Source: a virus
Taxonomy: Duplodnaviria > Caudoviricetes
Direction: 5' to 3' (one strand)
Virus record (IMG/VR): IMGVR_UViG_3300030419_006251
Location: 136,761-200,760 of that record
Length of the DNA: 64,000 nucleotides
Shown one piece after another: positions 1-64,000 of the stretch. How positions within the stretch are numbered: the first letter of the stretch is position 1; every line of letters begins with the position of its first letter. Made by a program: the position numbers and the translations under genes. The notes beneath the pieces are model-generated. The model saw only the letters and a list, made by a program, of their open reading frames with translations, did not search any database and had not been told where the DNA came from.

Positions 1-210
1 GTCATCTTCGTCTTCATCTTCCTCACAAGGAAAAATATCTGCTGCTGTTAAGTCAACTTCTTCTTCAGCCTCAGCGGCTTCAGTTTCTAGCTCGGGTGGG
101 ATGTCTGTCGGATCTATTGATGAGTCCGGATCTCTGTCGGTACCGACCTCAAGATCGTCTGCGGTATCTGTTGGATCTGTATCTGCTGTAGGATCTGTAG
201 TCTCTGACAT
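1..210 (-). CDS. Acidic low-complexity protein, 5' part only (runs off the window edge)
   Basis: Hand-translated from ATG at 210: MSETTDPTADTDPTDTADDLEVGTDRDPDSS...EEDEDEDD, with no stop before position 1; directly follows the 212..1174 stop. Confidence 0.6.
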   Translation of the reverse strand, partial: MSETTDPTADTDPTDTADDLEVGTDRDPDSSIDPTDIPPELETEAAEAEEEVDLTAADIFPCEEDEDEDD

Positions 211-211
211 T

Positions 212-1174
212 TTAGTTTACCTTGTTCCATTTACTTCTAATGGCGAATTCGCCATGTTCGTGCAAATAAGTATTTACAAATAAATTCTGTAAGTTCTTGT
301 GCACGGTTTTAGTATCTGTATTTGAAATGGAGAGTTGTTGATTACATGCAATAACGGCTCCCGGGAGAGTCGGTGATGGTGAGGTCGGGATCCCAAAAAA
401 AGGCGAATTGTGAAAGTGGGTACCCAAAGCATAGTTCATTTTTTTTATCACTCCTTGTGTGCGCATCAAATTTGCACACAAAGACATCATCATATCTGCT
501 AATTCTTCAAACGCAAAAACCAAGTTGTCTCCCTTCACCATGGGCTGTAAAAGATCTGGATCTGCGCCGGCAATTAAATCTATACCTTGAATTCCGTCGA
601 TTGGCTCACTGTGTGAATTTCGAGCTTCAGTTCTGGTCACTAGTTTAATACCCTCTCGTCCCACCAGTCTAATTGCGTCTGCTTTTGCAGCTACGCAGGA
701 CCGGTCTTTAGAATTAACACATCCCTTTTCTGGTTCGGCACCCTCCATAGCTCTCGGATCATATACATCTATTCCCAGATATCGATCGATATCTGCGTTT
801 TGGGAAATATAAACTCTGGCAGCATCTGTAATAAAATTTGTATCAACAGTGTTATTGGGGTCTGGATCGTAGCTTGATCTACCACATACCAAATCAATGC
901 TGGAGCATCCGTGTGACCCGATACCGCCTTTGCCGCTATGTGGGCTAGCAAATCGATCCGGGCCCAATATAATCCAAGCATTATTAGAGTTGCCAAGTAA
1001 CAACTCGCCGCCCGTTCGGCGCCAATTAATTCTAGCTTCGGGAGTATGTGATCCTCTTATTCCACTAGGATCACTATTGGGGTTAGTACCATACTTGTTT
1101 GCAATATTATCGCCGTACTCTTTTTGTCCAGGTGTACCGCCCTTGCTGGGTATTGTTTTATCGTGACTACTCAT
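212..1174 (-). CDS. Putative baseplate hub/spike-associated (gp5-like) virion protein
   Basis: 320 aa; DAARVYISQNADID and AAKADAIRLVGREGIKLVT segments resemble large-phage gp5-like proteins (by eye). Confidence 0.45.
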   Translation of the reverse strand: MSSHDKTIPSKGGTPGQKEYGDNIANKYGTNPNSDPSGIRGSHTPEARINWRRTGGELLLGNSNNAWIILGPDRFASPHSGKGGIGSHGCSSIDLVCGRSSYDPDPNNTVDTNFITDAARVYISQNADIDRYLGIDVYDPRAMEGAEPEKGCVNSKDRSCVAAKADAIRLVGREGIKLVTRTEARNSHSEPIDGIQGIDLIAGADPDLLQPMVKGDNLVFAFEELADMMMSLCANLMRTQGVIKKMNYALGTHFHNSPFFGIPTSPSPTLPGAVIACNQQLSISNTDTKTVHKNLQNLFVNTYLHEHGEFAIRSKWNKVN

Positions 1175-1198
1175 AATTTATTACTTTAGTTTAGTTTA

Positions 1199-2131
1199 TT
1201 AATTTGTCGTTTTAGATGGCTTCTCGTCTGGTGCTGTCTCAACCGCAGAAGTAACCAAAGCGGCAGAGGTGGATGCTACTTGGTTCCATATCCTCCCCTC
1301 ATCCTTGGCCCATTCACCAGCTTTCTCTTTTAGAGTTTGCTTTTGCGCTGCTGTTGAGGCCTCATTCGCTTCGCTCATCGTCATTGGTGCGTCGGAAGAA
1401 ATACCATCTTCAAAAGTATCACTAGAACTCTCTGGTTCTTGTATTATATTAAAAATTATATCATTTTGTACCACTGTTTCCAAATAATATGCATATCCCT
1501 CTGATGCATCCGCATCTGGAAAGCTTACACGAACTTTTGAACCTATAGTGGGGAGCGAAGCTGCCTGTGACCTATCTGGCAATCCTATACATAATTTACA
1601 GTATTCATGAGCATAGGGGCCGGCAGGTTCGCCGAGGAGGCTTTTGCCCGGGCCAAGATGGCCCGATGTTAAGGGTCCAGGCTGCATAGGTTGAATCTCT
1701 GCAATATAAACCCAAAAAACTGGCACTATCAAGCCTTTAAGTGCGTCTGGACCTCTTAATTCTATATATTCTCGCAATATTGGGAAAGCGTTACTCAAAT
1801 GATGCTTTTTTATGAAGTTTTCATTAAAATAATGTAAGTCTTGCATCGCGATTGGAAAATGTTTAGTAACCGTTCCAATATAAGTGTCTTGATTAAATGG
1901 CGCCCAGACTGCTTCGCCAGTTTTCCTCATGTTTAACTCAAACTGCTTTGCTTGACGCACTAATGATTTAAACGGATACCTAGCTGGCTCAAGACTACCT
2001 TCATTTTGCATAAAGAACGAGTCGCCGGTACCACAGGAATAGTTATGAGGACTACGAAGATCTAATTTTGAATTATTATAAAATAGATTTTCGAATTTTA
2101 CTGGTGTTTTCGTTGGATCTGAATCGCTCAT
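1199..2131 (-). CDS. Hypothetical virion protein, possible gp5-type OB-fold segment
   Basis: 310 aa; LPTIGSKVRVSF resembles the gp5/VgrG OB-fold P-x-x-G-x-x-V-x-V-x-F pattern; adjacent to the gp5-like gene. Confidence 0.35.
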   Translation of the reverse strand: MSDSDPTKTPVKFENLFYNNSKLDLRSPHNYSCGTGDSFFMQNEGSLEPARYPFKSLVRQAKQFELNMRKTGEAVWAPFNQDTYIGTVTKHFPIAMQDLHYFNENFIKKHHLSNAFPILREYIELRGPDALKGLIVPVFWVYIAEIQPMQPGPLTSGHLGPGKSLLGEPAGPYAHEYCKLCIGLPDRSQAASLPTIGSKVRVSFPDADASEGYAYYLETVVQNDIIFNIIQEPESSSDTFEDGISSDAPMTMSEANEASTAAQKQTLKEKAGEWAKDEGRIWNQVASTSAALVTSAVETAPDEKPSKTTN

Positions 2132-2436
2132 TCTTCTTCTCCGCTATCTTTAATTAGATCAAATATCTTTTCTTTGTCAATAGAAAAATCTTGTGACTGA
2201 TGTTCCTTTTTTTGTATCAATGCAGAGACTTTTACCAACTGTTCGTTTGATCTTTGCAATGTCTCAACATACTTGGCCGCCACAGGGCCAACCTCTCTGT
2301 GGTGTGATTCGTTTCTGCTCAAATACTTAAATACATCGTCTAAAAGCTCTTTTGTAACTTCGCGATCTGCTCTTATATTATCAATAGCTTCTTGAAGATA
2401 TTTGTCTAATTTGCTCATATATCGCCCTTGTTCCAC
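2128..2436 (-). CDS. Hypothetical coiled-coil protein
   Basis: 102 aa ORF overlapping both neighbours. Confidence 0.6.
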   Translation of the reverse strand: MEQGRYMSKLDKYLQEAIDNIRADREVTKELLDDVFKYLSRNESHHREVGPVAAKYVETLQRSNEQLVKVSALIQKKEHQSQDFSIDKEKIFDLIKDSGEEE

Positions 2437-3173
2437 TTTTCCCTAAAATTCTTGTATTTTATTCTAAGTTTTTTTAGATTATTAACGACCTGTTTTGTAT
2501 TAAGACCGGTTATTTCTCTAAGGTATAAGTAAATAGCCTTTTTGTTAAAAATTTCTATATCATCAGTATTCGAAAGTAAAATTTTTACAGCCTCTAAAAC
2601 CTTTTTTTCATTTTCTTTTAGATTTCCAGTATCCCATGTATCGATCTCTTTCCACAAAAATTCCCAAAATTCTTGTTCTTTTCTCTTGTCATAATACCCA
2701 TGTTGAGCCACCAAATTTTCATATTCATATTCTTCTCGACTCGTAATATCTTCTAAATGAACTTCTCGTTTCATTTGAGATGAATTTTTCTTAACTTTAT
2801 GAATAAACCAGTTTTTTGTTATAACACTAAAATAAGAAAAGGCCTTAGAGCCTTTATTTGGATCATATTTGTCTAGTATCATAGTTAACCACACCTTACA
2901 TTCAGCCCTTAAATCATCTATATTTGGAAGTGTAGTAAATTTATAAGTATAAACAATTTTGTCAACCATTTCGTCAAACGCCGGCTGTATTAGATTAACA
3001 TATAATTCTGTTCTTTCTTTCATGCATTGTGTATTGGCGTATTTTATTATGGCATCTTCGTGCTCTTGAGTAAAATAGTGTCTTCCTTTTTTGCTGCGTC
3101 GGCGACGGCGGCGTTTAGGCGCTTCGTTCTTCTTCGTCATCGTATGGTAATTCCTCTTCATCATCAGGCTCAT
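2415..3173 (-). CDS. Phage sigma-factor-like protein (gp55/sigma70 region 2-like); likely start at 3140
   Basis: DDLRAECKVWLTMILDKYDPNKGSKAFSYFSVITKNWF matches the sigma region-2 'FDP..AFSYF..I' pattern; helical C-terminus. Confidence 0.65.
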   Translation of the reverse strand: MSLMMKRNYHTMTKKNEAPKRRRRRRSKKGRHYFTQEHEDAIIKYANTQCMKERTELYVNLIQPAFDEMVDKIVYTYKFTTLPNIDDLRAECKVWLTMILDKYDPNKGSKAFSYFSVITKNWFIHKVKKNSSQMKREVHLEDITSREEYEYENLVAQHGYYDKRKEQEFWEFLWKEIDTWDTGNLKENEKKVLEAVKILLSNTDDIEIFNKKAIYLYLREITGLNTKQVVNNLKKLRIKYKNFREKWNKGDI

Positions 3174-3471
3174 CTTGTTCTGCCTCCAGATCCGTAGTTA
3201 GTGTGTATATAGATTCAAACTGCTCTATTTCCTCAACAACAGCAGCTGTATGTTGCAATAGAGATTGAAGCGTTTCATCGCCATAAAATGTTTCCATATT
3301 ATATACGGTATCTAGATGATTTGCATAATTGTCAACGACAATCATAAAATCTCCCATACTTTCTGACACATAAAGAAGTTTACTCAGTATTCCTCTTATG
3401 TACCAAACTAAAAACGCTGTGGTGCTAAAGAAAAAGAAACACAATACACTTAATATAATAACCGTTTTCAT
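3115..3471 (-). CDS. Hypothetical membrane-anchored protein
   Basis: N-terminal hydrophobic helix, acidic tail. Confidence 0.6.
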   Translation of the reverse strand: MKTVIILSVLCFFFFSTTAFLVWYIRGILSKLLYVSESMGDFMIVVDNYANHLDTVYNMETFYGDETLQSLLQHTAAVVEEIEQFESIYTLTTDLEAEQDEPDDEEELPYDDEEERSA

Positions 3472-3728
3472 TCTTTGTATTCCTCTTCTTTGTATTGCCT
3501 CTTTTCGGCCTTGATCTCTTCTGAAGCTTCTTTGATAAACCTATCAACAAGTTCTCCTGGCTTCTGCTTTTGATTGGGCTTCTTAGATATAGTGGTCACA
3601 GGAAATGGAATCCTGTTTAAAGAACCGCTAACCTCACAAGCCTCACAATCATATTTTTTATCTGTGATGGGGTGGATTATTTCAATCGCAACATCACAGT
3701 TCTTACATTCATAATAATATTTGGGCAT
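3468..3728 (-). CDS. FmdB-like zinc-ribbon protein
   Basis: MPKYYYECKNC...CEAC...LNRI pattern. Confidence 0.75.
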   Translation of the reverse strand: MPKYYYECKNCDVAIEIIHPITDKKYDCEACEVSGSLNRIPFPVTTISKKPNQKQKPGELVDRFIKEASEEIKAEKRQYKEEEYKE

Positions 3729-3737
3729 ATATTCCTA

Positions 3738-3935
3738 TTAGGTCTTTACAGTGTCGGCAAAATTTACTTTAACTGTCGGAGGGTTTGTTACCAAAAGCTC
3801 TTCTTCTGCTCCATCAGTTGGAGTTAACTCAAATGCTTTTAATACCGGCACAATATCCGATTGCTCTAATAAAGACTTTTGCAGGGCCATCATAATAGCT
3901 CCCAAAGCCTGATCGCTAAGTTTGAAAGTTGTCAT
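3738..3935 (-). CDS. Hypothetical protein
   Basis: 65 aa ORF with AGGAG SD upstream. Confidence 0.65.
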   Translation of the reverse strand: MTTFKLSDQALGAIMMALQKSLLEQSDIVPVLKAFELTPTDGAEEELLVTNPPTVKVNFADTVKT

Positions 3936-3961
3936 ATTATTCTCCTTTTTTATATTTTAGG

Positions 3962-4954
3962 CTATATGCCTCTTTGAAATAAATCTTTTAAATCCGCTTC
4001 ATACATCATAGCAGCTAACTCTTTGAAATTAACTTTTGGCTGCCATCCTAAAACTTCCTTCGCTTTAGTAGGATCTCCTAATAGAAGCGGAACTTCGTGT
4101 GGTCTAAATAGTCGCTCATCTATTTTAACATGTTTCTCTATGCTTAAGCCGGCCTCTTCAAACACTGTCTCTAGAAATTCTCTAACAGTATGTGTTTCAC
4201 CCGTTGCGATTACAAAATCATCAGGGGTTTCCTGTTGCAACATGAGCCACATGGCTTCAACATAATCGCCGGCGAAACCCCAGTCTCTTTTTGCATCTAG
4301 GTTTCCTAAATATAGTGTATCTTCTAAACCAAGCTTAATTCTTGCAGCTGCTCTTGTAATCTTGCGTGTAACAAATGTTTCTCCTCTTCGTGGAGATTCG
4401 TGATTAAACAAAATTCCATTTGCTCCAAAAATATTGTAACTTTCTCGATAATTCCGCACAATATTGTAAGCAAAGACTTTAGAACAAGCATATGGTGATG
4501 CCGGCATTAACCTAGTATCTTCATCTTGTGGATGAGCTGGATTGTCTCCATACATCTCAGAGGACGATGCCTGATAAAACTTTGCCCATGGGCAAACATT
4601 TCTTACAGCTTCTAATAACCTGAGTGTTCCCATAGCAACATAATTTGCTGTTTCTTCTGGAGTGTCAAAAGAGACTCGTACATGCGACTGTGCCGCTAAA
4701 TTGTATACCTCGTCTGGTTTATATTTTGCCAATATTCTATGCAAACATCCAGAATCGTTCACATTGCCGTATACTAAATCAAAATTTTCTATTTTGTCCG
4801 AGCTTTCAAATATATGATCGATCCGGTCTGTCGAAATTAGAGAAGTTCTTCTCTTCATCCCAATAACTCGATATCCTTTATCTATTAAAAAGTCTGCCAA
4901 ATAAGAGCCGTCCTGTCCTGTAACTCCCGTAATTAATGCTTTTTTTTGTGTCAT
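3962..4954 (-). CDS. gmd: GDP-mannose 4,6-dehydratase
   Basis: [72 protein letters not shown]. Confidence 0.97.
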
Positions 4955-5877
4955 TTTGTTCCTCTAATGTTTGGATAATTTGTTAAAAACCAATCACATG
5001 AATTTTTAAGTGCTGTTTCGAAGTTTGTATACATGTTTTTACGCCATCCTAACTGTAATAAGCTTTGATTGGTTGATGGCTTTCGAAACTGTCCTGACGG
5101 CTTAGATGTGTCCCATATAATTGAATTATGGTACTCAAGATTGTGCGCTATCATCTGAGCTATAGTGCCGATTGAATATTCTCCCGTGTCTCCCACATTG
5201 ATTGGGGCGCGGCCATCGTAATGTTCTAATAGAAATAATAAAATATTTGCTAAATCGACCGAATATGTAAATTCTCTCAGAGGAGTGCCATCACCCCATA
5301 ATACAACATTCTCATTCTTTTGTTTAGCATTATACATTTTATGTATTAAGGCAGGAATTACATGCGAGTCGTTTAAATCGTAATTGTCGTTTTCTCCGAA
5401 TAAATTATTCGGTACCGCAGTAATAAAATTACAACCATATTGATCGCGATAGGCCTGCGATTGTATATCCAACATACGCTTTGCGTGCGCATACGCATAA
5501 TTTGACTTGTGCGGAGATCCACTATGAATTTGTTCTTCGGTTAAAGGATACATAACATTGTCTGGGTATATACATGTGCTCAAAAGTGACAGAACTTTTT
5601 CTGCTTTATGTTTATGTGCACTATCAAGCACATTTGTATTAATCCTAATATTATCAGAATAAAAATCTCCTAGATTCTCCATATTTGCTTTGATGCCACC
5701 GACTTTTGCTGCCAAATGAATCACTTGTTCTGGCTGATGTGTCCTAAACATTTCTTCGGCTTGTCGACGATCTCGTAAATCATAATCTGTAGAAGCTACA
5801 AAGGTTGCTTCTGGGATCAAGCGCTTAAGAGCGTGACCGACCATACCCGAACCTCCAGTTACAAGAATTCTTTTCAT
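4951..5877 (-). CDS. fcl: GDP-L-fucose synthase (epimerase/reductase)
   Basis: [63 protein letters not shown]; follows gmd. Confidence 0.95.
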
Positions 5878-6870
5878 TTATTCACTCGCATATTCCATAA
5901 TAGTTGGGTAGTAGTATTTATCGAAATAAACATCAGGTTTGTGATTTTCATTATAATCCTTATATGCTCTTTCTCCATAATCTTTATATCTTTCGTTCTC
6001 TAACATATACACAATTTTATCTTCTAAATCTTGAAAATCATCTTGTATAACACAATAGTCTGTAAATGGCATATGCTCTTCCGATACCGACTTATTTCTC
6101 ATCTTTGGCATTATTATTCCAGCTTTGCAACTAGCTAATTGCCAAATTCTCCATGCATCGTATGAATTCCCAAAATAGTGTAGTCCTATTTTACATCGAT
6201 TTGCAGAATATTTAAAGGCATCCGACTGTAAGCCTCCGTGCGGATTCCAATCCTCAAAATTTAAAGCCCAATTTAAATGCTTTAGATTTCCTTCGGATAA
6301 TTTTAAAACATGCTCATTAAACGGGCGACGACGAATATTGGTCATATTTGCCATAAAAAATATATCTATTGGACGGCCGTCTTTTTCTGCTTCAGGGTCT
6401 CTTAGTGAGTCAATAACAAAATGGAAAGGTTCTATTGGCGTATGTGGCCACATATTTACAGTCTGATCCGTTAATTCTCGCTGCATAATTAAGTCTGGTT
6501 TTCTATTACTCCAAATTTGCACATGTTCATGGTCTGTGGTATCGTGCTGAATTAGAAAGGCGTCTTGAAAATAGTTGTTAATTAAGTGATTTGTGATTGG
6601 TATCGTATCGTTTTCGTGCAAATATAATACTACATTCTTATATGTGTGTTCTGGGCCATGTTTTAATATATTGTCTGCGAATGGTCTTAGGGTTTTTTCA
6701 TCTATGATATCAATCGTGTGACCCTTTTTGGCAAATGATTCAAACAAGAAAGTAGAATTTTTGACAAACGAATAATTAAAAAATAAAAAATCTTTATGCA
6801 TATTTTCTCCATAATAAAGCATAATCTGTACACACTCCGTACAGATTAGGATAAGTTTCAGTTGGGGCAT
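5878..6870 (-). CDS. Glycosyltransferase-like protein (CgeB/GT-B C-terminal type); likely start at 6801
   Basis: KIGLHYFGNSYDAWRIWQLASCK..IIMP...DLEDKIVYML C-terminal pattern; located in the glycan cluster. Confidence 0.5.
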   Translation of the reverse strand: MPQLKLILICTECVQIMLYYGENMHKDFLFFNYSFVKNSTFLFESFAKKGHTIDIIDEKTLRPFADNILKHGPEHTYKNVVLYLHENDTIPITNHLINNYFQDAFLIQHDTTDHEHVQIWSNRKPDLIMQRELTDQTVNMWPHTPIEPFHFVIDSLRDPEAEKDGRPIDIFFMANMTNIRRRPFNEHVLKLSEGNLKHLNWALNFEDWNPHGGLQSDAFKYSANRCKIGLHYFGNSYDAWRIWQLASCKAGIIMPKMRNKSVSEEHMPFTDYCVIQDDFQDLEDKIVYMLENERYKDYGERAYKDYNENHKPDVYFDKYYYPTIMEYASE

Positions 6871-7222
6871 TTAAATGAACTGTTATTCCATTTTGAATAT
6901 AGTTTTCCGGATAACACCAAATATGACCTTTGCTTGTCTGTGTCATAACATCACTTTCATGCCAAAACCAATTAAAGTTAGTTTTTTGTAGCTGTTCTAC
7001 AGCTTCAATGTTTTTACAGTGCAACCACATTCGCGGATCAAAAAAGTTTTGACTAACTTCATATGTTGGTAAATCGTGACCTAAAAACCATTTTTCGCTG
7101 GTAAACCACACATCTACCTCTACATCGAACCCCAAAGCTATAGCTGTTAACAAATATTCTGGCCTGTTCTCTTTGCTCGGATCAGCGCCACTTATGTTTC
7201 CTCGGTGTGATATTATATGCAC
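6794..7222 (-). CDS. Phosphodiesterase-like (GDPD/PI-PLC fold) protein
   Basis: IISHRGN...EN...GFDVEVDVW...LGHD...WLHCKN...GVCTDY. Confidence 0.75.
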   Translation of the reverse strand: MHIISHRGNISGADPSKENRPEYLLTAIALGFDVEVDVWFTSEKWFLGHDLPTYEVSQNFFDPRMWLHCKNIEAVEQLQKTNFNWFWHESDVMTQTSKGHIWCYPENYIQNGITVHLNAPTETYPNLYGVCTDYALLWRKYA

Positions 7223-7223
7223 C

Positions 7224-7949
7224 CTATCTCCTGTGTCTCCAGTTATTTAAAAATTTTGTAAGATCTTCTGGCGTTCCCAGGCCCCACATTTCAGATACAT
7301 AAAATGGGATCAATGACTTACCATCTTGGATTAGTTCGTTATAAACTGGAGCAATATAAAATTCATTATTGACTCGTATATCTTTCTCAATCATTTGTTT
7401 CGCATATTTAACAAAATCTGAGCCTTTACGATACCAATAAATTCCACAAGTCGCAATATTTGAAATTGGTCGCTTTTCTGCTACCTCTGTAATAAATCCA
7501 CGAGAATTTGTTTTTACAAAAGACCATTTTGGATGTACAGCATTGAAAGTAAACACAATCCCATCAACACTTGTAAGGCTCTTAAGTGTATCAAAATTAT
7601 CTGGCTCATATTGAATAAACTGATCCGAATTTGCAATTAAAAGACTTTCATCGTTGTCAATATATTTTTCAGCTAAAAGCGCTGTGCAGGCGGCCCCTTC
7701 GGTTAATCCATTAACTGTTACATAATTGAAACGACCATTTGTAATTCTATCCAGCGTATCTAAAAGTCCAGAGTATTTCTGTACATGCTCTTCTCTAACA
7801 AGAAAAATATAATCACAATCAAAATCTAAATTTTCTACAACGGATTGTATCATAGGCTTGCCAGCAACATCAATTAATGGCTTTGGAAAAGTATATCCCT
7901 CTTTTGCAAACCTGCTGCCTTCACCGGCCATTGGAATCAAGATCTTCAT
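7224..7949 (-). CDS. Sugar nucleotidyltransferase (NTP_transferase family)
   Basis: ILIPMAGEGSRF...PKPLIDV; TEGAACT; IANSDQ; EVAEKRPIS; NNEFYIAPVYN; GLGTPEDL. Confidence 0.9.
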   Translation of the reverse strand: MKILIPMAGEGSRFAKEGYTFPKPLIDVAGKPMIQSVVENLDFDCDYIFLVREEHVQKYSGLLDTLDRITNGRFNYVTVNGLTEGAACTALLAEKYIDNDESLLIANSDQFIQYEPDNFDTLKSLTSVDGIVFTFNAVHPKWSFVKTNSRGFITEVAEKRPISNIATCGIYWYRKGSDFVKYAKQMIEKDIRVNNEFYIAPVYNELIQDGKSLIPFYVSEMWGLGTPEDLTKFLNNWRHRR

Positions 7950-8556
7950 TTAAATACTCCTTAAATAATTTTATACATACATCATCAGGATTTTTGACCT
8001 GTATGATATTACAGCCAGAGGCAAGTGCCGCGGCCATTCCTTTGGGCGAATCCTCTACAATCAGCATAGAAGACTTGTCTATTTGAAAATGTTCCAAAAC
8101 TTTAAGATACCCTTCTGGATGTGGTTTTGGATTTTTCACATCTTGGTTAGTGATCACCAATTCAAACAAGTCAAAAATGCCGGTTTTTTGCAGCATTAAA
8201 TCAGCAGTCATTCTGATACTGTTAGTATAGCATGCCACATGTAATTGTCTATCTTTTAGCCAATTAATTAAATCTACTTTTTCTTGTCGTAATTCGGCAT
8301 TTTCAGAAATAATTTTAACTGTCTTCTCTTGCTTCAAATCATATACTCGCTCATGTTGTTCTTTGTTTAATATTCCCATTTCTGTTAGTTTGTTTAATTT
8401 TACTTTTGTAGGAATTCCATTAAAAGTTTTATAATGATCTTCGAGAGATATCTCATAATTGCATATTTCTTTTAACGATTCGTTCAAAGCAACTCGATGC
8501 CATTCACATGCGTCGACAAGCACCCCATCTAAATCGAATGTAACTAACCTAATCAC
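7921..8556 (-). CDS. HAD-family phosphatase
   Basis: FDLDGVLVD, KNPKPHPEGY, IVEDS..G motifs. Confidence 0.9.
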   Translation of the reverse strand: MIRLVTFDLDGVLVDACEWHRVALNESLKEICNYEISLEDHYKTFNGIPTKVKLNKLTEMGILNKEQHERVYDLKQEKTVKIISENAELRQEKVDLINWLKDRQLHVACYTNSIRMTADLMLQKTGIFDLFELVITNQDVKNPKPHPEGYLKVLEHFQIDKSSMLIVEDSPKGMAAALASGCNIIQVKNPDDVCIKLFKEYLNEDLDSNGR

Positions 8557-8908
8557 CTTTCATAATCCTGTGGCTGTCGCTGTCAAAGTGTTGTGTAGAA
8601 AATTCAAAAAGCTCTGTATCTTCTAATGCTATCATTTGATGTCGAAGGCCACGATATACATGAAAGTTGTCGCCGCGCTCCAATATTAGCTCTTCTGCTT
8701 CTGCTATGTCATCTTTCTCAGAATATTTTACCAGCATTTTTCCAGATTGTATATAAAAAACCTCGTCTTTTAACTTATGATAATGCCAAGAGCAGCGCTT
8801 TCCCTTTACAAAATAAAGAAGTTTGCCACAGTATTCGTCATTATTAACAATCCATTTTTCAAAGCCCCAACCTTTAGGGACAAAATTCATTTCTAAAGAA
8901 GTCTTCAT
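8549..8908 (-). CDS. Cupin (mannose-6-phosphate/D-lyxose isomerase-like)
   Basis: VPKGWGFEKW, CSWHYHKLKDEVFYIQSG, LRHQM, FEFST. Confidence 0.8.
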   Translation of the reverse strand: MKTSLEMNFVPKGWGFEKWIVNNDEYCGKLLYFVKGKRCSWHYHKLKDEVFYIQSGKMLVKYSEKDDIAEAEELILERGDNFHVYRGLRHQMIALEDTELFEFSTQHFDSDSHRIMKGD

Positions 8909-9215
8909 CTCTTATTCCTCTGTCATCGACATAAATATCGCCGGCAGGTTTTCCCAAAAAGAGCATATGGTGTTTTACGCCCCATTCTTTTAGCTGCGCA
9001 GCTGTTTTATCATATAAATCTTTAATGGCCTTTTCGGCATCATTGTTGTGTCTTCCCATTCCGCGGGCAGTCTGCATTATAATTGTGTTGCCCTGTTCAT
9101 ATAAAGCGTTAACAACCTTTACTCTTTCGACTATAGGCATTGCTTTTTCGTATTCACCATAAGTGTTTGTACATATAGTTCCATCGATATCAAAAACATA
9201 TGTCATTTTATCCAC
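8874..9215 (-). CDS. Small HAD phosphatase (capsule-biosynthesis type)
   Basis: FDIDGTIC, TARGMG, LFLGKPAGDIYVDDRG. Confidence 0.85.
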   Translation of the reverse strand: MDKMTYVFDIDGTICTNTYGEYEKAMPIVERVKVVNALYEQGNTIIMQTARGMGRHNNDAEKAIKDLYDKTAAQLKEWGVKHHMLFLGKPAGDIYVDDRGIRDEDFFRNEFCP

Positions 9216-9871
9216 CTTTCAAAGTCTTTCATAAAGCCCTCTACAGATTCATCAGTTTTAACATGCGAGGTAGCCTTTTTAATAACAGAATACCCTGCTG
9301 TTACTATGTGGCATCCTTGGTTCCAACAATTAGATAAATCATATGCATTGCGTATAGAGCCTGCGATGATTTCGCAATCTAATTTGTTATCATCGATAAA
9401 CTTACGAGTTCTTCGAAGTACTTCGAGCGGATCTCCACCAACATCTATTAGTCGGTTATAAAATAGTGAAACATATCGAGCCCCGGAAAGGGCTGCTAGT
9501 TGCAATTGTGTATCGCTAAAACAACAAGTACAATTAACTCGGATTCCTTGTTTTTTAAGTTGATCTATTACTCTTAATTCTTCAAAGCCTACAGGAATCT
9601 TAATATTCAAGTTCTTATAATCTATTCTTTCGCATATTTCAACAGCTTGTAATATCATGGAATCCGGCTCAGTAGCAAATACTTCAACCGAGACCGGGAT
9701 GTCTACGCCGTACTGTACACACAAATCACAAATTTTTTGTATGTGGTCATAAAAGTCTGTTTTTGGTTCTTTAGCCAAAAGGGAAGGATTAGTAGTTATC
9801 CCTTGTATGACTCCCTTTTGTAATAAGCTTTCTATTTCTTTCAAATTAGCAGTATCTGCAAATAATTTCAT
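9203..9871 (-). CDS. tal: Transaldolase / fructose-6-phosphate aldolase family
   Basis: LFADTAN, GITTNPSLL, IKIP (Schiff-base Lys), VNCTCCFS, YVSLFYNR, IAGSIRN. Confidence 0.9.
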   Translation of the reverse strand: MKLFADTANLKEIESLLQKGVIQGITTNPSLLAKEPKTDFYDHIQKICDLCVQYGVDIPVSVEVFATEPDSMILQAVEICERIDYKNLNIKIPVGFEELRVIDQLKKQGIRVNCTCCFSDTQLQLAALSGARYVSLFYNRLIDVGGDPLEVLRRTRKFIDDNKLDCEIIAGSIRNAYDLSNCWNQGCHIVTAGYSVIKKATSHVKTDESVEGFMKDFERWIK

Positions 9872-9872
9872 T

Positions 9873-10361
9873 TTATTCCTCGATGTGTTTATAGGTTTTG
9901 CCGTCTTCTACGATATGTGAGTCTCCATCGTCGTCCAGTGTTGAAAACTCAATAATTACGGTATCTTCTAATGCGATTCTCATATGCATAAATCCAACAG
10001 GTATATGAAAGACATCTCCTTCATTTAAGATAAGCGAGGTGTTCTTGGCGCGACCTATCCTTGTTCCCACTTTAAGTTTTCCAGACTCTATGTAATATGA
10101 TTCTTCTTTTTTTATATGATATTCCATACTACTTTGAGTGCCCTTCTTCATAAAAATTCTTTTAACTGTATAGTGTTCATTTTCGAAAAGAGTCTTCATA
10201 TTTCCCCAATATTTATCGACCTCTTTTATAACTCCATGAATTGGAGGCAATTCTTGTCTTCCATATTTTATATCATTGGCCATAATATTTTTCTTTTCCA
10301 TTCTTGCGAAAAAAGTGTTTATCAATAACATATTTTGGTATACGCATACTGCTTGCTCCAA
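9873..10361 (-). CDS. Second cupin (sugar isomerase/epimerase-like); likely start at 10283
   Basis: DKYWG, SSMEYHIKKEESYYIESG, HMRIALEDTVIIEFST; same family as 8549..8908. Confidence 0.75.
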   Translation of the reverse strand: MEQAVCVYQNMLLINTFFARMEKKNIMANDIKYGRQELPPIHGVIKEVDKYWGNMKTLFENEHYTVKRIFMKKGTQSSMEYHIKKEESYYIESGKLKVGTRIGRAKNTSLILNEGDVFHIPVGFMHMRIALEDTVIIEFSTLDDDGDSHIVEDGKTYKHIEE

Positions 10362-10956
10362 TTAAAGTTAAACTCTTGTACGCCATCTCCGCAACCAACT
10401 CTAAAACATAGGCCGTTTCTAATGTTTGTTCTATCGATGGCCCCCAAATAAAAGCGCCGTGGCCGGAAACCAACGAACAAGGCATTCTTTTGTAGTCAAT
10501 GCCAGATGATTTAAAATATTTACAAATTTCTACACCTGTTTCAAGTTCATAATTGGTTTCTATCTGTCGTCTGTTCGGGTGTGGAACACAGGGTATATCT
10601 CCATAAAAATAATCTGCGTGTGTTGTTCCCAAGCAGGGTATTTGCCTATTAGCTTGTGCAAATGTAGTGCTGTATTTGGAATGTGTATGTACTATGCAAT
10701 TAATATTATTGAAATTCTTATAGATCTCCAAATGTGTAGGTGTATCGACGGATGGTTTTTTGCCATCAATTTTTTGACCGTATATTGTCAAAACAGATAT
10801 ATCCTCTTCTGTCGCAGCATCTAAATCAACTCCAGATGGTTTTATATAGATTATATCTCCTTGCCTGTAACTCACATTTCCCCAAGTTAACTCTACCAAG
10901 TCTTTTTCGACAATCCACCTATTGGCCTTTAAAACTTCTTTCTTAATTGAGCGCAT
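10273..10956 (-). CDS. araD: L-ribulose-5-phosphate 4-epimerase (class II aldolase family)
   Basis: TWGNVS, IKPSGVD, KPSVDTPTH, VHTHS, GTTHADYFYGDIPC, LVSGHG, AYVLELVAEMA. Confidence 0.92.
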   Translation of the reverse strand: MRSIKKEVLKANRWIVEKDLVELTWGNVSYRQGDIIYIKPSGVDLDAATEEDISVLTIYGQKIDGKKPSVDTPTHLEIYKNFNNINCIVHTHSKYSTTFAQANRQIPCLGTTHADYFYGDIPCVPHPNRRQIETNYELETGVEICKYFKSSGIDYKRMPCSLVSGHGAFIWGPSIEQTLETAYVLELVAEMAYKSLTLIGASSMRIPKYVIDKHFFRKNGKEKYYGQ

Positions 10957-11875
10957 AGAAATCCTCGTATGTAGGAGGCTTAGTGCCCATATTCAATGTT
11001 GATGCAGCTGCCCATTTGTTGCAGAATTCAAGATCAAAATCGGGATATTTTACAGCAAATGCTGCGAGGAACGAGTCGCCGGCGCCGCAAGAATCTTTCG
11101 CTTCTATTGGATATCCGCCATGATGAATTACTCTGTTGCCATCATATAAAACGCTGCCGCGAGATCCTAAAGTAACACAGATTCCCGCTCTTAAATTTTC
11201 CGAAAGTTCTTTCAATTGATTTAATACTGGTTTAAATGAATTTGATGGACAATACAAAGATTTAAGATTATTAGTTGCCTCAGTTTCGTTCATACAAATA
11301 AGATTCGAGCCGGCGAAATGAAAATATTGATTTTTTCCGTCTGATATTTGCGAACTAGCGATGACTTTTATATCCCTCTCTTTCAAAAGTGATATTAATT
11401 CTTGAGTTTGTTTGGCATTATTGAAGAACCCCTTTCTGTAATCTACTAGTAGTGCTGTTTCAAAACTTTCATTGTTTATTTTGTCTTTTATTTGCTGGAT
11501 GTGCTCATTAGTCAACGAAACCTGTTGACCTCTATTAACTTGTAAAAATTTATACTTATTATCACCCTTACTTATCCAATATCTTGATTTAACGGTATTT
11601 TTACCACTGTGTTCTATCAAATATAAATCAAGATTTTCCGATTTCCAAGAATTGAGAACATCTTTGTGTGCATCTTGCCCATTAGCTGTAATAAAAGTGA
11701 CCTTTGCTGATAGAGATAACAAGTTACTAACCACATTGGCCGCTCCTCCAAAAGTGTATTCTTCTTCTACGAACTCGGTTTTCATAGTCGGAGTTTCTAG
11801 CGATATACCTATTGGGTTGCAAAAAATAGAATGATCTATGATTGTATCGCCTATAACCAATATATTATCTTTCAT
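10943..11875 (-). CDS. PfkB-family sugar kinase, HldE/RfaE kinase-domain-like (stand-alone)
   Basis: LVIGDTIID, GGAANVVSNL, VDYRKG, VTLGSRGS, DSCGAGDSF. Confidence 0.88.
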   Translation of the reverse strand: MKDNILVIGDTIIDHSIFCNPIGISLETPTMKTEFVEEEYTFGGAANVVSNLLSLSAKVTFITANGQDAHKDVLNSWKSENLDLYLIEHSGKNTVKSRYWISKGDNKYKFLQVNRGQQVSLTNEHIQQIKDKINNESFETALLVDYRKGFFNNAKQTQELISLLKERDIKVIASSQISDGKNQYFHFAGSNLICMNETEATNNLKSLYCPSNSFKPVLNQLKELSENLRAGICVTLGSRGSVLYDGNRVIHHGGYPIEAKDSCGAGDSFLAAFAVKYPDFDLEFCNKWAAASTLNMGTKPPTYEDFYALN

Positions 11876-12731
11876 GCTTATCCCAATGTTGCTTTTCGTG
11901 AATTTTCTTTATTACACTTGTGGTGGAATAATTTTCCAAAAATGGATAAATTTTGATATCAATATGTCGTGGGATTCCATCTCTGGCCCTGACTTCTTCG
12001 GAAGTCCACTCTCCACCTTTGACAACAATAGATGGATCAATCGCCTCAATAATACCAATACTCTTTGTATTATCAAATATAACCACCTCATCGACACAAT
12101 GCAAGGATTCTAGTATTTTTTTTCTGTCATTTTGATTATTAATCGGCCGATCTGGCCCTTTAAGTTGCCGAACACTATTATCAGAATTGATTCCTACCAC
12201 CAATTTATCTCCGAGAGATTTAGAAAAATTCAGTAATTCAATATGACCTGTGTGTAGGATATCGAAGACCCCGTTTGTAAAGACCACTCTTTTCTTCTTA
12301 GAAGATAGTTTTTCGACTCTCTTAACATGGCGACCTTCTCCAAACTTAGTTTGCAGCCACAAATCTAAAATTTTAAAGTTTTCTTCTTCAGAGGTAGTCC
12401 AGTGTCCTAAACATAATATATTTGAATCATTGTGTTCTCTGCATTTAGGGGCCGTAGTAACATTATGCACCAATGCTGCTCTGACTTTTTCAAATCGGTT
12501 TGCCGCTATGCTCATTCCGACTCCGGTGCCACATATCAATATACCACTCTGTATATCGTCGTTAGTCAACATTTGACTTAACTGGTTCGCATAGTCTACA
12601 TAATCTACTTTTCTTGCCTCGTCAAATGGTCCAATATCTACAGCAATAAAATTGTTTTCTTTGAGATATTTTCGTATTTTATTTTTTAATGCTATTCCGT
12701 TATGATCGGAGGAAAGTCCTATTATTTTCAT
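11865..12731 (-). CDS. rpiB: Fusion of an RpiB/LacAB sugar-phosphate isomerase and an HldE/RfaE-type nucleotidyltransferase
   Basis: N-term SDHNG...DYVDY...ICGTGVGMSIAANR...EHNDSNILCLG...GRHVKRV; C-term FTNGVFDILHTGH...VGINSDNSV..LKGPDRPIN...VKGGEW...YSTT. Confidence 0.9.
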   Translation of the reverse strand: MKIIGLSSDHNGIALKNKIRKYLKENNFIAVDIGPFDEARKVDYVDYANQLSQMLTNDDIQSGILICGTGVGMSIAANRFEKVRAALVHNVTTAPKCREHNDSNILCLGHWTTSEEENFKILDLWLQTKFGEGRHVKRVEKLSSKKKRVVFTNGVFDILHTGHIELLNFSKSLGDKLVVGINSDNSVRQLKGPDRPINNQNDRKKILESLHCVDEVVIFDNTKSIGIIEAIDPSIVVKGGEWTSEEVRARDGIPRHIDIKIYPFLENYSTTSVIKKIHEKQHWDKHER

Positions 12732-12741
12732 ATCGCTCTCT

Positions 12742-13422
12742 TTAGGATTTTGTATATTTTACTATATTCCATTTATCTGAAAATTTAAACGATGTCGGCT
12801 TGATTGTGTGAAAAAATAATTTATCTGTTTTATGTGTCATGCCATCAATAAGGTTGATAACACTACTATCAATACAATGTATTTCTGATGCATTTTGGAT
12901 AATTTTTACATAATCGAGCAAGTTCTCCGTCAATCCGGGGCGAATTTCTATTACTGGTAATTTTGATTTTATATCCACAAAAAACTTTCCTATGCTGGAC
13001 TGTTGGTGTAATAAAACATAATCCTTTTTGGTGTGCACTAAAGTCTCGTATAGTTTATCAGAATTTGGTATGTGGCTCGGCAGTTTAAAGTTTGAATATC
13101 TGATGGAAAAATCTAGGTTTAATTGTTCATAAAAGCATATATTACATTCTAATTCGCAAGTATCTAAATATTCAAATCCAACTCTAAGTACCGGTAGCTT
13201 CTTAGTATTACAGTAGTCTATAACATCCCTGTGTTCTACGGCCACAGGAAACACTGTTATATTATCCCAATCTTGATATAGGCACTGTACAGTATTAAAG
13301 TTGTGAAGCTTGGCTGGTAAATGAATTTTATCGTATGTTGTTGCAACTTGATGTACTAAGCCGTTGCATACGAAATGATCGCCCAAACCTAAGTGGTGAT
13401 GTAGAACAACTTCTTTATTCAT
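12742..13422 (-). CDS. Glycan-associated hypothetical (glycosyltransferase-like)
   Basis: HHHLGLGDHFVCNGLV N-terminus; IHCIDSS; cluster context. Confidence 0.5.
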   Translation of the reverse strand: MNKEVVLHHHLGLGDHFVCNGLVHQVATTYDKIHLPAKLHNFNTVQCLYQDWDNITVFPVAVEHRDVIDYCNTKKLPVLRVGFEYLDTCELECNICFYEQLNLDFSIRYSNFKLPSHIPNSDKLYETLVHTKKDYVLLHQQSSIGKFFVDIKSKLPVIEIRPGLTENLLDYVKIIQNASEIHCIDSSVINLIDGMTHKTDKLFFHTIKPTSFKFSDKWNIVKYTKS

Positions 13423-14308
13423 CTTTAAGCCAATTTTCTAATTTAATTTTTGGCGTCCAGTTGAGCAAATTCTGCGCTTTTGTATTATCAGCCAATGAAA
13501 TTTCAGCTTCCGCTGGGCGAGGCGGAATGAAAGTATATTCTCCTCCGACAAGTTTTGCTAGCTCAACAATGCTGTGATTTTCTCCCGTTCCTATGTTTAT
13601 AAGTTGGCCAATTGGCTTCTTATTTTCTAAATCTGCTGCTAATATATTAGCGGCGACTACATCAAGCACATTGGTAAAGTCTCTTCGCTGCCTTCCTGAG
13701 CCTATTATAGTCATCGGCAGACCCGCACCCTTCTGTCTTAGAAAGAGACCTACTACGGGTGCATATTGTCCTCTTACGGGCTGCCTTTTTCCATATACAT
13801 TAAAATATCTGAAGACAACGGTTTCAAGCCCATATAAATCCATATACATTTTACACAAATCTTCGCCGGCACATTTCGAAATTGAATAAGGATTTAAACA
13901 ATCTCGCGGCATATCCTCGTGGAGTGGAGGAATGTTTTTAAGTCCATAAGCAGCAGAAGTAGAGGAATAAACTACCCGTTTAACACCAGCTTCGCGTGAT
14001 GCTTGAAGTATGTTGCATGTGCCGACAGTGTTTACGGTTGTTGCATAAATAGGATTGTGAATAGCTGGCTGGATTCTTGACTCAGCTGCTAGATGAAAAA
14101 CAACATCGATATCTGTAAATAAGTGTCGTATTGCATCATATTCGCAGATATCATATTTATAGTTTTTTGCATTCTCGTTCCAGTAAAATTGTTCATGTGC
14201 ATCGGAAGACTCATTATCAATAACTATTACCTCATGTTCTAAATTGATCAATTCGTCAACTAAATTGCTTCCAATAAATCCAGCGCCGCCCGTAACTAAA
14301 CATCTCAT
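13415..14308 (-). CDS. NAD-dependent nucleotide-sugar epimerase/dehydratase (extended SDR)
   Basis: VTGGAGFIGSNL, FHLAA, YSSTSAAYG, PYSISK, FRYFNVYG, RDFTNV. Confidence 0.92.
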   Translation of the reverse strand: MRCLVTGGAGFIGSNLVDELINLEHEVIVIDNESSDAHEQFYWNENAKNYKYDICEYDAIRHLFTDIDVVFHLAAESRIQPAIHNPIYATTVNTVGTCNILQASREAGVKRVVYSSTSAAYGLKNIPPLHEDMPRDCLNPYSISKCAGEDLCKMYMDLYGLETVVFRYFNVYGKRQPVRGQYAPVVGLFLRQKGAGLPMTIIGSGRQRRDFTNVLDVVAANILAADLENKKPIGQLINIGTGENHSIVELAKLVGGEYTFIPPRPAEAEISLADNTKAQNLLNWTPKIKLENWLKDE

Positions 14309-15264
14309 TTTGCGTTCCCTTCAATAAACACATCATTAAATTTTTTCATAACATTCTCTGGCGTGTATTTATCTACTAATACACTGTACTTTCCACCATG
14401 CGTTTCTCGTCTGACATTTACCAGATGTGTATATAACTCTTCTGGTTCGTTATACCATAGACCTTCTTCGCCAAGCATCTTAAGGTGATTTTGATCGCCC
14501 CCTCCTGGCCAAGCAATTACTGGCTTATCGTGATACAAAAACTCTCCTATTGCTAAACCAAAACTTTCTCCCATGGCCCGGGCATGAATCATCGCATCGC
14601 ACATTCCAATAAAATTTGATTTTTCTTGTAAATCGTAAATCGGATCTAAATGAATAATATTGGGCAAAGGCATACAAAATCGATCTGTATTTAAAAATAC
14701 AAAATATAAAAATCTATTATTTAAAGCTGCTCGTTCAATAATCGAACCAATGGGCAAATTAAATTGATCTCTTCCGCCGTGTCGGCCAATAACAACTGCG
14801 TGTTCTGGAATATTCAATTGTGCGCGCATATCTGCATTTGGTTGTGGCATATTGATCATGTGAGGTACATACGGAGAATTACCAGAGGTCATCTTATCTG
14901 ACAACCACTCCGACACATACGCATATATATCGCCGTGCGGCTCATAGTTTTGGAAAACTGCATGGACACCTGTTTTACACGCATCTGTTATTTTTCCATC
15001 TTTTTCTCCGCCTTTGATCATATAAAGTAAATCCGCCTGCTCTGCTTTAATAATTGCATCAACTTCGGACCAGTCATCGTATCCAAAAATCTCAAAATGT
15101 TTTTTGTACTTTTCAATCCCTAAAGGATGATTGGCGGTAGAACCCTTCCAGTGTAAAACAATAGATTCATTTCCTAATATTTTTCTATTAAAATATGCAT
15201 AATCAAACATGGCTACAGAGGCGCCTCGCAAGCATATTTCATTTGAGTGAAAGGCAATTTTCAT
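14305..15264 (-). CDS. GT-B (GT4-like) glycosyltransferase
   Basis: LRGASVAMFDYA; DAMIHARAMGESFGLAIGEF...KPVI. Confidence 0.8.
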   Translation of the reverse strand: MKIAFHSNEICLRGASVAMFDYAYFNRKILGNESIVLHWKGSTANHPLGIEKYKKHFEIFGYDDWSEVDAIIKAEQADLLYMIKGGEKDGKITDACKTGVHAVFQNYEPHGDIYAYVSEWLSDKMTSGNSPYVPHMINMPQPNADMRAQLNIPEHAVVIGRHGGRDQFNLPIGSIIERAALNNRFLYFVFLNTDRFCMPLPNIIHLDPIYDLQEKSNFIGMCDAMIHARAMGESFGLAIGEFLYHDKPVIAWPGGGDQNHLKMLGEEGLWYNEPEELYTHLVNVRRETHGGKYSVLVDKYTPENVMKKFNDVFIEGNAK

Positions 15265-15938
15265 TTTAATATCTCACTGTTATAAAGGCCGCATTGCGAA
15301 CCTTGTCTTGTAATTGGTGGCTCCCACCAATATACTTTCATATCCGCCTCCTTCATATGATAATTGATCTCGAAATCAATTGGAAGCGTAAATGGTTTTG
15401 TATTCTTGTTTATTATAGCAGCTGCTTCATAGTTTATTAAATACGAATCTACACATTTGCTAGCCGGATGTTCTTTGCGATATGCCACAACTCCGTCTTT
15501 CACCTTTCTTTTAGGAATTCTTAAATTACAACCATTGCCTATAAAAATCAAATCCCAATCTTTTGGAGTCGATAGCAAATTAAAATTAAACACTTCAACA
15601 AATCTATCACTAAATAACAAATCATCTTCTAAAATAAGGGCGGTAGATATTTTATTATTTACAATATCTTCCCAGATTTTAATATGTTTATATGCAATTG
15701 ATTTTTCAGATTTAGTAAGTTCTTTCCAAGGTATTGGGCCGCCATAATCTAAACTAAAAATTTTTTTATACCACAAATCACAATTACTATCATAGATCTC
15801 ACCTAACTGCTTCTCAGTTGGCTCACACTCAATCCATGTTACATCAATATTAAACTCTTGAAGTGTTTTGAGTAATTTTTCTTTTCTTTCTCGCAGCGGA
15901 GTATAATGAGCTACATAAATCTTATCAACCATCAACAT
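15261..15938 (-). CDS. GT25-like glycosyltransferase
   Basis: IYVAHY...R; KHIKIWEDI; ALILEDD; CVDSYLI; PIDFEI. Confidence 0.8.
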   Translation of the reverse strand: MLMVDKIYVAHYTPLRERKEKLLKTLQEFNIDVTWIECEPTEKQLGEIYDSNCDLWYKKIFSLDYGGPIPWKELTKSEKSIAYKHIKIWEDIVNNKISTALILEDDLLFSDRFVEVFNFNLLSTPKDWDLIFIGNGCNLRIPKRKVKDGVVAYRKEHPASKCVDSYLINYEAAAIINKNTKPFTLPIDFEINYHMKEADMKVYWWEPPITRQGSQCGLYNSEILK

Positions 15939-16813
15939 ATTATATTCTCCTCAAAAAACTTAAGCACTGATTCGGGCTTAACCGAGTCTGGAATTTTTCC
16001 TGATGGGAAAACCGGGGCTGTGATGTATTGTTCATATAAACTATCGTCTGATTCAATTTCCTCAATTAAATCGACTACTTCAACCAAATCATTAAATTTA
16101 TGTACATCAATAAATGCGTCTTTGTTGAAGTCCAAATGAGCAATCGGAGATCCCCAATAGATAGGAATACTACCAATCGACAATGGGTGCAACAACTTTT
16201 CTGTTGTATATCCCGGATGCGATGAATTTTCTGCCGCAATTGTAAACCGGTAATTTGAAATAAAATCTACTTTGGGCTTCTGATCTCCTCGACCCGGAAT
16301 TCGTTGACCCATATTGTTTAAAAGACTGCCGGCAGAGTCAACTCGCTCGTACATTGAAATTTCATTTAACAGTGGTACTCGAATTCCCGTATGGTTGGAA
16401 AAAATAAAATTACAAAACTTTGGTTTCTTCCTTATTTTTCGAGGGCCAATTAAATTATTTAAAGGAGTTAAATAAGAAACATCTCGCTCTTCTGAGTGGG
16501 GTACATTGAACCAATTAATCCACAGCACCCAGAGAGGTAGGCGATAGTTTTTTGGGTTGTCCGAAAAATCAAATGAAAATGCAAATTCGCATTCATCGAA
16601 ATTGGGCCTTTTATTCTCGCCAGTATAATAAACCTTTCGCGTCGTGCTGTGCGCTTTGTGCGAAGTTCCGAAATCTGCATAAAAAAGAATATCTGGAGTT
16701 TCGCTTATCTCCACATCGTACTTGGTCGAAAGAAGATGATAAAAATAATTGTCCGTTGCAACAAAGTTTGGCCAAAAGTCAGCAAAGTTAATTTTTAACT
16801 TCATATATCCCAC
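15932..16813 (-). CDS. GT10-family alpha-1,3/1,4-fucosyltransferase
   Basis: YTGEN, SFDF, YRLPLW, KFCNFIFSN, YRFTIAAENS..GYTTEKL...GSIPIYWG. Confidence 0.9.
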   Translation of the reverse strand: MGYMKLKINFADFWPNFVATDNYFYHLLSTKYDVEISETPDILFYADFGTSHKAHSTTRKVYYTGENKRPNFDECEFAFSFDFSDNPKNYRLPLWVLWINWFNVPHSEERDVSYLTPLNNLIGPRKIRKKPKFCNFIFSNHTGIRVPLLNEISMYERVDSAGSLLNNMGQRIPGRGDQKPKVDFISNYRFTIAAENSSHPGYTTEKLLHPLSIGSIPIYWGSPIAHLDFNKDAFIDVHKFNDLVEVVDLIEEIESDDSLYEQYITAPVFPSGKIPDSVKPESVLKFFEENIIC

Positions 16814-17463
16814 ACCCTGCTGTCGACATCATTTTCGTCAAATACTTGTCCTATAAAGTTAACAGGATATCCACCCTCGTCCAAACCTCCTTCTCGTTTT
16901 ACGGGAAAAGGTTTCTTTTCAAAATAATCATCATGTACGCAAGATTCTTCGCGGACGATTGGGTATATTACATTTCTCAAAAAATCTTGATCAATCTGCC
17001 ATCTGTCTTCTTTCGGAAATCTACTAATCAAACGCGACATGTTAGATAAAAGACTATTTCTTACGCCCCACATTCCGCCCATGATTGGTGCTGCGTGACA
17101 TGGGTGATCTCTCATAATATGAAAATCCTTATCTCCAGCCAACCAATCATCAACTGCTGCTTTCTCTCTTTGTGTTAGACGACTATCTGTGTCCCGCGAG
17201 ATCATGACATCGACATTAGGATCTGATGCCGCATAAAACCTCCAAAACATTCCGTTCCAATCGCCGGGATCCTGCATGATGTATAATTCAGTATTATTCA
17301 TCATGAATAAGTTGTTGATGATTCCCATGGGAACACATTTGGCAATATAAAATCGACATACCCAATCAGGATAAATTTCTTTTGCCAGTTGTGCATTTTT
17401 TATTGCACCAACAGTATATCTCGGATTCGAACCCCACAAACAAAAACTAATGACCTTTTTCAT
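16801..17463 (-). CDS. Conserved glycan-associated hypothetical (GT-A-like)
   Basis: ISFCLWG...Y.VGAIKN; MFWRF; ISRDTDSRL; HIMRDHP.H...IMGGMWG; DQDFL. Confidence 0.6.
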   Translation of the reverse strand: MKKVISFCLWGSNPRYTVGAIKNAQLAKEIYPDWVCRFYIAKCVPMGIINNLFMMNNTELYIMQDPGDWNGMFWRFYAASDPNVDVMISRDTDSRLTQREKAAVDDWLAGDKDFHIMRDHPCHAAPIMGGMWGVRNSLLSNMSRLISRFPKEDRWQIDQDFLRNVIYPIVREESCVHDDYFEKKPFPVKREGGLDEGGYPVNFIGQVFDENDVDSRVWDI

Positions 17464-18257
17464 AAACTCTCCACAATTCTTTTTGTTGTTTCAAACGAGC
17501 CTAGTCTAGAACAATTACGCTCGTACCATTGCCTGCCGTAGTAAGACAGGTATTGCCATTGCGCCTCAGAGCAGCCTTTGACCGCCTGCTGAACCTCTTG
17601 TGGCGTCTCAGCCCTTAAATAGTGCTTTCCCTCTATTAGAGGGTCGTGATAGGCCGTACAGACGCCTTCTGTAATTACCGGGACAACTCCAAGGCCCAAA
17701 TATTCAATTTCTCTATTACATTTGGGCCCGTACCCCGGAAGGCACAACCCAAATTTTGTACTAGCAACTTTTTCTAAATATTCGTCTTGTGTAAATGGCC
17801 AATTAAAGCTATCACCCATCGCAATGGGCATGTTGAACAGCTCTATGGCTTCAAACCAGTTGTGAGCAGTTCTGTTTGCCAACTGAACTCTATTTTCGAC
17901 TTTTCCGAGGAATATAGATTCAATTTCTCGCTCTGCATATGTTTTAATTCCATTGTGAATCTTTTCCTCTAATTTTCGAGGATGTCTGGCCCAATAAATC
18001 CAAGGATGAGCGTTTGGCCATCGGTGCTGCATACCGGCAAATAGGCCGCTCTTCCAGTGGCCAGGAAGATTCGGGTAAACATCATAACGATCATACTCAT
18101 AAAGCAAAATATCTCCAGGTTCGTTAGCCCAAAGAAATACATCACCAGCATCGTCATCTATTATTTCGCAATAACCAGATTCTTGCCACATATCTAATAG
18201 TTCTCTTGATGTGTCACCTTTGTGTTCTGGAGTTTGTACGCCTCTGTGGATTTTCAT
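17460..18257 (-). CDS. Glycosyltransferase-like (exostosin/GT47-like C-terminus)
   Basis: YLEKVASTKFGLCLPGYGPKCNREIEYLGLGVVPV. Confidence 0.55.
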   Translation of the reverse strand: MKIHRGVQTPEHKGDTSRELLDMWQESGYCEIIDDDAGDVFLWANEPGDILLYEYDRYDVYPNLPGHWKSGLFAGMQHRWPNAHPWIYWARHPRKLEEKIHNGIKTYAEREIESIFLGKVENRVQLANRTAHNWFEAIELFNMPIAMGDSFNWPFTQDEYLEKVASTKFGLCLPGYGPKCNREIEYLGLGVVPVITEGVCTAYHDPLIEGKHYLRAETPQEVQQAVKGCSEAQWQYLSYYGRQWYERNCSRLGSFETTKRIVESL

Positions 18258-19120
18258 GCTGCTCCGTAGAAGTTTTTAAGCTCGTTATTCTCAAACAGCT
18301 TGTTTCTTATTTCGGGAAACCGGTTTAACAAGTGTTTTGTGTATTTTCCACGAGAATCAACCGGTTCCCCTGCCCAATTATCTAGATCACACTGTTTTTG
18401 AAGCAAAAATACCATTTTTTGCTCATTATTCATTTTTATCTGCGATATTTGCTCTTTTGAGGCCTCAATACACGGAAAATCTTGAGAATTCGCCTGATTA
18501 TACGCCTTATGGTCAAAAAAGTGATTTTTTGTGAATTCTGGGCTATTTGTGAATCTTTCTATCATTAAATCCTGATCTGAGCCATAATTTCCGTGTTTCA
18601 TTGCATAATATGTATAAAAACTATCAAATTTCATTATATATGGCACTTTTTGAGGTTTAAAGCTCGATAATCCTGCTAGCATGCGACATTTTATGCCATA
18701 ATGGTTCTGATGTGTTCTTAAAGTACCAATTGCGCACGAAGATTGTTCAAATGCGCTTGTATATCGATATTCTGTCTCTGTTGGGATTGAATCTATATCT
18801 CTGGTATGAAAAACTTCAATATCCCTCTCCCACAATGGCATCATACGCCAAATAGCCGGCTCGGTACCGGCATATTCTAGCTCAATTGTTTCATATGTCT
18901 GCGATAAGGCTTCAAATACCGGAAATAAGCGATGTTCCATAATATTTGGAGTAATATAGACGCGCATTTCATGGTTTGGGTATAATATTCGGTTTGTTAA
19001 CACTACTGAAGGGAGGTTAAACCAATATCTATCCCTATTAGCCCTATGTTTGTCGTGTGTTCTGTGTTGTGGTAGAATTTTTGGACTGAACAGACTGTAC
19101 GAAAGCACCTTCTTCAGCAT
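18254..19120 (-). CDS. Divergent paralog of 16801..17463
   Basis: KVLSYSLF, IWRMMPL, RDIDS, MLAGL, DQDLM match the same motif order. Confidence 0.5.
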   Translation of the reverse strand: MLKKVLSYSLFSPKILPQHRTHDKHRANRDRYWFNLPSVVLTNRILYPNHEMRVYITPNIMEHRLFPVFEALSQTYETIELEYAGTEPAIWRMMPLWERDIEVFHTRDIDSIPTETEYRYTSAFEQSSCAIGTLRTHQNHYGIKCRMLAGLSSFKPQKVPYIMKFDSFYTYYAMKHGNYGSDQDLMIERFTNSPEFTKNHFFDHKAYNQANSQDFPCIEASKEQISQIKMNNEQKMVFLLQKQCDLDNWAGEPVDSRGKYTKHLLNRFPEIRNKLFENNELKNFYGAA

Positions 19121-21140
19121 TTTCCCTCTCTTTCTCCATCATAGTCTTATACTTTGTATAAATTTCCTTTTCTTCTTCCTGTTTCCAGGCAAAATTTTCA
19201 AAATTTGTAGAAATACCCTTTGGATTAAAATAGTATAAGCCTAAAATATCATTAATTTTCTTAAATTCTGCTCCTCCAAAAGTGCAGCGAAGAAAAAACT
19301 CCCAATCACCAGCCGATTTATAGTCGCTATTAAACTCTCCATGTTGTTCGTGTAAAGATTTTCTCCACATTGGATTATTATGAGGCTGATTACCTCTTAA
19401 CATAGCATCTTTTGAAAACTGTTCGAAATTATACCTGCGATCTTGTGAAGTATTGTTATCGAATGTTTCGTTTGGTGCGTTTGTAATATAAGAATCTGCA
19501 TATACGAGATCAATATTTGGATTTGTATATAATTCGCGTGCATGAACTTCTAAGGAATTAGATGCTTTTCTATCATCTAAATTGGCATTAGTTACATATT
19601 CGCCAGTAGCCAATTTTAGAGCCTCATTCCAAGTACCGTATATGCCCGGATCTTCATCTAGCTTTTTATAGATAATGTTGTCGTATTTTTGCATATACTT
19701 TTCAATTACTTCCTCCTCATTCCCGGGAGAATTTGCATTAACCAATATTAATTCACACTTATCGAACACAGTTTGATTAGTCATATCATTTAAGAATGGT
19801 TCGATGAATTCTTCGCCATCATAAACAGAAGTTATGATTGAAATCTTTGGCAATTCATCAGTATCAAATCTAATAATTTCTTGTCCCAATACAGATTCGG
19901 CAAACAATTTGTATTGCCTCTCTTCTGTGAAGGTTTTCATAATATGTTTGTATAGCTTGTTTGCCATTCCAACATATTTGGTATAATCTTTCTTTACATT
20001 TCGTATAGTAGACTTATAACTTTTTTCAATTGGATAACACCACATAGAATCGGGCTGCACAACTCCATCCCATACTGCTTCAGGCTGTACATGGTTTAGA
20101 TTATAATCAACTCTTCCAAATAAGGGTCTAACTCTGCTTTTCTTGGATTTTTTATTAACAACTGGTGCATATAAGAAATCGCAATGTCCGCTCCAGGCCG
20201 GGGCAATCACTGGCAGCTTATGCTGTGCTGCTTCAAACATAGGCAGGCCGAACCCTTCTCCATGTGCTAAGTTAATGAAGGCCTTAATTTTATCATTCGA
20301 ATATAATCCAGCTAATTCCTCATTTGTCATAGAGCCGTGCAAAAAGTAAATTTTACACTTTCGCTCTCCATAGGGCTCTAAAAGTGCCTTAAGTTTCTTA
20401 GAAGTATAAAAGTGATCAATATTTGAATTTGTTTTCTGGAATGTTTTGACCACTAGGCCGACTTCCTCATCTTTAAACTCCTCAACGAACCACTTAATTG
20501 TATTATCGAGATTTTTTCTAGGACCCCATTGTGACATTGTTAAAAAATTAAAATCATATTCTAAATCTAATTCCAACGGTTCAATATCATGCTGTTTGGT
20601 ACAATAATTTACAGCTGTAACTGGCTTTTCACACTTTATTTTGAGTGGCGCGCCGGTACGACGATCAGTAGCATCATAACTAGTAATATCGAAGCCGGTT
20701 TTTGCAAACTCGGAAACAACAATAATTCTATCCATTAAAAAGCTTTTTTCTACCCATTGTGGAGCTATTTTAGTAGTTTCAATACCAGCAGTATATCCCA
20801 CATCAACAGCAGCGATCTTTTCCCACTCATTAGGAATTGTTACTTGCAACGAAAGATCGAATTGACCACCAGACGAAATATATTCGATAGTCTTGGCTAA
20901 TGTTGCATCAATCCATTTCCTTTCTTCTGAGACATCTGTGATAAATCCAGTGTGGCCCCATGAAATGTTAATCAAATAGATATCAAATATATCTTCATAT
21001 GCCCTAAGAGCGCGTAGAGCGAACCTACATTGCTCGCCATATCCAGAAAGTGACATGGCGGGGCCTTTTACTAAAATCTTCTTCTTGTTCGTCATACTTC
21101 CTCCATTGTCCACGACTGATAATTTTTTCTTGCATCCCAA
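19044..21140 (-). CDS. Two-domain glycosyltransferase (GT4-like + GT2); likely start at 21095
   Basis: N-term SGYGEQ...AHGEGFGLPMFEAA...PVIAPAWSG; C-term ISIITSVY...ELILVN...DPGIYGTWN...NANLDD...GDWEFFLR. Confidence 0.88.
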   Translation of the reverse strand: MGCKKKLSVVDNGGSMTNKKKILVKGPAMSLSGYGEQCRFALRALRAYEDIFDIYLINISWGHTGFITDVSEERKWIDATLAKTIEYISSGGQFDLSLQVTIPNEWEKIAAVDVGYTAGIETTKIAPQWVEKSFLMDRIIVVSEFAKTGFDITSYDATDRRTGAPLKIKCEKPVTAVNYCTKQHDIEPLELDLEYDFNFLTMSQWGPRKNLDNTIKWFVEEFKDEEVGLVVKTFQKTNSNIDHFYTSKKLKALLEPYGERKCKIYFLHGSMTNEELAGLYSNDKIKAFINLAHGEGFGLPMFEAAQHKLPVIAPAWSGHCDFLYAPVVNKKSKKSRVRPLFGRVDYNLNHVQPEAVWDGVVQPDSMWCYPIEKSYKSTIRNVKKDYTKYVGMANKLYKHIMKTFTEERQYKLFAESVLGQEIIRFDTDELPKISIITSVYDGEEFIEPFLNDMTNQTVFDKCELILVNANSPGNEEEVIEKYMQKYDNIIYKKLDEDPGIYGTWNEALKLATGEYVTNANLDDRKASNSLEVHARELYTNPNIDLVYADSYITNAPNETFDNNTSQDRRYNFEQFSKDAMLRGNQPHNNPMWRKSLHEQHGEFNSDYKSAGDWEFFLRCTFGGAEFKKINDILGLYYFNPKGISTNFENFAWKQEEEKEIYTKYKTMMEKERENAEEGAFVQSVQSKNSTTTQNTRQT

Positions 21141-22363
21141 GAACCATGAGTATTAATAATGTGCGTCATTACCTCATCCCATTTCTTTGTATAAGAATCA
21201 AATGAATAATTCTTTAAAACATGTTTTCGACCTTTAGCTCCCATTTTTTTCCTTTCTTCGCGAGTCATGTGGTACATTTTCTTCAAGGCATTAATAAAAT
21301 CGTCCTTGCTAATTCTATCTTCATAGATATACGGTACATCCTGAGAGCCTATAATTGCCTTAGAAGAAGGCTCTATCCCTACTCCGAAATATTCCTTACC
21401 GTCTGTAACTTGTTCTTGCAATCCTCCAGTCATGTTTACAATTACTGGGGTTCCGCAACTTAAAGATTCCAATGTTGATAACCCAAATCCTTCCGCATCT
21501 GAAATATTGATCGTACAGTCCGCCACATTATAAATCATTGCCAATTCTTTCAAATCAACCTTATTGACAGAAAGTAGCACTTGACCGTCGGTAATATCTA
21601 ATTCTTCCAATATGGCCTCTAAGTCTTGCCCATGCGGATCTTTAGGTTCTGTGTGCATAATCAAAGTGGCATTATCATGTCCTACTTCGTCTAAAAATTC
21701 TTTAAACCACCAAATTAAAGTTCCGCTCTGCTTTCTTCGAGCGTTTCGATTATTCCAAAAGAAAACTACCTTTTCTTTTCCATTGACAATTAGTTTGTCA
21801 TGTTTTTCTTTATATTCTTGTACCACTTGCTCAGATAATGGGCAATATGCAGATGACGGAACAGCGTGTGGAACATGGATACACTCAACATCAGGAGATA
21901 CTGTTCTAACAATATCATCAGTAACTTTGGAAATTGTGCACACAACATCATTAGAATCATAAAATTTCTTATTAAATGTCGGATAAGGATAATTATCCCA
22001 CACATGATAGTACACCATTGGAACATGTGGACGAATTTCGTTTTCTATCATCCAAAGCCAAGTCCAAAACCTAGGATCAGTCATAAACCAGACAACATCT
22101 GGCCTCTCGTTGATTACTATAGAGCGCACCTGATCTTCAGTGCCATATCCATCGACCGGATATATGATCCAATCTTCGCCATATTCTTCAGTATATACTG
22201 GATTATGATTTTCGTGCCTGATGGCGCCGCCAAGCGAAATAACTTTGTATTTGCCAGTATCAAGCAAGCCCTCGATCATAAATCTAGTCTGTGTGCCCAC
22301 ACCCGAGGGAGAGAGTGGATGGTCTGATAGTGTTAGTATTAGTGTTTTTTTGTCTTCTGTCAT
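21092..22363 (-). CDS. GT4-like glycosyltransferase
   Basis: SDHPLSPSGVG; NNRNARRK; ISDAEGFGLSTLESLSCGTPVI. Confidence 0.88.
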   Translation of the reverse strand: MTEDKKTLILTLSDHPLSPSGVGTQTRFMIEGLLDTGKYKVISLGGAIRHENHNPVYTEEYGEDWIIYPVDGYGTEDQVRSIVINERPDVVWFMTDPRFWTWLWMIENEIRPHVPMVYYHVWDNYPYPTFNKKFYDSNDVVCTISKVTDDIVRTVSPDVECIHVPHAVPSSAYCPLSEQVVQEYKEKHDKLIVNGKEKVVFFWNNRNARRKQSGTLIWWFKEFLDEVGHDNATLIMHTEPKDPHGQDLEAILEELDITDGQVLLSVNKVDLKELAMIYNVADCTINISDAEGFGLSTLESLSCGTPVIVNMTGGLQEQVTDGKEYFGVGIEPSSKAIIGSQDVPYIYEDRISKDDFINALKKMYHMTREERKKMGAKGRKHVLKNYSFDSYTKKWDEVMTHIINTHGSWDARKNYQSWTMEEV

Positions 22364-22374
22364 TTTATTCCTTT

Positions 22375-23154
22375 TTACGGACAGTGTTCTGTTTTATAAA
22401 AATCGCAACCATATCCGCTAGTACACGAAAGGCGATTTTTTATGCATGAGCCCTTTTTTATATTGTGCAATGCTTTTTTCAACAACTCAAGTGCATTATT
22501 TGTTTTCTTATTTCCGCTTGAAACTTTAAAGAATTCGACGCGTTCATTTTTTGCTGTTCTTTTTAAAAGAGCAAAATGAGTATCTACAATTGCTGGATCT
22601 ATATCGTGCTTTTTACACCAATAGTATTTATACAATGTAAGTTGGTATGTTGTCATTGGCTCTGTTCGCCGGCGGAAATTCCATCCCCATGAACAAGTTT
22701 TCCAATCTACTATATGATATCTTCCATCGTTTGTTTTTAAAACAGCATCGATAAAACCTTTAAACTTATAATCTTTAAAATCCTCTATCTCTTCGTAAAG
22801 TTGTTCTTCAGTCGAAGCAACCTCAAATTCACCAAAATAATTATTTAATGCTTCTTCGACTTCCGGAAGTATAGCCAAGCCTTGTCCCACCATTTGATCA
22901 ACAAGTCGGCGATCCACAGACACACCGTCTCCGAGAGCAGCAATGTGATTAGAAAAACTATCAATAAAAACTCTTGCATCGTCAATATTCTCCTTTAATA
23001 GTTTCTTTTCACAAACATCATGAATTGCTGTTCCAAAAGCAGTAAATTCATTACCCTTAAAGCCGTCAATCTTGTCAATATGTACCAACTTGTGATAAAA
23101 AGAACAAAAATTCCAGTTCTTTAATTCCGAATAGGAAATGTGTGACATTTTCAC
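22375..23154 (-). CDS. PD-(D/E)XK nuclease (Cas4/RecB-like exonuclease)
   Basis: SHISYS, FGTAIH, FKGFIDAV, IVDWKT, YQLTLY, C-terminal Cys cluster. Confidence 0.85.
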   Translation of the reverse strand: MKMSHISYSELKNWNFCSFYHKLVHIDKIDGFKGNEFTAFGTAIHDVCEKKLLKENIDDARVFIDSFSNHIAALGDGVSVDRRLVDQMVGQGLAILPEVEEALNNYFGEFEVASTEEQLYEEIEDFKDYKFKGFIDAVLKTNDGRYHIVDWKTCSWGWNFRRRTEPMTTYQLTLYKYYWCKKHDIDPAIVDTHFALLKRTAKNERVEFFKVSSGNKKTNNALELLKKALHNIKKGSCIKNRLSCTSGYGCDFYKTEHCP

Positions 23155-23483
23155 TCCACAGCTTTAGTTGTTGTTTTTTTTCTTGATGAGCGACGACTTT
23201 TCTTCGGTGGCTCTTTTTCTTCTGGCGGTGGTGCTGACGCGTCTAAATCAACAAAAACCCATGTACCGGCAACTGCAGCTGCTGCATTATTAATTGTACA
23301 ACTTTCTGTAACTACTTCTCCTGGATTTAGTCCCTTTTCGAGTAAGAGCGCTCTTGCGTTTCTAGTTGCAATTTTTTTCCAGGGCACACTACGAGTAGTG
23401 TGATCGGAATATTGTTGTTCAAGGCGTATAGTAATCGATAGCGTACCACTTTCCTGTTTAATTTCTTGCTTCATATAACTCAT
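23151..23483 (-). CDS. Hypothetical protein
   Basis: 110 aa ORF, basic tail. Confidence 0.55.
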   Translation of the reverse strand: MSYMKQEIKQESGTLSITIRLEQQYSDHTTRSVPWKKIATRNARALLLEKGLNPGEVVTESCTINNAAAAVAGTWVFVDLDASAPPPEEKEPPKKSRRSSRKKTTTKAVE

Positions 23484-24212
23484 TTATTTCTCCATAATTA
23501 TCTGTTCAATTTTTTGATATATAGAAGGACTCATCTGTCTCAAACTCTCACGGTCGCCCGTCGGCATAAAGTACTCTTCAAAACCAGTTGCAAAATATTC
23601 TCTAAGAGAAGTTAAACCATATGGCGAAACTACTAATCCCATTGTTAAGAATATTAATTTTTCATATCCAATTTCTCGATATAGAAACATATCAAATTCT
23701 TCATCGTAAGATACATTTAAAAATGTATTTAAATCTACTTCATATCCATGAGATTTTAGAATATCATAAAAATGGCGCCTTTTAAGCAAAAACTCATTTT
23801 CAATTAGATCATCTGAATATAGCTCTAATCCGTATCTATCTTCTAAAGCATGTGCAAATTCATGTACAATATCATCCATCATATCATGTTGCGATGACTG
23901 TTCGTTTGTTACATATATAGAATCGTCCATATAAAGAGACTGGATCTCTCGTCTTTCCAATTCTTCAAACTGGCCTACTAGAATCATTTCAATTCCGGCC
24001 TCTCTTATTAAGTTCTCAGGAATAAATTCCGTGATCTTTTGCAAAATTTCTATTAAATCTACATTATCCGGTAATGGATTTCTTATATAGATTTGAATAG
24101 AATTAAATAAGAAATAGTCTTTTTCCGGATGGTGTGCGCCGGGAGGCGCATTAAGGCTGTCGTTGGTTGCCCTTATATAATCAGTTAACCTATTCCTGTT
24201 CCCGTTCTGCAT
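23484..24212 (-). CDS. Putative zinc metallopeptidase-like protein
   Basis: IVHEFAHALE (HExxH) plus downstream SLREYFATGFEEYF. Confidence 0.65.
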   Translation of the reverse strand: MQNGNRNRLTDYIRATNDSLNAPPGAHHPEKDYFLFNSIQIYIRNPLPDNVDLIEILQKITEFIPENLIREAGIEMILVGQFEELERREIQSLYMDDSIYVTNEQSSQHDMMDDIVHEFAHALEDRYGLELYSDDLIENEFLLKRRHFYDILKSHGYEVDLNTFLNVSYDEEFDMFLYREIGYEKLIFLTMGLVVSPYGLTSLREYFATGFEEYFMPTGDRESLRQMSPSIYQKIEQIIMEK

Positions 24213-24543
24213 TTTCTGCTTGTTCCGCCTTTTGTTGCTCGCGACGAGCTACTTGTTCTCGAATGGCTTTTGTTCCCTCTTCTACATCAATCATAGCTTG
24301 ATAATATCCACGAATCCAGTTTTCTTCAGCAATTACCATTAAAAATTCAGGAAATTCTTCTGCTACTGTTTCTACAATCATTTCAACAGTAACATCGCCA
24401 TCATTGGGTTCTTGTTGGGAACCAACATAATTAACCAACCACTTTTTTAATTCGGTGTCAGTATCAACAGTCGAAGCTAGCGTCGGGTTTACAACGGCAT
24501 CCTTTTCTTTTATCACCTTAGTATCGGTGTTATCTTCACTCAT
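24190..24543 (-). CDS. Hypothetical protein
   Basis: 117 aa ORF downstream of a sigma70-like promoter, with AGGAG SD. Confidence 0.65.
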   Translation of the reverse strand: MSEDNTDTKVIKEKDAVVNPTLASTVDTDTELKKWLVNYVGSQQEPNDGDVTVEMIVETVAEEFPEFLMVIAEENWIRGYYQAMIDVEEGTKAIREQVARREQQKAEQAENAEREQE

Positions 24544-24561
24544 TTTTTACTCCTTGTATAC

Positions 24562-24590
24562 AGTATAACTAAATTATACAGCTTTGTCAA
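24562..24590 (-). promoter_or_regulatory. Sigma70-type promoter
   Basis: TTGACA-17 bp-TATACT on the minus strand upstream of 24543. Confidence 0.7.
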
Positions 24591-24596
24591 ATTAAT

Positions 24597-25937
24597 TTAT
24601 AATATTTTCGCTGCCAGGGTGGCCACATCTGATCTTTCACCACGCTTTAAAGTAATATGCCCTGTCAAATCATATTCCTTTAACATTTCTACCGCATATG
24701 TAAGGCCGTTTGTTGTAGCGTCAACATATACATTATCGATCTGCTCAATATCGCCCGTAAAGATGATTTTTGTACCATCTCCTACACGAGTTAAAATAGT
24801 TTTAATTTCATGTGCAGTAAGATTTTGTGCCTCATCGATTATAATAAATGCATTTGAAATTGAGCGACCTCGTATATAGGTTAGTGCTTCTATTTCAATT
24901 AGACCTTTTTCCATATACATTTCTAATGTCGATTTAGAATCTCCCATAAGAAATTGTAAGTTATCTTGTATCGGCATTAACCAGGGTGCCATTTTTTCCT
25001 GCATAGTTCCCGGCAAGAAACCGATATCCTTTCCTAGCGGCTGAACCGGTCTAGAAACTATTAATCTTTTATACCTATTCTCTGTCTTTACAGCTTGCTC
25101 GCCAGGAGTATTTAATATTTGCTCTAATCCAGCAGCTATAGCACATAGAGTTTTCCCTGAGCCAGCTTTCCCAATCAGAGACACAACTGGAATGTTCGGA
25201 TCCATCAACAATTCCAAGGCATATACTTGTTCTTTGTTTCTTGGCTTTATACCCCATACTCCATTGCGATTATGTTCCAGTGTGCGCAACGGTTGGTGGG
25301 GGGCTATATATCTGGCCAGAGCTGTCTTTTTATCATTTGCATTAGATATCATCATGATCATTTGGTTTGTATATAGCTCTTTTGTGGCTTCTTCTTCTAG
25401 TGTAATTTTTTCGCCTTCATAATATCGATCAACAATCTGATCATCAACTAATATTTCGGCAAATCCACTGTATATGCTGTCTCCTGACTTAACCAATTGT
25501 TTTGGACTATAGTCTTCACATCCCAAACCAAGAGAATCACATATAACTCTCATATTAATGTCGCGAGTAACAACAAAAACCTTTCTATTTGCTAATCGCG
25601 ATTTTTCAGTTAAAGCAGTCGCAATAATAATATGATCTGCATGGCCTGATTCTAGATCGTGAGGGATGAGGGACTTATCACAAGCCTTAACACTTACTAT
25701 TCCTTTTCCCTTTTCTAATCTAACGCCTTTATTTAAATTTCCCTTTTCTCTTAGGCCATCGAATATTCTAATAATATGGCGCGCATTAACGCCAACACTA
25801 TCTTGCCTTTTTTTATGATTGTCTATCTCTTCCAAGACTTTTAATGGCACAACGATATCGTTATTACCATAGCTATAAATAGCATTTGCATCTGATAGAT
25901 AGACGCTAGTGTCAATGACATATGTTTTTTTAGCCAT
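24597..25937 (-). CDS. phoH: PhoH-family ATPase with N-terminal PIN domain
   Basis: YVIDTSV...VLEEID...ADHII...TRDINMR (PIN); PRNKEQ, GKAGSGKT, SRPVQ..GKDIGFLPG, YIRGRS, IIDEAQN, GDIEQID. Confidence 0.93.
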   Translation of the reverse strand: MAKKTYVIDTSVYLSDANAIYSYGNNDIVVPLKVLEEIDNHKKRQDSVGVNARHIIRIFDGLREKGNLNKGVRLEKGKGIVSVKACDKSLIPHDLESGHADHIIIATALTEKSRLANRKVFVVTRDINMRVICDSLGLGCEDYSPKQLVKSGDSIYSGFAEILVDDQIVDRYYEGEKITLEEEATKELYTNQMIMMISNANDKKTALARYIAPHQPLRTLEHNRNGVWGIKPRNKEQVYALELLMDPNIPVVSLIGKAGSGKTLCAIAAGLEQILNTPGEQAVKTENRYKRLIVSRPVQPLGKDIGFLPGTMQEKMAPWLMPIQDNLQFLMGDSKSTLEMYMEKGLIEIEALTYIRGRSISNAFIIIDEAQNLTAHEIKTILTRVGDGTKIIFTGDIEQIDNVYVDATTNGLTYAVEMLKEYDLTGHITLKRGERSDVATLAAKIL

Positions 25938-25988
25938 ATTTTTACTTAAAACGCTCTGTATTGTAAATAGTAAAATGTTATTAATTAT

Positions 25989-26231
25989 TCAATTTATTAT
26001 AACATACTTCTTTTCGGTCCAAATAATATTTTTTTGACCTATCACCTTAAAGGCTGTTAGATTGCCTCCACCAATCCAGTTTAATTGTTGCACTTTGACA
26101 TCTTCAGTTAAAATAGTACATTCATTAAGCGTTGGATAATAAAAATTATTATGTCCCCTTTCCGAACGACATATACTTGTTCCTTTTGGAATTATGGTAT
26201 CTTTTTTGCTCATATCTTCTCCTTTTATCAA
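25989..26231 (-). CDS. Hypothetical protein
   Basis: 80 aa ORF; GGAG SD precedes an internal Met. Confidence 0.5.
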   Translation of the reverse strand: MIKGEDMSKKDTIIPKGTSICRSERGHNNFYYPTLNECTILTEDVKVQQLNWIGGGNLTAFKVIGQKNIIWTEKKYVIIN

Positions 26232-26237
26232 TTTAAA

Positions 26238-26486
26238 TTATTGTGGTAACACCCAAATATCTTGACCGCTTGAGCTAGTACACACACATTTCCCACTGGT
26301 GACAGAACTCATGTGCGAACCGGTTTTATTGCATGAAGCTTCGCAACTTGCTATAGTTTCGGCATCAAGCTTGCAATTAGACAAATACATGCCAGAAAGT
26401 ATAGTACAGCATACAACAAATACTACTTTAACAATAGTAGAAGCTCCAGCTTGGATTAAATATTTATCGGAGTCTTGTTCATTCAT
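26238..26486 (-). CDS. Small Cys-rich membrane protein
   Basis: Hydrophobic segment followed by several Cys. Confidence 0.5.
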   Translation of the reverse strand: MNEQDSDKYLIQAGASTIVKVVFVVCCTILSGMYLSNCKLDAETIASCEASCNKTGSHMSSVTSGKCVCTSSSGQDIWVLPQ

Positions 26487-26497
26487 TTTTTTGTCTC

Positions 26498-26574
26498 TGG
26501 AGCCATCTTTCGGATTCGAACCGAAGACCTGATGCTTACAAGGCAGCTGCTCTGACCAACTGAGCTAAGATGGC
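26498..26574 (-). tRNA. tRNA-Thr(TGT)
   Basis: GCCATCT acceptor, TAGCTCAG, anticodon loop CTTGTAA, GGTTCGAATCC, encoded CCA. Confidence 0.93.
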
Positions 26575-26679
26575 AAACCCGGTTTTCGTCGCGAACTAGG
26601 ATAACCGGAAACCCCTGCCTGCGTGTGGGTCGGGCAGCCCCCTACCGTTATTATTTTCCGACGATACAGCGGAAATAGA

Positions 26680-26868
26680 TTATGATGGCATCTGATTTTC
26701 GCCACTTTCATCATCAACTATAACGCCCCCTTGTTTTAGCGCTGTTATAAGTGTTATTAATACATCTTCATAATATTGAATTCGTTGCTCTAAAGTTTCT
26801 ACTGCTTGTTGAGTTAATTGCATTTGCCTTGTCAAGCCTTCAACATGATCTTCCCACAAATTTCTCAC
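26680..26868 (-). CDS. Small coiled-coil protein
   Basis: 62 aa ORF with GAGG SD. Confidence 0.55.
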   Translation of the reverse strand: MRNLWEDHVEGLTRQMQLTQQAVETLEQRIQYYEDVLITLITALKQGGVIVDDESGENQMPS

Positions 26869-26878
26869 CTACTTCTCC

Positions 26879-27454
26879 TCAAGGTAACGAATACCATCCT
26901 TGTTCATCCCAACTAGTTTCTGCTTTTTCAAAATTTTGCAAAAATCTTTCATATTGTCTAACAGCCTCAAATAATATTATATTAGCAGTTTGAGAAGTAT
27001 TTAAACAATATCCAACTCCAGGCATTGGAATGTATATCTTTTCACTATTTTTAAGAAGTTCCACTGGTATACCTAATTCTTCGTTACCCACGACCAAAGC
27101 CAAAGGCTTACTAAAATCGAAATTATAAGAAGTAATGGGCTGCGCACCTTCACAAATCTCTGCAGATATAAGTCTAATCTCGTTGCTTCTAATATAATCG
27201 AGAAAAGCCACTGGCGAGCTATGCTTTTCAATCTTGACATAATCATATAGACTTCCGGAAGACGGCTCCAAGATAGAACGCGGCGGCACAGAACCTATTA
27301 CATGGATACATTCAGCGCCGAAACAAGCAGCGGCTCTAATAAGATAACCAAGATTACCATCGCACTGAAAATTAACGCACACGAGGCTAATAGGAAAAAC
27401 TTTAGCATGTCTCGTTTTTTCATCGTACCTCTCCCTTCTTGTTTTGTCTCGCAT
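26879..27454 (-). CDS. SpoU/TrmH-family RNA 2'-O-methyltransferase
   Basis: GNLGYLIRAA..FG; ALVVGNEELGI; IPMPGVGYCLNTSQTANI. Confidence 0.9.
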   Translation of the reverse strand: MRDKTRRERYDEKTRHAKVFPISLVCVNFQCDGNLGYLIRAAACFGAECIHVIGSVPPRSILEPSSGSLYDYVKIEKHSSPVAFLDYIRSNEIRLISAEICEGAQPITSYNFDFSKPLALVVGNEELGIPVELLKNSEKIYIPMPGVGYCLNTSQTANIILFEAVRQYERFLQNFEKAETSWDEQGWYSLP

Positions 27455-27969
27455 TATATCACCTGATATTCATGATCGGCACGATATTTCACAAACCACT
27501 GTGGTATTTTATCTTTTGGATAACGAATTCTTGGCTTTGAAGCATAAAATTTACGATACGACTCGATAATATCGTCGCTTTGATATTCAATAGGCATAGC
27601 TAACGGTAATTTTGTCAAACTATGGTTGGAAAAAAGCGAGGGTGTATATAATACTTTACATCTATCAAGCACAGCTTGACATTTATGTATCTTATCAAAG
27701 CGCTCAGTATATTCTTCTAATAAAGCTTCCGTATGTTCAATTAAAGCTTCAAAATTTGCAGACGATGACATAACCCACTTAGTGCTTGGATGATACTTGT
27801 GCGTTGAGCGATATGGTGCTACATGTGCTCCGGAGAGTTCATTAATTGCTGTACATAACATTTGACACGATTCTAATATCATTTTAACTACACGATAGTT
27901 GTCTTGAGACTTTGCAGAAGCAACCCAATCTATGTTATTGTTATTGCCTTCTATTGCAAATATATTCAT
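27454..27969 (-). CDS. Pyrimidine-dimer DNA glycosylase/endonuclease V-like family protein
   Basis: MNIF...VKMILESCQML...YRSTHKYHPSTKW...LPLAMP...SYRKFY. Confidence 0.7.
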   Translation of the reverse strand: MNIFAIEGNNNNIDWVASAKSQDNYRVVKMILESCQMLCTAINELSGAHVAPYRSTHKYHPSTKWVMSSSANFEALIEHTEALLEEYTERFDKIHKCQAVLDRCKVLYTPSLFSNHSLTKLPLAMPIEYQSDDIIESYRKFYASKPRIRYPKDKIPQWFVKYRADHEYQVI

Positions 27970-28241
27970 TCTCTCTTCCTTTTTCTTACTATATCGCGTT
28001 CATAAACAAATGTCAAGTCTTTTTCAGGCTCCGTAAAGGGAATATTCCACTGTTTTTTCAAAATATCTATCTCATTTTGATATACAGGTGTAGCCTCCCA
28101 TCCACTATATCCCGGCCAATCCATCGAATTTCCCATGCTAGCTAACACAACTATTCGTTTAAGTAACCTTACATGAATAAGAGGAATGACCGTTCCAGCA
28201 GAAGAGCGCACAACAACAATATCGCCTTCTTTATAGTTCAT
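27966..28241 (-). CDS. Hypothetical protein (SH3-like N-terminus)
   Basis: YKEGDIVVVR start pattern. Confidence 0.5.
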   Translation of the reverse strand: MNYKEGDIVVVRSSAGTVIPLIHVRLLKRIVVLASMGNSMDWPGYSGWEATPVYQNEIDILKKQWNIPFTEPEKDLTFVYERDIVRKRKRE

Positions 28242-28283
28242 AATAAAATAGTCTCTACAATATATAGAGATTAGCTATTACTT

Positions 28284-28484
28284 CTATACACCAGGAACCA
28301 TATTTGCACGAACATTTTTAGAAACATGCTTCATATCACTAGCAACCTTAGTCTTAAAAGACTCTAGTTCTTGCTTTGTGCTATGTAACTCGTCAACCAA
28401 TGTGCTTACTCGATTTTGTAATCTTGTAAGTTCCTGTTGCTGCCGTTCAAGCAGGCCAGTAACTTCTTTAATTGTTGTAGCCAT
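28284..28484 (-). CDS. Small coiled-coil protein
   Basis: Heptad-rich 66 aa ORF with AGGAG SD. Confidence 0.6.
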   Translation of the reverse strand: MATTIKEVTGLLERQQQELTRLQNRVSTLVDELHSTKQELESFKTKVASDMKHVSKNVRANMVPGV

Positions 28485-28498
28485 TATTATCTCCTTTT

Positions 28499-28975
28499 TT
28501 ATTGTTTTAAATCAAACAAATCAATTTGTTTGATAGTTTGTTTTTGATTATTCACCAAATCACTACTACTTTGAATTTTGCCGCCCCCAATATTCCACAA
28601 CATTTGAATATCTAATTCCTTACATACCTGTACTTCTGGGGTATTATCGGATTTACGATCTCCACCGTTTGCAAAATAGTCTGGGTTTACTCTCTTTAAA
28701 GCCTCACACACGGTACCATCCCTATCATCAACCGAAACAACAGACATAACACCATTTATAGCTTCTATGATTTCACAGCGCTCTTCCCACGGCATAAAAA
28801 CATAACCTTTTTTTCTTAGAAGCCAATCATCGCTGTTCAATACAACATATAAGCCATCGCCGTATTGAGCGGCTTCCTGAATCATTCTAACATGTCCAAC
28901 ATGGATTGGATCGAATCCGCCGGATATCATCACATATTTTCTTTTTTTCATAAAATCTCCATAATGATGCGCCAA
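28499..28975 (-). CDS. Cytidylyltransferase-family (HIGH) nucleotidyltransferase
   Basis: ISGGFDPIHVGH, LNSDDWL.RKKG, FANGGDR, IQSSS. Confidence 0.88.
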   Translation of the reverse strand: MAHHYGDFMKKRKYVMISGGFDPIHVGHVRMIQEAAQYGDGLYVVLNSDDWLLRKKGYVFMPWEERCEIIEAINGVMSVVSVDDRDGTVCEALKRVNPDYFANGGDRKSDNTPEVQVCKELDIQMLWNIGGGKIQSSSDLVNNQKQTIKQIDLFDLKQ

Positions 28976-29018
28976 GTCATTTTCTCCTTAATATTCTATA
29001 TATTTTCTTACACATATA

Positions 29019-29624
29019 CTACAGTATCTCATCAACTAAGCCATATTTTAAGCAAGTTTCTGCATCAAACCATAAATCTTTTTTAAGAATCTGATTGAGT
29101 GTCTTTTTAGGAATTTTAGTGTGCTCTGTATATATATTGCGAATTGTCTCCATCAATAAATCACAATTTTCCATCTCATCTTTAAGTGATTCATAGTTTC
29201 CCCACATACCCGAAGATAATTGATGTATTAACATAAAAGCATGCTTATTAATATATCTTTTTTCTGCAACTACGCTAAAGAGAGTAGCTGCCGATGCTGC
29301 ACATCCATCAATAATAGAATGTACCGGTACCGGACACTTTAAGACATAATCAACTGATGAAAATCCTGCAAATAAGCTGCCACCATAGCTATTAATGTGC
29401 AGTTTAATTGGCGCGGGACTGTCTAAGCCCAGAGAGTTGTTTCGATTAACTAATTGAGTACCTATACTAATCAACTTTTTATTTAATTCTAAATTTTTAA
29501 CTCTGCTTACCTCAGAATAAAAATATATATTATTATTTATACTGGATACCACATTGTTATCATCAGACGAGCCACCGGTAGGACCGTCTTCAGTACTGGC
29601 TTTAAGCCATTTAATATCTTTCAT
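29019..29624 (-). CDS. clpP: ClpP-like serine protease
   Basis: HINSYGG, CAASAAT (catalytic Ser), MLIHQ (His), KDLWFDAE (Asp), GLVDEI. Confidence 0.9.
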   Translation of the reverse strand: MKDIKWLKASTEDGPTGGSSDDNNVVSSINNNIYFYSEVSRVKNLELNKKLISIGTQLVNRNNSLGLDSPAPIKLHINSYGGSLFAGFSSVDYVLKCPVPVHSIIDGCAASAATLFSVVAEKRYINKHAFMLIHQLSSGMWGNYESLKDEMENCDLLMETIRNIYTEHTKIPKKTLNQILKKDLWFDAETCLKYGLVDEIL

Positions 29625-29642
29625 GTTTTTTTCCTTTTAAAA

Positions 29643-29719
29643 TGGTACTCCGAGCAGGATTCGAACCTGCGACCCTCGGCTTAGAAGGCCGATGCTCTAT
29701 CCAGCTGAGCTATCGGAGC
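29643..29719 (-). tRNA. tRNA-Arg(TCT)
   Basis: GCTCCGA acceptor, TCGGC-CTTCTAA-GCCGA anticodon arm, GGTTCGAATCC, CCA. Confidence 0.95.
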
Positions 29720-29724
29720 AAAGA

Positions 29725-29809
29725 TGGTAGGGGCGACGGGACTTGAACCCGCATGCACCAGTTACCCAAGTTTAATGCACCGCTTATAAGACGGCTGGGA
29801 TACGCCCCC
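29725..29809 (-). tRNA. Atypical tRNA-like gene, anticodon TAT (Ile); no canonical D-arm, 26-nt extra arm
   Basis: GGGGGCG/CGCCCCT acceptor + ACCA; T-arm GCGGG-TTCAAGT-CCCGT; anticodon arm GCCGT-CTTATAA-GCGGT; only 7 nt between acceptor and anticodon stems. Confidence 0.75.
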
Positions 29810-29827
29810 TGAACTATACTTAATATA

Positions 29828-30334
29828 TCAGTATTCAGGGAGTGTGTCAATAGGCTTTTCATTTATTTCTCTTCTTTCTTCCGTAACTATATTATACAAT
29901 ACACCTGGCGATAGATCACATCGATCATATATTTTAATTGTTCTCCAATTTATTATATCAGCAATTCTTAGTGCATAAGCAATCCATTCACTACAATACC
30001 ATCTATTTTTTCTTTTTATATTAAAAGGTATCAACTGTGACATTATCATGCCTATCCAATCATATGTGCATCCTTTCGTATCTTCATAAAATTCTAATAA
30101 TATGTTATGTTGTTCCTGCGATATATCAAATTCTATGAAGTCCCATTTTTGCAAATCAAAATCTGTTTTTATTCTAGAGGAGACAGTCGATGATAAGAGC
30201 GGGCTTATGCTAATCCATGTATAATTATCAGGCATTATTAATTCGGCATGACTATACGGACTTTTGGTCCACCAACGGATAATTTTGTTTTTCCAATTTC
30301 CCTTGCCTTTGTAAAAGGCAATCCGTATTTTCAT
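29828..30334 (-). CDS. Permuted papain-like amidase (YiiX/YebB, NlpC/P60 permuted)
   Basis: YSHAEL (His) precedes YDW...WYCSEWIAYAL (Cys). Confidence 0.75.
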   Translation of the reverse strand: MKIRIAFYKGKGNWKNKIIRWWTKSPYSHAELIMPDNYTWISISPLLSSTVSSRIKTDFDLQKWDFIEFDISQEQHNILLEFYEDTKGCTYDWIGMIMSQLIPFNIKRKNRWYCSEWIAYALRIADIINWRTIKIYDRCDLSPGVLYNIVTEERREINEKPIDTLPEY

Positions 30335-30372
30335 ACCATATTTCTCCTGCTTATAATATAAGTATACTATAA

Positions 30373-30597
30373 TCAGCTATTATCTTTTAGAAATTGTATA
30401 AGATCTGTTTTTTTTAATGTTGAGTAACCTTTAAGGCCCTTTTCTTTTGCCATGGCTTTGAGATCTACTACAGTCATAGAATCATAATCTACAGTAACTT
30501 CTGTTATTTTTTTACCTCTGGCTTTTGCCAAAAGTTCCATTAACTGTTCATGTGTTCCAGAAAACCAAGATGCAATTTTTGTGTGTTTTGTTCCCAT
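30373..30597 (-). CDS. Rho-N-terminal (HeH) domain protein
   Basis: YDSMTVVDLKAMAKEKGLKGYSTLKKTDLIQFL. Confidence 0.8.
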   Translation of the reverse strand: MGTKHTKIASWFSGTHEQLMELLAKARGKKITEVTVDYDSMTVVDLKAMAKEKGLKGYSTLKKTDLIQFLKDNS

Positions 30598-30605
30598 TTT
30601 TTCTC

Positions 30606-30758
30606 CTATGCTTTTAAATAATTGTTATAACAAAAGCCAGCTAACGCTGCAGAAAAAACTGCCCAGCCCCAGCTGCCCTCTAATAAAGATACTCCGGCAA
30701 TCATTACATTAATTACTGCACATGTTAAACTCACATTCTTTGATGCTAAAAATTTCAT
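30606..30758 (-). CDS. Small membrane protein
   Basis: MKFLASKN... with two hydrophobic segments; AGGAG SD. The longer track ORF extends into the tmRNA and is unlikely. Confidence 0.6.
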   Translation of the reverse strand: MKFLASKNVSLTCAVINVMIAGVSLLEGSWGWAVFSAALAGFCYNNYLKA

Positions 30759-30773
30759 ATCTTCTCCTTTAAA

Positions 30774-31109
30774 TGGTGGAGACGGCGGGAGTCGAACCCG
30801 CGTCCACAATAAGTCCAATTGTAGTCATTCACAAGTTTAGTCAGTTTCTATCAGTTACTGACAAAGGTAGATGGCGTTTAGATACCGCTTACCATCCTAT
30901 TGCGATAAATTTGTTGATTTTTACAACTTATCTGTTGTTTTTGCTCAAATTGGATAGAAGGCTTTGAGCGGCCTCCCGATTAAGCCGCTAAGCGAACAGA
31001 ATCGAAGTGATTGTTGTTATTTGCAACTATTGTTTTTGAACTGTCAAGGTCGTATCTAACCTACTTGCACTATTCTTTTTTCTTACTCTGTCGAAGCCGT
31101 TTCGTCCCC
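30774..31109 (-). ncRNA. ssrA: tmRNA; predicted tag (A)ANNNNHFDSVRLAA
   Basis: 5' GGGGACG...TTCGAC; 3' GGGTTCGACTCCCGCCGTCTCCACCA with a G3:U pair; tag frame 31024..30980 starts GCA and ends GCG GCT TAA. Confidence 0.95.
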
Positions 31110-31312
31110 TTTATAGATTTTGTGATAACTCCCATGGGCGTACCATCTTCGTCATCTAGCCAAATAATTATCTCATCTTTGTTCTTTTCTTTAACTATTT
31201 TTTTATGACCAACTTCCTTTTTCGCTTTTTTTAAAGCAGCAGATTCGCTTGAATGTTTACTGATCATATCACCTTGAATAAAGCGACCATTCCATTTCCA
31301 TACTTTATACAT
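31070..31312 (-). CDS. Basic hypothetical protein whose 3' end overlaps the tmRNA 5' end
   Basis: 80 aa ORF; last 40 nt lie inside the tmRNA. Confidence 0.6.
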   Translation of the reverse strand: MYKVWKWNGRFIQGDMISKHSSESAALKKAKKEVGHKKIVKEKNKDEIIIWLDDEDGTPMGVITKSIKGTKRLRQSKKKE

Positions 31313-31316
31313 ATTT

Positions 31317-31976
31317 TTAATAACCGTTAACTAAAGATTCAATCCAATTGCGTATCATGGATTCACTCCATCCATTTATACCGTATCTGAGTACCATGTT
31401 TTGATCAATTACAACTAAAGTAGGCCAGGAACTTATTGGATATCCTGTTTGTGCTGTTGAATCTATCATTGTACGATCGCCAGCAAGTACTGGGGTATTA
31501 ATACCATATGTTGTAACCCAATACTGTAGATCTGTCAAATCAGGCGCCTCACCGGTGGCATCATCAATTAACACCGTTATCCAAATAAGGTTCTCGGCGC
31601 CATAGTCATTTACCAGCTCATCTCCTTTAGAGGCGATATTATTACATACTCCACACCACATAGCCGATAAATCTAAAATAATCACCTTTTCATGAAAATC
31701 ATATAGTTCAACCATTTCACCATTTTGGTCCATTAGTTCAAAATTGCACGGATGGTTGCCAGGGATTTGGCTACATGTGTCCCAAGTAATCCATGCATCT
31801 TCGGCTGGTTCTTCTTCAACAACTTCCGGGGGTGAAGTATCTGCTTCTGCGGGATCCGCTTCTAATTCTGGTGCACATGCTGTATTACAGCCAACTACTA
31901 GTAATATAATTGCCATACATGTTAGCCACATTGTTGCCGCCGCCGCGGCTTTTATTAATATATTTTTTGTATTCAT
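31317..31976 (-). CDS. TlpA/thioredoxin-like lipoprotein
   Basis: Lipobox LLVVGC; LDLSAMWCGVC (CxxC); SWPTLVVID. Confidence 0.8.
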   Translation of the reverse strand: MNTKNILIKAAAAATMWLTCMAIILLVVGCNTACAPELEADPAEADTSPPEVVEEEPAEDAWITWDTCSQIPGNHPCNFELMDQNGEMVELYDFHEKVIILDLSAMWCGVCNNIASKGDELVNDYGAENLIWITVLIDDATGEAPDLTDLQYWVTTYGINTPVLAGDRTMIDSTAQTGYPISSWPTLVVIDQNMVLRYGINGWSESMIRNWIESLVNGY

Positions 31977-31992
31977 AATTTCCTTAATTTTG

Positions 31993-32125
31993 AGCCCATA
32001 GTGGGTGTATTACTCGCTCCAACACCATACTATCCCCTCTTTAATTTACCTTTTTAAAGCTCACCTCCCTAAAGGTCCGGCTCGTTAGAGGCATAGAACC
32101 GCAACTACCATTTGCACTATGGACT
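31993..32125 (-). ncRNA. Candidate structured RNA (multi-branch, 11-bp closing stem)
   Basis: Intergenic; AGTCCATAGTG...CACTATGGGCT closing stem enclosing several short hairpins. Confidence 0.35.
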
Positions 32126-32489
32126 ATTTTATTTTTAAATCAGTAAAATATTCCTCAGTCTCATATTTTTTCTGCAATAAGTAAAGTGTTTTAAGATCGA
32201 TTCCTAGAAACAATGCTGCTTCTTTTTTTGTACTGCATGCACTTAAAGCATACTTAAAAGTTGCATCTTTAGCAATGTCTGTTAAAGAATTCCACAAAGG
32301 AATTCCGTATAATTTACCACCAGCTGCCTTGGCTGCTAGTTCTAATTTGAGACCTATAATTTCTTCTAAGCTCAAATTATTAAGCATAATTTCAAATTCA
32401 GTATTACTTTTTTTTGATTTCCTAAGCTTCGAAGCTATACTATAGTTTGTATTAGCTCCTTTTCTTTTATTTTTTCTTTTAAAGCTCAT
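32124..32489 (-). CDS. Hypothetical protein with Fis-like C-terminal HTH
   Basis: KYALS...KKEAALFLGIDLKTLYLL. Confidence 0.55.
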   Translation of the reverse strand: MSFKRKNKRKGANTNYSIASKLRKSKKSNTEFEIMLNNLSLEEIIGLKLELAAKAAGGKLYGIPLWNSLTDIAKDATFKYALSACSTKKEAALFLGIDLKTLYLLQKKYETEEYFTDLKIK

Positions 32490-32551
32490 AATGCCACCTA
32501 CCCACCCAGATTATCATATAAGTTAAGATCATTTAAGAATTATTTAATTAT

Positions 32552-33460
32552 TTACAACCCCGGAGGCGGCGGAAGAGGTGGCATGCCTTCTTCTTCGGGC
32601 GGAGGCTCTAATCCTGGGGGCGCTTCTAAGCCCGGCGGAGGTGGAAGCTCATCTTCCATGGGAGGCCCACCAGCGCCAAGTCCAGCCTGTTCTTCATACG
32701 AAGGAGTTGTCGGTTCTTCCGGATTGCCCATTTCTTCTTCAAATGCATCAAAATGTAGTTTTAAGTTTGTAATTAAATATTCGTAGAATAGTTCTGCATC
32801 TTCTCCGCGCAAATCTTTATAAGCATTTTTAATTGTAGAGTCCGGACCATTAAAAGCTGCTTGCGCGCGCAAAGCTCCAGTTTCTTGATCATCAGTCAGA
32901 TCACCTTCTAGACCACGGCGAAACTCCGCCTTTTCAGCCTCTAAAGTATCTTCTTCTGTAGGTTTCTTGCTTTTTCCGCGCACATCTATAAAGCGAGGAT
33001 CCTCTTGAGGTGCACCAGTAGGTTCACCAATATCAAGTTCCAGTTGTTCACTAACCGGCACTTCTTCATTTTCTGGAGGCGCTTGCAACAAAGTTTCACT
33101 GTTTCCTGCGTCAGCTGAAGCTTTTAATGGTTTAATCAAATTTTCAACTGCATTTAGAATGTGTACACGAAATGAGTCTCTTTGTTCACGACTAGAAGTT
33201 AATTTTTTATAATATGTTTCAAATATTTCTACAATATTGTCTAAAACTTCTTCTAAAATATTTATACCAGTGGCTCTACTTGGATCACCCACTGCTTCCA
33301 TTTCATCTTGCTCAGATATTAATTGGCGAATTACTAATCTTAATTGCTCTTCTTCTCGTTGCTCTGTGAGTTTTTTCTTTGCCTTAACAACTTTGATAAT
33401 TTTTCTAATCTGTTCTCTAAGGTGCAGTTCTTCTAGAAATTGTTCTCGTTTGATGATCAT
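32552..33460 (-). CDS. Acidic, Pro-rich putative virion-internal protein
   Basis: 302 aa; L/I-x-E motifs; poly-Pro C-terminus. Confidence 0.5.
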   Translation of the reverse strand: MIIKREQFLEELHLREQIRKIIKVVKAKKKLTEQREEEQLRLVIRQLISEQDEMEAVGDPSRATGINILEEVLDNIVEIFETYYKKLTSSREQRDSFRVHILNAVENLIKPLKASADAGNSETLLQAPPENEEVPVSEQLELDIGEPTGAPQEDPRFIDVRGKSKKPTEEDTLEAEKAEFRRGLEGDLTDDQETGALRAQAAFNGPDSTIKNAYKDLRGEDAELFYEYLITNLKLHFDAFEEEMGNPEEPTTPSYEEQAGLGAGGPPMEDELPPPPGLEAPPGLEPPPEEEGMPPLPPPPGL

Positions 33461-33483
33461 TTTAGTACCTCATTTATAAATAG

Positions 33484-35874
33484 TTATCTAGCAATCGTTT
33501 GTAAAAAATAATTTAATATTTCCTCAGTCAAGTCTTCTCTAAAAATTGTAGGCTCTTCGTCTTCGTCGTCCTCATCTCGCTTAGCAGAACCTACATAACC
33601 TTGAACAGCTCCTCCGCCAGCAGATGATATCTCATTTACAGCATCTGCTTGACCTTGTTGAAATTCTTTGTTTTTCTTTTCTTTTGCCTCTGCTTCCATA
33701 GCTTGTGCTAATTGTTTTTGAAACTGACCTAATGGTTCCATAGTTCTAGCGGTAGCTTGTTGAGCGACTCCTCCTACAATTTCTCCGGTCTGTCCGGTAA
33801 GATTGTCAACAAATCCTCTTCCCATATCAGAAAACATTGGCGCTAATTGATCCATCAACTCTTTTGGTATATTACTCAATCCGCCTTCAATATTTTGTAA
33901 GATTTCCGGAAATTGCCCGGCCACATTACCTGCAGGACTTCGAGGATCTCCAAGTGCTTCTACAACCATCTCATATAAAGTATCAGAATTTCTTCTACCC
34001 GGGGCTTGAGACACACCTAGTGTTTGTAATATTTTATTAACACTTCCGTAGCTTTTTTCCGGAATAAATTTGGTGATGTCCAACCCTTGTTCTATAGCTT
34101 CTCTAAAAGTGGTGGCACTCATTGGCTTTTGTGTATCAGGATCTATAATGTTTGGAACTGGATCTACTTCCAAATCAACGCCTTCGGGCTTATATTGTTC
34201 AGCTTGACCTCTAAAGCGATTTCCATCCTTGGCTCCAGCTACCATATTAACCCTTTGTCCGGGTTTTGCATTTTGTAAAATATCATATGCAATGTGCATA
34301 GGGTTTCCGCCCGGCGGTGCTTGCAAAATATAAAAATTCACTCCGGCATCATTAGCATAAATTTCCCATATTTTCGCAGCAGTATCAAAGTCAATAGGTA
34401 CATCGTTTATACTTCGCGGCCTAGTTTTTGCTGCGCCACCCATAATAACAATTGGGAACTCAACTTCGGAAGCCATTGTTTCGGCAGCTTGGAAATGTCC
34501 TTTATGTGGAGGCTTAAATCCTCCGGGAAACACACCAATTGATTCATAACCAGATAAAAGTTCGTACAGATCTGCTGGAGATGGCGAATCAACCATTTTA
34601 ACGCCCTCAGACAGCTGCTGACTGCCTTGTGACATAATTGCCGGGGCTGTACCCCGACCATACTTGAAGAGGCCTAGAAGCTGGTTTATGGGCGCAAAAT
34701 TGCCTGTGAACTTATACATTTGATCGCCTAGTTGAAATACAAATCCTTCGACTGTTGTATTAATATTATCGTGGCTCTTGAGTTTTTTAAGTTGTTTCTT
34801 TAATACTTCATGTGCCTCTTCTGCGCCGGGCCCGCCATATCTAGAAATTTGTTCTATTGCATTTTGAACCTCTTTTCTTAATCTTTGCAATTCGGCTTTG
34901 TTATCTAAAATATATGCACTTTCCATTCCCTTGAGCATCTCTACGGAAAAATCGTGAATTGCATCTTCGATTGGAAATATAATTTTACTTAGTATTTTTG
35001 ATCCGTCCTTGATTATATCGCGAATCGAAGTTTTTTCTTCGTCTCTCATTCCTTGATAAATCAATCTTAAATTTTTTGCTCCCGGAAGATTTAAGATTTT
35101 ATCTTTTATATCTTTTTGGGTCTGCGCGCCAAAATAAGACATTTCGCTTCTTAAAAATTCTTCTAATCCTTTCTCTAAATAATTTCCGATAGTCATTGAA
35201 CCGGAAAAGCCAGCATCTTTTAATTTTTCAATTGCCTCTTCATACGGCCTATCATCACTTAAGGCCTGTAATTGCATCACCGCAGTTCGTCTAACAGAAA
35301 AATCTGTACCACTGCCAGACTCTTCAAATCGATTTAAAAGTGCGTCTAACATTCTAGAATTTTGTTCTGCGTCAACTACTTCTACTTTATTTGTATCTGG
35401 TATATATCTTTTGTGGCCACCGTGATGAATCGATAGTACATTTGCATCATAATTAACAACATTAGAAGCCCCTGGTCCTTGAATTTCTGTGTTATAAAAT
35501 ATTTCGCCATTTTGACCAAAAACAGCTGCTTGTTCTTCTGGCCTCATTGAATCGATCGCCTTTTGAAAAGAACGAAAAGCTCGAAGATAAACATCCTTAA
35601 TTGCATCTCCGCCGGCGAACTGCCTCATTTTTAAATCGCGAATTGTCCGACCGCCGGCAGCCATATCACCTTTATTTCTAGCATATAGAGCTAATCCTCC
35701 ACGAGAGCCGAGATAAATATTGAAACCATCAGTTTTTTCAGTACCTACCAACTTACCGCCAGCAGCTTTTCTCAAAATAGAGCTAATTTCATTAAATGTT
35801 AATTCTCTATTATCATACAAGTGAGATAAGTGGCCGGCCACGCCGCCCTCTAATAACAAATAAAGCTTTTTCAT
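33484..35874 (-). CDS. Multidomain protein: ligase-like N-domain + HIGH-family nucleotidyltransferase + acidic tail
   Basis: GTEKTDGFN (KxDG), VEGFVF, MYKFTG; then FPGGFKPPHKGH...AGAKDG.RF...MSATTFR. Confidence 0.6.
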   Translation of the reverse strand: MKKLYLLLEGGVAGHLSHLYDNRELTFNEISSILRKAAGGKLVGTEKTDGFNIYLGSRGGLALYARNKGDMAAGGRTIRDLKMRQFAGGDAIKDVYLRAFRSFQKAIDSMRPEEQAAVFGQNGEIFYNTEIQGPGASNVVNYDANVLSIHHGGHKRYIPDTNKVEVVDAEQNSRMLDALLNRFEESGSGTDFSVRRTAVMQLQALSDDRPYEEAIEKLKDAGFSGSMTIGNYLEKGLEEFLRSEMSYFGAQTQKDIKDKILNLPGAKNLRLIYQGMRDEEKTSIRDIIKDGSKILSKIIFPIEDAIHDFSVEMLKGMESAYILDNKAELQRLRKEVQNAIEQISRYGGPGAEEAHEVLKKQLKKLKSHDNINTTVEGFVFQLGDQMYKFTGNFAPINQLLGLFKYGRGTAPAIMSQGSQQLSEGVKMVDSPSPADLYELLSGYESIGVFPGGFKPPHKGHFQAAETMASEVEFPIVIMGGAAKTRPRSINDVPIDFDTAAKIWEIYANDAGVNFYILQAPPGGNPMHIAYDILQNAKPGQRVNMVAGAKDGNRFRGQAEQYKPEGVDLEVDPVPNIIDPDTQKPMSATTFREAIEQGLDITKFIPEKSYGSVNKILQTLGVSQAPGRRNSDTLYEMVVEALGDPRSPAGNVAGQFPEILQNIEGGLSNIPKELMDQLAPMFSDMGRGFVDNLTGQTGEIVGGVAQQATARTMEPLGQFQKQLAQAMEAEAKEKKNKEFQQGQADAVNEISSAGGGAVQGYVGSAKRDEDDEDEEPTIFREDLTEEILNYFLQTIAR

Positions 35875-36128
35875 TTTTGCTTAGATTCCTCTAAAACTTT
35901 TACTTGCTCCTCTAATACTCTAACTTGTTCTTCGAGCTTTTTAGTGCGTCTTTTAATTTCCTTTAATTGACTTTTTGCAATTTCTACTCTTCTTTGTCCT
36001 GTCTGAGTTTTAGGATTTAATTTAGATAATGTCTCTCCAAGAGCTTGAATATAACTATGTACACTAGGAGACTTGTCTTCTCCTAAAAGAAATCTTCTTG
36101 TAATAAAGTTTAATTTACTGTAATTCAT
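35871..36128 (-). CDS. Small coiled-coil protein
   Basis: 85 aa, heptad repeats. Confidence 0.6.
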   Translation of the reverse strand: MNYSKLNFITRRFLLGEDKSPSVHSYIQALGETLSKLNPKTQTGQRRVEIAKSQLKEIKRRTKKLEEQVRVLEEQVKVLEESKQK

Positions 36129-36132
36129 TTTT

Positions 36133-36708
36133 TTATCCTATGTGTGTTTTATAAGCTTTTGGATTAATTCTTAATCTTATGCCTTTTGTGGCGTAGCTAA
36201 ACGGTACGCCTCTTCTAGAACCTCCCGCAAATTCAGTTGTCAAAGTATTACTAGTAACTCCATTCCAATGAGAATAGTTATTATATGAAATTGTTGTATT
36301 TCCGACAATACCAATAACATCAGAAGTTAAAGTTAGTGTTGCGCTTGATTGTGTTGCGGTAATTGATAAAGAAGAAGCATTAATTTTAGCTGCAAGATCA
36401 GTAGCGGTGCCTGTACCGCCGCCACCGCTAGCAGCAATATTATTAACAGCAATATTGCCGCTCGTTACTCCATTGTTCTCGTTATCGATCTCGAATGTAG
36501 CTGAAGTTCCATCAGAATCAACTAGCGTGATTGTAGAGGCATCGTTTGGCGTATCCGTAAATGTAATAACAGCTGTTGCTTTCCCAGTATAACCCGACGC
36601 AAATTCAAAGTCTTGTGACAATCGTTCGTAATGGTTCATTACAAAATTATCTTCATAATAGTGTTTCTTCTTATATGCCATATTATCTCCTAAAATCGCT
36701 AGATTCAC
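36133..36708 (-). CDS. Putative virion structural/decoration protein; likely start at 36681
   Basis: T/S/G/N-rich beta segment ATAVITFT...TITLVDSDG.SATFEID. Confidence 0.45.
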   Translation of the reverse strand: MNLAILGDNMAYKKKHYYEDNFVMNHYERLSQDFEFASGYTGKATAVITFTDTPNDASTITLVDSDGTSATFEIDNENNGVTSGNIAVNNIAASGGGGTGTATDLAAKINASSLSITATQSSATLTLTSDVIGIVGNTTISYNNYSHWNGVTSNTLTTEFAGGSRRGVPFSYATKGIRLRINPKAYKTHIG

Positions 36709-36874
36709 ATTTATGTATAGTTATTTTTTTTGGTATACATGCCCATAACCCACAAGACAATTTTTCAAGCATAAAATTATATGCTAAATTTTTATTTTTA
36801 AATGGTGTGTAATTTCTTTCTCCCATTGTATTTTTCCAAACGACATAAGTCTCTTTCATACTTCATGTTATCCT

Positions 36875-37663
36875 CTACTTGGTCCATTTACGAACTAGTC
36901 TCTCATAAAGACCTTTTTCATACCACTCTTTGTCTGATAAATTTTCATCTATTCCGGTGTCCAAGGTTCCTAGCTCCCAGCCGAGTTCCTCTTCTCCAGG
37001 TGAAGCAGACGGAGGGGCAACTATTCCAGTGTCCAAGGTTCCTGGCTCCCAGCCGAGTTCCTCTTCTTTGCCCCAGGGCGCACGCCCACTCGGCGGAGCA
37101 GCCGGCGTAGCCGTTTCCGGAGGGCGAACCTCCGGCGGAGGGCTCGTAACCAATCCTCGTCTGTCAGCTTCGCGCTGCAGCGCGTTTTCAGCTTCGTCTT
37201 CAACCTGCAATATGCGTAAGAGGTCCTCATCGCTCATCATAGCAATAGCGGCGCCTTCGCCCACGGACTTTCCTGCTTTTGCCAAAGCGCCTCCGCCGGC
37301 GGCAATCAACGGCTCTAATACCGCATCGAGCCATGATTGATCGTCAGAAGGATCGTCAGAAGCTCTCGACGCCAAGTGTGCGGCTCCTCCATCAGATTGT
37401 GACTCTTGTTGTTCTCTCAAAACATCGTTAATTATTTGTCTAATAAGAGCTTCTGGAAGAGCTTCCGATTCCGGATAAGCCGCTTCATCCGCATCACCGT
37501 CGCGATTCGCCGGCGACAGAGTTGACTCCATTTTTTTAGCCAGCGTTTCTGCTCGTTCGTCTCGATTTGCAGGGCTTGGTAAATCTCCGCGCATTCCCCA
37601 ACCTTCGTTTAGTTGTCTCCTGATTATCGATTCAATTTGTTTTCTTGTTAATTTTTTAGACAT
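36875..37663 (-). CDS. Putative virion-internal protein with internal duplication
   Basis: 262 aa; EEELGWEPGTLDTGI / EEELGWELGTLDTGI. Confidence 0.55.
   Translation of the reverse strand: MSKKLTRKQIESIIRRQLNEGWGMRGDLPSPANRDERAETLAKKMESTLSPANRDGDADEAAYPESEALPEALIRQIINDVLREQQESQSDGGAAHLASRASDDPSDDQSWLDAVLEPLIAAGGGALAKAGKSVGEGAAIAMMSDEDLLRILQVEDEAENALQREADRRGLVTSPPPEVRPPETATPAAPPSGRAPWGKEEELGWEPGTLDTGIVAPPSASPGEEELGWELGTLDTGIDENLSDKEWYEKGLYERLVRKWTK
36949..37067. repeat. 47-bp direct repeat x2 (72-bp period, 2 mismatches)
   Basis: 36949-36995 vs 37021-37067. Confidence 0.9.
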
Positions 37664-37664
37664 A

Positions 37665-40600
37665 TTATTTTGCTCCTTTTAATTTTGCTATAATTTGTTC
37701 TCGAATAACGCTCTCAAGATTAGTTCTCGATAATCTAATGGACTTTCCAACGAAAGCTTTATTAACTTGTTCTATAATTAGTTGTTTGATCGGGTCTTCG
37801 CTATAAATTCGATTATAATTTCTATTTTCGCGTAGATCTCTCTTCGGTACACCAGACTGGCCAGTAGTTCCGGTACGATTTTCTTCTGGTCTCATAAATC
37901 TAATCTCTGGAGGTTCTGTAAGATTCCATGCTTCTATAAGAGCGTTAAGAGATCTTTGCCATTCGCCCGACTCACTATCAAAGAAAGAATCTGGAATTCC
38001 ACCGGTTGCACCCCTAACTCCAGTGGCCGAAGCCATAAGATCTCCTGGGAAGACATTGATCACATTCGTGTGTGGATTATAAAATCCAATTTGCACAACA
38101 TCGCCAATAACCAGACCCTGGGGACCAGTGTCTTGAATATAGAATTTGGTTCGATCGCGTGTCCCTCCTTGTTCAATTTCCCACCGAAACATATTAGCAT
38201 CTGAAGCAAAGGTCTCCGCCAAAGCAGCCTGCGCTGCCGAATCAACTTCAGTTTGTGCGTTTAATGACCCAACGACATTACCTTGTGTATTTGTATATCG
38301 AGGATTGACGCTGGAAGTTTCCGGATTACCTTCAGAAGCAGCTTCAGAGTTATTGGCTAACCAATCTTCTAGCGATATGCCGGCCCGAGATGCCCTGTAT
38401 CTTTCAACAGAATCCGGTGCTTCTGGATTTCCTCCAACAACGACATATCGTCTACCCCGGCTTTCTGCTCCAGGTCCATACCACACATCATTAATTGGTA
38501 CAGTTTCTGGCTGTTGGCCTCTGAGGTGTGCGGGAATACGCTCTCGACGCATTGAACCATCAGCTTGAGTAACAAGCCTATACTCTCCTTCTTGTGAGCC
38601 TATAAGTGGCGCGCCTGGAGTTCCTCCGCCTTGAGCCATACGAGTAATATCTTCACCAGTTTGAGAACTAGGCAACTGTGCCCACATTGCTGCAACTATT
38701 GCTTCGGCCGGCGAGGGCATATCTTCAAGACCTTCTATATTTCCAATAAGTGGTCTTGCGTCACGCAAGCTTTCTGTTGCATATAATAGTTCTGGTGCAT
38801 ACTGTAACATCCAGCGCTGAGTCTCCGCGTCTGCTCCTCTTTTAGGATCCCACCAACCTCGATAGAAAGTTGCAGCAATATCGTCTCCAAATTTTCCATG
38901 AAGCATATCTTTTCTTCTGCCGTGTACCGCCTGATCCTCTAATACTTGTGAGTAACCATCCCAAAGTACTTTTTCGTCTTCAGTGGCTACATAATTATAC
39001 CAATAAGAGATAAAATCTGATGCATTTCCAATTGGGTCTAAGCCTCCAAGAGCCATTTCAACGCTGGTCATAGGAATGTTTTCTCCTTCTGGTATCGTAT
39101 CTGATCCTAAAGTAAACAAAGGTTGATCACCGTATTTTGTTTGCAAGCCGGCAGCATAATTTTCGCCTGAACCACCATGTAATTCAATAGATTCGTCATA
39201 TATGCTGATCATCTCTTCATCAGATGCCATAGGTCCTCGGCGTACCGGCTGTGAAGATGCATCAGCCCTGAATTCAGTCGGCCCTCCGAGACCCATAAGA
39301 TCCATCACGCCGGCTCCAATAGTAGGAATCATTCCCACATCACCGCCGGCATTGTGATAAAGAATCGTGTAATGTTCACCTTGGCGAAGAGTTCGAACCT
39401 GCAAGGCAGTCTGAGCTATATCAATATCTGCCACACCATCACCGTCATGATCATCTGGTAATAGGCCAGCCTCTTGCCATCGTCTTAACATATTGAGCCT
39501 AAATTCCATTTGGGTTGCAATACCCTCTTCACCCAAAACTCCAGCGCCAGGATCTCCAATTGCAGACATCATAATCGTCTCATATAGACTACGGCCGGCA
39601 TGCTTAACCATATCTGCATCAACCAAACCGATGCCTTGTATCTCTACAACATTCGTCGGCGCAGCAGCAATGCCAGTTTCCGGATCTACTTCCCCGGGTG
39701 CCGGCGCCCATGGCCTCTCTCGATTCTCCGGGTCTGACTCATCTAAAGACCAGGAACTTAATAAGCTAGTACTGTAGGCTGTCGCACGATCGGGATCTAA
39801 CATATCTCCCCGGGGAGTGAAGTTAGCTACAAATTCAAAAACAATATCTCTGTAGCTATTAAGTTGTTCATGATTCTCTCTTCCTTGATTAAAAAATCCC
39901 AAATGATGGCCAATATGAGCAGTAGTTCTACCCTCACTATAAACTCCACCATAATCAATCAAATACTGTGTAGTAGAAATGGGCTGAGCTTCCCCTGTTT
40001 CCGGATCAACATCATAATGATCTCTATAGAGAACCATATCACCCATAATATCAACAAATCCGGCGCCTAATTCTGTTTCAGATAAAGCTGTAAAATATTC
40101 TTGTTCAAATTCACTAGCATGCTCAGGCGGCCTAAGAATGTCTTCTGGCATAAAAGGACGATACATCGGTTCGTTTGGTGTATCTGGATTACCGTCTGTA
40201 TCAACTCCTTCTGGTGCCGCATCGTTTGCGATACATCCAACGGATTCGGGAGTCGACAGACCCATATTACTCATCGCTAGCGAACAAGCATCGTTTAGAT
40301 CAGCAACAGTTCTACTCTCCCCTGCCAACTCTCTAGCGGTAGCAGATTTCATTAATAATAGCTGATTCATTCTGTGAAGCATTTCAACTCTTTCAAATTC
40401 TTCGGCACGGCTTTCTATTAAATTTGCGCTTGGATCTGCAGATCCAATAACTTCTGTATTGATAATTCTTCTAAGCGCCGGCCCGTATCTTGGGTCCTCA
40501 GAAGCACTGGTTAAGAGTTCTGTGTTTTCTAAAATTTGTGCGTCATCTAAATCGCTTAGATCTTCTGCTTGATATAGACCACTTTGAACAGCATATGTGC

Positions 40601-43600
40601 GTAATTGATTAGTGAACTCTCTTCTTTGTTCAGTTATGGTTGCAAACGGAGGAGAAATCATTGCTACGATATTTGCGGCGCTTTGCGAATTTACTCGACC
40701 AAGCTGATCAAATGTTGTTTCATATACTTCGCCCGTTGGTTGACCTCCTATCGTAACTTCTCCGCTGACACTAGCATCTTCAAGCTCAGGATAATCTACC
40801 AACACCTCTTCCCGGGGAACGCCCATAGTCATTAACATTAATACTGCAGATTGTGTGTCGGCGCCCATATCAGAAAACCTTGCATCACCGCTAGCAAGTT
40901 GTTGAAATGCTTCGCGTACTCCTGGCTGTGATATTGCGGCTCTAATAGCCGGGTCTAAAGTACTAGGATCACTTTCAAATATTTGTTGATATAAGTCGCT
41001 CGTATTAACTCGCGGTCTATCCTCACCAAAAATAGTATCTAGAGCAGTGGTCGCATATCTGTTGAAGGCAGTATCTGCAATATATTCTCTATCAAAAGCT
41101 TCACCAGTAAATGCTCTTGTTTGAGACATAAACTGTGCTCTTCTTCCTGCAAGAGATGTTGAAATATTATCATTAAAAGTGAGGTAAATTTCATCTGCCC
41201 TTTGTTCGCTATTATAACTTAAAATATTTTGCTCGCCACAAATATAATCAGCGCCGTCAGCTAAACCGGGTGTATATTGATTTGTTGATGTTCTGTGCAC
41301 CGCGCCAAGCTCTCTTATTCCGCCGCTTTTTTTACTTGAGGTTTGGCCGGCCGAGAAACCACTTACAGAAGGATTATAACAATTTATATTATTAACCAGT
41401 TCATTATAAGCAATTGCTGCATCAGAACCCTGTCTTTTATCAAACAAGTCTGGTCCGAAGGCTAGATTCCGTGCTTCAGGGTTTGACCAGTAGGAAGCGG
41501 GAATATCTATGCCGGCCTCATGTGCTTTAGTATATGCAGGAATATTTGCCGCGGCAACACCTTCTTCTCGAAAACGCGCCAACGCTTCTTCATCTTGGTT
41601 GGCTATAGCTCCCTGAACGCCACCAATTGTTATATTTTGAGTTCCCGGAGTGTCAGGATCCGCGTCCCACCACGGTATTTCTATGCCCTCTCGATCTCCT
41701 GCCATGTCAGCCGCGGCCATAGAGCCCCAAATGCCTGCCCGGGCCAAATCACCAGCAGACAGAACACCTCTAGTAAGGTTGGTAACTCTTCCGGCACCTT
41801 CTCCGGTAGCGTGCCTCGCGAGACCGGTCCATCCGCGGCTTCCGGGCATAACGCGACTAGAATGAATTCCTCCTCTTTCTAATGCCCGGGCAGTCGATCC
41901 GCGAGTACCTGTTGCGAGGCCTCTACCTCCTGTTTGGCCTAAAAATCGTGTTGCAGACTCCGAACCTTTCGTAGCTAATTGACTTGCTGCCGGCGTCATT
42001 CGAATAACATTTCCACCTCCTACCGCTGCACCACCTGCTGCTGTTCCTCCTCTGCTGGCAGCCACTCCTCCACGGCCGACCACTCCTAACTTTCCAACCG
42101 CCAGTGGCCCAAGGTTAAGAGCTGTTTGGCCTGCAACATCACCCATCATACTCCAGAAAGGATCACCCTCTTCATCAAGCTCCCAGTGAGCAGATTGTCG
42201 CTCTAGATCGCCAATTAAGTTACCTCCCAGGTCTTCTATAGCGCCGGCATATAAATCACTACCATATTCAATTTCTCCGCTAGCTAATTGTCGAGCCAAG
42301 CGCCGCTGCCCAGCATCGTATTGTTCGCGTTCGGTACTAATGAGATTCTCAATCTCATCGTCATCCGTTACCATGTGGTACGCCGCGGTACCGAGCATTT
42401 CTCCGCCGGCCACGAAGGCGCTTGGAGAGCATGTAGTGTTAGTTGGAACAAAATTTTGCCAGCTGTACCAGCTACATTCTTCGGTTAATAAATCTTTATT
42501 CTCGGTTAGAATTTTACTGTTTGCTTTCTTATTTTCTTCAAATTTGCTCGCGTCTATAGTAAAAGGATCAATACCAGCCAGCTTCATCATTCTTTGGGCT
42601 TCATTTAAAGTAATTTTTTTATTCTTTTTAATTTTAGTATTTGAAGGTTTTTTATCTTTCATATGAGGTTTTCCTTTGGTATTATTAATCGCTTGCTGAA
42701 CTGCCGCCCTTATTTGTAATTCTTCCGATAATGTTAATGATTCCGATAGTCCTGTACCATCTCCCTCTTCTTCCCAATAAAACTTTATTCGTTTATCGAT
42801 GGACTCCAACTGCTTTGCCAATTCATCTATAAGAGATATTGCTTTAGGATCAGGCCGGCCGGCCGCGTCTCCGGGAAACGCACCGCTATTAATTAGTGCT
42901 TTTTTAAAGTCTACTATATCAATATATGGACTTGTAGCCAAAACTTGCTTTACTGTCCTATATAGTATGCCCTTATTTACACTAGCGTTATTTGGAAATC
43001 CAGCATTTTTTAAAGCTCTTGATATCTGAGAATTATTAAGCTGCACTGTTCTTGTCGGCGCGCCACTGCTTAAATCTGGCGCTGGTGCCTGTTGTGTCTC
43101 AATGCCAGGATCAATATTCTCAACTTTATACCAATTAAACTTTTTTTCTGGGTCTCCGCCAGGAATGGGCCCAAAATTATTTCTTCCTAAATTACCTTTC
43201 CCTTCTATAACCTCTAAAATTTTAAATATTTCGGATGTAGAATATCCATATACTGCTATGCTCAATTCTTCAGCTGTTATTATTGGTTTTTTCCAGTTAT
43301 CTATTACCTGTTTTGCTGTAGATAAATGTTCAGGATTTATAGAAGCTTCTTCGGGCTCTGCAGGCTGGCCGTCCTCATCCCAATCAACCTCAACTGGCAA
43401 AGTAGAGGGACTTGCTCTGGGATCTGGCCTGTCAGTAATACTTGCAGGAGGTGTTCCTGTAGGGGCTTCACTTGAATCTATAGGAAATCCATAATATTCT
43501 TCTGCGCTTAGTGATTCTGGCGGCGTTTCTACCTTAAGGCTTTCAGGTCCAGGCTCAGGTTCAACTGGATCTTCGCCATAGCCTTGCTTATTAATGATAT

Positions 43601-44486
43601 CTGAATATTTTCTATAGATATTCATTTTTTTATTCATATTAATTTCATCTTCATATAAAGCAGAATAGAATGCTTTTTTAAGCTGCTCTTTGCCTTTATG
43701 TAGAAAGATCCACTTGATCCAACCTTGCACATTATCCGGAAATCTTTTAGTTTCCGATTCTTCATTTAATATTCTTAAAATTGTTTCGAAAAGATCATCA
43801 CTATCATCGTCATCTTTTTTCTTTTTCTCTGTTCCGGATACAGAAATATCATCGCCCTGCCCTTCTGGTTGTGGTCTTCTATCCCAATGTGGGCCAGGGT
43901 CTTCTTCATTATAGTGTTCTTGAGATTTTTCCTTAAGATCAACATTTTTAAGACTATAATTATAGCCAAGAGAAGACGGATTAATCCCAAGAGGACTCCA
44001 ACCTTTCCGGCCGGCCCGTTTGGCCATCAAATCCTCAATAACGCCTTCGTTTAAAGTCCACTGTTGTTTCTGCTTATATTCATCTTCCCAGTCTCGAAAG
44101 CATAAGTTACCCAACTCATAAGCTTCTCGCTCCATCTCTCGCAAATGATCGTCTTCTTGAGCATACCCTAAGCTCATTTCGCCGATATCATCGAACATTC
44201 CATTGCAATTTTGTGTATGGTGTACTAATTCGTGTGAAAGAGAGCGTAATATATCTTTTATATGTCTTCCGTCGACAAAAATACTAATAGCCATCTCACC
44301 TGGGTCATAATAGCCAGTTTTTCCAAGAGGATTTAGAGAATTTTCTTCATCTGAAAGCAACGAAACAGAGACAGGTTCAGAAAAACCCATAACAGATTGT
44401 GCATGAGGCAAAAATTCGTTTGCTAAATCGATTAAATCAGTTAAATCGATATCAGATTCATTAGTTATATCAACATTACAGGGCAT
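37665..44486 (-). CDS. 2273-aa protein with N-terminal HExxH metallopeptidase-like domain
   Basis: LRSLSHELVHHTQ near residue 85; Gly/Ala-rich central segment; DHDGDGVAD Ca-binding-like motif. Confidence 0.7.
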   Translation of the reverse strand: MPCNVDITNESDIDLTDLIDLANEFLPHAQSVMGFSEPVSVSLLSDEENSLNPLGKTGYYDPGEMAISIFVDGRHIKDILRSLSHELVHHTQNCNGMFDDIGEMSLGYAQEDDHLREMEREAYELGNLCFRDWEDEYKQKQQWTLNEGVIEDLMAKRAGRKGWSPLGINPSSLGYNYSLKNVDLKEKSQEHYNEEDPGPHWDRRPQPEGQGDDISVSGTEKKKKDDDDSDDLFETILRILNEESETKRFPDNVQGWIKWIFLHKGKEQLKKAFYSALYEDEINMNKKMNIYRKYSDIINKQGYGEDPVEPEPGPESLKVETPPESLSAEEYYGFPIDSSEAPTGTPPASITDRPDPRASPSTLPVEVDWDEDGQPAEPEEASINPEHLSTAKQVIDNWKKPIITAEELSIAVYGYSTSEIFKILEVIEGKGNLGRNNFGPIPGGDPEKKFNWYKVENIDPGIETQQAPAPDLSSGAPTRTVQLNNSQISRALKNAGFPNNASVNKGILYRTVKQVLATSPYIDIVDFKKALINSGAFPGDAAGRPDPKAISLIDELAKQLESIDKRIKFYWEEEGDGTGLSESLTLSEELQIRAAVQQAINNTKGKPHMKDKKPSNTKIKKNKKITLNEAQRMMKLAGIDPFTIDASKFEENKKANSKILTENKDLLTEECSWYSWQNFVPTNTTCSPSAFVAGGEMLGTAAYHMVTDDDEIENLISTEREQYDAGQRRLARQLASGEIEYGSDLYAGAIEDLGGNLIGDLERQSAHWELDEEGDPFWSMMGDVAGQTALNLGPLAVGKLGVVGRGGVAASRGGTAAGGAAVGGGNVIRMTPAASQLATKGSESATRFLGQTGGRGLATGTRGSTARALERGGIHSSRVMPGSRGWTGLARHATGEGAGRVTNLTRGVLSAGDLARAGIWGSMAAADMAGDREGIEIPWWDADPDTPGTQNITIGGVQGAIANQDEEALARFREEGVAAANIPAYTKAHEAGIDIPASYWSNPEARNLAFGPDLFDKRQGSDAAIAYNELVNNINCYNPSVSGFSAGQTSSKKSGGIRELGAVHRTSTNQYTPGLADGADYICGEQNILSYNSEQRADEIYLTFNDNISTSLAGRRAQFMSQTRAFTGEAFDREYIADTAFNRYATTALDTIFGEDRPRVNTSDLYQQIFESDPSTLDPAIRAAISQPGVREAFQQLASGDARFSDMGADTQSAVLMLMTMGVPREEVLVDYPELEDASVSGEVTIGGQPTGEVYETTFDQLGRVNSQSAANIVAMISPPFATITEQRREFTNQLRTYAVQSGLYQAEDLSDLDDAQILENTELLTSASEDPRYGPALRRIINTEVIGSADPSANLIESRAEEFERVEMLHRMNQLLLMKSATARELAGESRTVADLNDACSLAMSNMGLSTPESVGCIANDAAPEGVDTDGNPDTPNEPMYRPFMPEDILRPPEHASEFEQEYFTALSETELGAGFVDIMGDMVLYRDHYDVDPETGEAQPISTTQYLIDYGGVYSEGRTTAHIGHHLGFFNQGRENHEQLNSYRDIVFEFVANFTPRGDMLDPDRATAYSTSLLSSWSLDESDPENRERPWAPAPGEVDPETGIAAAPTNVVEIQGIGLVDADMVKHAGRSLYETIMMSAIGDPGAGVLGEEGIATQMEFRLNMLRRWQEAGLLPDDHDGDGVADIDIAQTALQVRTLRQGEHYTILYHNAGGDVGMIPTIGAGVMDLMGLGGPTEFRADASSQPVRRGPMASDEEMISIYDESIELHGGSGENYAAGLQTKYGDQPLFTLGSDTIPEGENIPMTSVEMALGGLDPIGNASDFISYWYNYVATEDEKVLWDGYSQVLEDQAVHGRRKDMLHGKFGDDIAATFYRGWWDPKRGADAETQRWMLQYAPELLYATESLRDARPLIGNIEGLEDMPSPAEAIVAAMWAQLPSSQTGEDITRMAQGGGTPGAPLIGSQEGEYRLVTQADGSMRRERIPAHLRGQQPETVPINDVWYGPGAESRGRRYVVVGGNPEAPDSVERYRASRAGISLEDWLANNSEAASEGNPETSSVNPRYTNTQGNVVGSLNAQTEVDSAAQAALAETFASDANMFRWEIEQGGTRDRTKFYIQDTGPQGLVIGDVVQIGFYNPHTNVINVFPGDLMASATGVRGATGGIPDSFFDSESGEWQRSLNALIEAWNLTEPPEIRFMRPEENRTGTTGQSGVPKRDLRENRNYNRIYSEDPIKQLIIEQVNKAFVGKSIRLSRTNLESVIREQIIAKLKGAK

Positions 44487-44496
44487 TATATAATAA

Positions 44497-44775
44497 TTAG
44501 TTGCTTTTTTTGCGTTTGGAAAGTAATTTTAACCTAATAATAAGTACTTCTTGTTCACTGTATCCGTCACCTTGCAAAAAAAAGACCCGTGCATACGCAA
44601 CGGGCCTTGAGCCTTTTATCTTAGTATAAAATTCTTTTATAATTCCATAATTGTTTTTTGAATGTTTACCTAAGTCTTTCCATGTTACTAAATCGCCAAT
44701 ACATAAATCATCAGCAAACTTAATTCCAAGCGCTTTTTCTTTCTTTTCTTCGATGCCGCTCATAATACAGTACAT
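44497..44775 (-). CDS. SH3/KOW-like small protein
   Basis: IGDLVTW...YGIIKE...ARVF...LKLLS. Confidence 0.55.
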   Translation of the reverse strand: MYCIMSGIEEKKEKALGIKFADDLCIGDLVTWKDLGKHSKNNYGIIKEFYTKIKGSRPVAYARVFFLQGDGYSEQEVLIIRLKLLSKRKKSN

Positions 44776-44853
44776 TAAAATACACGCCGGCGCTTATAAT
44801 AGCTACCGCACCTATAAATAGACCATATTCAATTGTCTTATGTATTTTTTTTC

Positions 44854-45024
44854 TCATATTCCAATTCCATATAATATAAGATATCGCTCGTCTGATTCTA
44901 TGATTCCGCCTTTCCGTGTCAATACTTTGCATCGCCGGCTTATCTGATCTAACTCAAGCAATAGACCAACAATACTACCATAAGTTGTCCGAATTTCAAC
45001 TAAATTACCAATTTCAAATATCAT
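44854..45024 (-). CDS. SH3/KOW-like small protein (56 aa)
   Basis: MIFEIGNLVEI...GLLLE...CKVL; ATGA overlap with the upstream stop. Confidence 0.55.
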   Translation of the reverse strand: MIFEIGNLVEIRTTYGSIVGLLLELDQISRRCKVLTRKGGIIESDERYLILYGIGI

Positions 45025-45488
45025 TTTGAATGCTTGTCCGCAATTGATGAAGACGCCCACGAATCCGGCTTGACTTTACACGAAAATCCGCTACTTTTAG
45101 CATATCCAGTCAACATATCGGAATATTGCGCAGTTGCTCCTTCAGCGGTGGACGCCCCAATATCTAAATGCAATTCAATATTGGCTTTTGGACAATCTTC
45201 ATGTATTTTAAGCGCAAAATAAATTGTTTTTTCGACTTCAGCCATAATTCTAGACAACAGTACTTTAAACTTTTTTGCGCTAGGCTTATTTTTTTGTATA
45301 AAATACCTTCCACCCTCAAGTTTTCCACCATGAAGACATATAGCAGTAGCGAACACACAGTGTTTTTTTGTTAAAAAAGAATCAGTACCAATATACACAG
45401 TACCACCAGCTTTCGTGTGGTTTTCGACAACTTTAATTAAGTCCTTATACTCTATTTCATATCCCGTACCGGTATACCAAATACTCAT
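45021..45488 (-). CDS. RNase H-like YkuK family protein
   Basis: VYIGTDS, FATAICLH, EVEKT, IELHLD, KVKPDSWASS.IAD.H. Confidence 0.8.
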   Translation of the reverse strand: MSIWYTGTGYEIEYKDLIKVVENHTKAGGTVYIGTDSFLTKKHCVFATAICLHGGKLEGGRYFIQKNKPSAKKFKVLLSRIMAEVEKTIYFALKIHEDCPKANIELHLDIGASTAEGATAQYSDMLTGYAKSSGFSCKVKPDSWASSSIADKHSK

Positions 45489-45506
45489 ACTATTAATATA
45501 TAGCGT

Positions 45507-46547
45507 TTAAACGGTCATGTCAACAGTATTTTCAAGTTCTTTAAGGGCGTCTTCCATATTTTTTTCAACATCTTCCATTTCCGCATCAAAATTAGCATCC
45601 GCCACAGCGCCCTCGCCGGTTATCATGCCTTCTTCTTCATTAGGCAACTCAGTTTCAATATCCCCTTCTCCCGCTGCAGCCGCGGCTGCATCGGTATTTT
45701 GTGCGTCAATGGTGTCGTCGTCTGGCATAAACTCATCCATATCCATTTGCTCTTTTATTCCAGCTATTTTTCTCCATCGGCGGAGAGTTGACTCTTCAAT
45801 CGGCTCATCAGTAGCTACAGGAATTCCAGGAACGCCGGAAATTTTTCCATCTTCATGGTCACTTAATGTATCAACACCAAAGACTTCCTTATCAGAAGAC
45901 TTAGCTTCTTCTTTCAATAACTGTAATAACTCTTGTCTGATTATTTGTTCAAGCGTTTTCTCTTTCTGTGTTTTTGGGATGGACTCGGTTGCAGCTGCGC
46001 GGACGGCTTCAGGCGTCTCTTCGCCTCGCTCAAAGGCATCCATGGCTGACTTCATATCTCTAACCTCACTCGGAGATCGACCGCCGGGGAGCCAGCCGCC
46101 CATTTTATAGTCGGCGGACCGATACCGACGGGAACGCAGACCTGTATCCCCCGTGTCTCCGGTGTCTCCTGTGTCTTGTTCATTCAAAGAATCGACAACG
46201 GATTTAGGCCTTCGCTGACCGCGGAAGCGTTGTATGGGTTCTCCCAATTCGTCGACACCTTCTTTTTCGTGAGGCCCTAGGGATTCGACAAAATGATGTT
46301 TTAAACCGGGCGGGTCGATACATCCACCAGAATCAGATTCGACGCATGTTTGTTCACGGCCGGCCGCCGGTTCTGGCATTGTCGCGGATCCGCCTCGTGC
46401 ACCCATGCCTTGTGTAAATCCAGCTTCGACGCCGTTACGGTGCATGCCCGCGCCCCTAGCTTCGCGTAAAATTTTTCTTTTGTTAGCTAATAATTCTTCG
46501 CGGATAATTTTTTCTACTTGTTGCCTACGCTTACTTTCTCTACTCAT
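45507..46547 (-). CDS. Acidic putative virion-internal protein
   Basis: Repeated LE.IIREEL motifs, DTGDTGDTG, RWRKIAGIKE. Confidence 0.55.
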   Translation of the reverse strand: MSRESKRRQQVEKIIREELLANKRKILREARGAGMHRNGVEAGFTQGMGARGGSATMPEPAAGREQTCVESDSGGCIDPPGLKHHFVESLGPHEKEGVDELGEPIQRFRGQRRPKSVVDSLNEQDTGDTGDTGDTGLRSRRYRSADYKMGGWLPGGRSPSEVRDMKSAMDAFERGEETPEAVRAAATESIPKTQKEKTLEQIIRQELLQLLKEEAKSSDKEVFGVDTLSDHEDGKISGVPGIPVATDEPIEESTLRRWRKIAGIKEQMDMDEFMPDDDTIDAQNTDAAAAAAGEGDIETELPNEEEGMITGEGAVADANFDAEMEDVEKNMEDALKELENTVDMTV

Positions 46548-46580
46548 TGAATAGTATGCCTCCGTTGCATATAATTAGTT

Positions 46581-46721
46581 TTATTTTAGTCTTTTGGCAA
46601 TAATTGCTAGCAAAATTATAACAGAAGCCTCGAAGCCAATAGCCCAGTAGCCAAAAAGGATTAACGCAAACCACAACGCGTCACGCAATAGCGGGTTAAT
46701 AACTTGGTCCAAGGGCTCCAT
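46581..46721 (-). CDS. 46-aa membrane peptide (not in ORF track)
   Basis: MEPLDQVINPLLRDALWFALILFGYWAIGFEASVIILLAIIAKRLK. Confidence 0.55.
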   Translation of the reverse strand: MEPLDQVINPLLRDALWFALILFGYWAIGFEASVIILLAIIAKRLK

Positions 46722-47035
46722 TAATTAAAGCCTAGGTCTATTATTTCATCTCCAGGCACCATAAAATACTGGCCTTGAAGATTGACAACATGATATCTAC
46801 CATCTTTATCTGGTTCAAGCGGTAATACATATACTTCCGTCCCCCGGCTAATGGTAATAATGCGGCGCTTTTCCGGTGCAAAGTAATATCCGGGCCCGCT
46901 TCCACTTATTACTTGATAGGGTACAAGATCGGTACTACCCTTCCTCTTAGAACCAGCTTTCATAAGGTTCTTGATATAATCATTAATATCATATGATCCG
47001 GATATTGACAGTGCCACTTGTTTATCTCCAATCAA
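46721..47035 (-). CDS. Hypothetical protein
   Basis: 104 aa ORF. Confidence 0.55.
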   Translation of the reverse strand: MIGDKQVALSISGSYDINDYIKNLMKAGSKRKGSTDLVPYQVISGSGPGYYFAPEKRRIITISRGTEVYVLPLEPDKDGRYHVVNLQGQYFMVPGDEIIDLGFN

Positions 47036-47056
47036 AAGTAACTATAACGCTAAGCA

Positions 47057-47320
47057 TCAAATATCATATTTCTGCGCATTTTTCTGTGCAGCCTTAGCCA
47101 CCAAGTCTAGCGAATGATCTGCATACCAGTGTTGGCCAACCTTATCCATTCGCTGAATCAGATATAGTTCATGCGCGAAATAGCTATGCGTATGTGGCGG
47201 GTCTGGCCTCTCTATTATGCGCAATACTATACCTAGGCCGGCATCCTTAACAATATCACCATCGGCATAATAGTCAAACCACTTAACCAAATCGCCTACA
47301 TCTACCTTCTCACTCTGCAT
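47057..47320 (-). CDS. SH3/KOW-like small protein
   Basis: VGDLVKW...GLGIVL...WY...LDLV. Confidence 0.6.
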   Translation of the reverse strand: MQSEKVDVGDLVKWFDYYADGDIVKDAGLGIVLRIIERPDPPHTHSYFAHELYLIQRMDKVGQHWYADHSLDLVAKAAQKNAQKYDI

Positions 47321-47352
47321 ATCACCTACAATATAACATATTATTCATATCT

Positions 47353-47685
47353 TTACAATTTTTTCTGGGAATTTTTTGGCAACTTGGCCCTCGACAATAA
47401 CTTAAGTTCTTTACGAAGGTATAGCCCGGGCTTTATATCTCTATCTAACCACTTCACTTTAAGATATATGTTATTCCTAACCTCGATTACTATACCTGCA
47501 CCATCTATAATCCTTAAGTCTTCCGGAATCGGATCGACATACTGCACTAAATCGCCTACTCTAATCAGTTCAAGCTGCACTTCCGGTTCTTTTACTTTCA
47601 CTCTTTTAATTAGCGAGAATGTAAAAATCTGGAAAAATGGCTTAGGGATCGCGAATGTATCTGCGCGCAGCTTAAGAATCCCCAA
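47353..47685 (-). CDS. SH3/KOW-like protein (start uncertain)
   Basis: RVGDLVQY...GAGIVIEV...LKVKW...LKLLS. Confidence 0.5.
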   Translation of the reverse strand: MGILKLRADTFAIPKPFFQIFTFSLIKRVKVKEPEVQLELIRVGDLVQYVDPIPEDLRIIDGAGIVIEVRNNIYLKVKWLDRDIKPGLYLRKELKLLSRAKLPKNSQKKL

Positions 47686-47705
47686 TGATTCCGCGGACTT
47701 AGATT

Positions 47706-48270
47706 CCCCGGAGGGGGAGGGGGGGTACCTGGTAAGTGCTTGTTATTGCTTGGGTTTTGTGTAGCATATACATTGTTATACGGTGTTAAATGTATGTCAA
47801 GTCTTTGTTAGTACTGTGTAGTATATTCTTTTACTTGTTCTTTACATTTATTCTTTTATTACCCTCGTTAAATGTTTCACTCCTCCGTAACACAGGTTAT
47901 ACCTGCCATATGCTGTCGCATGTATCACATACTGTAGCATATATTCTTTTATACCCCTCGGCGTATACCTTTTGATACGGTAGATGCGCCGCGTATACTT
48001 TATGATACGGTGGCTTGTAGCATGTGTCGCATGTATTTGTTACACTGATGCATTTATTACCCTCGCTCATATTGGGCTTGTAACCTGCGTTATCGTGTCG
48101 CATAAATATACATTAAATGTTACACCGTATACTTTATGATACGGACAATAAATGACTTGACAAGCAAGGCGTATATGTACTAGTTCCTTCCCCTGGTTTG
48201 CTCCCTTCTCATTAAATGTTAATACATGTATACAATGTTGCAACTATTATACGATCAGATGGTAGTACCC
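47706..48270. repeat. Non-coding region with G-tract and iterated short repeats (candidate origin/terminus)
   Basis: G-run 47710-47725; (G/C)CGTAT-N8-ATACGG at 47961, 47991, 48125; TGTCGCAT at 47914, 48025, 48096; TTTATTACCCTCG at 47855, 48053. Confidence 0.6.
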
Positions 48271-48279
48271 CTAAGACAT

Positions 48280-48558
48280 TTATACTTCATGTAGTACGGC
48301 ACTGAGGGATTGCATTAAAGCTACTGCAAGTTGTTCACTCTCTGTAGACAATGTAGACAATCCTGTTACACTTTTATTATCATTGGCCTCGGTGGTTTTC
48401 CGTTGCAACTCATTGAGCCCGTTAGCTAGTGTCACAAAGGTGGCAGACAAAGCGAGGTTGTCACCGAATGCCATGGCTCTGCAAGTGTGTCGCTCAAAGA
48501 GTGTAACATTATTTATAACTGGAATACCCTTGATCATATCCTCTTCTGTGTAATACAT
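48280..48558 (-). CDS. Hypothetical protein
   Basis: 92 aa ORF. Confidence 0.5.
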   Translation of the reverse strand: MYYTEEDMIKGIPVINNVTLFERHTCRAMAFGDNLALSATFVTLANGLNELQRKTTEANDNKSVTGLSTLSTESEQLAVALMQSLSAVLHEV

Positions 48559-48933
48559 TTACTTTATTCTCTCCTTTATACCCTCGATGTGTTTGCATTT
48601 ACGACGATAGCTATACCCAATGCAAGTACAACTGAAAAAAATCTGGCGCGAATCGCTCTGATACTCGGTCACGATATATTCACTCCCTCTCGACCCCATC
48701 ACCTTCCACTCTCGACCCTCGCGCGGGGCGGCTGGCTGCTTCTCTCGGCGCTTCACCACCATGTATCGGGGCAAGTCCTCAAAGGTGGTGCTCGGAGGCA
48801 CTGAGAGCCATTCTGAGCCGCTGACTGCATAAGTGCCTGATGGTAGTCTCGTGATGCACGGAGGCCAGTCAACCTCGATGGGGCTGACCGGCGGAGTGTG
48901 CAAAGGTTTATTATCAATCGCAGTCAATGGCAA
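48559..48933 (-). CDS. SWIM zinc-finger protein
   Basis: GSRGSEYIV...FSCTCIGYSYRRKCKHI. Confidence 0.8.
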   Translation of the reverse strand: MPLTAIDNKPLHTPPVSPIEVDWPPCITRLPSGTYAVSGSEWLSVPPSTTFEDLPRYMVVKRREKQPAAPREGREWKVMGSRGSEYIVTEYQSDSRQIFFSCTCIGYSYRRKCKHIEGIKERIK

Positions 48934-50158
48934 TAATCCTCTCGTTGGTCTGGAAGTACGGACGCTGGGCGTAATACTTAGTCGTCATCCACATACGCTG
49001 ACACTTGGATGGAATGGGCTTGGGAGCCATGAGATCCGTCAGGACGATGTGACCGTCGAACCCGTGATCGTTGACATACTTGGTCGGAGGGTTGAAGTCG
49101 GTGCCGCCGTAGCGCACACGGACCCACTTGCGCTTCTCGTTACGCTTCCACACATGAATAAAATCTTCTGCAACCTCGGTATCAAAGGGGATTACCGTGA
49201 ACTCAGCTAGCTCGGCCAGCTTGTTCAACTCAGAGAAGAACGCGGCCAGCATGCCATCATCAACAGAACCGGACTGATCGATGCTGATCGCGATACGAGC
49301 TTGACGACGGACCTTAGAGCCTGCATGGATGTAGGGGTAACGCTTATTCAGGCGCTTCACCGTGCGAGTCTTGTTGGACCGTTGAGAGGTTTTAATGAAG
49401 TACCGCAGCACTTTGCGCCAATCAACCTTAGAGGCGATACGGTCAAGGATGTCGCGACGGCACTCACCAGACACGGAACCCCAGCTATTGGCCTTCTGAG
49501 CCTCTTCTGCAGCCTTCTTGACTGATTCCTTTAGACGCTCCTTCGCGATGTCCTGAGCGGCCCCCTGGCCCTCGCCCCAGCCACTATGATCATCAAAGCT
49601 GTCGCCAAGCTGATCGGATGGGTCGCCGGATCCTCCACCTTCGCCGTCGCCCTGCTGTTCGTCCTGCTCTTCCTGCTTCTTCTTGAGAGCAGCAAAATAA
49701 TGCTCCGCGCTCTTGCCCTTTTCCATATCCGCAAATGGGCCCTCACCGGGCATGCAGCACTGTTCGGGCAACTCGCCGACAAGGTGAGAGTTGATCGCAA
49801 GATCCGTGGCGATGTTCCACATTTTAGACATGCCACCATCGGGCAAACGACCAGTGACATGCTCAAAGACAAGATGATAGAACTCATGCTTGAGCACTCC
49901 AGCACGCTGGACATCTGGCAGCTTCGCAAAGAAGGCCGGATTGTAGAGCATTTCAAAGTGACCATCATCAGTCACGCGAACACCAGCAGTCGGGATCGCG
50001 CCCGATGCCTTCTTGTTGATGCGTCGAGAGAGGGCCGCAAAGAACGGCTCGTCAACGAGTAGACGCGCGGTGTGACGATTCAAGTCAAACTCTGCCACTG
50101 CAGCGGCTAGCTCCTCGGGAGTCATTTCGGGCGCGGGGGATGAAACGGGCTGGGTCAT
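48914..50158 (-). CDS. Putative metallopeptidase + VWA-like domain protein (DUF2201 type)
   Basis: TAGV..MLYNP.F; VLKHEFYHLVFEH; WNIATDLAIN; ISIDQSGSV; GGTDFNP; IVLTD. Confidence 0.85.
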   Translation of the reverse strand: MTQPVSSPAPEMTPEELAAAVAEFDLNRHTARLLVDEPFFAALSRRINKKASGAIPTAGVRVTDDGHFEMLYNPAFFAKLPDVQRAGVLKHEFYHLVFEHVTGRLPDGGMSKMWNIATDLAINSHLVGELPEQCCMPGEGPFADMEKGKSAEHYFAALKKKQEEQDEQQGDGEGGGSGDPSDQLGDSFDDHSGWGEGQGAAQDIAKERLKESVKKAAEEAQKANSWGSVSGECRRDILDRIASKVDWRKVLRYFIKTSQRSNKTRTVKRLNKRYPYIHAGSKVRRQARIAISIDQSGSVDDGMLAAFFSELNKLAELAEFTVIPFDTEVAEDFIHVWKRNEKRKWVRVRYGGTDFNPPTKYVNDHGFDGHIVLTDLMAPKPIPSKCQRMWMTTKYYAQRPYFQTNERIIAIDCD

Positions 50159-50181
50159 AGAAATCTCCTTGCTATACTATA

Positions 50182-50236
50182 AATATAGCATGGTGAGGCG
50201 AAAAGGTCAAGGCTCAAGCTGTCAAGAGAATGTCAA
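50182..50236 (-). promoter_or_regulatory. Triple -35 early promoter, copy 1
   Basis: TTGACA-5-TTGACA-9-TTGACC-17-TATATT. Confidence 0.8.
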
Positions 50237-50535
50237 ATGTCCTCTTCACACGCTCTCGCCTCCTTATCAAGCTCTGCGAGGTCTTCAGCGACATCGGCGA
50301 CGGTCATGGGCCGGTCCTTTCGTCGCTTGGCAGCTTCTCGATCCAACCTCCCCCATCGACGCGATCCGTTTGGATGCTCGCACAAGTGGAGATCGGTGAT
50401 TCCAAGGGCTGTGTAGCGTTTCAGGGCCGTCTGAGTGGCTCGGAGGGTGTCGGGACGGGTTAGCACTGTCTCGTACCCTGAGAGCCGTCCTGCGGCGTCT
50501 AAGTTGACATGCGTGCGGCTGATATAGTATTTCAC
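50233..50535 (-). CDS. Hypothetical protein (GTG start, 100 aa)
   Basis: MKYYISRTHV...; stop is the TGA inside a promoter TTGACA. Confidence 0.55.
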   Translation of the reverse strand: MKYYISRTHVNLDAAGRLSGYETVLTRPDTLRATQTALKRYTALGITDLHLCEHPNGSRRWGRLDREAAKRRKDRPMTVADVAEDLAELDKEARACEEDI

Positions 50536-50627
50536 TATCGGCCCTCGTAGAAAGCGCAGACGGGGATCCCGACGAGTGCGGTGCTCCAAAGAGCGATGAT
50601 GATGGATGATGCGATGATTGCTGTCAT
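50535..50627 (-). CDS. 30-aa membrane peptide (not in ORF track)
   Basis: MTAIIASSIIIALWSTALVGIPVCAFYEGR with AGGAGG SD. Confidence 0.5.
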   Translation of the reverse strand: MTAIIASSIIIALWSTALVGIPVCAFYEGR

Positions 50628-50664
50628 GATATGCCTCCTATGGCGATTGAGTAAAGGTTTAATA

Positions 50665-50740
50665 TGGTGGGCCCTGTCGGATTTGAACCGACGACTATCC
50701 CGTTATGAGCGGGGCGCTCTTACCACTGAACTAAAGGCCC
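50665..50740 (-). tRNA. tRNA with CAT anticodon, probably Ile2 (lysidine type)
   Basis: GGGCCTT acceptor, loop CTCATAA, GGTTCAAATCC, CCA; acceptor resembles Ile2 rather than initiator Met. Confidence 0.88.
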
Positions 50741-50744
50741 GGAA

Positions 50745-50820
50745 TGGTGGGTCAACTGGGACTCGAACCCAGAACCTACGGCTTAAAAGGCCGGTGCTCT
50801 ACCCGTTGAGCTATTGACCC
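50745..50820 (-). tRNA. tRNA-Lys(TTT)
   Basis: GGGTCAA acceptor, loop CTTTTAA, GGTTCGAGTCC, CCA. Confidence 0.95.
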
Positions 50821-50822
50821 GA

Positions 50823-50908
50823 TGGTAGCTGCGGCGGGAGTCGAACCCGCATGCTCATTGGAGCGAGAGATTTTAAGTCTCTTGTGTCTACCGTTCCACC
50901 ACGCAGCC
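50823..50908 (-). tRNA. tRNA-Leu(TAA)
   Basis: GGCTGCG acceptor, AGAGA-CTTAAAA-TCTCT, long variable arm, GGTTCGACTCC, CCA. Confidence 0.95.
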
Positions 50909-50917
50909 AAGGTTTAT

Positions 50918-51985
50918 TTACTGCTGGGACTCTCCAGTCAATAGTTCGACAAGATAGCCACTGACGGATGTACCATCTGCGGCAGAGGACTGGTGAAGCT
51001 CAACAGTATTCTGGATCTCACCGTTGCCCAGAACAACCCACAGCTTCATGGCTACCTCGGATGGCAGCGTGACGAAATAGTTAGCAAGGTTCTGTACCTG
51101 CTCGGCGGGCAGAGCCTCTGCGAAAGCTGCGGTAGCCTCCATCTTCTCGACTAGTGCGCTGTGATCGTTGATCGTGAAATCACTGGTGCGGTCAATCTCA
51201 CCCTTGACCAAAATATCCTCGACCGTCACCTGACGGGAATAGTTGGTGAAGAAGTCCTGCAGTGCAACGGCAGCTTCAAAGCCAACAAACGCTGCAGCGA
51301 GGTTAAAGATCGTACCCGCGTCTGCGTCCTCACCAAGGAGATCCGCGCCGGTCGCTGCCTGATTCAGGCGATCCCAGGAACGACGAGAAGGGTATACCTT
51401 GTTCGGCTCAAAATCGCCGGTGTGCTCAAGGTGATTACGGTTCTGATTGATGAAATCCCAGACCAGACCATCAACCTCGGTCTTGGCCCAATCAAGCCAG
51501 TCCTCGTGGGAAGGCTCGACATCGAAGACCGTGTAGCGGTCAAGCTCCGCAGGATCCATTTCGCCGACCTGATACTGTGCGCCGTGCTCGCCACCGTTGA
51601 CGGCTGCGACAATGATGGTGTCAGCGTGGAGGCTGAAACCGGCCAGCTTGCGACTGTCGGTCAACTCAAAGATGCCTTGACGGACCTCGGGAGTCGCACG
51701 GTCAACCTCATCGAGGAAGAGCACCACAGGCTCATCACAGGCAGTCTTGAACCACGCGGGCGGGTTCCAAGTGGTGACAGCACCGTCAGTGCTCGGAAGG
51801 CCAAGAAGATCGCCCTCAGTCATCTGAGAGGCGCGGCGCTCCACAACCGGGAGTCCGAGATCGCCCGCCAACTGGTAGACAACCTGAGATTTGCCCACAC
51901 CGTGACGGCCACGGAGCAGCACGGGAAACCGTGCAGCGGTGACATGAGGGACGATAGCGCGAAAGGTCTTGAAATCAACTGCCAT
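50918..51985 (-). CDS. MoxR-like AAA+ ATPase
   Basis: Walker A GRHGVGKS, Walker B VLFLDEVDR, AAVN, MDPAELDR, SRRSW. Confidence 0.9.
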   Translation of the reverse strand: MAVDFKTFRAIVPHVTAARFPVLLRGRHGVGKSQVVYQLAGDLGLPVVERRASQMTEGDLLGLPSTDGAVTTWNPPAWFKTACDEPVVLFLDEVDRATPEVRQGIFELTDSRKLAGFSLHADTIIVAAVNGGEHGAQYQVGEMDPAELDRYTVFDVEPSHEDWLDWAKTEVDGLVWDFINQNRNHLEHTGDFEPNKVYPSRRSWDRLNQAATGADLLGEDADAGTIFNLAAAFVGFEAAVALQDFFTNYSRQVTVEDILVKGEIDRTSDFTINDHSALVEKMEATAAFAEALPAEQVQNLANYFVTLPSEVAMKLWVVLGNGEIQNTVELHQSSAADGTSVSGYLVELLTGESQQ

Positions 51986-52036
51986 GATAGGACTCCTTAG
52001 TCGAGGGGGCGAGGGTTCATCCCTCGCTACATTATA

Positions 52037-52091
52037 AATATAGCACAGTGGGGGGAAAAGGTCAAGGACATTCTTGTAAAGAGAATGTCAA
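52037..52091 (-). promoter_or_regulatory. Triple -35 early promoter, copy 2
   Basis: TTGACA-5-TTTACA-9-TTGACC-17-TATATT; a fourth hexamer TTAACA lies 11 bp further upstream. Confidence 0.8.
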
Positions 52092-52099
52092 GAAGATGT

Positions 52100-52624
52100 T
52101 TAACTTACCAGCGTGAAGGCATCGGCCCGGTCGCTGATCTCAGAAATCGAGGTTGTAGGCGCGGTTTGAGAAGGCTTAAGAAGTTTAATCCTGAAGCCAC
52201 CCCAGTCACCATCCCACATGAAGTGGTCGATCACCAGACCTTCGCCGTGATGCTGATGGCACACAAGCGATCCTATGCCGATGGGCTTGGGACGCTCAGA
52301 AATCAGTTCCATGGCCTCGCTGCGCTCGATAGGCTCACCGTCCAAGAAGACCGTATCGGAGGGCTCAGAAGGGCTCTCAGGGGCCTTAAACACAAAGTCA
52401 TCCCAGTCGAGGACGAAATCAATCGCGTTGCAGGCTTCGTGACCAGCCTCGGTCAGATCCCATTCGGGCGGGTGGATGCTGGTTCGCACGGCAAGTCCAG
52501 CCAGCACGAGCATATCCAGATGAGCGCGATTCGGCTCAAGCTCGCCCATGTGCATAAGTGCGTGCCATTCGTCCTCGGTCAGCTTGAGGGCGCGAAGGTC
52601 AGAAGTGGTCGGGGTGTCAGTCAT
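52100..52624 (-). CDS. Hypothetical protein with C-terminal SH3-like segment
   Basis: IGIGSLVCH...EGLVID...FRIKL; SD AAGGAG. Confidence 0.55.
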   Translation of the reverse strand: MTDTPTTSDLRALKLTEDEWHALMHMGELEPNRAHLDMLVLAGLAVRTSIHPPEWDLTEAGHEACNAIDFVLDWDDFVFKAPESPSEPSDTVFLDGEPIERSEAMELISERPKPIGIGSLVCHQHHGEGLVIDHFMWDGDWGGFRIKLLKPSQTAPTTSISEISDRADAFTLVS

Positions 52625-52653
52625 CGGGTAGCTCCTTGCTCGATTACCCCTGT

Positions 52654-52708
52654 ATTATCTCACAGGGGAGAGGGAAAGTCAATAGAAAGTTTGTCAAGAG
52701 AATGTCAA
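52654..52708 (-). promoter_or_regulatory. Triple -35 early promoter, copy 3
   Basis: TTGACA-5-TTGACA-9-TTGACT-17-GATAAT. Confidence 0.75.
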
Positions 52709-52710
52709 GA

Positions 52711-53439
52711 CTACTCGTCACCCTGTTCACGCCAGAACCAGTAGTCGCGCTTTGCGCCCTTCTCAAAAATATCCACGCTGGCATAATCGAGGTTGGAAGC
52801 CGCTTCCCAGCCTGCTGGTGGCGTCGGCACAACATGGGCACGACTCAGGATAGTCACCGTGTTCCATCGGCTGGAAGACTGCGTGACTTCGCTCGGGAAC
52901 GAGAGCACACAAGGTTTATTATCCGTCACTCGACGCGCGATGATGGCAGCGGGCCACTTGGCTTTGCGGTGAATCGTGTCCCACTTGATGCCCGTGACGA
53001 TACACGGAGTCACCGTGCCATACTCATCATGCGACAGGAGAGTGCCGGGACCGACGCCATGTTCACGCATCGCATCCAACACGGTGCGTCGAGTCTCGAC
53101 GGTCAGAGCAGCGTAACGCTCACGATCTGCCTTTTGCTGCGGGCATGTGCGTCGGTTATGTCCGTTCTCCCCGCAATAGCCGCACACGCGGCCTCCGTGG
53201 GTCGCTCGGCGACGGCGTTTGCTTTCGCCCGTGATTGGATCTTCTCCGATGCGCTTGGCTAGCTTTTCGCGAGTGCGCTGATAGGTATAGTCGTCTTCTG
53301 GTCGGGATCCATTCTCGACCTCTTTCCGTAGTCGTTCAAAGCGGTGAGCCATTTGCTCCGTCAACTTCTCGCAGCTTGCGCGGTTGTGGCCTCGCTCGTA
53401 GCAGTGGCCGCATCGAATAGTTCCAGAATAGTTACCCAT
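52711..53439 (-). CDS. Protein with two CCHC zinc knuckles
   Basis: CGHCYERGHNRASC and CGYCGENGHNRRTC (CX2CX4HX4C). Confidence 0.8.
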   Translation of the reverse strand: MGNYSGTIRCGHCYERGHNRASCEKLTEQMAHRFERLRKEVENGSRPEDDYTYQRTREKLAKRIGEDPITGESKRRRRATHGGRVCGYCGENGHNRRTCPQQKADRERYAALTVETRRTVLDAMREHGVGPGTLLSHDEYGTVTPCIVTGIKWDTIHRKAKWPAAIIARRVTDNKPCVLSFPSEVTQSSSRWNTVTILSRAHVVPTPPAGWEAASNLDYASVDIFEKGAKRDYWFWREQGDE

Positions 53440-53484
53440 GTAAAATCTCCAGTGTCAGAGGGTTCAACTCGTTCTTACCCTATA

Positions 53485-53539
53485 AATATAGCCGATATAA
53501 ACGAGGAAGTCAAGGTTAAAGTTGTAAAGAGAATGTCAA
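53485..53539 (-). promoter_or_regulatory. Triple -35 early promoter, copy 4
   Basis: TTGACA-5-TTTACA-9-TTGACT-17-TATATT. Confidence 0.8.
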
Positions 53540-53549
53540 GAGAGGTTAA

Positions 53550-53725
53550 AGAGTGAGTCCGGTCGATGATCGCTGTCCTTGCCGCGTCTTCCTCACCAGC
53601 TTTGTTTTAACTCCCTCGCGGGTTCGCACGCGCATCTACCGTGTTCGGTGACTCTCGCCGTGCAGTGGGTTCATTCAAAGCGTTGAACCCCACCTTTAGT
53701 TTACTATTTCGACCGGACTCACTCT
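53550..53725 (-). ncRNA. Candidate 176-nt structured RNA with perfect 17-bp closing stem
   Basis: AGAGTGAGTCCGGTCGA (53550-53566) / TCGACCGGACTCACTCT (53709-53725); internal hairpins including CCC-GCGA-GGG; fully intergenic. Confidence 0.65.
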
Positions 53726-53733
53726 AGAAAGGT

Positions 53734-54546
53734 TTATTTTACTTTTCGCGCTGCTTTAAGGTGGCGTTCCTCGATAATCACGGGGCGTGCCCCACCGACC
53801 GGCAACACGCTATACTTCTTCGCGCCACGGGCTGCGCTAGTCACTGGTGCAGCGTCGGTCTTGATGACAACGCAAGGCTTATTTCCAGTGCCCCAACGGG
53901 CGCTAGAGGGCGCGGAAGCCCTAAGAGCGACAAATGACCCTGCCGCGTATTTCGGGGCGCTCAGAGTGGCCTCAATGACCTTCTGGGCGTACTTGTTCTC
54001 GACCATCTTACGGTACTGCTTTTGGGTCGGAACGCCATCGGCCAGCACCTTTGTGACAACACCTTGAAAATAGCTTGTCGTCTGGTAGTAACGCGCGGCG
54101 ATGACAGCGCGGTCACGCGGAGACACACCCTTCTCGTCTGGCGAGGTATAATCAGTCGCCCATGTAGCTGCTGCAGCCATGGCCTCATCACTGTTTTCGC
54201 GCTCGATCTTCTCAAGAATCTGTACCTGCTTGGGACTGAGATCACGCCCACCCTGTACCTGTAGGCTCAGACTCATCACAAAGCGGCTAGCCCATGCATC
54301 ATCGCTTACACGCTCTGACAGTGCGCTCAGACGCTTGATCATGGTGCCGCCGCGCTTTGCTGCCTCGGCCAGCTTCTCGGCGCTATAGCGGTCCTCAAGC
54401 TCTCTAACGCAACGCGCTCGGCCAGAGGTCAGGCGACCTTTGCTCTTATAGTAGTGCTGCAAGCTCTCGCAGAACTGACGATCCCGCTGTGAGAGCGGGC
54501 GGGCGAGAAGAGCGATGAAGCGGTCGGCGTAAGTCAGACGGGGCAT
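53734..54546 (-). CDS. Hypothetical protein, repeated LSxKQ helical units plus C-terminal SH3-like domain
   Basis: ATG at 54546 with AAGGAG SD; LSQRDR/LTSGR/LSPKQ/PTQKQ units; GSFVALR...CVVIK...YSVL...LKAA. Confidence 0.6.
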   Translation of the reverse strand: MPRLTYADRFIALLARPLSQRDRQFCESLQHYYKSKGRLTSGRARCVRELEDRYSAEKLAEAAKRGGTMIKRLSALSERVSDDAWASRFVMSLSLQVQGGRDLSPKQVQILEKIERENSDEAMAAAATWATDYTSPDEKGVSPRDRAVIAARYYQTTSYFQGVVTKVLADGVPTQKQYRKMVENKYAQKVIEATLSAPKYAAGSFVALRASAPSSARWGTGNKPCVVIKTDAAPVTSAARGAKKYSVLPVGGARPVIIEERHLKAARKVK

Positions 54547-54569
54547 AGAATCTCCTTGGTTACGCATAT

Positions 54570-54624
54570 AATATAGCCTATGCGCGGGCAGAAGTCAAGT
54601 CAGGAAATGTCAGGGAAATGTCAA
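54570..54624 (-). promoter_or_regulatory. Triple -35 early promoter, copy 5
   Basis: TTGACA-5-CTGACA-9-TTGACT-17-TATATT. Confidence 0.8.
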
Positions 54625-54830
54625 ATCGTAAAATCAATGATTGCAACTCCTCTTTCGGGCTGCTCATCTTCATCGACTTTATGCATGGGCGATTCATAAT
54701 CGCGTGGATCGTGGAGCGGTTCGATGGGATCGGGGGCGCGTAGCTGCAGTGGCGGCTGTCCATCTGGGTGCTCGCGGCGCATAAGGTCGAGGATGACACT
54801 GATCGGAAGGGTCGGATGCATATGATTCAC
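54621..54830 (-). CDS. Hypothetical protein
   Basis: 69 aa; AAGGAG SD; stop inside a promoter TTGACA. Confidence 0.6.
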   Translation of the reverse strand: MNHMHPTLPISVILDLMRREHPDGQPPLQLRAPDPIEPLHDPRDYESPMHKVDEDEQPERGVAIIDFTI

Positions 54831-54845
54831 TCCTTGCTTGCCTAT

Positions 54846-54900
54846 AATATATAGTATTCTGGGGCTGAAATCAACCCTTTTCTTGTAAAGGATTTGTCAA
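54846..54900 (-). promoter_or_regulatory. Triple -35 early promoter, copy 6
   Basis: TTGACA-5-TTTACA-9-TTGATT-17-TATATT. Confidence 0.75.
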
Positions 54901-55068
54901 CGCCTGCAAGAGCCCGCCAGTACACCATCGCTTGACACCAGTATCAGCAAAACAAATCAGATATTGATCGGTTCCTTCTGAAACCTTTAATATGATACCG
55001 GGCGGCTGACTGCCTAGTCCTCGACTCCACATCGCCAAATCGCCTACCTTAAATCTTCTATTTCTCAT
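54871..55068 (-). CDS. SH3/KOW-like array protein
   Basis: FKVGDLAMW...GIILKV...YLICF...LQAL. Confidence 0.65.
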   Translation of the reverse strand: MRNRRFKVGDLAMWSRGLGSQPPGIILKVSEGTDQYLICFADTGVKRWCTGGLLQALTNPLQEKG

Positions 55069-55388
55069 GCTGCAACCTTTGTTTTAAGAATCTCGCACTC
55101 ATACATGAAGTCATCCCATGTCTTCTCAACCCATTCGCCAAAGATGCCGTATAGCTCTCCTGCTGTCATCTTTCGCAGCTTTTCATGATGCCACTCGGGA
55201 GGTTCGACAGCAGCGTCTTCCTCGATGCCGCTACGGTCGTTGTAGACCTTCTTCGCGTCCTCGTCGTCCTCTATTCCGAGATATTGTAGTACATCCTCAA
55301 TAGCTGCGAGGATTGCGCCCTTCTCAGTGAAGTGCGTACTACATGCCATTTCGCCATCGTAGCGAACCATAAAAACCCAAATCGGCAT
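55065..55388 (-). CDS. Hypothetical acidic protein
   Basis: 107 aa, coupled to both neighbours. Confidence 0.6.
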   Translation of the reverse strand: MPIWVFMVRYDGEMACSTHFTEKGAILAAIEDVLQYLGIEDDEDAKKVYNDRSGIEEDAAVEPPEWHHEKLRKMTAGELYGIFGEWVEKTWDDFMYECEILKTKVAA

Positions 55389-55591
55389 TAACCAGTTCCT
55401 CCCTCTTCGACCTTGTTAGCTCCCTTGCTAACAAGGTTTATTTTCCAAGGGGCGAAGTATTCGCCCGTGTGAATCTTAATCATCTTTGTGCCAAGCACCG
55501 CAGTGTCGGCAACCTCTACTATCAATGCAGTCTCGCCGGTGTCTCTGATCCTAACAAGATCGCCAACTTTCCAGGGTCTAGGGTCTTTCAC
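55388..55591 (-). CDS. SH3/KOW-like array protein (GTG start)
   Basis: MKDPRPWKVGDLVRIRDTGETALIVEV; SD GGAGGTGATC. Confidence 0.7.
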   Translation of the reverse strand: MKDPRPWKVGDLVRIRDTGETALIVEVADTAVLGTKMIKIHTGEYFAPWKINLVSKGANKVEEGGTG

Positions 55592-55733
55592 TGATCACCT
55601 CCAGTCCTGTCGAATAGTTATCAGCATCTTCAACGATGCCATCGTCAAACCACTTAATCAATGTCTCATAGGCATCAGCCACGATCACGATTGCTAAATG
55701 TCCGTTACAACTTACCAAATCACCGACTTTCAT
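55578..55733 (-). CDS. SH3/KOW-like array protein (51 aa)
   Basis: MKVGDLVSC...LIKWF...LEVISERP. Confidence 0.7.
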   Translation of the reverse strand: MKVGDLVSCNGHLAIVIVADAYETLIKWFDDGIVEDADNYSTGLEVISERP

Positions 55734-55896
55734 TGATAGCCTCCAGATGATGGGAGAGAAATGAATGGGTGGATCCTTTGACGAGCACGCGATAATGAAG
55801 GATCCGATAACCACTCGGATGGTCGCTGATCTCGACGATCAGGCCGAGAGGTTTATTATCGACCGCAACACACTTGACTAAATCACCGACCTGCAT
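55720..55896 (-). CDS. SH3/KOW-like array protein (58 aa)
   Basis: MQVGDLVKC...LGLIVEI...YRVLV...LEAINESR. Confidence 0.7.
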   Translation of the reverse strand: MQVGDLVKCVAVDNKPLGLIVEISDHPSGYRILHYRVLVKGSTHSFLSHHLEAINESR

Positions 55897-56062
55897 TGAC
55901 AACCTCTATGTATCGGGCATCCCAGTATTCATACCGCCGCACCCGGCTGCACCAAACTCTTACGAACTCACTCGATGCAGCGTTCCTTGTCACTATCGCA
56001 GCGGGGCCGAATGCGGCACCCGTCTTAGCGTGTTTCATCCTTACCAAATCACCGACTTGCAT
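55883..56062 (-). CDS. SH3/KOW-like array protein (59 aa, not in ORF track)
   Basis: MQVGDLVRMKHAKTGAAFGPAAIVTRNAASSEFVRVWCSRVRRYEYWDARYIEVVNAGR. Confidence 0.7.
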   Translation of the reverse strand: MQVGDLVRMKHAKTGAAFGPAAIVTRNAASSEFVRVWCSRVRRYEYWDARYIEVVNAGR

Positions 56063-56267
56063 TGATAACCTCCAAATCTCTCCCTAAATAACGGCGGTTC
56101 TGTCCCCATGCAAAATCACCTCCAATAAGCTGCAGTATGTGAATCTTCTCGCCCGATGCAGTATCATAGTCGCCACGGGTGGCATGCGAGGACACGATCA
56201 GGCCCAGTGTGCCGACAGGTACGCCGATGGAGGCGCGTGTAACTTTAACGAGATCACCGACAGTCAC
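56049..56267 (-). CDS. SH3/KOW-like array protein
   Basis: MTVGDLVKV...LGLIV...LEVINASR. Confidence 0.7.
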   Translation of the reverse strand: MTVGDLVKVTRASIGVPVGTLGLIVSSHATRGDYDTASGEKIHILQLIGGDFAWGQNRRYLGRDLEVINASR

Positions 56268-56433
56268 TTATCACCTCGATGTCAAGGGGGTTAGCATAAA
56301 TCTGATAGTTGCCTTTAATGGACTCAACAATAGCGACAGTGTTAAACAAGTCAGCTTTGATCGCGATGATGACACCGATGACAGGCTCTCGGCCATGGGT
56401 ACGCTTCACGCTTACCAAGTTGCCGACTTTCAT
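56254..56433 (-). CDS. SH3/KOW-like array protein (59 aa, not in ORF track)
   Basis: MKVGNLVSVKRTHGREPVIGVIIAIKADLFNTVAIVESIKGNYQIYANPLDIEVISDCR. Confidence 0.7.
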   Translation of the reverse strand: MKVGNLVSVKRTHGREPVIGVIIAIKADLFNTVAIVESIKGNYQIYANPLDIEVISDCR

Positions 56434-56639
56434 GCTGTCACCTCTCGCATGTGCTTCAACAAGCCGCGATCAATGATCGTCGGGCTTGTGTTTCCGACTA
56501 TCAAAACCTTGTGGTTCTCTATGGTCGCGCCATCGTCGCGACGGATGAAAGCCTCACCCAAATACATCGCCAGTCGGCCATTCACGGTTGTTGTGTGTCC
56601 GTTAATACGGTCAAATCTGTATAGCTTACCGACTTTCAT
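56430..56639 (-). CDS. SH3/KOW-like array protein (69 aa)
   Basis: MKVGKLYRF...LAMYLG...HKVLI...MREVTA. Confidence 0.65.
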   Translation of the reverse strand: MKVGKLYRFDRINGHTTTVNGRLAMYLGEAFIRRDDGATIENHKVLIVGNTSPTIIDRGLLKHMREVTA

Positions 56640-56760
56640 TATTATCCTCAACCAAAGAGTTCCAGTGATCCCACGGGAACACCACAATAGCAAGTACACA
56701 CAGGCTGGGAAGAATCCACAAACCGTTGTCCAACAACATTATCTGCCAATCACTTAGCAT
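56626..56760 (-). CDS. 44-aa membrane peptide embedded in the array (not in ORF track)
   Basis: MLSDWQIMLLDNGLWILPSLCVLAIVVFPWDHWNSLVEDNNESR; SD GGAGGTGATC; junction-type sequence at both ends. Confidence 0.6.
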   Translation of the reverse strand: MLSDWQIMLLDNGLWILPSLCVLAIVVFPWDHWNSLVEDNNESR

Positions 56761-56929
56761 TGATCACCTCCAATCGTGACATGAGCCTCGTGGCGATAAG
56801 CTCGCCAGATGTGAGCAGGATAGCCCACATGCCACGCTCGGTCAGCGGAATCTTTGTAACGATCCCCACTTGACCCTGATAGCTCATGAAGGGCTCCGCT
56901 ATCCTTACCAAATCGCCAACCTTGATCAT
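56750..56929 (-). CDS. SH3/KOW-like array protein (59 aa, not in ORF track)
   Basis: MIKVGDLVRIAEPFMSYQGQVGIVTKIPLTERGMWAILLTSGELIATRLMSRLEVINAK. Confidence 0.7.
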   Translation of the reverse strand: MIKVGDLVRIAEPFMSYQGQVGIVTKIPLTERGMWAILLTSGELIATRLMSRLEVINAK

Positions 56930-56951
56930 ATCTCTCCCTGATTACCCCTAT

Positions 56952-57006
56952 AATATAGCATGGGTGTGGGTAGAAGTCAAGGAGATCCTTGTCAAGAAGA
57001 TGTCAA
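56952..57006 (-). promoter_or_regulatory. Triple -35 early promoter, copy 7
   Basis: TTGACA-5-TTGACA-9-TTGACT-17-TATATT with TG extension. Confidence 0.82.
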
Positions 57007-57201
57007 AGGTGCGTGGCTGGCCTCGCTGATGACCTCAAGCCACGGCAAGTCGCATATGCATATCTCACCTTCAGTCAGTACGGTGTAGAAGTGATCAACC
57101 GAATCGTGACCAGTTTCGATCACCGCCGTGACCACGCCGATGCCCATGTCGATGTTGATGGGCATAACTATCCTCACCAAATCACCAACCTTTATTTTCA
57201 C
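56992..57201 (-). CDS. SH3/KOW-like array protein (GTG start, 69 aa)
   Basis: MKIKVGDLVRI...GIGVV...YTVL...LEVISEASHAPLTSS. Confidence 0.7.
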   Translation of the reverse strand: MKIKVGDLVRIVMPINIDMGIGVVTAVIETGHDSVDHFYTVLTEGEICICDLPWLEVISEASHAPLTSS

Positions 57202-57413
57202 TTGCGTACCTTCTTCGACAAGATCGTGTAAGCGGCCAGACCTCTCCACTCGTCAGGCGGATCCTTGATAAATCGAATCCACTCCCCCTTGGCGTCACAC
57301 TTATATTCAACGACGATCTGAGGCATGGAAGATGAGTCGTCCTTGACAAGTGCGCCGATCATTGATCCCGCTTCTTTGATGATGTACTTCATGTTACCAA
57401 CCTTTATTTTCAA
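57198..57413 (-). CDS. SH3/KOW-like array protein, divergent (TTG start)
   Basis: MKIKVGN...; shares an identical 17-bp start region (57396-57412) with 57184-57200. Confidence 0.55.
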   Translation of the reverse strand: MKIKVGNMKYIIKEAGSMIGALVKDDSSSMPQIVVEYKCDAKGEWIRFIKDPPDEWRGLAAYTILSKKVRK

Positions 57414-57772
57414 TATACAATGTCAATGACGGGGTGGATGTCAAAGGCGTACCCGCGCCGTTCGATGTCGCCATCGTCTTCGCCGATGCGAACGAAGCGG
57501 AAATACTCATCACCTTCACCAAGGCCCTCAATCTGATCCTCCATGTGCATCATAAACTCCTCGATCGCTGCGATCTCAGGAAAGGAGTCGTACCACTTGA
57601 TACCGTCGAAACGAAACATGATCGATCCCTCCTCGCCTTGGAAGTCCTCGGTGCGATCTGAGTGCTTTCCGAAGCACATCGACATGGCCTCGGGCTCCTT
57701 GCCGAGAAAGTGCATAAGATAAGGTCGAGCTTGCTTGCTGACCGCGAGAATAGCTGTTGAACGATAACCCAT
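57410..57772 (-). CDS. Acidic hypothetical phage protein
   Basis: MGYRS...IKWYDSFPEI...FVRIGEDDGDIE; AGGAG SD. Confidence 0.65.
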   Translation of the reverse strand: MGYRSTAILAVSKQARPYLMHFLGKEPEAMSMCFGKHSDRTEDFQGEEGSIMFRFDGIKWYDSFPEIAAIEEFMMHMEDQIEGLGEGDEYFRFVRIGEDDGDIERRGYAFDIHPVIDIVY

Positions 57773-58008
57773 TATTTATCTCCTTTGAGTATGTCAAGTC
57801 TGTCAAGACCAAAATCTGAAACGGTTGCTGGTCCGTGGTATTTATAGTGTGATGAGTTGATGGCATAGTGGACAGGCTTAACCCATTTCACACGGACATG
57901 CAAAGGTTTATTATGCGAAATCACAAGGCCGATAGCGCCGTGAAACTCGGGATAGTTGCCCTCTGCTCTAAATCTAACTAACTGACCGATTAAACTCTTA
58001 TGAGGCAT
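57772..58008 (-). CDS. SH3/KOW-like array protein (78 aa)
   Basis: LIGQLVRF...IGLVIS...VRVKW...LDIL. Confidence 0.6.
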   Translation of the reverse strand: MPHKSLIGQLVRFRAEGNYPEFHGAIGLVISHNKPLHVRVKWVKPVHYAINSSHYKYHGPATVSDFGLDRLDILKGDK

Positions 58009-58342
58009 TTCGCTTTTCCTTGCTCTCTGTGAGCATCTTCTTAACCCATGCGCCATCGAACTCTGCTGCATACTTGTCGCGAAGTACAAGCAACTTTTCG
58101 CCGTCCTTTGTTTCAAACTGCAGCTTGTAACCGGGGATCAAAAACTCCGTTCCAGCCGGAGCGCCAAGAAAACACTCGCATATGGCATAGGGAACTGACT
58201 TCCAGCGATATTTCATTTCGCCGGTCTTCTTGTCTTTCCAACTGCGCTTAAAGCGTCGGAACTGCATGTCAACGACACGCGCCTGAATAGTGCTGTCTTG
58301 AGTGCGAATGATTACAATGTCGTTCTTAGTCAAATATGCCAT
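57998..58342 (-). CDS. Hypothetical protein (114 aa)
   Basis: ATG at 58342 with AAGGAG SD, directly after a promoter. Confidence 0.65.
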   Translation of the reverse strand: MAYLTKNDIVIIRTQDSTIQARVVDMQFRRFKRSWKDKKTGEMKYRWKSVPYAICECFLGAPAGTEFLIPGYKLQFETKDGEKLLVLRDKYAAEFDGAWVKKMLTESKEKRNAS

Positions 58343-58368
58343 GATGGTTTCTCCTTGATTACCCATAT

Positions 58369-58423
58369 AATATAGCATGGGCGAGAGCAAGAGTCAACAG
58401 GATCCTTGTCAAGAAGATGTCAA
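58369..58423 (-). promoter_or_regulatory. Triple -35 early promoter, copy 8
   Basis: TTGACA-5-TTGACA-9-TTGACT-17-TATATT with TG extension. Confidence 0.82.
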
Positions 58424-58594
58424 AGGTTTAAGATACGACACATGCTCTACCGTAACCCTCTGATCGGCCCACAATATCCGAAAGCGATTCGGAATGACGG
58501 CTACATGCTCTATGATGATGCCGGGGTTCTTGTAATCATCACGATCCGTAACCCAGGAAGAGGAGTGAAACTTAACCAAATCACCGACTTTCAC
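58409..58594 (-). CDS. SH3/KOW-like array protein
   Basis: MKVGDLVKF...PGIIIE...FRILW...LKPLTSS. Confidence 0.72.
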   Translation of the reverse strand: MKVGDLVKFHSSSWVTDRDDYKNPGIIIEHVAVIPNRFRILWADQRVTVEHVSYLKPLTSS

Positions 58595-58751
58595 TGATTA
58601 CCTCCAGGTATTCAGGCTTGAAGCTCTCTCCAGTATGCAAGTGAATCCATATGCTCGCGCATCTCACTCTACCATTTCTCATCACTTCCTTTCTGGCGAT
58701 TATGCCAGTTGTGCCATCATATTTAACTCTCACCAAATCACCGACTTTCAC
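58581..58751 (-). CDS. SH3/KOW-like array protein (56 aa, not in ORF track)
   Basis: MKVGDLVRVKYDGTTGIIARKEVMRNGRVRCASIWIHLHTGESFKPEYLEVISESR. Confidence 0.72.
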   Translation of the reverse strand: MKVGDLVRVKYDGTTGIIARKEVMRNGRVRCASIWIHLHTGESFKPEYLEVISESR

Positions 58752-58932
58752 TGATTACCTCCAGTTGTATATCACTGACCCATTCTTCGCCGTGGGCGAA
58801 CAAGACCAGACAATCATAGAAGCCTGTTTCATCTTCAAGCATATCTGTTATTATTCCTGTCGTTGGCGGCCATGCATATTCTGTCATGGCAGACATCGAG
58901 GGCCTAAGCCTAACCAAATCACCGACTTTCAC
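58738..58932 (-). CDS. SH3/KOW-like array protein
   Basis: MKVGDLVRL...TGIITD...CLVLF...LEVISESR. Confidence 0.75.
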   Translation of the reverse strand: MKVGDLVRLRPSMSAMTEYAWPPTTGIITDMLEDETGFYDCLVLFAHGEEWVSDIQLEVISESR

Positions 58933-59092
58933 TGATCACCTCCAGAAACCGCATCGAATGGTTCCAAACTTCGCCATCGTCCCAGAATACCAGCACTTCT
59001 TTTGAATCTCCGATTTCTTCGGGATCGATGGCTATGATGATGCCTGTATTACTCCCGGCATGCGACTGTGTTACCAGATCACCGACTTTCAT
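58919..59092 (-). CDS. SH3/KOW-like array protein (57 aa)
   Basis: MKVGDLVTQ...TGIIIAI...VLVFWDDG...LEVISESR. Confidence 0.75.
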   Translation of the reverse strand: MKVGDLVTQSHAGSNTGIIIAIDPEEIGDSKEVLVFWDDGEVWNHSMRFLEVISESR

Positions 59093-59223
59093 TGTGTCCC
59101 CTTGTGCTTGATCTTGCGGGTATACTTGGATTTGTCCTTGTGCTTTCCGGCACCCGAACGCAGATGTGCCCGCACTGCGAGCCAGTTGCGAGCTTTCGGG
59201 GTCTTGATCTTTGTTTTCTTCAT
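59089..59223 (-). CDS. 44-aa highly basic peptide, ArfA-like by eye (not in ORF track)
   Basis: MKKTKIKTPKARNWLAVRAHLRSGAGKHKDKSKYTRKIKHKGTQ; first gene after a promoter; ATGA overlap with the next gene. Confidence 0.6.
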   Translation of the reverse strand: MKKTKIKTPKARNWLAVRAHLRSGAGKHKDKSKYTRKIKHKGTQ

Positions 59224-59229
59224 GCCCAT

Positions 59230-59284
59230 AATATAGCACCCTTGACCGAGAAAGTCAAGGGTGCAGTTGTAAAGGAAATGTCAA
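59230..59284 (-). promoter_or_regulatory. Triple -35 early promoter, copy 9, overlapped by an 11-bp inverted repeat
   Basis: TTGACA-5-TTTACA-9-TTGACT-17-TATATT; GCACCCTTGAC/GTCAAGGGTGC at 59236-59264. Confidence 0.8.
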
Positions 59285-59556
59285 GAAGAGTAGAAGACTC
59301 GGACATGACCAATGGGAACCTTTAATATCACCAGTCGCCAGCCCATGAACTTGAGCGGCAACTTGTCCGTGAACTCCTTATCCAAATGCTCATCAGTATC
59401 TTCACACTCAACGATGGCCCTCAAGATGGATCCTCCACCATCTGAGTGGAAATCCACCGTGAAAGCGTTGGGCCAGCTATCGGCCAAGATAGCCATTAAC
59501 GCTTTCCTTACTTCGCTCTGTGAGGCTTTCTCGCCAGAAAATGCCAGGTTAGCCAT
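59281..59556 (-). CDS. Hypothetical protein
   Basis: 91 aa; GAGG SD; stop inside a promoter TTGACA. Confidence 0.6.
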   Translation of the reverse strand: MANLAFSGEKASQSEVRKALMAILADSWPNAFTVDFHSDGGGSILRAIVECEDTDEHLDKEFTDKLPLKFMGWRLVILKVPIGHVRVFYSS

Positions 59557-59578
59557 ATTATATCCTCGCTTGTGATGC

Positions 59579-59773
59579 CTAGTCCGGTCGTTTATCGAAC
59601 ATTTCTTCTACGCTTCCAGTATAATGATTCGGAGCCATAGTCTGCAAGTTCCGCGCTGTCTGTTGGCGGATCTGTCGGTTTGCGGCGCGACCGCCGCAGT
59701 CCAAACAAGTCTTGTATCCTAAAGCCAAGCGTTTATCATTATACTCTTCTTCACACTCAATGCAAATCGCCAT
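59579..59773 (-). CDS. DksA/TraR-like C4 zinc-finger protein
   Basis: CIEC...KRLALGYKTCLDC. Confidence 0.6.
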   Translation of the reverse strand: MAICIECEEEYNDKRLALGYKTCLDCGGRAANRQIRQQTARNLQTMAPNHYTGSVEEMFDKRPD

Positions 59774-59975
59774 TTTCGTCCTCGTTGTTCAAAGGTTTAA
59801 TATCGTCTTCAGTCAAGTACATTGTACCGAACTCTGTGAAGTCAACTGTATAACTATTGCCGTCCTCGCCAACCGAACCGCTCACATCAATGATGATGCC
59901 CTGCTCGCCGCGACTATCAGCGGGTGCGTTATACGACCACTCGCTAATCTCTATATTTTGTCCTACTTCATACAT
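59757..59975 (-). CDS. SH3-like (YorP-like) small protein
   Basis: YEVGQNIEI...GEQGIIIDV...YTVDF...EDDIKPL. Confidence 0.65.
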   Translation of the reverse strand: MYEVGQNIEISEWSYNAPADSRGEQGIIIDVSGSVGEDGNSYTVDFTEFGTMYLTEDDIKPLNNEDENGDLH

Positions 59976-60253
59976 TATGATTTACTCACCATTTTAAGAT
60001 CCTTGCGGTTAAAGTATTTTGTGTAGGCTTCTCGCCCATCTAGATGGTCATTTTCGCCGATCCACGCGATTGTATATTTATTCTGCGTTTCCCAAGGTCG
60101 ATATTCGTGTGGTGGCATAACTTGAGTTACCAATCCGATGAGCGGCTTATCCTCTCCGTTGTGCACTCCCCACTTTCGGCTGGTCATGTGCCGTGCAACA
60201 TGCGTCAGACGCTTACCGTATGCCGACAGAGTTACTAGATCGCCCGTTTTCAC
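59975..60253 (-). CDS. SH3/KOW-like array protein (GTG start, 92 aa)
   Basis: MKTGDLVTL...IGLVTQV...YTIAW...LKMVS; AAGGAG SD. Confidence 0.65.
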   Translation of the reverse strand: MKTGDLVTLSAYGKRLTHVARHMTSRKWGVHNGEDKPLIGLVTQVMPPHEYRPWETQNKYTIAWIGENDHLDGREAYTKYFNRKDLKMVSKS

Positions 60254-60263
60254 CTTGCTCTCC

Positions 60264-60587
60264 TTAACTATTTGACTGTACGCAGATGATGGAGGCTCTG
60301 TTGTCTGTCTTATCAACTTGCAATACGAACCTATTTCCTACCTCGACTTTACATGGAAACAACAGAGTCTCAAACACGCTGTTCTCGATGTTGCCGTCAG
60401 GTAACTGCAACTGGACATCAATAAACCCGACCACTGTATAGTCTGGAGCTTCACTCTCATCGTGTATTGCGAGGATAGTGCCGCGATATTCCACAACCTC
60501 GTGATCCTCGTCGCCTGGATGTGCAATGGCCGCAGTTGAGATTGTAAGTGCGCTCAAAGCAAGAGCGGTTAGTAGTTTATTCCACAT
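60264..60587 (-). CDS. Secreted/periplasmic hypothetical protein
   Basis: Signal peptide ending AIA-HPGDEDH. Confidence 0.65.
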   Translation of the reverse strand: MWNKLLTALALSALTISTAAIAHPGDEDHEVVEYRGTILAIHDESEAPDYTVVGFIDVQLQLPDGNIENSVFETLLFPCKVEVGNRFVLQVDKTDNRASIICVQSNS

Positions 60588-60599
60588 TTTTTCTCCTTT

Positions 60600-60893
60600 C
60601 TAAAATGGGATTTCTTCATTGCAAAAGTTTGATACTTCCCAAACTTTTGGGTGCCACACCTGATGTGCAACACGACGAGCAACTCCGACATGACAAGAAG
60701 TTGTCTGAGACTTAAAGTCTCCGCGTGCGGTGTAATCTGCGAGGATACAGTATCCTCCTTCTGTTTTTTGGCCGATCTTCAAGTTATAGCTCCAAAGCCC
60801 GCCATCCCGCATGGCATAGAAAGATCGTCGATGATTTGTGGCAAACTCTCCAGCCCTCCACGCTCTCACCACTTCTTCATTAGTAACTGGCAT
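60600..60893 (-). CDS. Hypothetical phage protein
   Basis: MPVTNEEVVRAW...LWSYNLKIG; GGAG SD after a promoter. Confidence 0.6.
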   Translation of the reverse strand: MPVTNEEVVRAWRAGEFATNHRRSFYAMRDGGLWSYNLKIGQKTEGGYCILADYTARGDFKSQTTSCHVGVARRVAHQVWHPKVWEVSNFCNEEIPF

Positions 60894-60916
60894 GTGTTCT
60901 CCTGTATTGCCCCTAT

Positions 60917-60971
60917 AATATAGCACCGGGGCGAGCACTTGTCAATAGAAAAGATGTCAAGAAAATGTCAA
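60917..60971 (-). promoter_or_regulatory. Triple -35 early promoter, copy 10
   Basis: TTGACA-5-TTGACA-9-TTGACA-17-TATATT. Confidence 0.85.
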
Positions 60972-60974
60972 GAC

Positions 60975-61316
60975 CTACCAGTCGATAGGATCGTTAGAGA
61001 TCGGGCTAGCTGTTCCCTGCATCATGCGTTCGTTGCGGCGCTGTGCGGCCATTGAGGACGCCTTAACCTGCTCACGGGCATCAATGCCTGCCTGAACCAT
61101 ATCGAGGGCAGCATCCACCGTGGGAGAGCCGCTGAACGGATCCTCTGGGCGATTGATAGCTTCAAACAGATCATGTTCAAGCTCCTCAAGCTCATCGGCA
61201 AGATCAGCAGTTTCGACATCGCCATTGATCGAGTGGGTGTCGCGCAAGTCATTAACACGCTCACGCAGTGAATCCATGATGTGGATGATTTCAGTTTCGG
61301 TCAGTTCAATCTTCAA
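60975..61316 (-). CDS. Acidic hypothetical protein
   Basis: 113 aa; AAGGAGG SD; TTG start. Confidence 0.6.
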   Translation of the reverse strand: MKIELTETEIIHIMDSLRERVNDLRDTHSINGDVETADLADELEELEHDLFEAINRPEDPFSGSPTVDAALDMVQAGIDAREQVKASSMAAQRRNERMMQGTASPISNDPIDW

Positions 61317-61340
61317 GGCGTACCTCCTTCGTACTCATAT

Positions 61341-61395
61341 AATATAGCCCACGGAGCCTAAGAAGTCAATAGAAAAGATGTCAAGAAAATGTCAA
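61341..61395 (-). promoter_or_regulatory. Triple -35 early promoter, copy 11
   Basis: TTGACA-5-TTGACA-9-TTGACT-17-TATATT. Confidence 0.82.
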
Positions 61396-61787
61396 GGCTT
61401 TACAGCCGACACGGTGCGTAGCATGTCGAATGGATACCAGTCGGAAGATTCGTTAATGGTGTTTGTTTCCCATGCAGAAGGTCGATTGATCCATCGTATC
61501 TTAGCCATGCGTCTGTTCTTCCCCTCTCTTGCATACATGAAGAAAGCCTGTAACATAGTTTTTTGGTCCTCGGTGATGATACCTTCTCGGCGAAACTCGT
61601 AAAGTTTATTATAGCCAACTCTTTCTTGAATCTTACGAATGGCCTTAAATCGAATCTTGAACTTGTCTCTCGCAAACTGCCTAATCTCGTCGGTGTCTTT
61701 AACCTCGACTATGATTCCAAGTCCCGGTCTTCGCCTCCGGTGCATCTTGACTAACGCGCCGGGTTTCTTTGTATTCTTTCTTCCCAT
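61392..61787 (-). CDS. SH3-like protein with a helical insertion
   Basis: KPGALVKM...GLGIIVEV...[insert]...AKIRW...WYPFDMLRTVS. Confidence 0.55.
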   Translation of the reverse strand: MGRKNTKKPGALVKMHRRRRPGLGIIVEVKDTDEIRQFARDKFKIRFKAIRKIQERVGYNKLYEFRREGIITEDQKTMLQAFFMYAREGKNRRMAKIRWINRPSAWETNTINESSDWYPFDMLRTVSAVKP

Positions 61788-61868
61788 TAGAAATAAATCT
61801 CCTCATAACCATAAACGATGGTCATTAGTGTGTGTTTAATATATTGTTTAATCCTTTTTCTCACTCTC

Positions 61869-62081
61869 TTACTCTTCCTCTATTCTTTCCAAAAACATTT
61901 CATGAAACTTGAGCCTTTCTCCGTTCGTCATTAAGACCATAAATAATCCAACATGAGCCACCTCGTCGTTCCACGCTTTGTGTTTTATCGCTTCTACGAT
62001 AAGGCCGGTGCGCGAGCTTGGCATCCTCGCATCGTGAGTCTCGGGACTGACTCGTACCAAATCACCGACTTTGAGTTTCAC
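61869..62081 (-). CDS. SH3/KOW-like array protein
   Basis: MKLKVGDLVRV...TGLIVE...FMVLM...LERI. Confidence 0.72.
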   Translation of the reverse strand: MKLKVGDLVRVSPETHDARMPSSRTGLIVEAIKHKAWNDEVAHVGLFMVLMTNGERLKFHEMFLERIEEE

Positions 62082-62274
62082 TGATCACCTCCAGCCACTC
62101 AAGGGGCTCCCAATCATTACGATCACTATCATTCCAGCGTATGCACACACGCGCCAACCCCAAGCGGCCAACATGCGGATCCTTGACAGACACCACGATG
62201 CCGACAGCCTCTTGTCCATCCTCGCGATCACGATAGCACGATCCTGGCATGATTACTAAGTCGCCGACTTTCAT
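62062..62274 (-). CDS. SH3/KOW-like array protein (70 aa)
   Basis: MKVGDLVIM...VGIVVSV...VCIRW...LEVISETQSR. Confidence 0.72.
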   Translation of the reverse strand: MKVGDLVIMPGSCYRDREDGQEAVGIVVSVKDPHVGRLGLARVCIRWNDSDRNDWEPLEWLEVISETQSR

Positions 62275-62438
62275 GCGATCACCTTTATGCGATGCGCCAG
62301 AATCCAGTTTGTGCGCCCGTCGGTCCAATGCACGATAGGCTGTGGATCCGAGCCGTCGAAAGGACGCTGCCAGCCAACAATAATACCAAGCAGGCCGCTT
62401 TCGGAGTTAAGATTTCTAACTAAATCACCGATCCTCAT
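62271..62438 (-). CDS. SH3/KOW-like array protein (55 aa, not in ORF track)
   Basis: MRIGDLVRNLNSESGLLGIIVGWQRPFDGSDPQPIVHWTDGRTNWILAHRIKVIA. Confidence 0.72.
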   Translation of the reverse strand: MRIGDLVRNLNSESGLLGIIVGWQRPFDGSDPQPIVHWTDGRTNWILAHRIKVIA

Positions 62439-62601
62439 TCAGCACCTCTAACTTTTTTGCCTGCTCTTTCGTATAGTGCCACTGGCCGTTGATGCCATCC
62501 CACGAAACTACAACATATTCTTTAGTTATCTTTATTATTTCTCCAGTAGCCTCGTTGTGCTTCCACATGGGCGACATTCTAACCCTATTACCAACCTTCA
62601 T
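62425..62601 (-). CDS. SH3/KOW-like array protein (58 aa, not in ORF track)
   Basis: MKVGNRVRMSPMWKHNEATGEIIKITKEYVVVSWDGINGQWHYTKEQAKKLEVLNEDR. Confidence 0.72.
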   Translation of the reverse strand: MKVGNRVRMSPMWKHNEATGEIIKITKEYVVVSWDGINGQWHYTKEQAKKLEVLNEDR

Positions 62602-62866
62602 TTATCTTCCTTGCGCGCCAGATGCTAAACTTCTCGGGATTCATCCCTCCTACAACATTATCAAGTTGTTCGTCTGTGAGAGCACTGGATATAACTCTTA
62701 TCTGATCTCTCCTCCACCATCCGATCGGATCGCTGCGAGATCCCCATCTTATGCGGCACTCGACTCCGCGACAGTCGATAACCAAACCAACGCACTTCAG
62801 CCCTCGTCGCTCGTCATAAATAGCGACAACAAGATCGCCAATGCTGGGTGCACCACTGTTTCTCAT
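62588..62866 (-). CDS. SH3/KOW-like array protein with C-terminal LTDEQLDNVVGG extension
   Basis: IGDLVV...VGLVID...CRIRW...IRVISS, then LTDEQLDNVVGGM. Confidence 0.68.
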   Translation of the reverse strand: MRNSGAPSIGDLVVAIYDERRGLKCVGLVIDCRGVECRIRWGSRSDPIGWWRRDQIRVISSALTDEQLDNVVGGMNPEKFSIWRARKINEGW

Positions 62867-62913
62867 ATATATAGAATACCTCTAGTCTGCAAAATAGTCA
62901 AGTCAACAAAATG

Positions 62914-63174
62914 TCAAAGGCTGGACTCATTGAAAGCGATGTCTGCCCATTGTTTCGCAAATCTCAATGAGGCTGAGTCGATCCCTTCCTGTTCCGCGTC
63001 ACGCGCTTCGCGCGCAAACTTACGCAGCATCTTAATAAATGCAATCTTGCCATACTTTACTTGGGCTCCAGCATATGCTGTTCCCCCTTGTCGCTTGTAA
63101 AAATGACTAACGATCTTGAATGAATCTATAATGCCCTGTCTATCATCAGTGTCAACAACGAGTGTGATCTTCAT
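62914..63174 (-). CDS. Hypothetical protein (86 aa)
   Basis: ATG at 63174 with AGGAG SD; stop inside TTGACA. Confidence 0.6.
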   Translation of the reverse strand: MKITLVVDTDDRQGIIDSFKIVSHFYKRQGGTAYAGAQVKYGKIAFIKMLRKFAREARDAEQEGIDSASLRFAKQWADIAFNESSL

Positions 63175-63193
63175 ATTTGGCTCCTGTTTATAT

Positions 63194-63222
63194 ACTATAA
63201 CTGAGCCTCGTGCGCGTGTCAA
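63194..63222 (-). promoter_or_regulatory. Sigma70-type promoter (single -35)
   Basis: TTGACA-17-TATAGT. Confidence 0.7.
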
Positions 63223-63521
63223 GAACTTTCTTCACTTTCGTATCCAAATAATACAGTGCCGATTCCTATAAATCTTACTTTTATACCAACGGGTAAAAAC
63301 ATTTCTTTCTGAGATTCGGTGATCACAGAAAGAGGCTCGCTGAGTGTTTTAGTTTCATCCGTGAGATTTGGGAATATGTCGTAGACATATAGCCCTCTCC
63401 CGAGCATATGTTCGACTCTTTTTATAGCACCCTTGGCGATTTCTTCATATGCGTAGTACACATGATATTTTTCTGATTCATTCTCCAGCACATGATAATA
63501 AACTTTGAATTGCTCTGCCAT
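63219..63521 (-). CDS. Hypothetical protein
   Basis: 100 aa ORF. Confidence 0.5.
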   Translation of the reverse strand: MAEQFKVYYHVLENESEKYHVYYAYEEIAKGAIKRVEHMLGRGLYVYDIFPNLTDETKTLSEPLSVITESQKEMFLPVGIKVRFIGIGTVLFGYESEESS

Positions 63522-63711
63522 CTATAGCCTCACTTATTATTGTAATCTCATATTCATAATACCATTCTATTGTCTGTTCTTCAAATAAATATACACGACT
63601 TACGGGCCAAAGGCCGGTATCGGTGTCAACTTCCAATATGATGCCGCGCAATATCATCGTTCCGTCATCAAAGTCGGGGCGCAGAATCTCGATGTAATCA
63701 CCCACCTTCAT
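63478..63711 (-). CDS. SH3/KOW-like array protein
   Basis: MKVGDYIEI...RGIILEV...SRVYL...ITIISE. Confidence 0.68.
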   Translation of the reverse strand: MKVGDYIEILRPDFDDGTMILRGIILEVDTDTGLWPVSRVYLFEEQTIEWYYEYEITIISEAIDGRAIQSLLSCAGE

Positions 63712-63977
63712 TTTTGCTCACTAACCAGTTCAAGTCTGTATTTTTCGTCGTCAACATGGCACACCACCCATGTGTCTACATGCGGAGGCGTGCAATATAT
63801 AATCACCACATCTGCATGTTCTCCGCAACCTCTAGCTATATCTACAATGATACCATAAGAGTATGTGTTTTCTATCGGTGTGACTTCTCCGTCGCTACTT
63901 GCTGCAAACACCGCAACGCCTATGGGCCAGCGCACATAATCTCCTACATTGAACCTGTGTTCTTCTGCTTGCTCCAC
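63708..63977 (-). CDS. SH3/KOW-like array protein
   Basis: FNVGDYVRW...YGIIVDI...VIIY...LELVSEQK. Confidence 0.65.
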   Translation of the reverse strand: MEQAEEHRFNVGDYVRWPIGVAVFAASSDGEVTPIENTYSYGIIVDIARGCGEHADVVIIYCTPPHVDTWVVCHVDDEKYRLELVSEQK

Positions 63978-64000
63978 TCAGCACTAAGCCCCCAATCGAG

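What the first reader, a model, noticed from the sequence alone, without database searches (positions are those of the whole stretch)
53550..53725. 176-nt intergenic element closed by a perfect 17-bp inverted repeat: candidate novel ncRNA
Seen: AGAGTGAGTCCGGTCGA and its exact reverse complement enclose 142 nt containing GTGGGGTTCA/TGAACCCAC, GCACG/CGTGC (with ACCG-AACA-CGGT inside) and CCC-GCGA-GGG, a GNRA tetraloop on the transcribed minus strand, with an A-rich single-stranded 5' linker. It sits between a stop codon plus AATAAACCTT motif and the next promoter. Size and closing stem recall 6S-like RNAs or retron a1/a2 arms, but the interior is multi-branched and no reverse transcriptase is in this window. 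Inference: an expressed early structured RNA, e.g. an RNAP or defence-protein decoy or antitoxin mimic.
Basis: partly seen in the sequence, partly recalled or inferred. Interest (0 to 1): 0.72.

Follow-up and report, generated by a model that had tools for sequence, protein, structure and literature searches.

The report
New pseudoknotted RNA family in marine phages
The 176-base element is a real, evolutionarily conserved folded RNA with a long closing stem, a pseudoknot and an invariant 18-base core; it occurs once per genome in a group of uncultured marine T4-type phages, matches no catalogued RNA family, and its function is unknown.

Summary

It is one member of a conserved RNA family. I recovered 20 distinct homologues from marine metagenomes and IMG/VR.
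- The closing stem P1 changes sequence completely yet stays paired: 17 of 17 pairs show compensatory changes.
- An 18-nt core, GACGCGGCRAGGACAGCG, is nearly invariant.
- GNRA or UUCG loops and G-U pairs place the RNA on the gene (minus) strand.

It matches nothing in Rfam 15. The genome has no reverse transcriptase and no Ro/TROVE gene. The element is single-copy, so it is not a MITE, retron, 6S or Y RNA. It had 0 hits in 185,579 prokaryote genomes.

It usually follows the stop codon of a 277-aa gene and abuts an early promoter. A weaker paralogue ("RNA A") sits beside the phage tmRNA gene.

Best reading (about 0.45): a stable RNA excised from early transcripts, with P1 as a processing and protective stem and the core as a binding site. 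Expression and function are untested. This scan had also noted the same stretch on another window of this genome.

The parts
53709..53725 (-). P1 5' arm (17 nt), RNA positions 1-17
   Evidence: Perfect inverted repeat. All 17 pairs show compensatory changes among 20 distinct homologues.
53550..53566 (-). P1 3' arm (17 nt), RNA positions 160-176
   Evidence: In homologues this arm is 13-25 nt long with unrelated sequence.
53691..53708 (-). J1/2, an A/U-rich single-stranded linker
   Evidence: Unpaired in the minimum-free-energy and consensus folds. A/U-rich but poorly conserved in sequence.
53667..53690 (-). P2 hairpin: 7-bp stem GGGUUCA/UGAACCC with the 10-nt loop L2
   Evidence: 97.9% of cells paired; 2 pairs compensatory and 3 invariant. 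Also predicted by RNAalifold.
53676..53681 (-). Pseudoknot 5' strand, inside loop L2 (GCUUUG)
   Evidence: Pairs with 53599-53604. 5 of 6 pairs are compensatory and 97.5% of cells are paired, although the pseudoknot was not part of the covariance model that made the alignment.
53599..53604 (-). Pseudoknot 3' strand (CAAAGC)
   Evidence: Matched examples read by eye: GUCUUG/CAAGAC, GCCAU/AUGGC, GUCACC/GGUGAC, GUCUUA/UAAGAC.
53626..53663 (-). P3, a variable and dispensable hairpin
   Evidence: The base of the stem covaries (4 of 5 pairs). Length and sequence differ between homologues. It is absent in L071 and L130, very short in L033, and swapped between the otherwise near-identical L095 and L019.
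53613..53622 (-). P4: CCC-GCGA-GGG hairpin
   Evidence: The stem is invariant. In most homologues the loop is a GNRA tetraloop (GCGA, GAGA, GUGA, GCAA, GGAA) or UUCG; L170/L171 carry a 6-nt loop. GNRA and UUCG are stable tetraloops only on this strand.
53571..53599 (-). Conserved 3' core, CUGG(C/U)GAG-N-GACGCGGCRAGGACAGCG, including a 3-bp GCG/CGC hairpin (P5)
   Evidence: The 18-mer at 53571-53588 is invariant in 19 of 20 distinct sequences; L150 has one C-to-U change. The more distant G006 copy reads GUCGCGGCGAAGACAGCG.
53729..53738 (-). AATAAACCTT motif between the upstream stop codon and P1
   Evidence: The same motif directly abuts the 5' end of tRNA-Leu at 50908. It is present upstream of P1 in L006, L012 and L021 but not in all homologues.
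53734..54567 (-). Upstream gene p277 (277 aa): helical N-terminal domain plus a C-terminal SH3/Tudor/KOW-like barrel
   Evidence: The RNA follows its stop codon in 13 distinct loci. It has no Pfam family. The AlphaFold model has pLDDT 89 and no PDB match at E below 1e-3.
53485..53540 (-). Early-type sigma-70 promoter array directly after P1 (TTGACT-17-TATATT, preceded by further -35-like hexamers)
   Evidence: In homologues the 3' arm of P1 abuts or overlaps the first TTGACA hexamer.
52711..53439 (-). Downstream gene p242, with two CX2CX4HX4C zinc-knuckle motifs
   Evidence: The pattern was found in every RNA-bearing locus long enough to hold the gene, and in none of five RNA-free loci. In G006 it lies 5.3 kb from the RNA, and in the partial genome G004 it is present without a detected RNA.

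Best explanation
The element is a previously uncatalogued structured RNA, about 135-195 nt long across the family. It is transcribed from the minus strand as the 3' tail of an early phage transcript.

Shown here: it folds into a long closing helix P1 around a compact core. The core is made of hairpin P2, whose loop forms an H-type pseudoknot with a downstream strand; an optional variable hairpin P3; a small tetraloop hairpin P4; and a nearly invariant 3' segment.

Inferred: P1 (13-25 bp, directly after a stop codon and directly before the next promoter) acts as a processing and protective stem, and in some members as a terminator-like stem. This would release and stabilise a discrete RNA, much as flanking stems do for rRNA and as leaders do for the neighbouring tRNA and tmRNA genes. 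The invariant pseudoknotted core would then be the functional surface, most likely a binding site for a phage or host protein, so that the RNA acts in trans early in infection.

The partner and the cellular target are unknown. The double zinc-knuckle protein p242 and the SH3-like protein p277, both usually encoded next to the RNA, are the candidates to test first.
For: - Conservation and covariation: 95.9% of cells are paired, against 75% in shuffles and 36-42% when partners are slid by 1-3 columns. 28 of 41 pairs carry double-sided changes. RNAalifold independently recovers P1-P5.
- Pseudoknot: it covaries at 5 of 6 pairs even though it was absent from the model used to align the sequences.
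- Selection on the core: the core is invariant while the neighbouring proteins are only 53-81% identical.
- Strand: G-U pairs outnumber A-C mismatches 35 to 15, and the GNRA or UUCG loops exist only on the gene strand.
- Copy number: one copy per genome in four phage genomes, three rated complete and one 62% complete.
- Portable module: it always sits after a gene end, but the flanking genes differ. Upstream it follows p277, an SH3 mini-gene (L033, G006) or a Dam-like methylase (L037). Downstream come p242, p174, or ORFs of 67, 101 or 135 aa.
- Stable-RNA context: a weaker paralogue (RNA A) scores up to 33.7 bits with model R2 (E 8.5e-6). It lies 6 nt to about 880 nt upstream of the phage tmRNA gene in G000, G001 and G006. 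The same AATAAACCTT leader abuts the 5' end of tRNA-Leu.
- Stem length: long terminal stems are typical of stable protein-bound RNAs and of processing stems (my own knowledge). At 13-25 bp, P1 is far too stable for a riboswitch.
Against: - There is no expression, end-mapping or stability data.
- No promoter of its own lies upstream, so release as a discrete RNA is inferred.
- No partner is identified. Linkage to p242 and p277 may be plain synteny: in G006 the RNA lies 5-10 kb from both genes, and the partial genome G004 has the p277-p242 pair with only a small hairpin between them.
- In L005 the upstream ORF reads about 20 codons into the RNA. That would disturb folding on the mRNA unless the RNA is processed out or the contig carries an error.
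Confidence: 0.45

Rival explanations
1. It is a cis-acting intercistronic element. On this reading it is an elaborated version of the stem-loop half of a PeSL-type terminator/promoter cassette. It would end, attenuate or stabilise the upstream early mRNA, and insulate it from the next promoter, without any trans function.
For: - It occupies exactly the stem-loop slot: after a stop codon and immediately before an early promoter.
- PeSLs are described as small composite terminator/promoter motifs in the hyperplastic regions of T4-type phages (PMC4122927).
- In the more distant phage G004 the same p277-p242 junction holds only a small GC hairpin plus a promoter.
- Some members have a U-rich run after P1: L005, L170, L071 and the G006 copy.
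Against: - The scan found no canonical terminator, and most members lack a U-tract.
- A terminator or stabiliser needs only a hairpin. It does not explain an invariant 18-nt core, a covarying pseudoknot, or retention of the same core in unrelated gene contexts.
- PeSL stem-loops are short and repeated many times per genome, whereas this element is single-copy.
Confidence: 0.25
2. It is a self-cleaving ribozyme of a new class that processes the polycistronic early transcript between cassettes.
For: The family shows features shared by the small ribozyme classes, many of which occur in phage intergenic regions (my own knowledge): a compact pseudoknotted core, a block of invariant nucleotides, a dispensable peripheral stem (P3), and an intergenic position between co-oriented genes.
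Against: - No Rfam ribozyme family matches, even at E up to 10.
- The very long P1 is atypical for known self-cleavers.
- No cleavage data exist.
- The CUGGCGAG segment resembles, but does not satisfy, the hammerhead CUGANGA box; this is my reading of the sequence.
Confidence: 0.1
3. It is a DNA-level element: a cruciform or hairpin used as a recombination hotspot, a replication or packaging signal, or a protein-binding site.
For: It is a perfect long inverted repeat in a hyperplastic region where cassettes are shuffled. Fold stability is equal on both strands.
Against: - Pairing is kept through G-U pairs, which outnumber A-C mismatches 35 to 15.
- Strand-specific tetraloops and a pseudoknot are signatures of a single-stranded RNA from one strand.
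- The arm sequences are not conserved, as a protein-recognised DNA site would be.
Confidence: 0.04
4. It is a miniature inverted-repeat transposable element (MITE), or a retron-like msr/msd template.
For: Terminal inverted repeats enclose about 140 nt, which resembles a1/a2-like arms.
Against: - It is single-copy in each genome.
- The arms covary rather than being conserved, and no flanking direct repeat is seen.
- PF00078 finds no reverse transcriptase in the complete genome, while the control genomes respond.
- There were 0 hits in 185,579 prokaryote genomes.
Confidence: 0.02

Closest known systems
PeSL (promoter-early stem-loop) cassettes of T4-type phages (Arbiol 2010, PMC2839356; Comeau 2014, PMC4122927)
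   Same: Same genomic niche: a stem-loop directly followed by an early sigma-70 promoter, between small early genes in a hyperplastic region where flanking genes are shuffled.
   Different: PeSL stem-loops are short, simple and repeated many times per genome. This element is single-copy, about 135-195 nt, and carries a covarying pseudoknot and an invariant core.
T4 small stable RNAs rnaC and rnaD (species 1 and 2), encoded with the tRNA genes
   Same: They are phage-encoded stable RNAs of about 120-140 nt with unknown function, in a T4-type genome, and come as a pair. Here too there are two related RNAs (B and A), with A beside the tmRNA gene.
   Different: Model R2 detects no similarity (best 3.1 bits). 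T4 rnaC carries a tRNA-like T-arm, which this RNA lacks. The analogy is conceptual only.
Protein-bound stable RNAs with long terminal stems (Y RNA/YrlA, 6S RNA, phi29 pRNA)
   Same: The 5' and 3' ends pair into a long helix that closes a functional interior. The size is similar (phi29 pRNA is 174 nt), and loop-mediated tertiary pairing occurs.
   Different: There is no Rfam match to any of them, no Ro/TROVE gene, no rod-with-bubble as in 6S, and T4-type phages are not known to use a packaging RNA.
Candidate structured RNAs of viruses catalogued from IMG/VR (Fremin, Bhatt and Kyrpides 2023, PMC10690425)
   Same: Same data source and the same kind of evidence (covariation in phage intergenic regions). 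The motif may be among their 10,006 unnamed candidates.
   Different: I could not check this, because no supplement is held. The paper text does not describe this motif, and Rfam 15 does not contain it.

Membership tests
Any Rfam 15 family | Covariance-model match at the gathering score, or at least a suggestive E-value | tested here: not met
   The whole window at gathering score gives only tRNAs and tmRNA. The region 53400-53800 at E up to 10 gives only a miRNA chance hit at 14 bits. Six homologue and paralogue loci at E up to 1 give only tmRNA.
Retron msr/msd | Adjacent or genomic reverse transcriptase gene | tested here: not met
   PF00078 gave no candidates in the complete 200.8-kb genome, while the control genomes responded.
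Retron msr/msd | a1/a2 inverted repeats flanking the non-coding RNA | tested here: met
   A 17-bp inverted repeat is present, but this feature is not specific to retrons.
MITE | Multiple copies, conserved terminal inverted repeats and target-site duplications | tested here: not met
   One copy per genome. The arms differ completely between homologues. No flanking direct repeats are seen.
6S RNA | Long, largely double-stranded rod with a central open-promoter-like bubble | tested here: not met
   The interior is a multi-branched pseudoknot, and no Rfam 6S match was found.
Y RNA / YrlA | Ro60 (TROVE) partner gene and a tRNA-like module | tested here: not met
   PF05731 is absent from the genome. 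There is no Rfam match, and ARAGORN finds no tRNA-like element here.
Intrinsic terminator | GC-rich stem, short loop and an immediately following U-tract | tested here: not met
   No terminator-like sites were found in 52500-55000. The 'loop' is 142 nt, and a U-run follows P1 in only a minority of homologues.
PeSL cassette | Short conserved stem-loop plus an early promoter, repeated across hyperplastic regions | tested here: inconclusive
   The position and the adjoining promoter fit. The size, the single copy and the conserved pseudoknotted core do not.
Riboswitch | Location in a 5' UTR, with a short P1 that competes with an expression platform | tested here: not met
   It lies upstream of the next gene's promoter in most loci. 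P1 is 13-25 bp. Ligand binding is not testable with these tools.
T4 rnaC/rnaD | Sequence and structure similarity to the T4 species 1 and 2 RNAs | tested here: not met
   Model R2 with filters off on the T4 region gives at best 3.1 bits.

The most novel reading that the evidence does not exclude
The family, together with its paralogue RNA A beside the tmRNA gene, is a new functional RNA class of marine T4-type phages. It could be a new self-cleaving or otherwise catalytic RNA. Alternatively, it could be the RNA subunit of a new phage ribonucleoprotein built with the retrovirus-like double zinc-knuckle protein p242 and/or the SH3-like protein p277, acting on host translation or defence early in infection.
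Probability: 0.2. Interest if true: 0.85.

Novelty: categorically new. Interest (0 to 1): 0.64.

Why it matters
Well-supported new RNA folds with a covarying pseudoknot and a long invariant core are uncommon, and in the past they have often turned out to be ribozymes, riboswitches or RNP scaffolds.

This one is confined, as far as I could search, to an uncultured clade of roughly 200-kb marine T4-type phages. These phages also carry their own tmRNA and tRNAs. The RNA sits in the fast-shuffling early region, where host-takeover and anti-defence functions are concentrated.

It gives a concrete, small and synthesisable target. About 137 nt is enough in the minimal member L071. That target can be used for structure probing, self-cleavage assays and partner pull-downs, and it provides a covariance model for mining ocean metatranscriptomes. 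If a partner is found, it would open a new example of RNA-based phage-host interaction.

The claim of novelty is limited to Rfam 15 and the literature I could search. An unnamed entry in the 2023 IMG/VR catalogue of candidate viral RNAs cannot be excluded.

Tried and rejected
- Cultured-phage DNA: blastn and megablast of the element and its 5-kb surroundings found no match.
- Exact-word scans of viral contigs with the window's own arm and its P2 hairpin found nothing, because those parts vary. Scans with the conserved core worked.
- The 18-mer alone gives many chance hits in GC-rich soil contigs. These were filtered out with the covariance model. L165, L151 and L077 were rejected as chance or non-members.
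- RNA sequencing runs: none was listed for this stretch. This says nothing about expression.
Metagenome contigs behind L164, L159, L172, L033 and L037 are not held, so genome-wide presence or absence could not be tested there.
- Antisense target search: the complement of the invariant core occurs in the genome no more often than in shuffled sequence, so there is no support for a base-pairing sRNA target.
- A scan for further covarying column pairs found no additional helix.
- Retron, Y RNA, 6S, MITE, terminator and riboswitch readings were rejected; see the membership tests.
- A resemblance of GAGGAAGAC... to the RNase P P4 strand, and of parts of the core to 4.5S RNA or hammerhead boxes, was considered from memory and dropped. 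The required complementary strands and core residues are absent, and the Rfam models do not match.
- PDB fold searches with p277 and p242 gave only weak SH3/Tudor/KOW/WYL-like barrel matches (E above 0.01), so no function could be assigned.
- The supplements of PMC10690425 are not held.

Full report
**Observation**

The window is the last 64 kb of a 200,760-bp IMG/VR virus record that CheckV rates 100% complete. At 53550-53566 and 53709-53725 there is a perfect 17-bp inverted repeat with 142 nt between the arms.
- It is the longest inverted repeat of span 400 nt or less in the genome; the next longest is 14 bp.
- The element fills most of a 294-nt gap between two minus-strand ORFs, a 277-aa ORF (53734-54567) and a 242-aa ORF (52711-53439).
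- Its 5' arm starts 8 nt after the upstream stop codon, and a TTGACT-17-TATATT promoter lies at 53513-53485.
- The fold z-score is about -5.5 on both strands, so thermodynamics alone does not pick the strand.
- The surrounding 48.5-54.5 kb is about 55% GC in a 42% GC genome.

**Not a known family or a repeat**

- Rfam 15 at gathering score finds only tRNAs and a tmRNA in the window. The region at E up to 10 gives one meaningless miRNA hit.
- The element is single-copy in the genome.
- The genome has no reverse transcriptase and no TROVE/Ro gene.
- Cultured-phage DNA has no match.

**Homologues**

Homologues of the 277-aa protein are common in marine metagenomes. Fetching their contigs showed the same element directly after the gene's stop codon.

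The closing stem has a completely different sequence in each lineage but remains complementary. A 3' segment is almost identical everywhere. Scanning the collections with that 18-mer, GACGCGGCRAGGACAGCG, or with the P4 region, added loci that were found independently of the protein.

A stricter core pattern had 0 hits in one genome from each of 185,579 prokaryote species.

I built a single-sequence covariance model with my structure (R1). It separated true members (27-129 bits) from chance 18-mer hits in GC-rich soil contigs. The final alignment, A5, has 24 rows, 20 of them distinct.

**Structure**

On A5, 95.9% of cells form standard pairs. This compares with 75.4% in column shuffles (0 of 500 reach the observed value) and 36-42% when partners are slid by 1-3 columns.

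| Helix | Result |
|---|---|
| P1 | 17 of 17 pairs have compensatory changes |
| P3 base | 4 of 5 pairs compensatory |
| P2 | 2 pairs compensatory |
| P4 (CCC/GGG) and P5 (GCG/CGC) | essentially invariant, so uninformative |

The pairing between loop L2 and the strand just 5' of the invariant core deserves most weight. It could not be part of the covariance model, yet it shows 5 of 6 compensatory pairs with 97.5% of cells paired. Examples are GCUUUG/CAAAGC here, and GUCUUG/CAAGAC, GCCAU/AUGGC, GUCACC/GGUGAC and GUCUUA/UAAGAC elsewhere.

RNAalifold independently recovers P1-P5. P3 is dispensable: it is absent in L071 and L130 and tiny in L033. It is also exchanged between the otherwise near-identical L095 and L019. 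A search for further covarying pairs found none.

**Strand**

- The P4 loop is GNRA or UUCG in nearly all members, and these are stable tetraloops only on the gene strand.
- G-U pairs outnumber A-C mismatches 35 to 15, although the alignment was fitted on this strand.
- All neighbouring genes are on this strand.

I conclude that the RNA is the minus-strand transcript.

**Context**

In 13 distinct loci the RNA follows the p277 gene, while the gene after it varies: p242, p174, or unrelated ORFs of 67, 101 or 135 aa. The RNA is also found in other settings:
- In L033 and in the complete genome G006 it follows an SH3-like mini-gene.
- In L037 it follows a Dam-like methylase.

Conversely, p277 homologues at about 54-59% identity (L158-L164, L172) are followed at once by another gene, or by a 125-nt gap (L172), with no RNA.

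Downstream, P1 usually abuts, and sometimes overlaps, the first -35 hexamer of an early promoter array. In a few loci it runs straight into the next gene's leader. A U-run follows it in only a minority.

The element therefore behaves as a portable module occupying the 'stem-loop' slot of PeSL-type terminator/promoter cassettes (PMC4122927). In the distant, partial genome G004 the same p277-p242 junction holds only a small GC hairpin plus a promoter.

**Possible partners**

A protein with two CX2CX4HX4C zinc-knuckle motifs (p242) is encoded within about 2 kb of the RNA in every RNA-bearing locus long enough to show it. It appears in none of five RNA-free loci. However, it lies 5.3 kb from the RNA in G006, and it is present in the partial genome G004 without a detected RNA. 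Linkage is therefore suggestive, not proven.

| Protein | Structure model | PDB fold search | Sequence searches |
|---|---|---|---|
| p277 | pLDDT 89 | Weak SH3/Tudor/KOW-type barrel matches only; novel helical N-terminal domain | No Pfam family |
| p242 | pLDDT 72 | Weak SH3/WYL-type barrel matches only | No homologue in cultured phages |

**A paralogue**

- With the family model R2, RNA A itself scores only 10.7 bits.
- Its orthologues in three other phage genomes score 22.4, 18.9 and 33.7 bits; the best has a genome-wide E of 8.5e-6.
- The G006 copy of RNA B has an L2 loop and core that look intermediate between the two.
- RNA A keeps a covarying closing stem across four genomes but lacks the invariant 18-mer.
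- All four genomes (three rated complete, G002 62%) carry one RNA B and one RNA A-like RNA.
- RNA A lies just upstream of the phage tmRNA gene: 6 nt away in G006, and about 830-880 nt away in G001 and here.
- The AATAAACCTT motif that precedes P1 also directly abuts the 5' end of tRNA-Leu. Other copies of the motif are simply coding sequence for Asn-Lys-Pro.

These links to stable-RNA genes are the main reason I favour a processed, stable RNA.

**Mechanism**

Shown: a conserved pseudoknotted RNA fold on the gene strand, single-copy, portable, sitting at gene ends.

Inferred: it is co-transcribed with the upstream early gene, since no promoter of its own is seen. P1 serves as a processing, protective and occasionally terminator-like stem. 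The invariant core is a binding or catalytic surface.

| Reading | Estimated probability |
|---|---|
| Trans-acting stable RNA or RNP | 0.45 |
| Purely cis terminator, stabiliser or insulator | 0.25 |
| New self-cleaving ribozyme | 0.10 |
| DNA-level element | 0.04 |
| MITE or retron | 0.02 |
| Other | remainder |

A riboswitch is unlikely, because P1 is 13-25 bp and the element lies upstream of the next promoter. A base-pairing sRNA finds no support: complements of the core are at chance level in the genome.

**Comparison with known RNAs, and novelty**

The element shares a niche with PeSL stem-loops. It shares a theme with T4 rnaC and rnaD as phage stable RNAs of unknown role, but R2 detects no similarity to them. 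It shares the long terminal helix with Y RNA, 6S RNA and pRNA, but fails each membership test.

No paper in the held library contains the core sequence in a relevant context. A 2023 catalogue of 10,006 unnamed candidate viral RNAs from IMG/VR (PMC10690425) might include it, but this could not be checked.

I rate it a new RNA family of unknown function. It is robust as an observation, and its mechanism remains open.

Noticed in passing
window 31992-32126 (-); L176:1501-1638, L177:1501-1634, L182:1501-1639: 'RNA A' is a second structured RNA of about 135 nt, with a covarying closing stem and a GGGYUC hairpin whose loop (GCCUCU) can pair with a downstream AGAGG. It is a weak but significant match to the RNA B model in other genomes. 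It always lies just upstream of the phage tmRNA gene, only 6 nt away in G006. It is probably a distant paralogue of RNA B.
   Followed up: partly
window 52711-53439 (-): The 242-aa protein carries two retrovirus-type CX2CX4HX4C zinc-knuckle motifs and a weakly WYL/SH3-like C-terminal barrel. It has no homologue in 50,697 cultured-phage records. It is encoded near RNA B in almost all loci.
   Followed up: partly
window 53734-54567 (-); G000:C1:14414-14980: p277 gives a confident model of a novel helical domain plus an SH3/Tudor/KOW-like barrel. A second, shorter paralogue elsewhere in the genome contains an in-frame TAA.
   Followed up: partly
L005:2022-2082: In one metagenomic relative the p277 stop codon reads TAC instead of TAA. 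The called ORF then runs about 20 codons into P1, J1/2 and P2 of the RNA. This is either a sequencing error or a natural read-through variant.
   Followed up: no
L095:4541-4712 versus L019:1566-1733: These two RNA B copies are nearly identical in P1, P2 and the core, but carry unrelated P3 hairpins. The L019 version matches that of L021 and L150. This implies that the P3 module alone is exchanged by recombination.
   Followed up: no
window 48903-48912, 50909-50918, 52911-52920, 53729-53738, 55433-55442, 57903-57912 (-): AATAAACCTT occurs 8 times on the minus strand of the genome and once on the plus strand. Three copies in the window follow stop codons; two of these abut the 5' ends of tRNA-Leu and RNA B. 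The other three in the window encode Asn-Lys-Pro inside SH3-like genes.
   Followed up: partly
L184:120-250 (G004:C1:64830-64952): In a more distant phage the p277 and zinc-knuckle genes are adjacent, with only a small GC hairpin and a triple -35 promoter between them. This looks like the simple state of the slot that RNA B occupies here.
   Followed up: partly
window 48500-54500: A block of about 55% GC (MoxR ATPase, zincin-vWA, three tRNAs, p174, p242, RNA B, p277) sits inside a 42% GC genome, with no change of strand.
   Followed up: no
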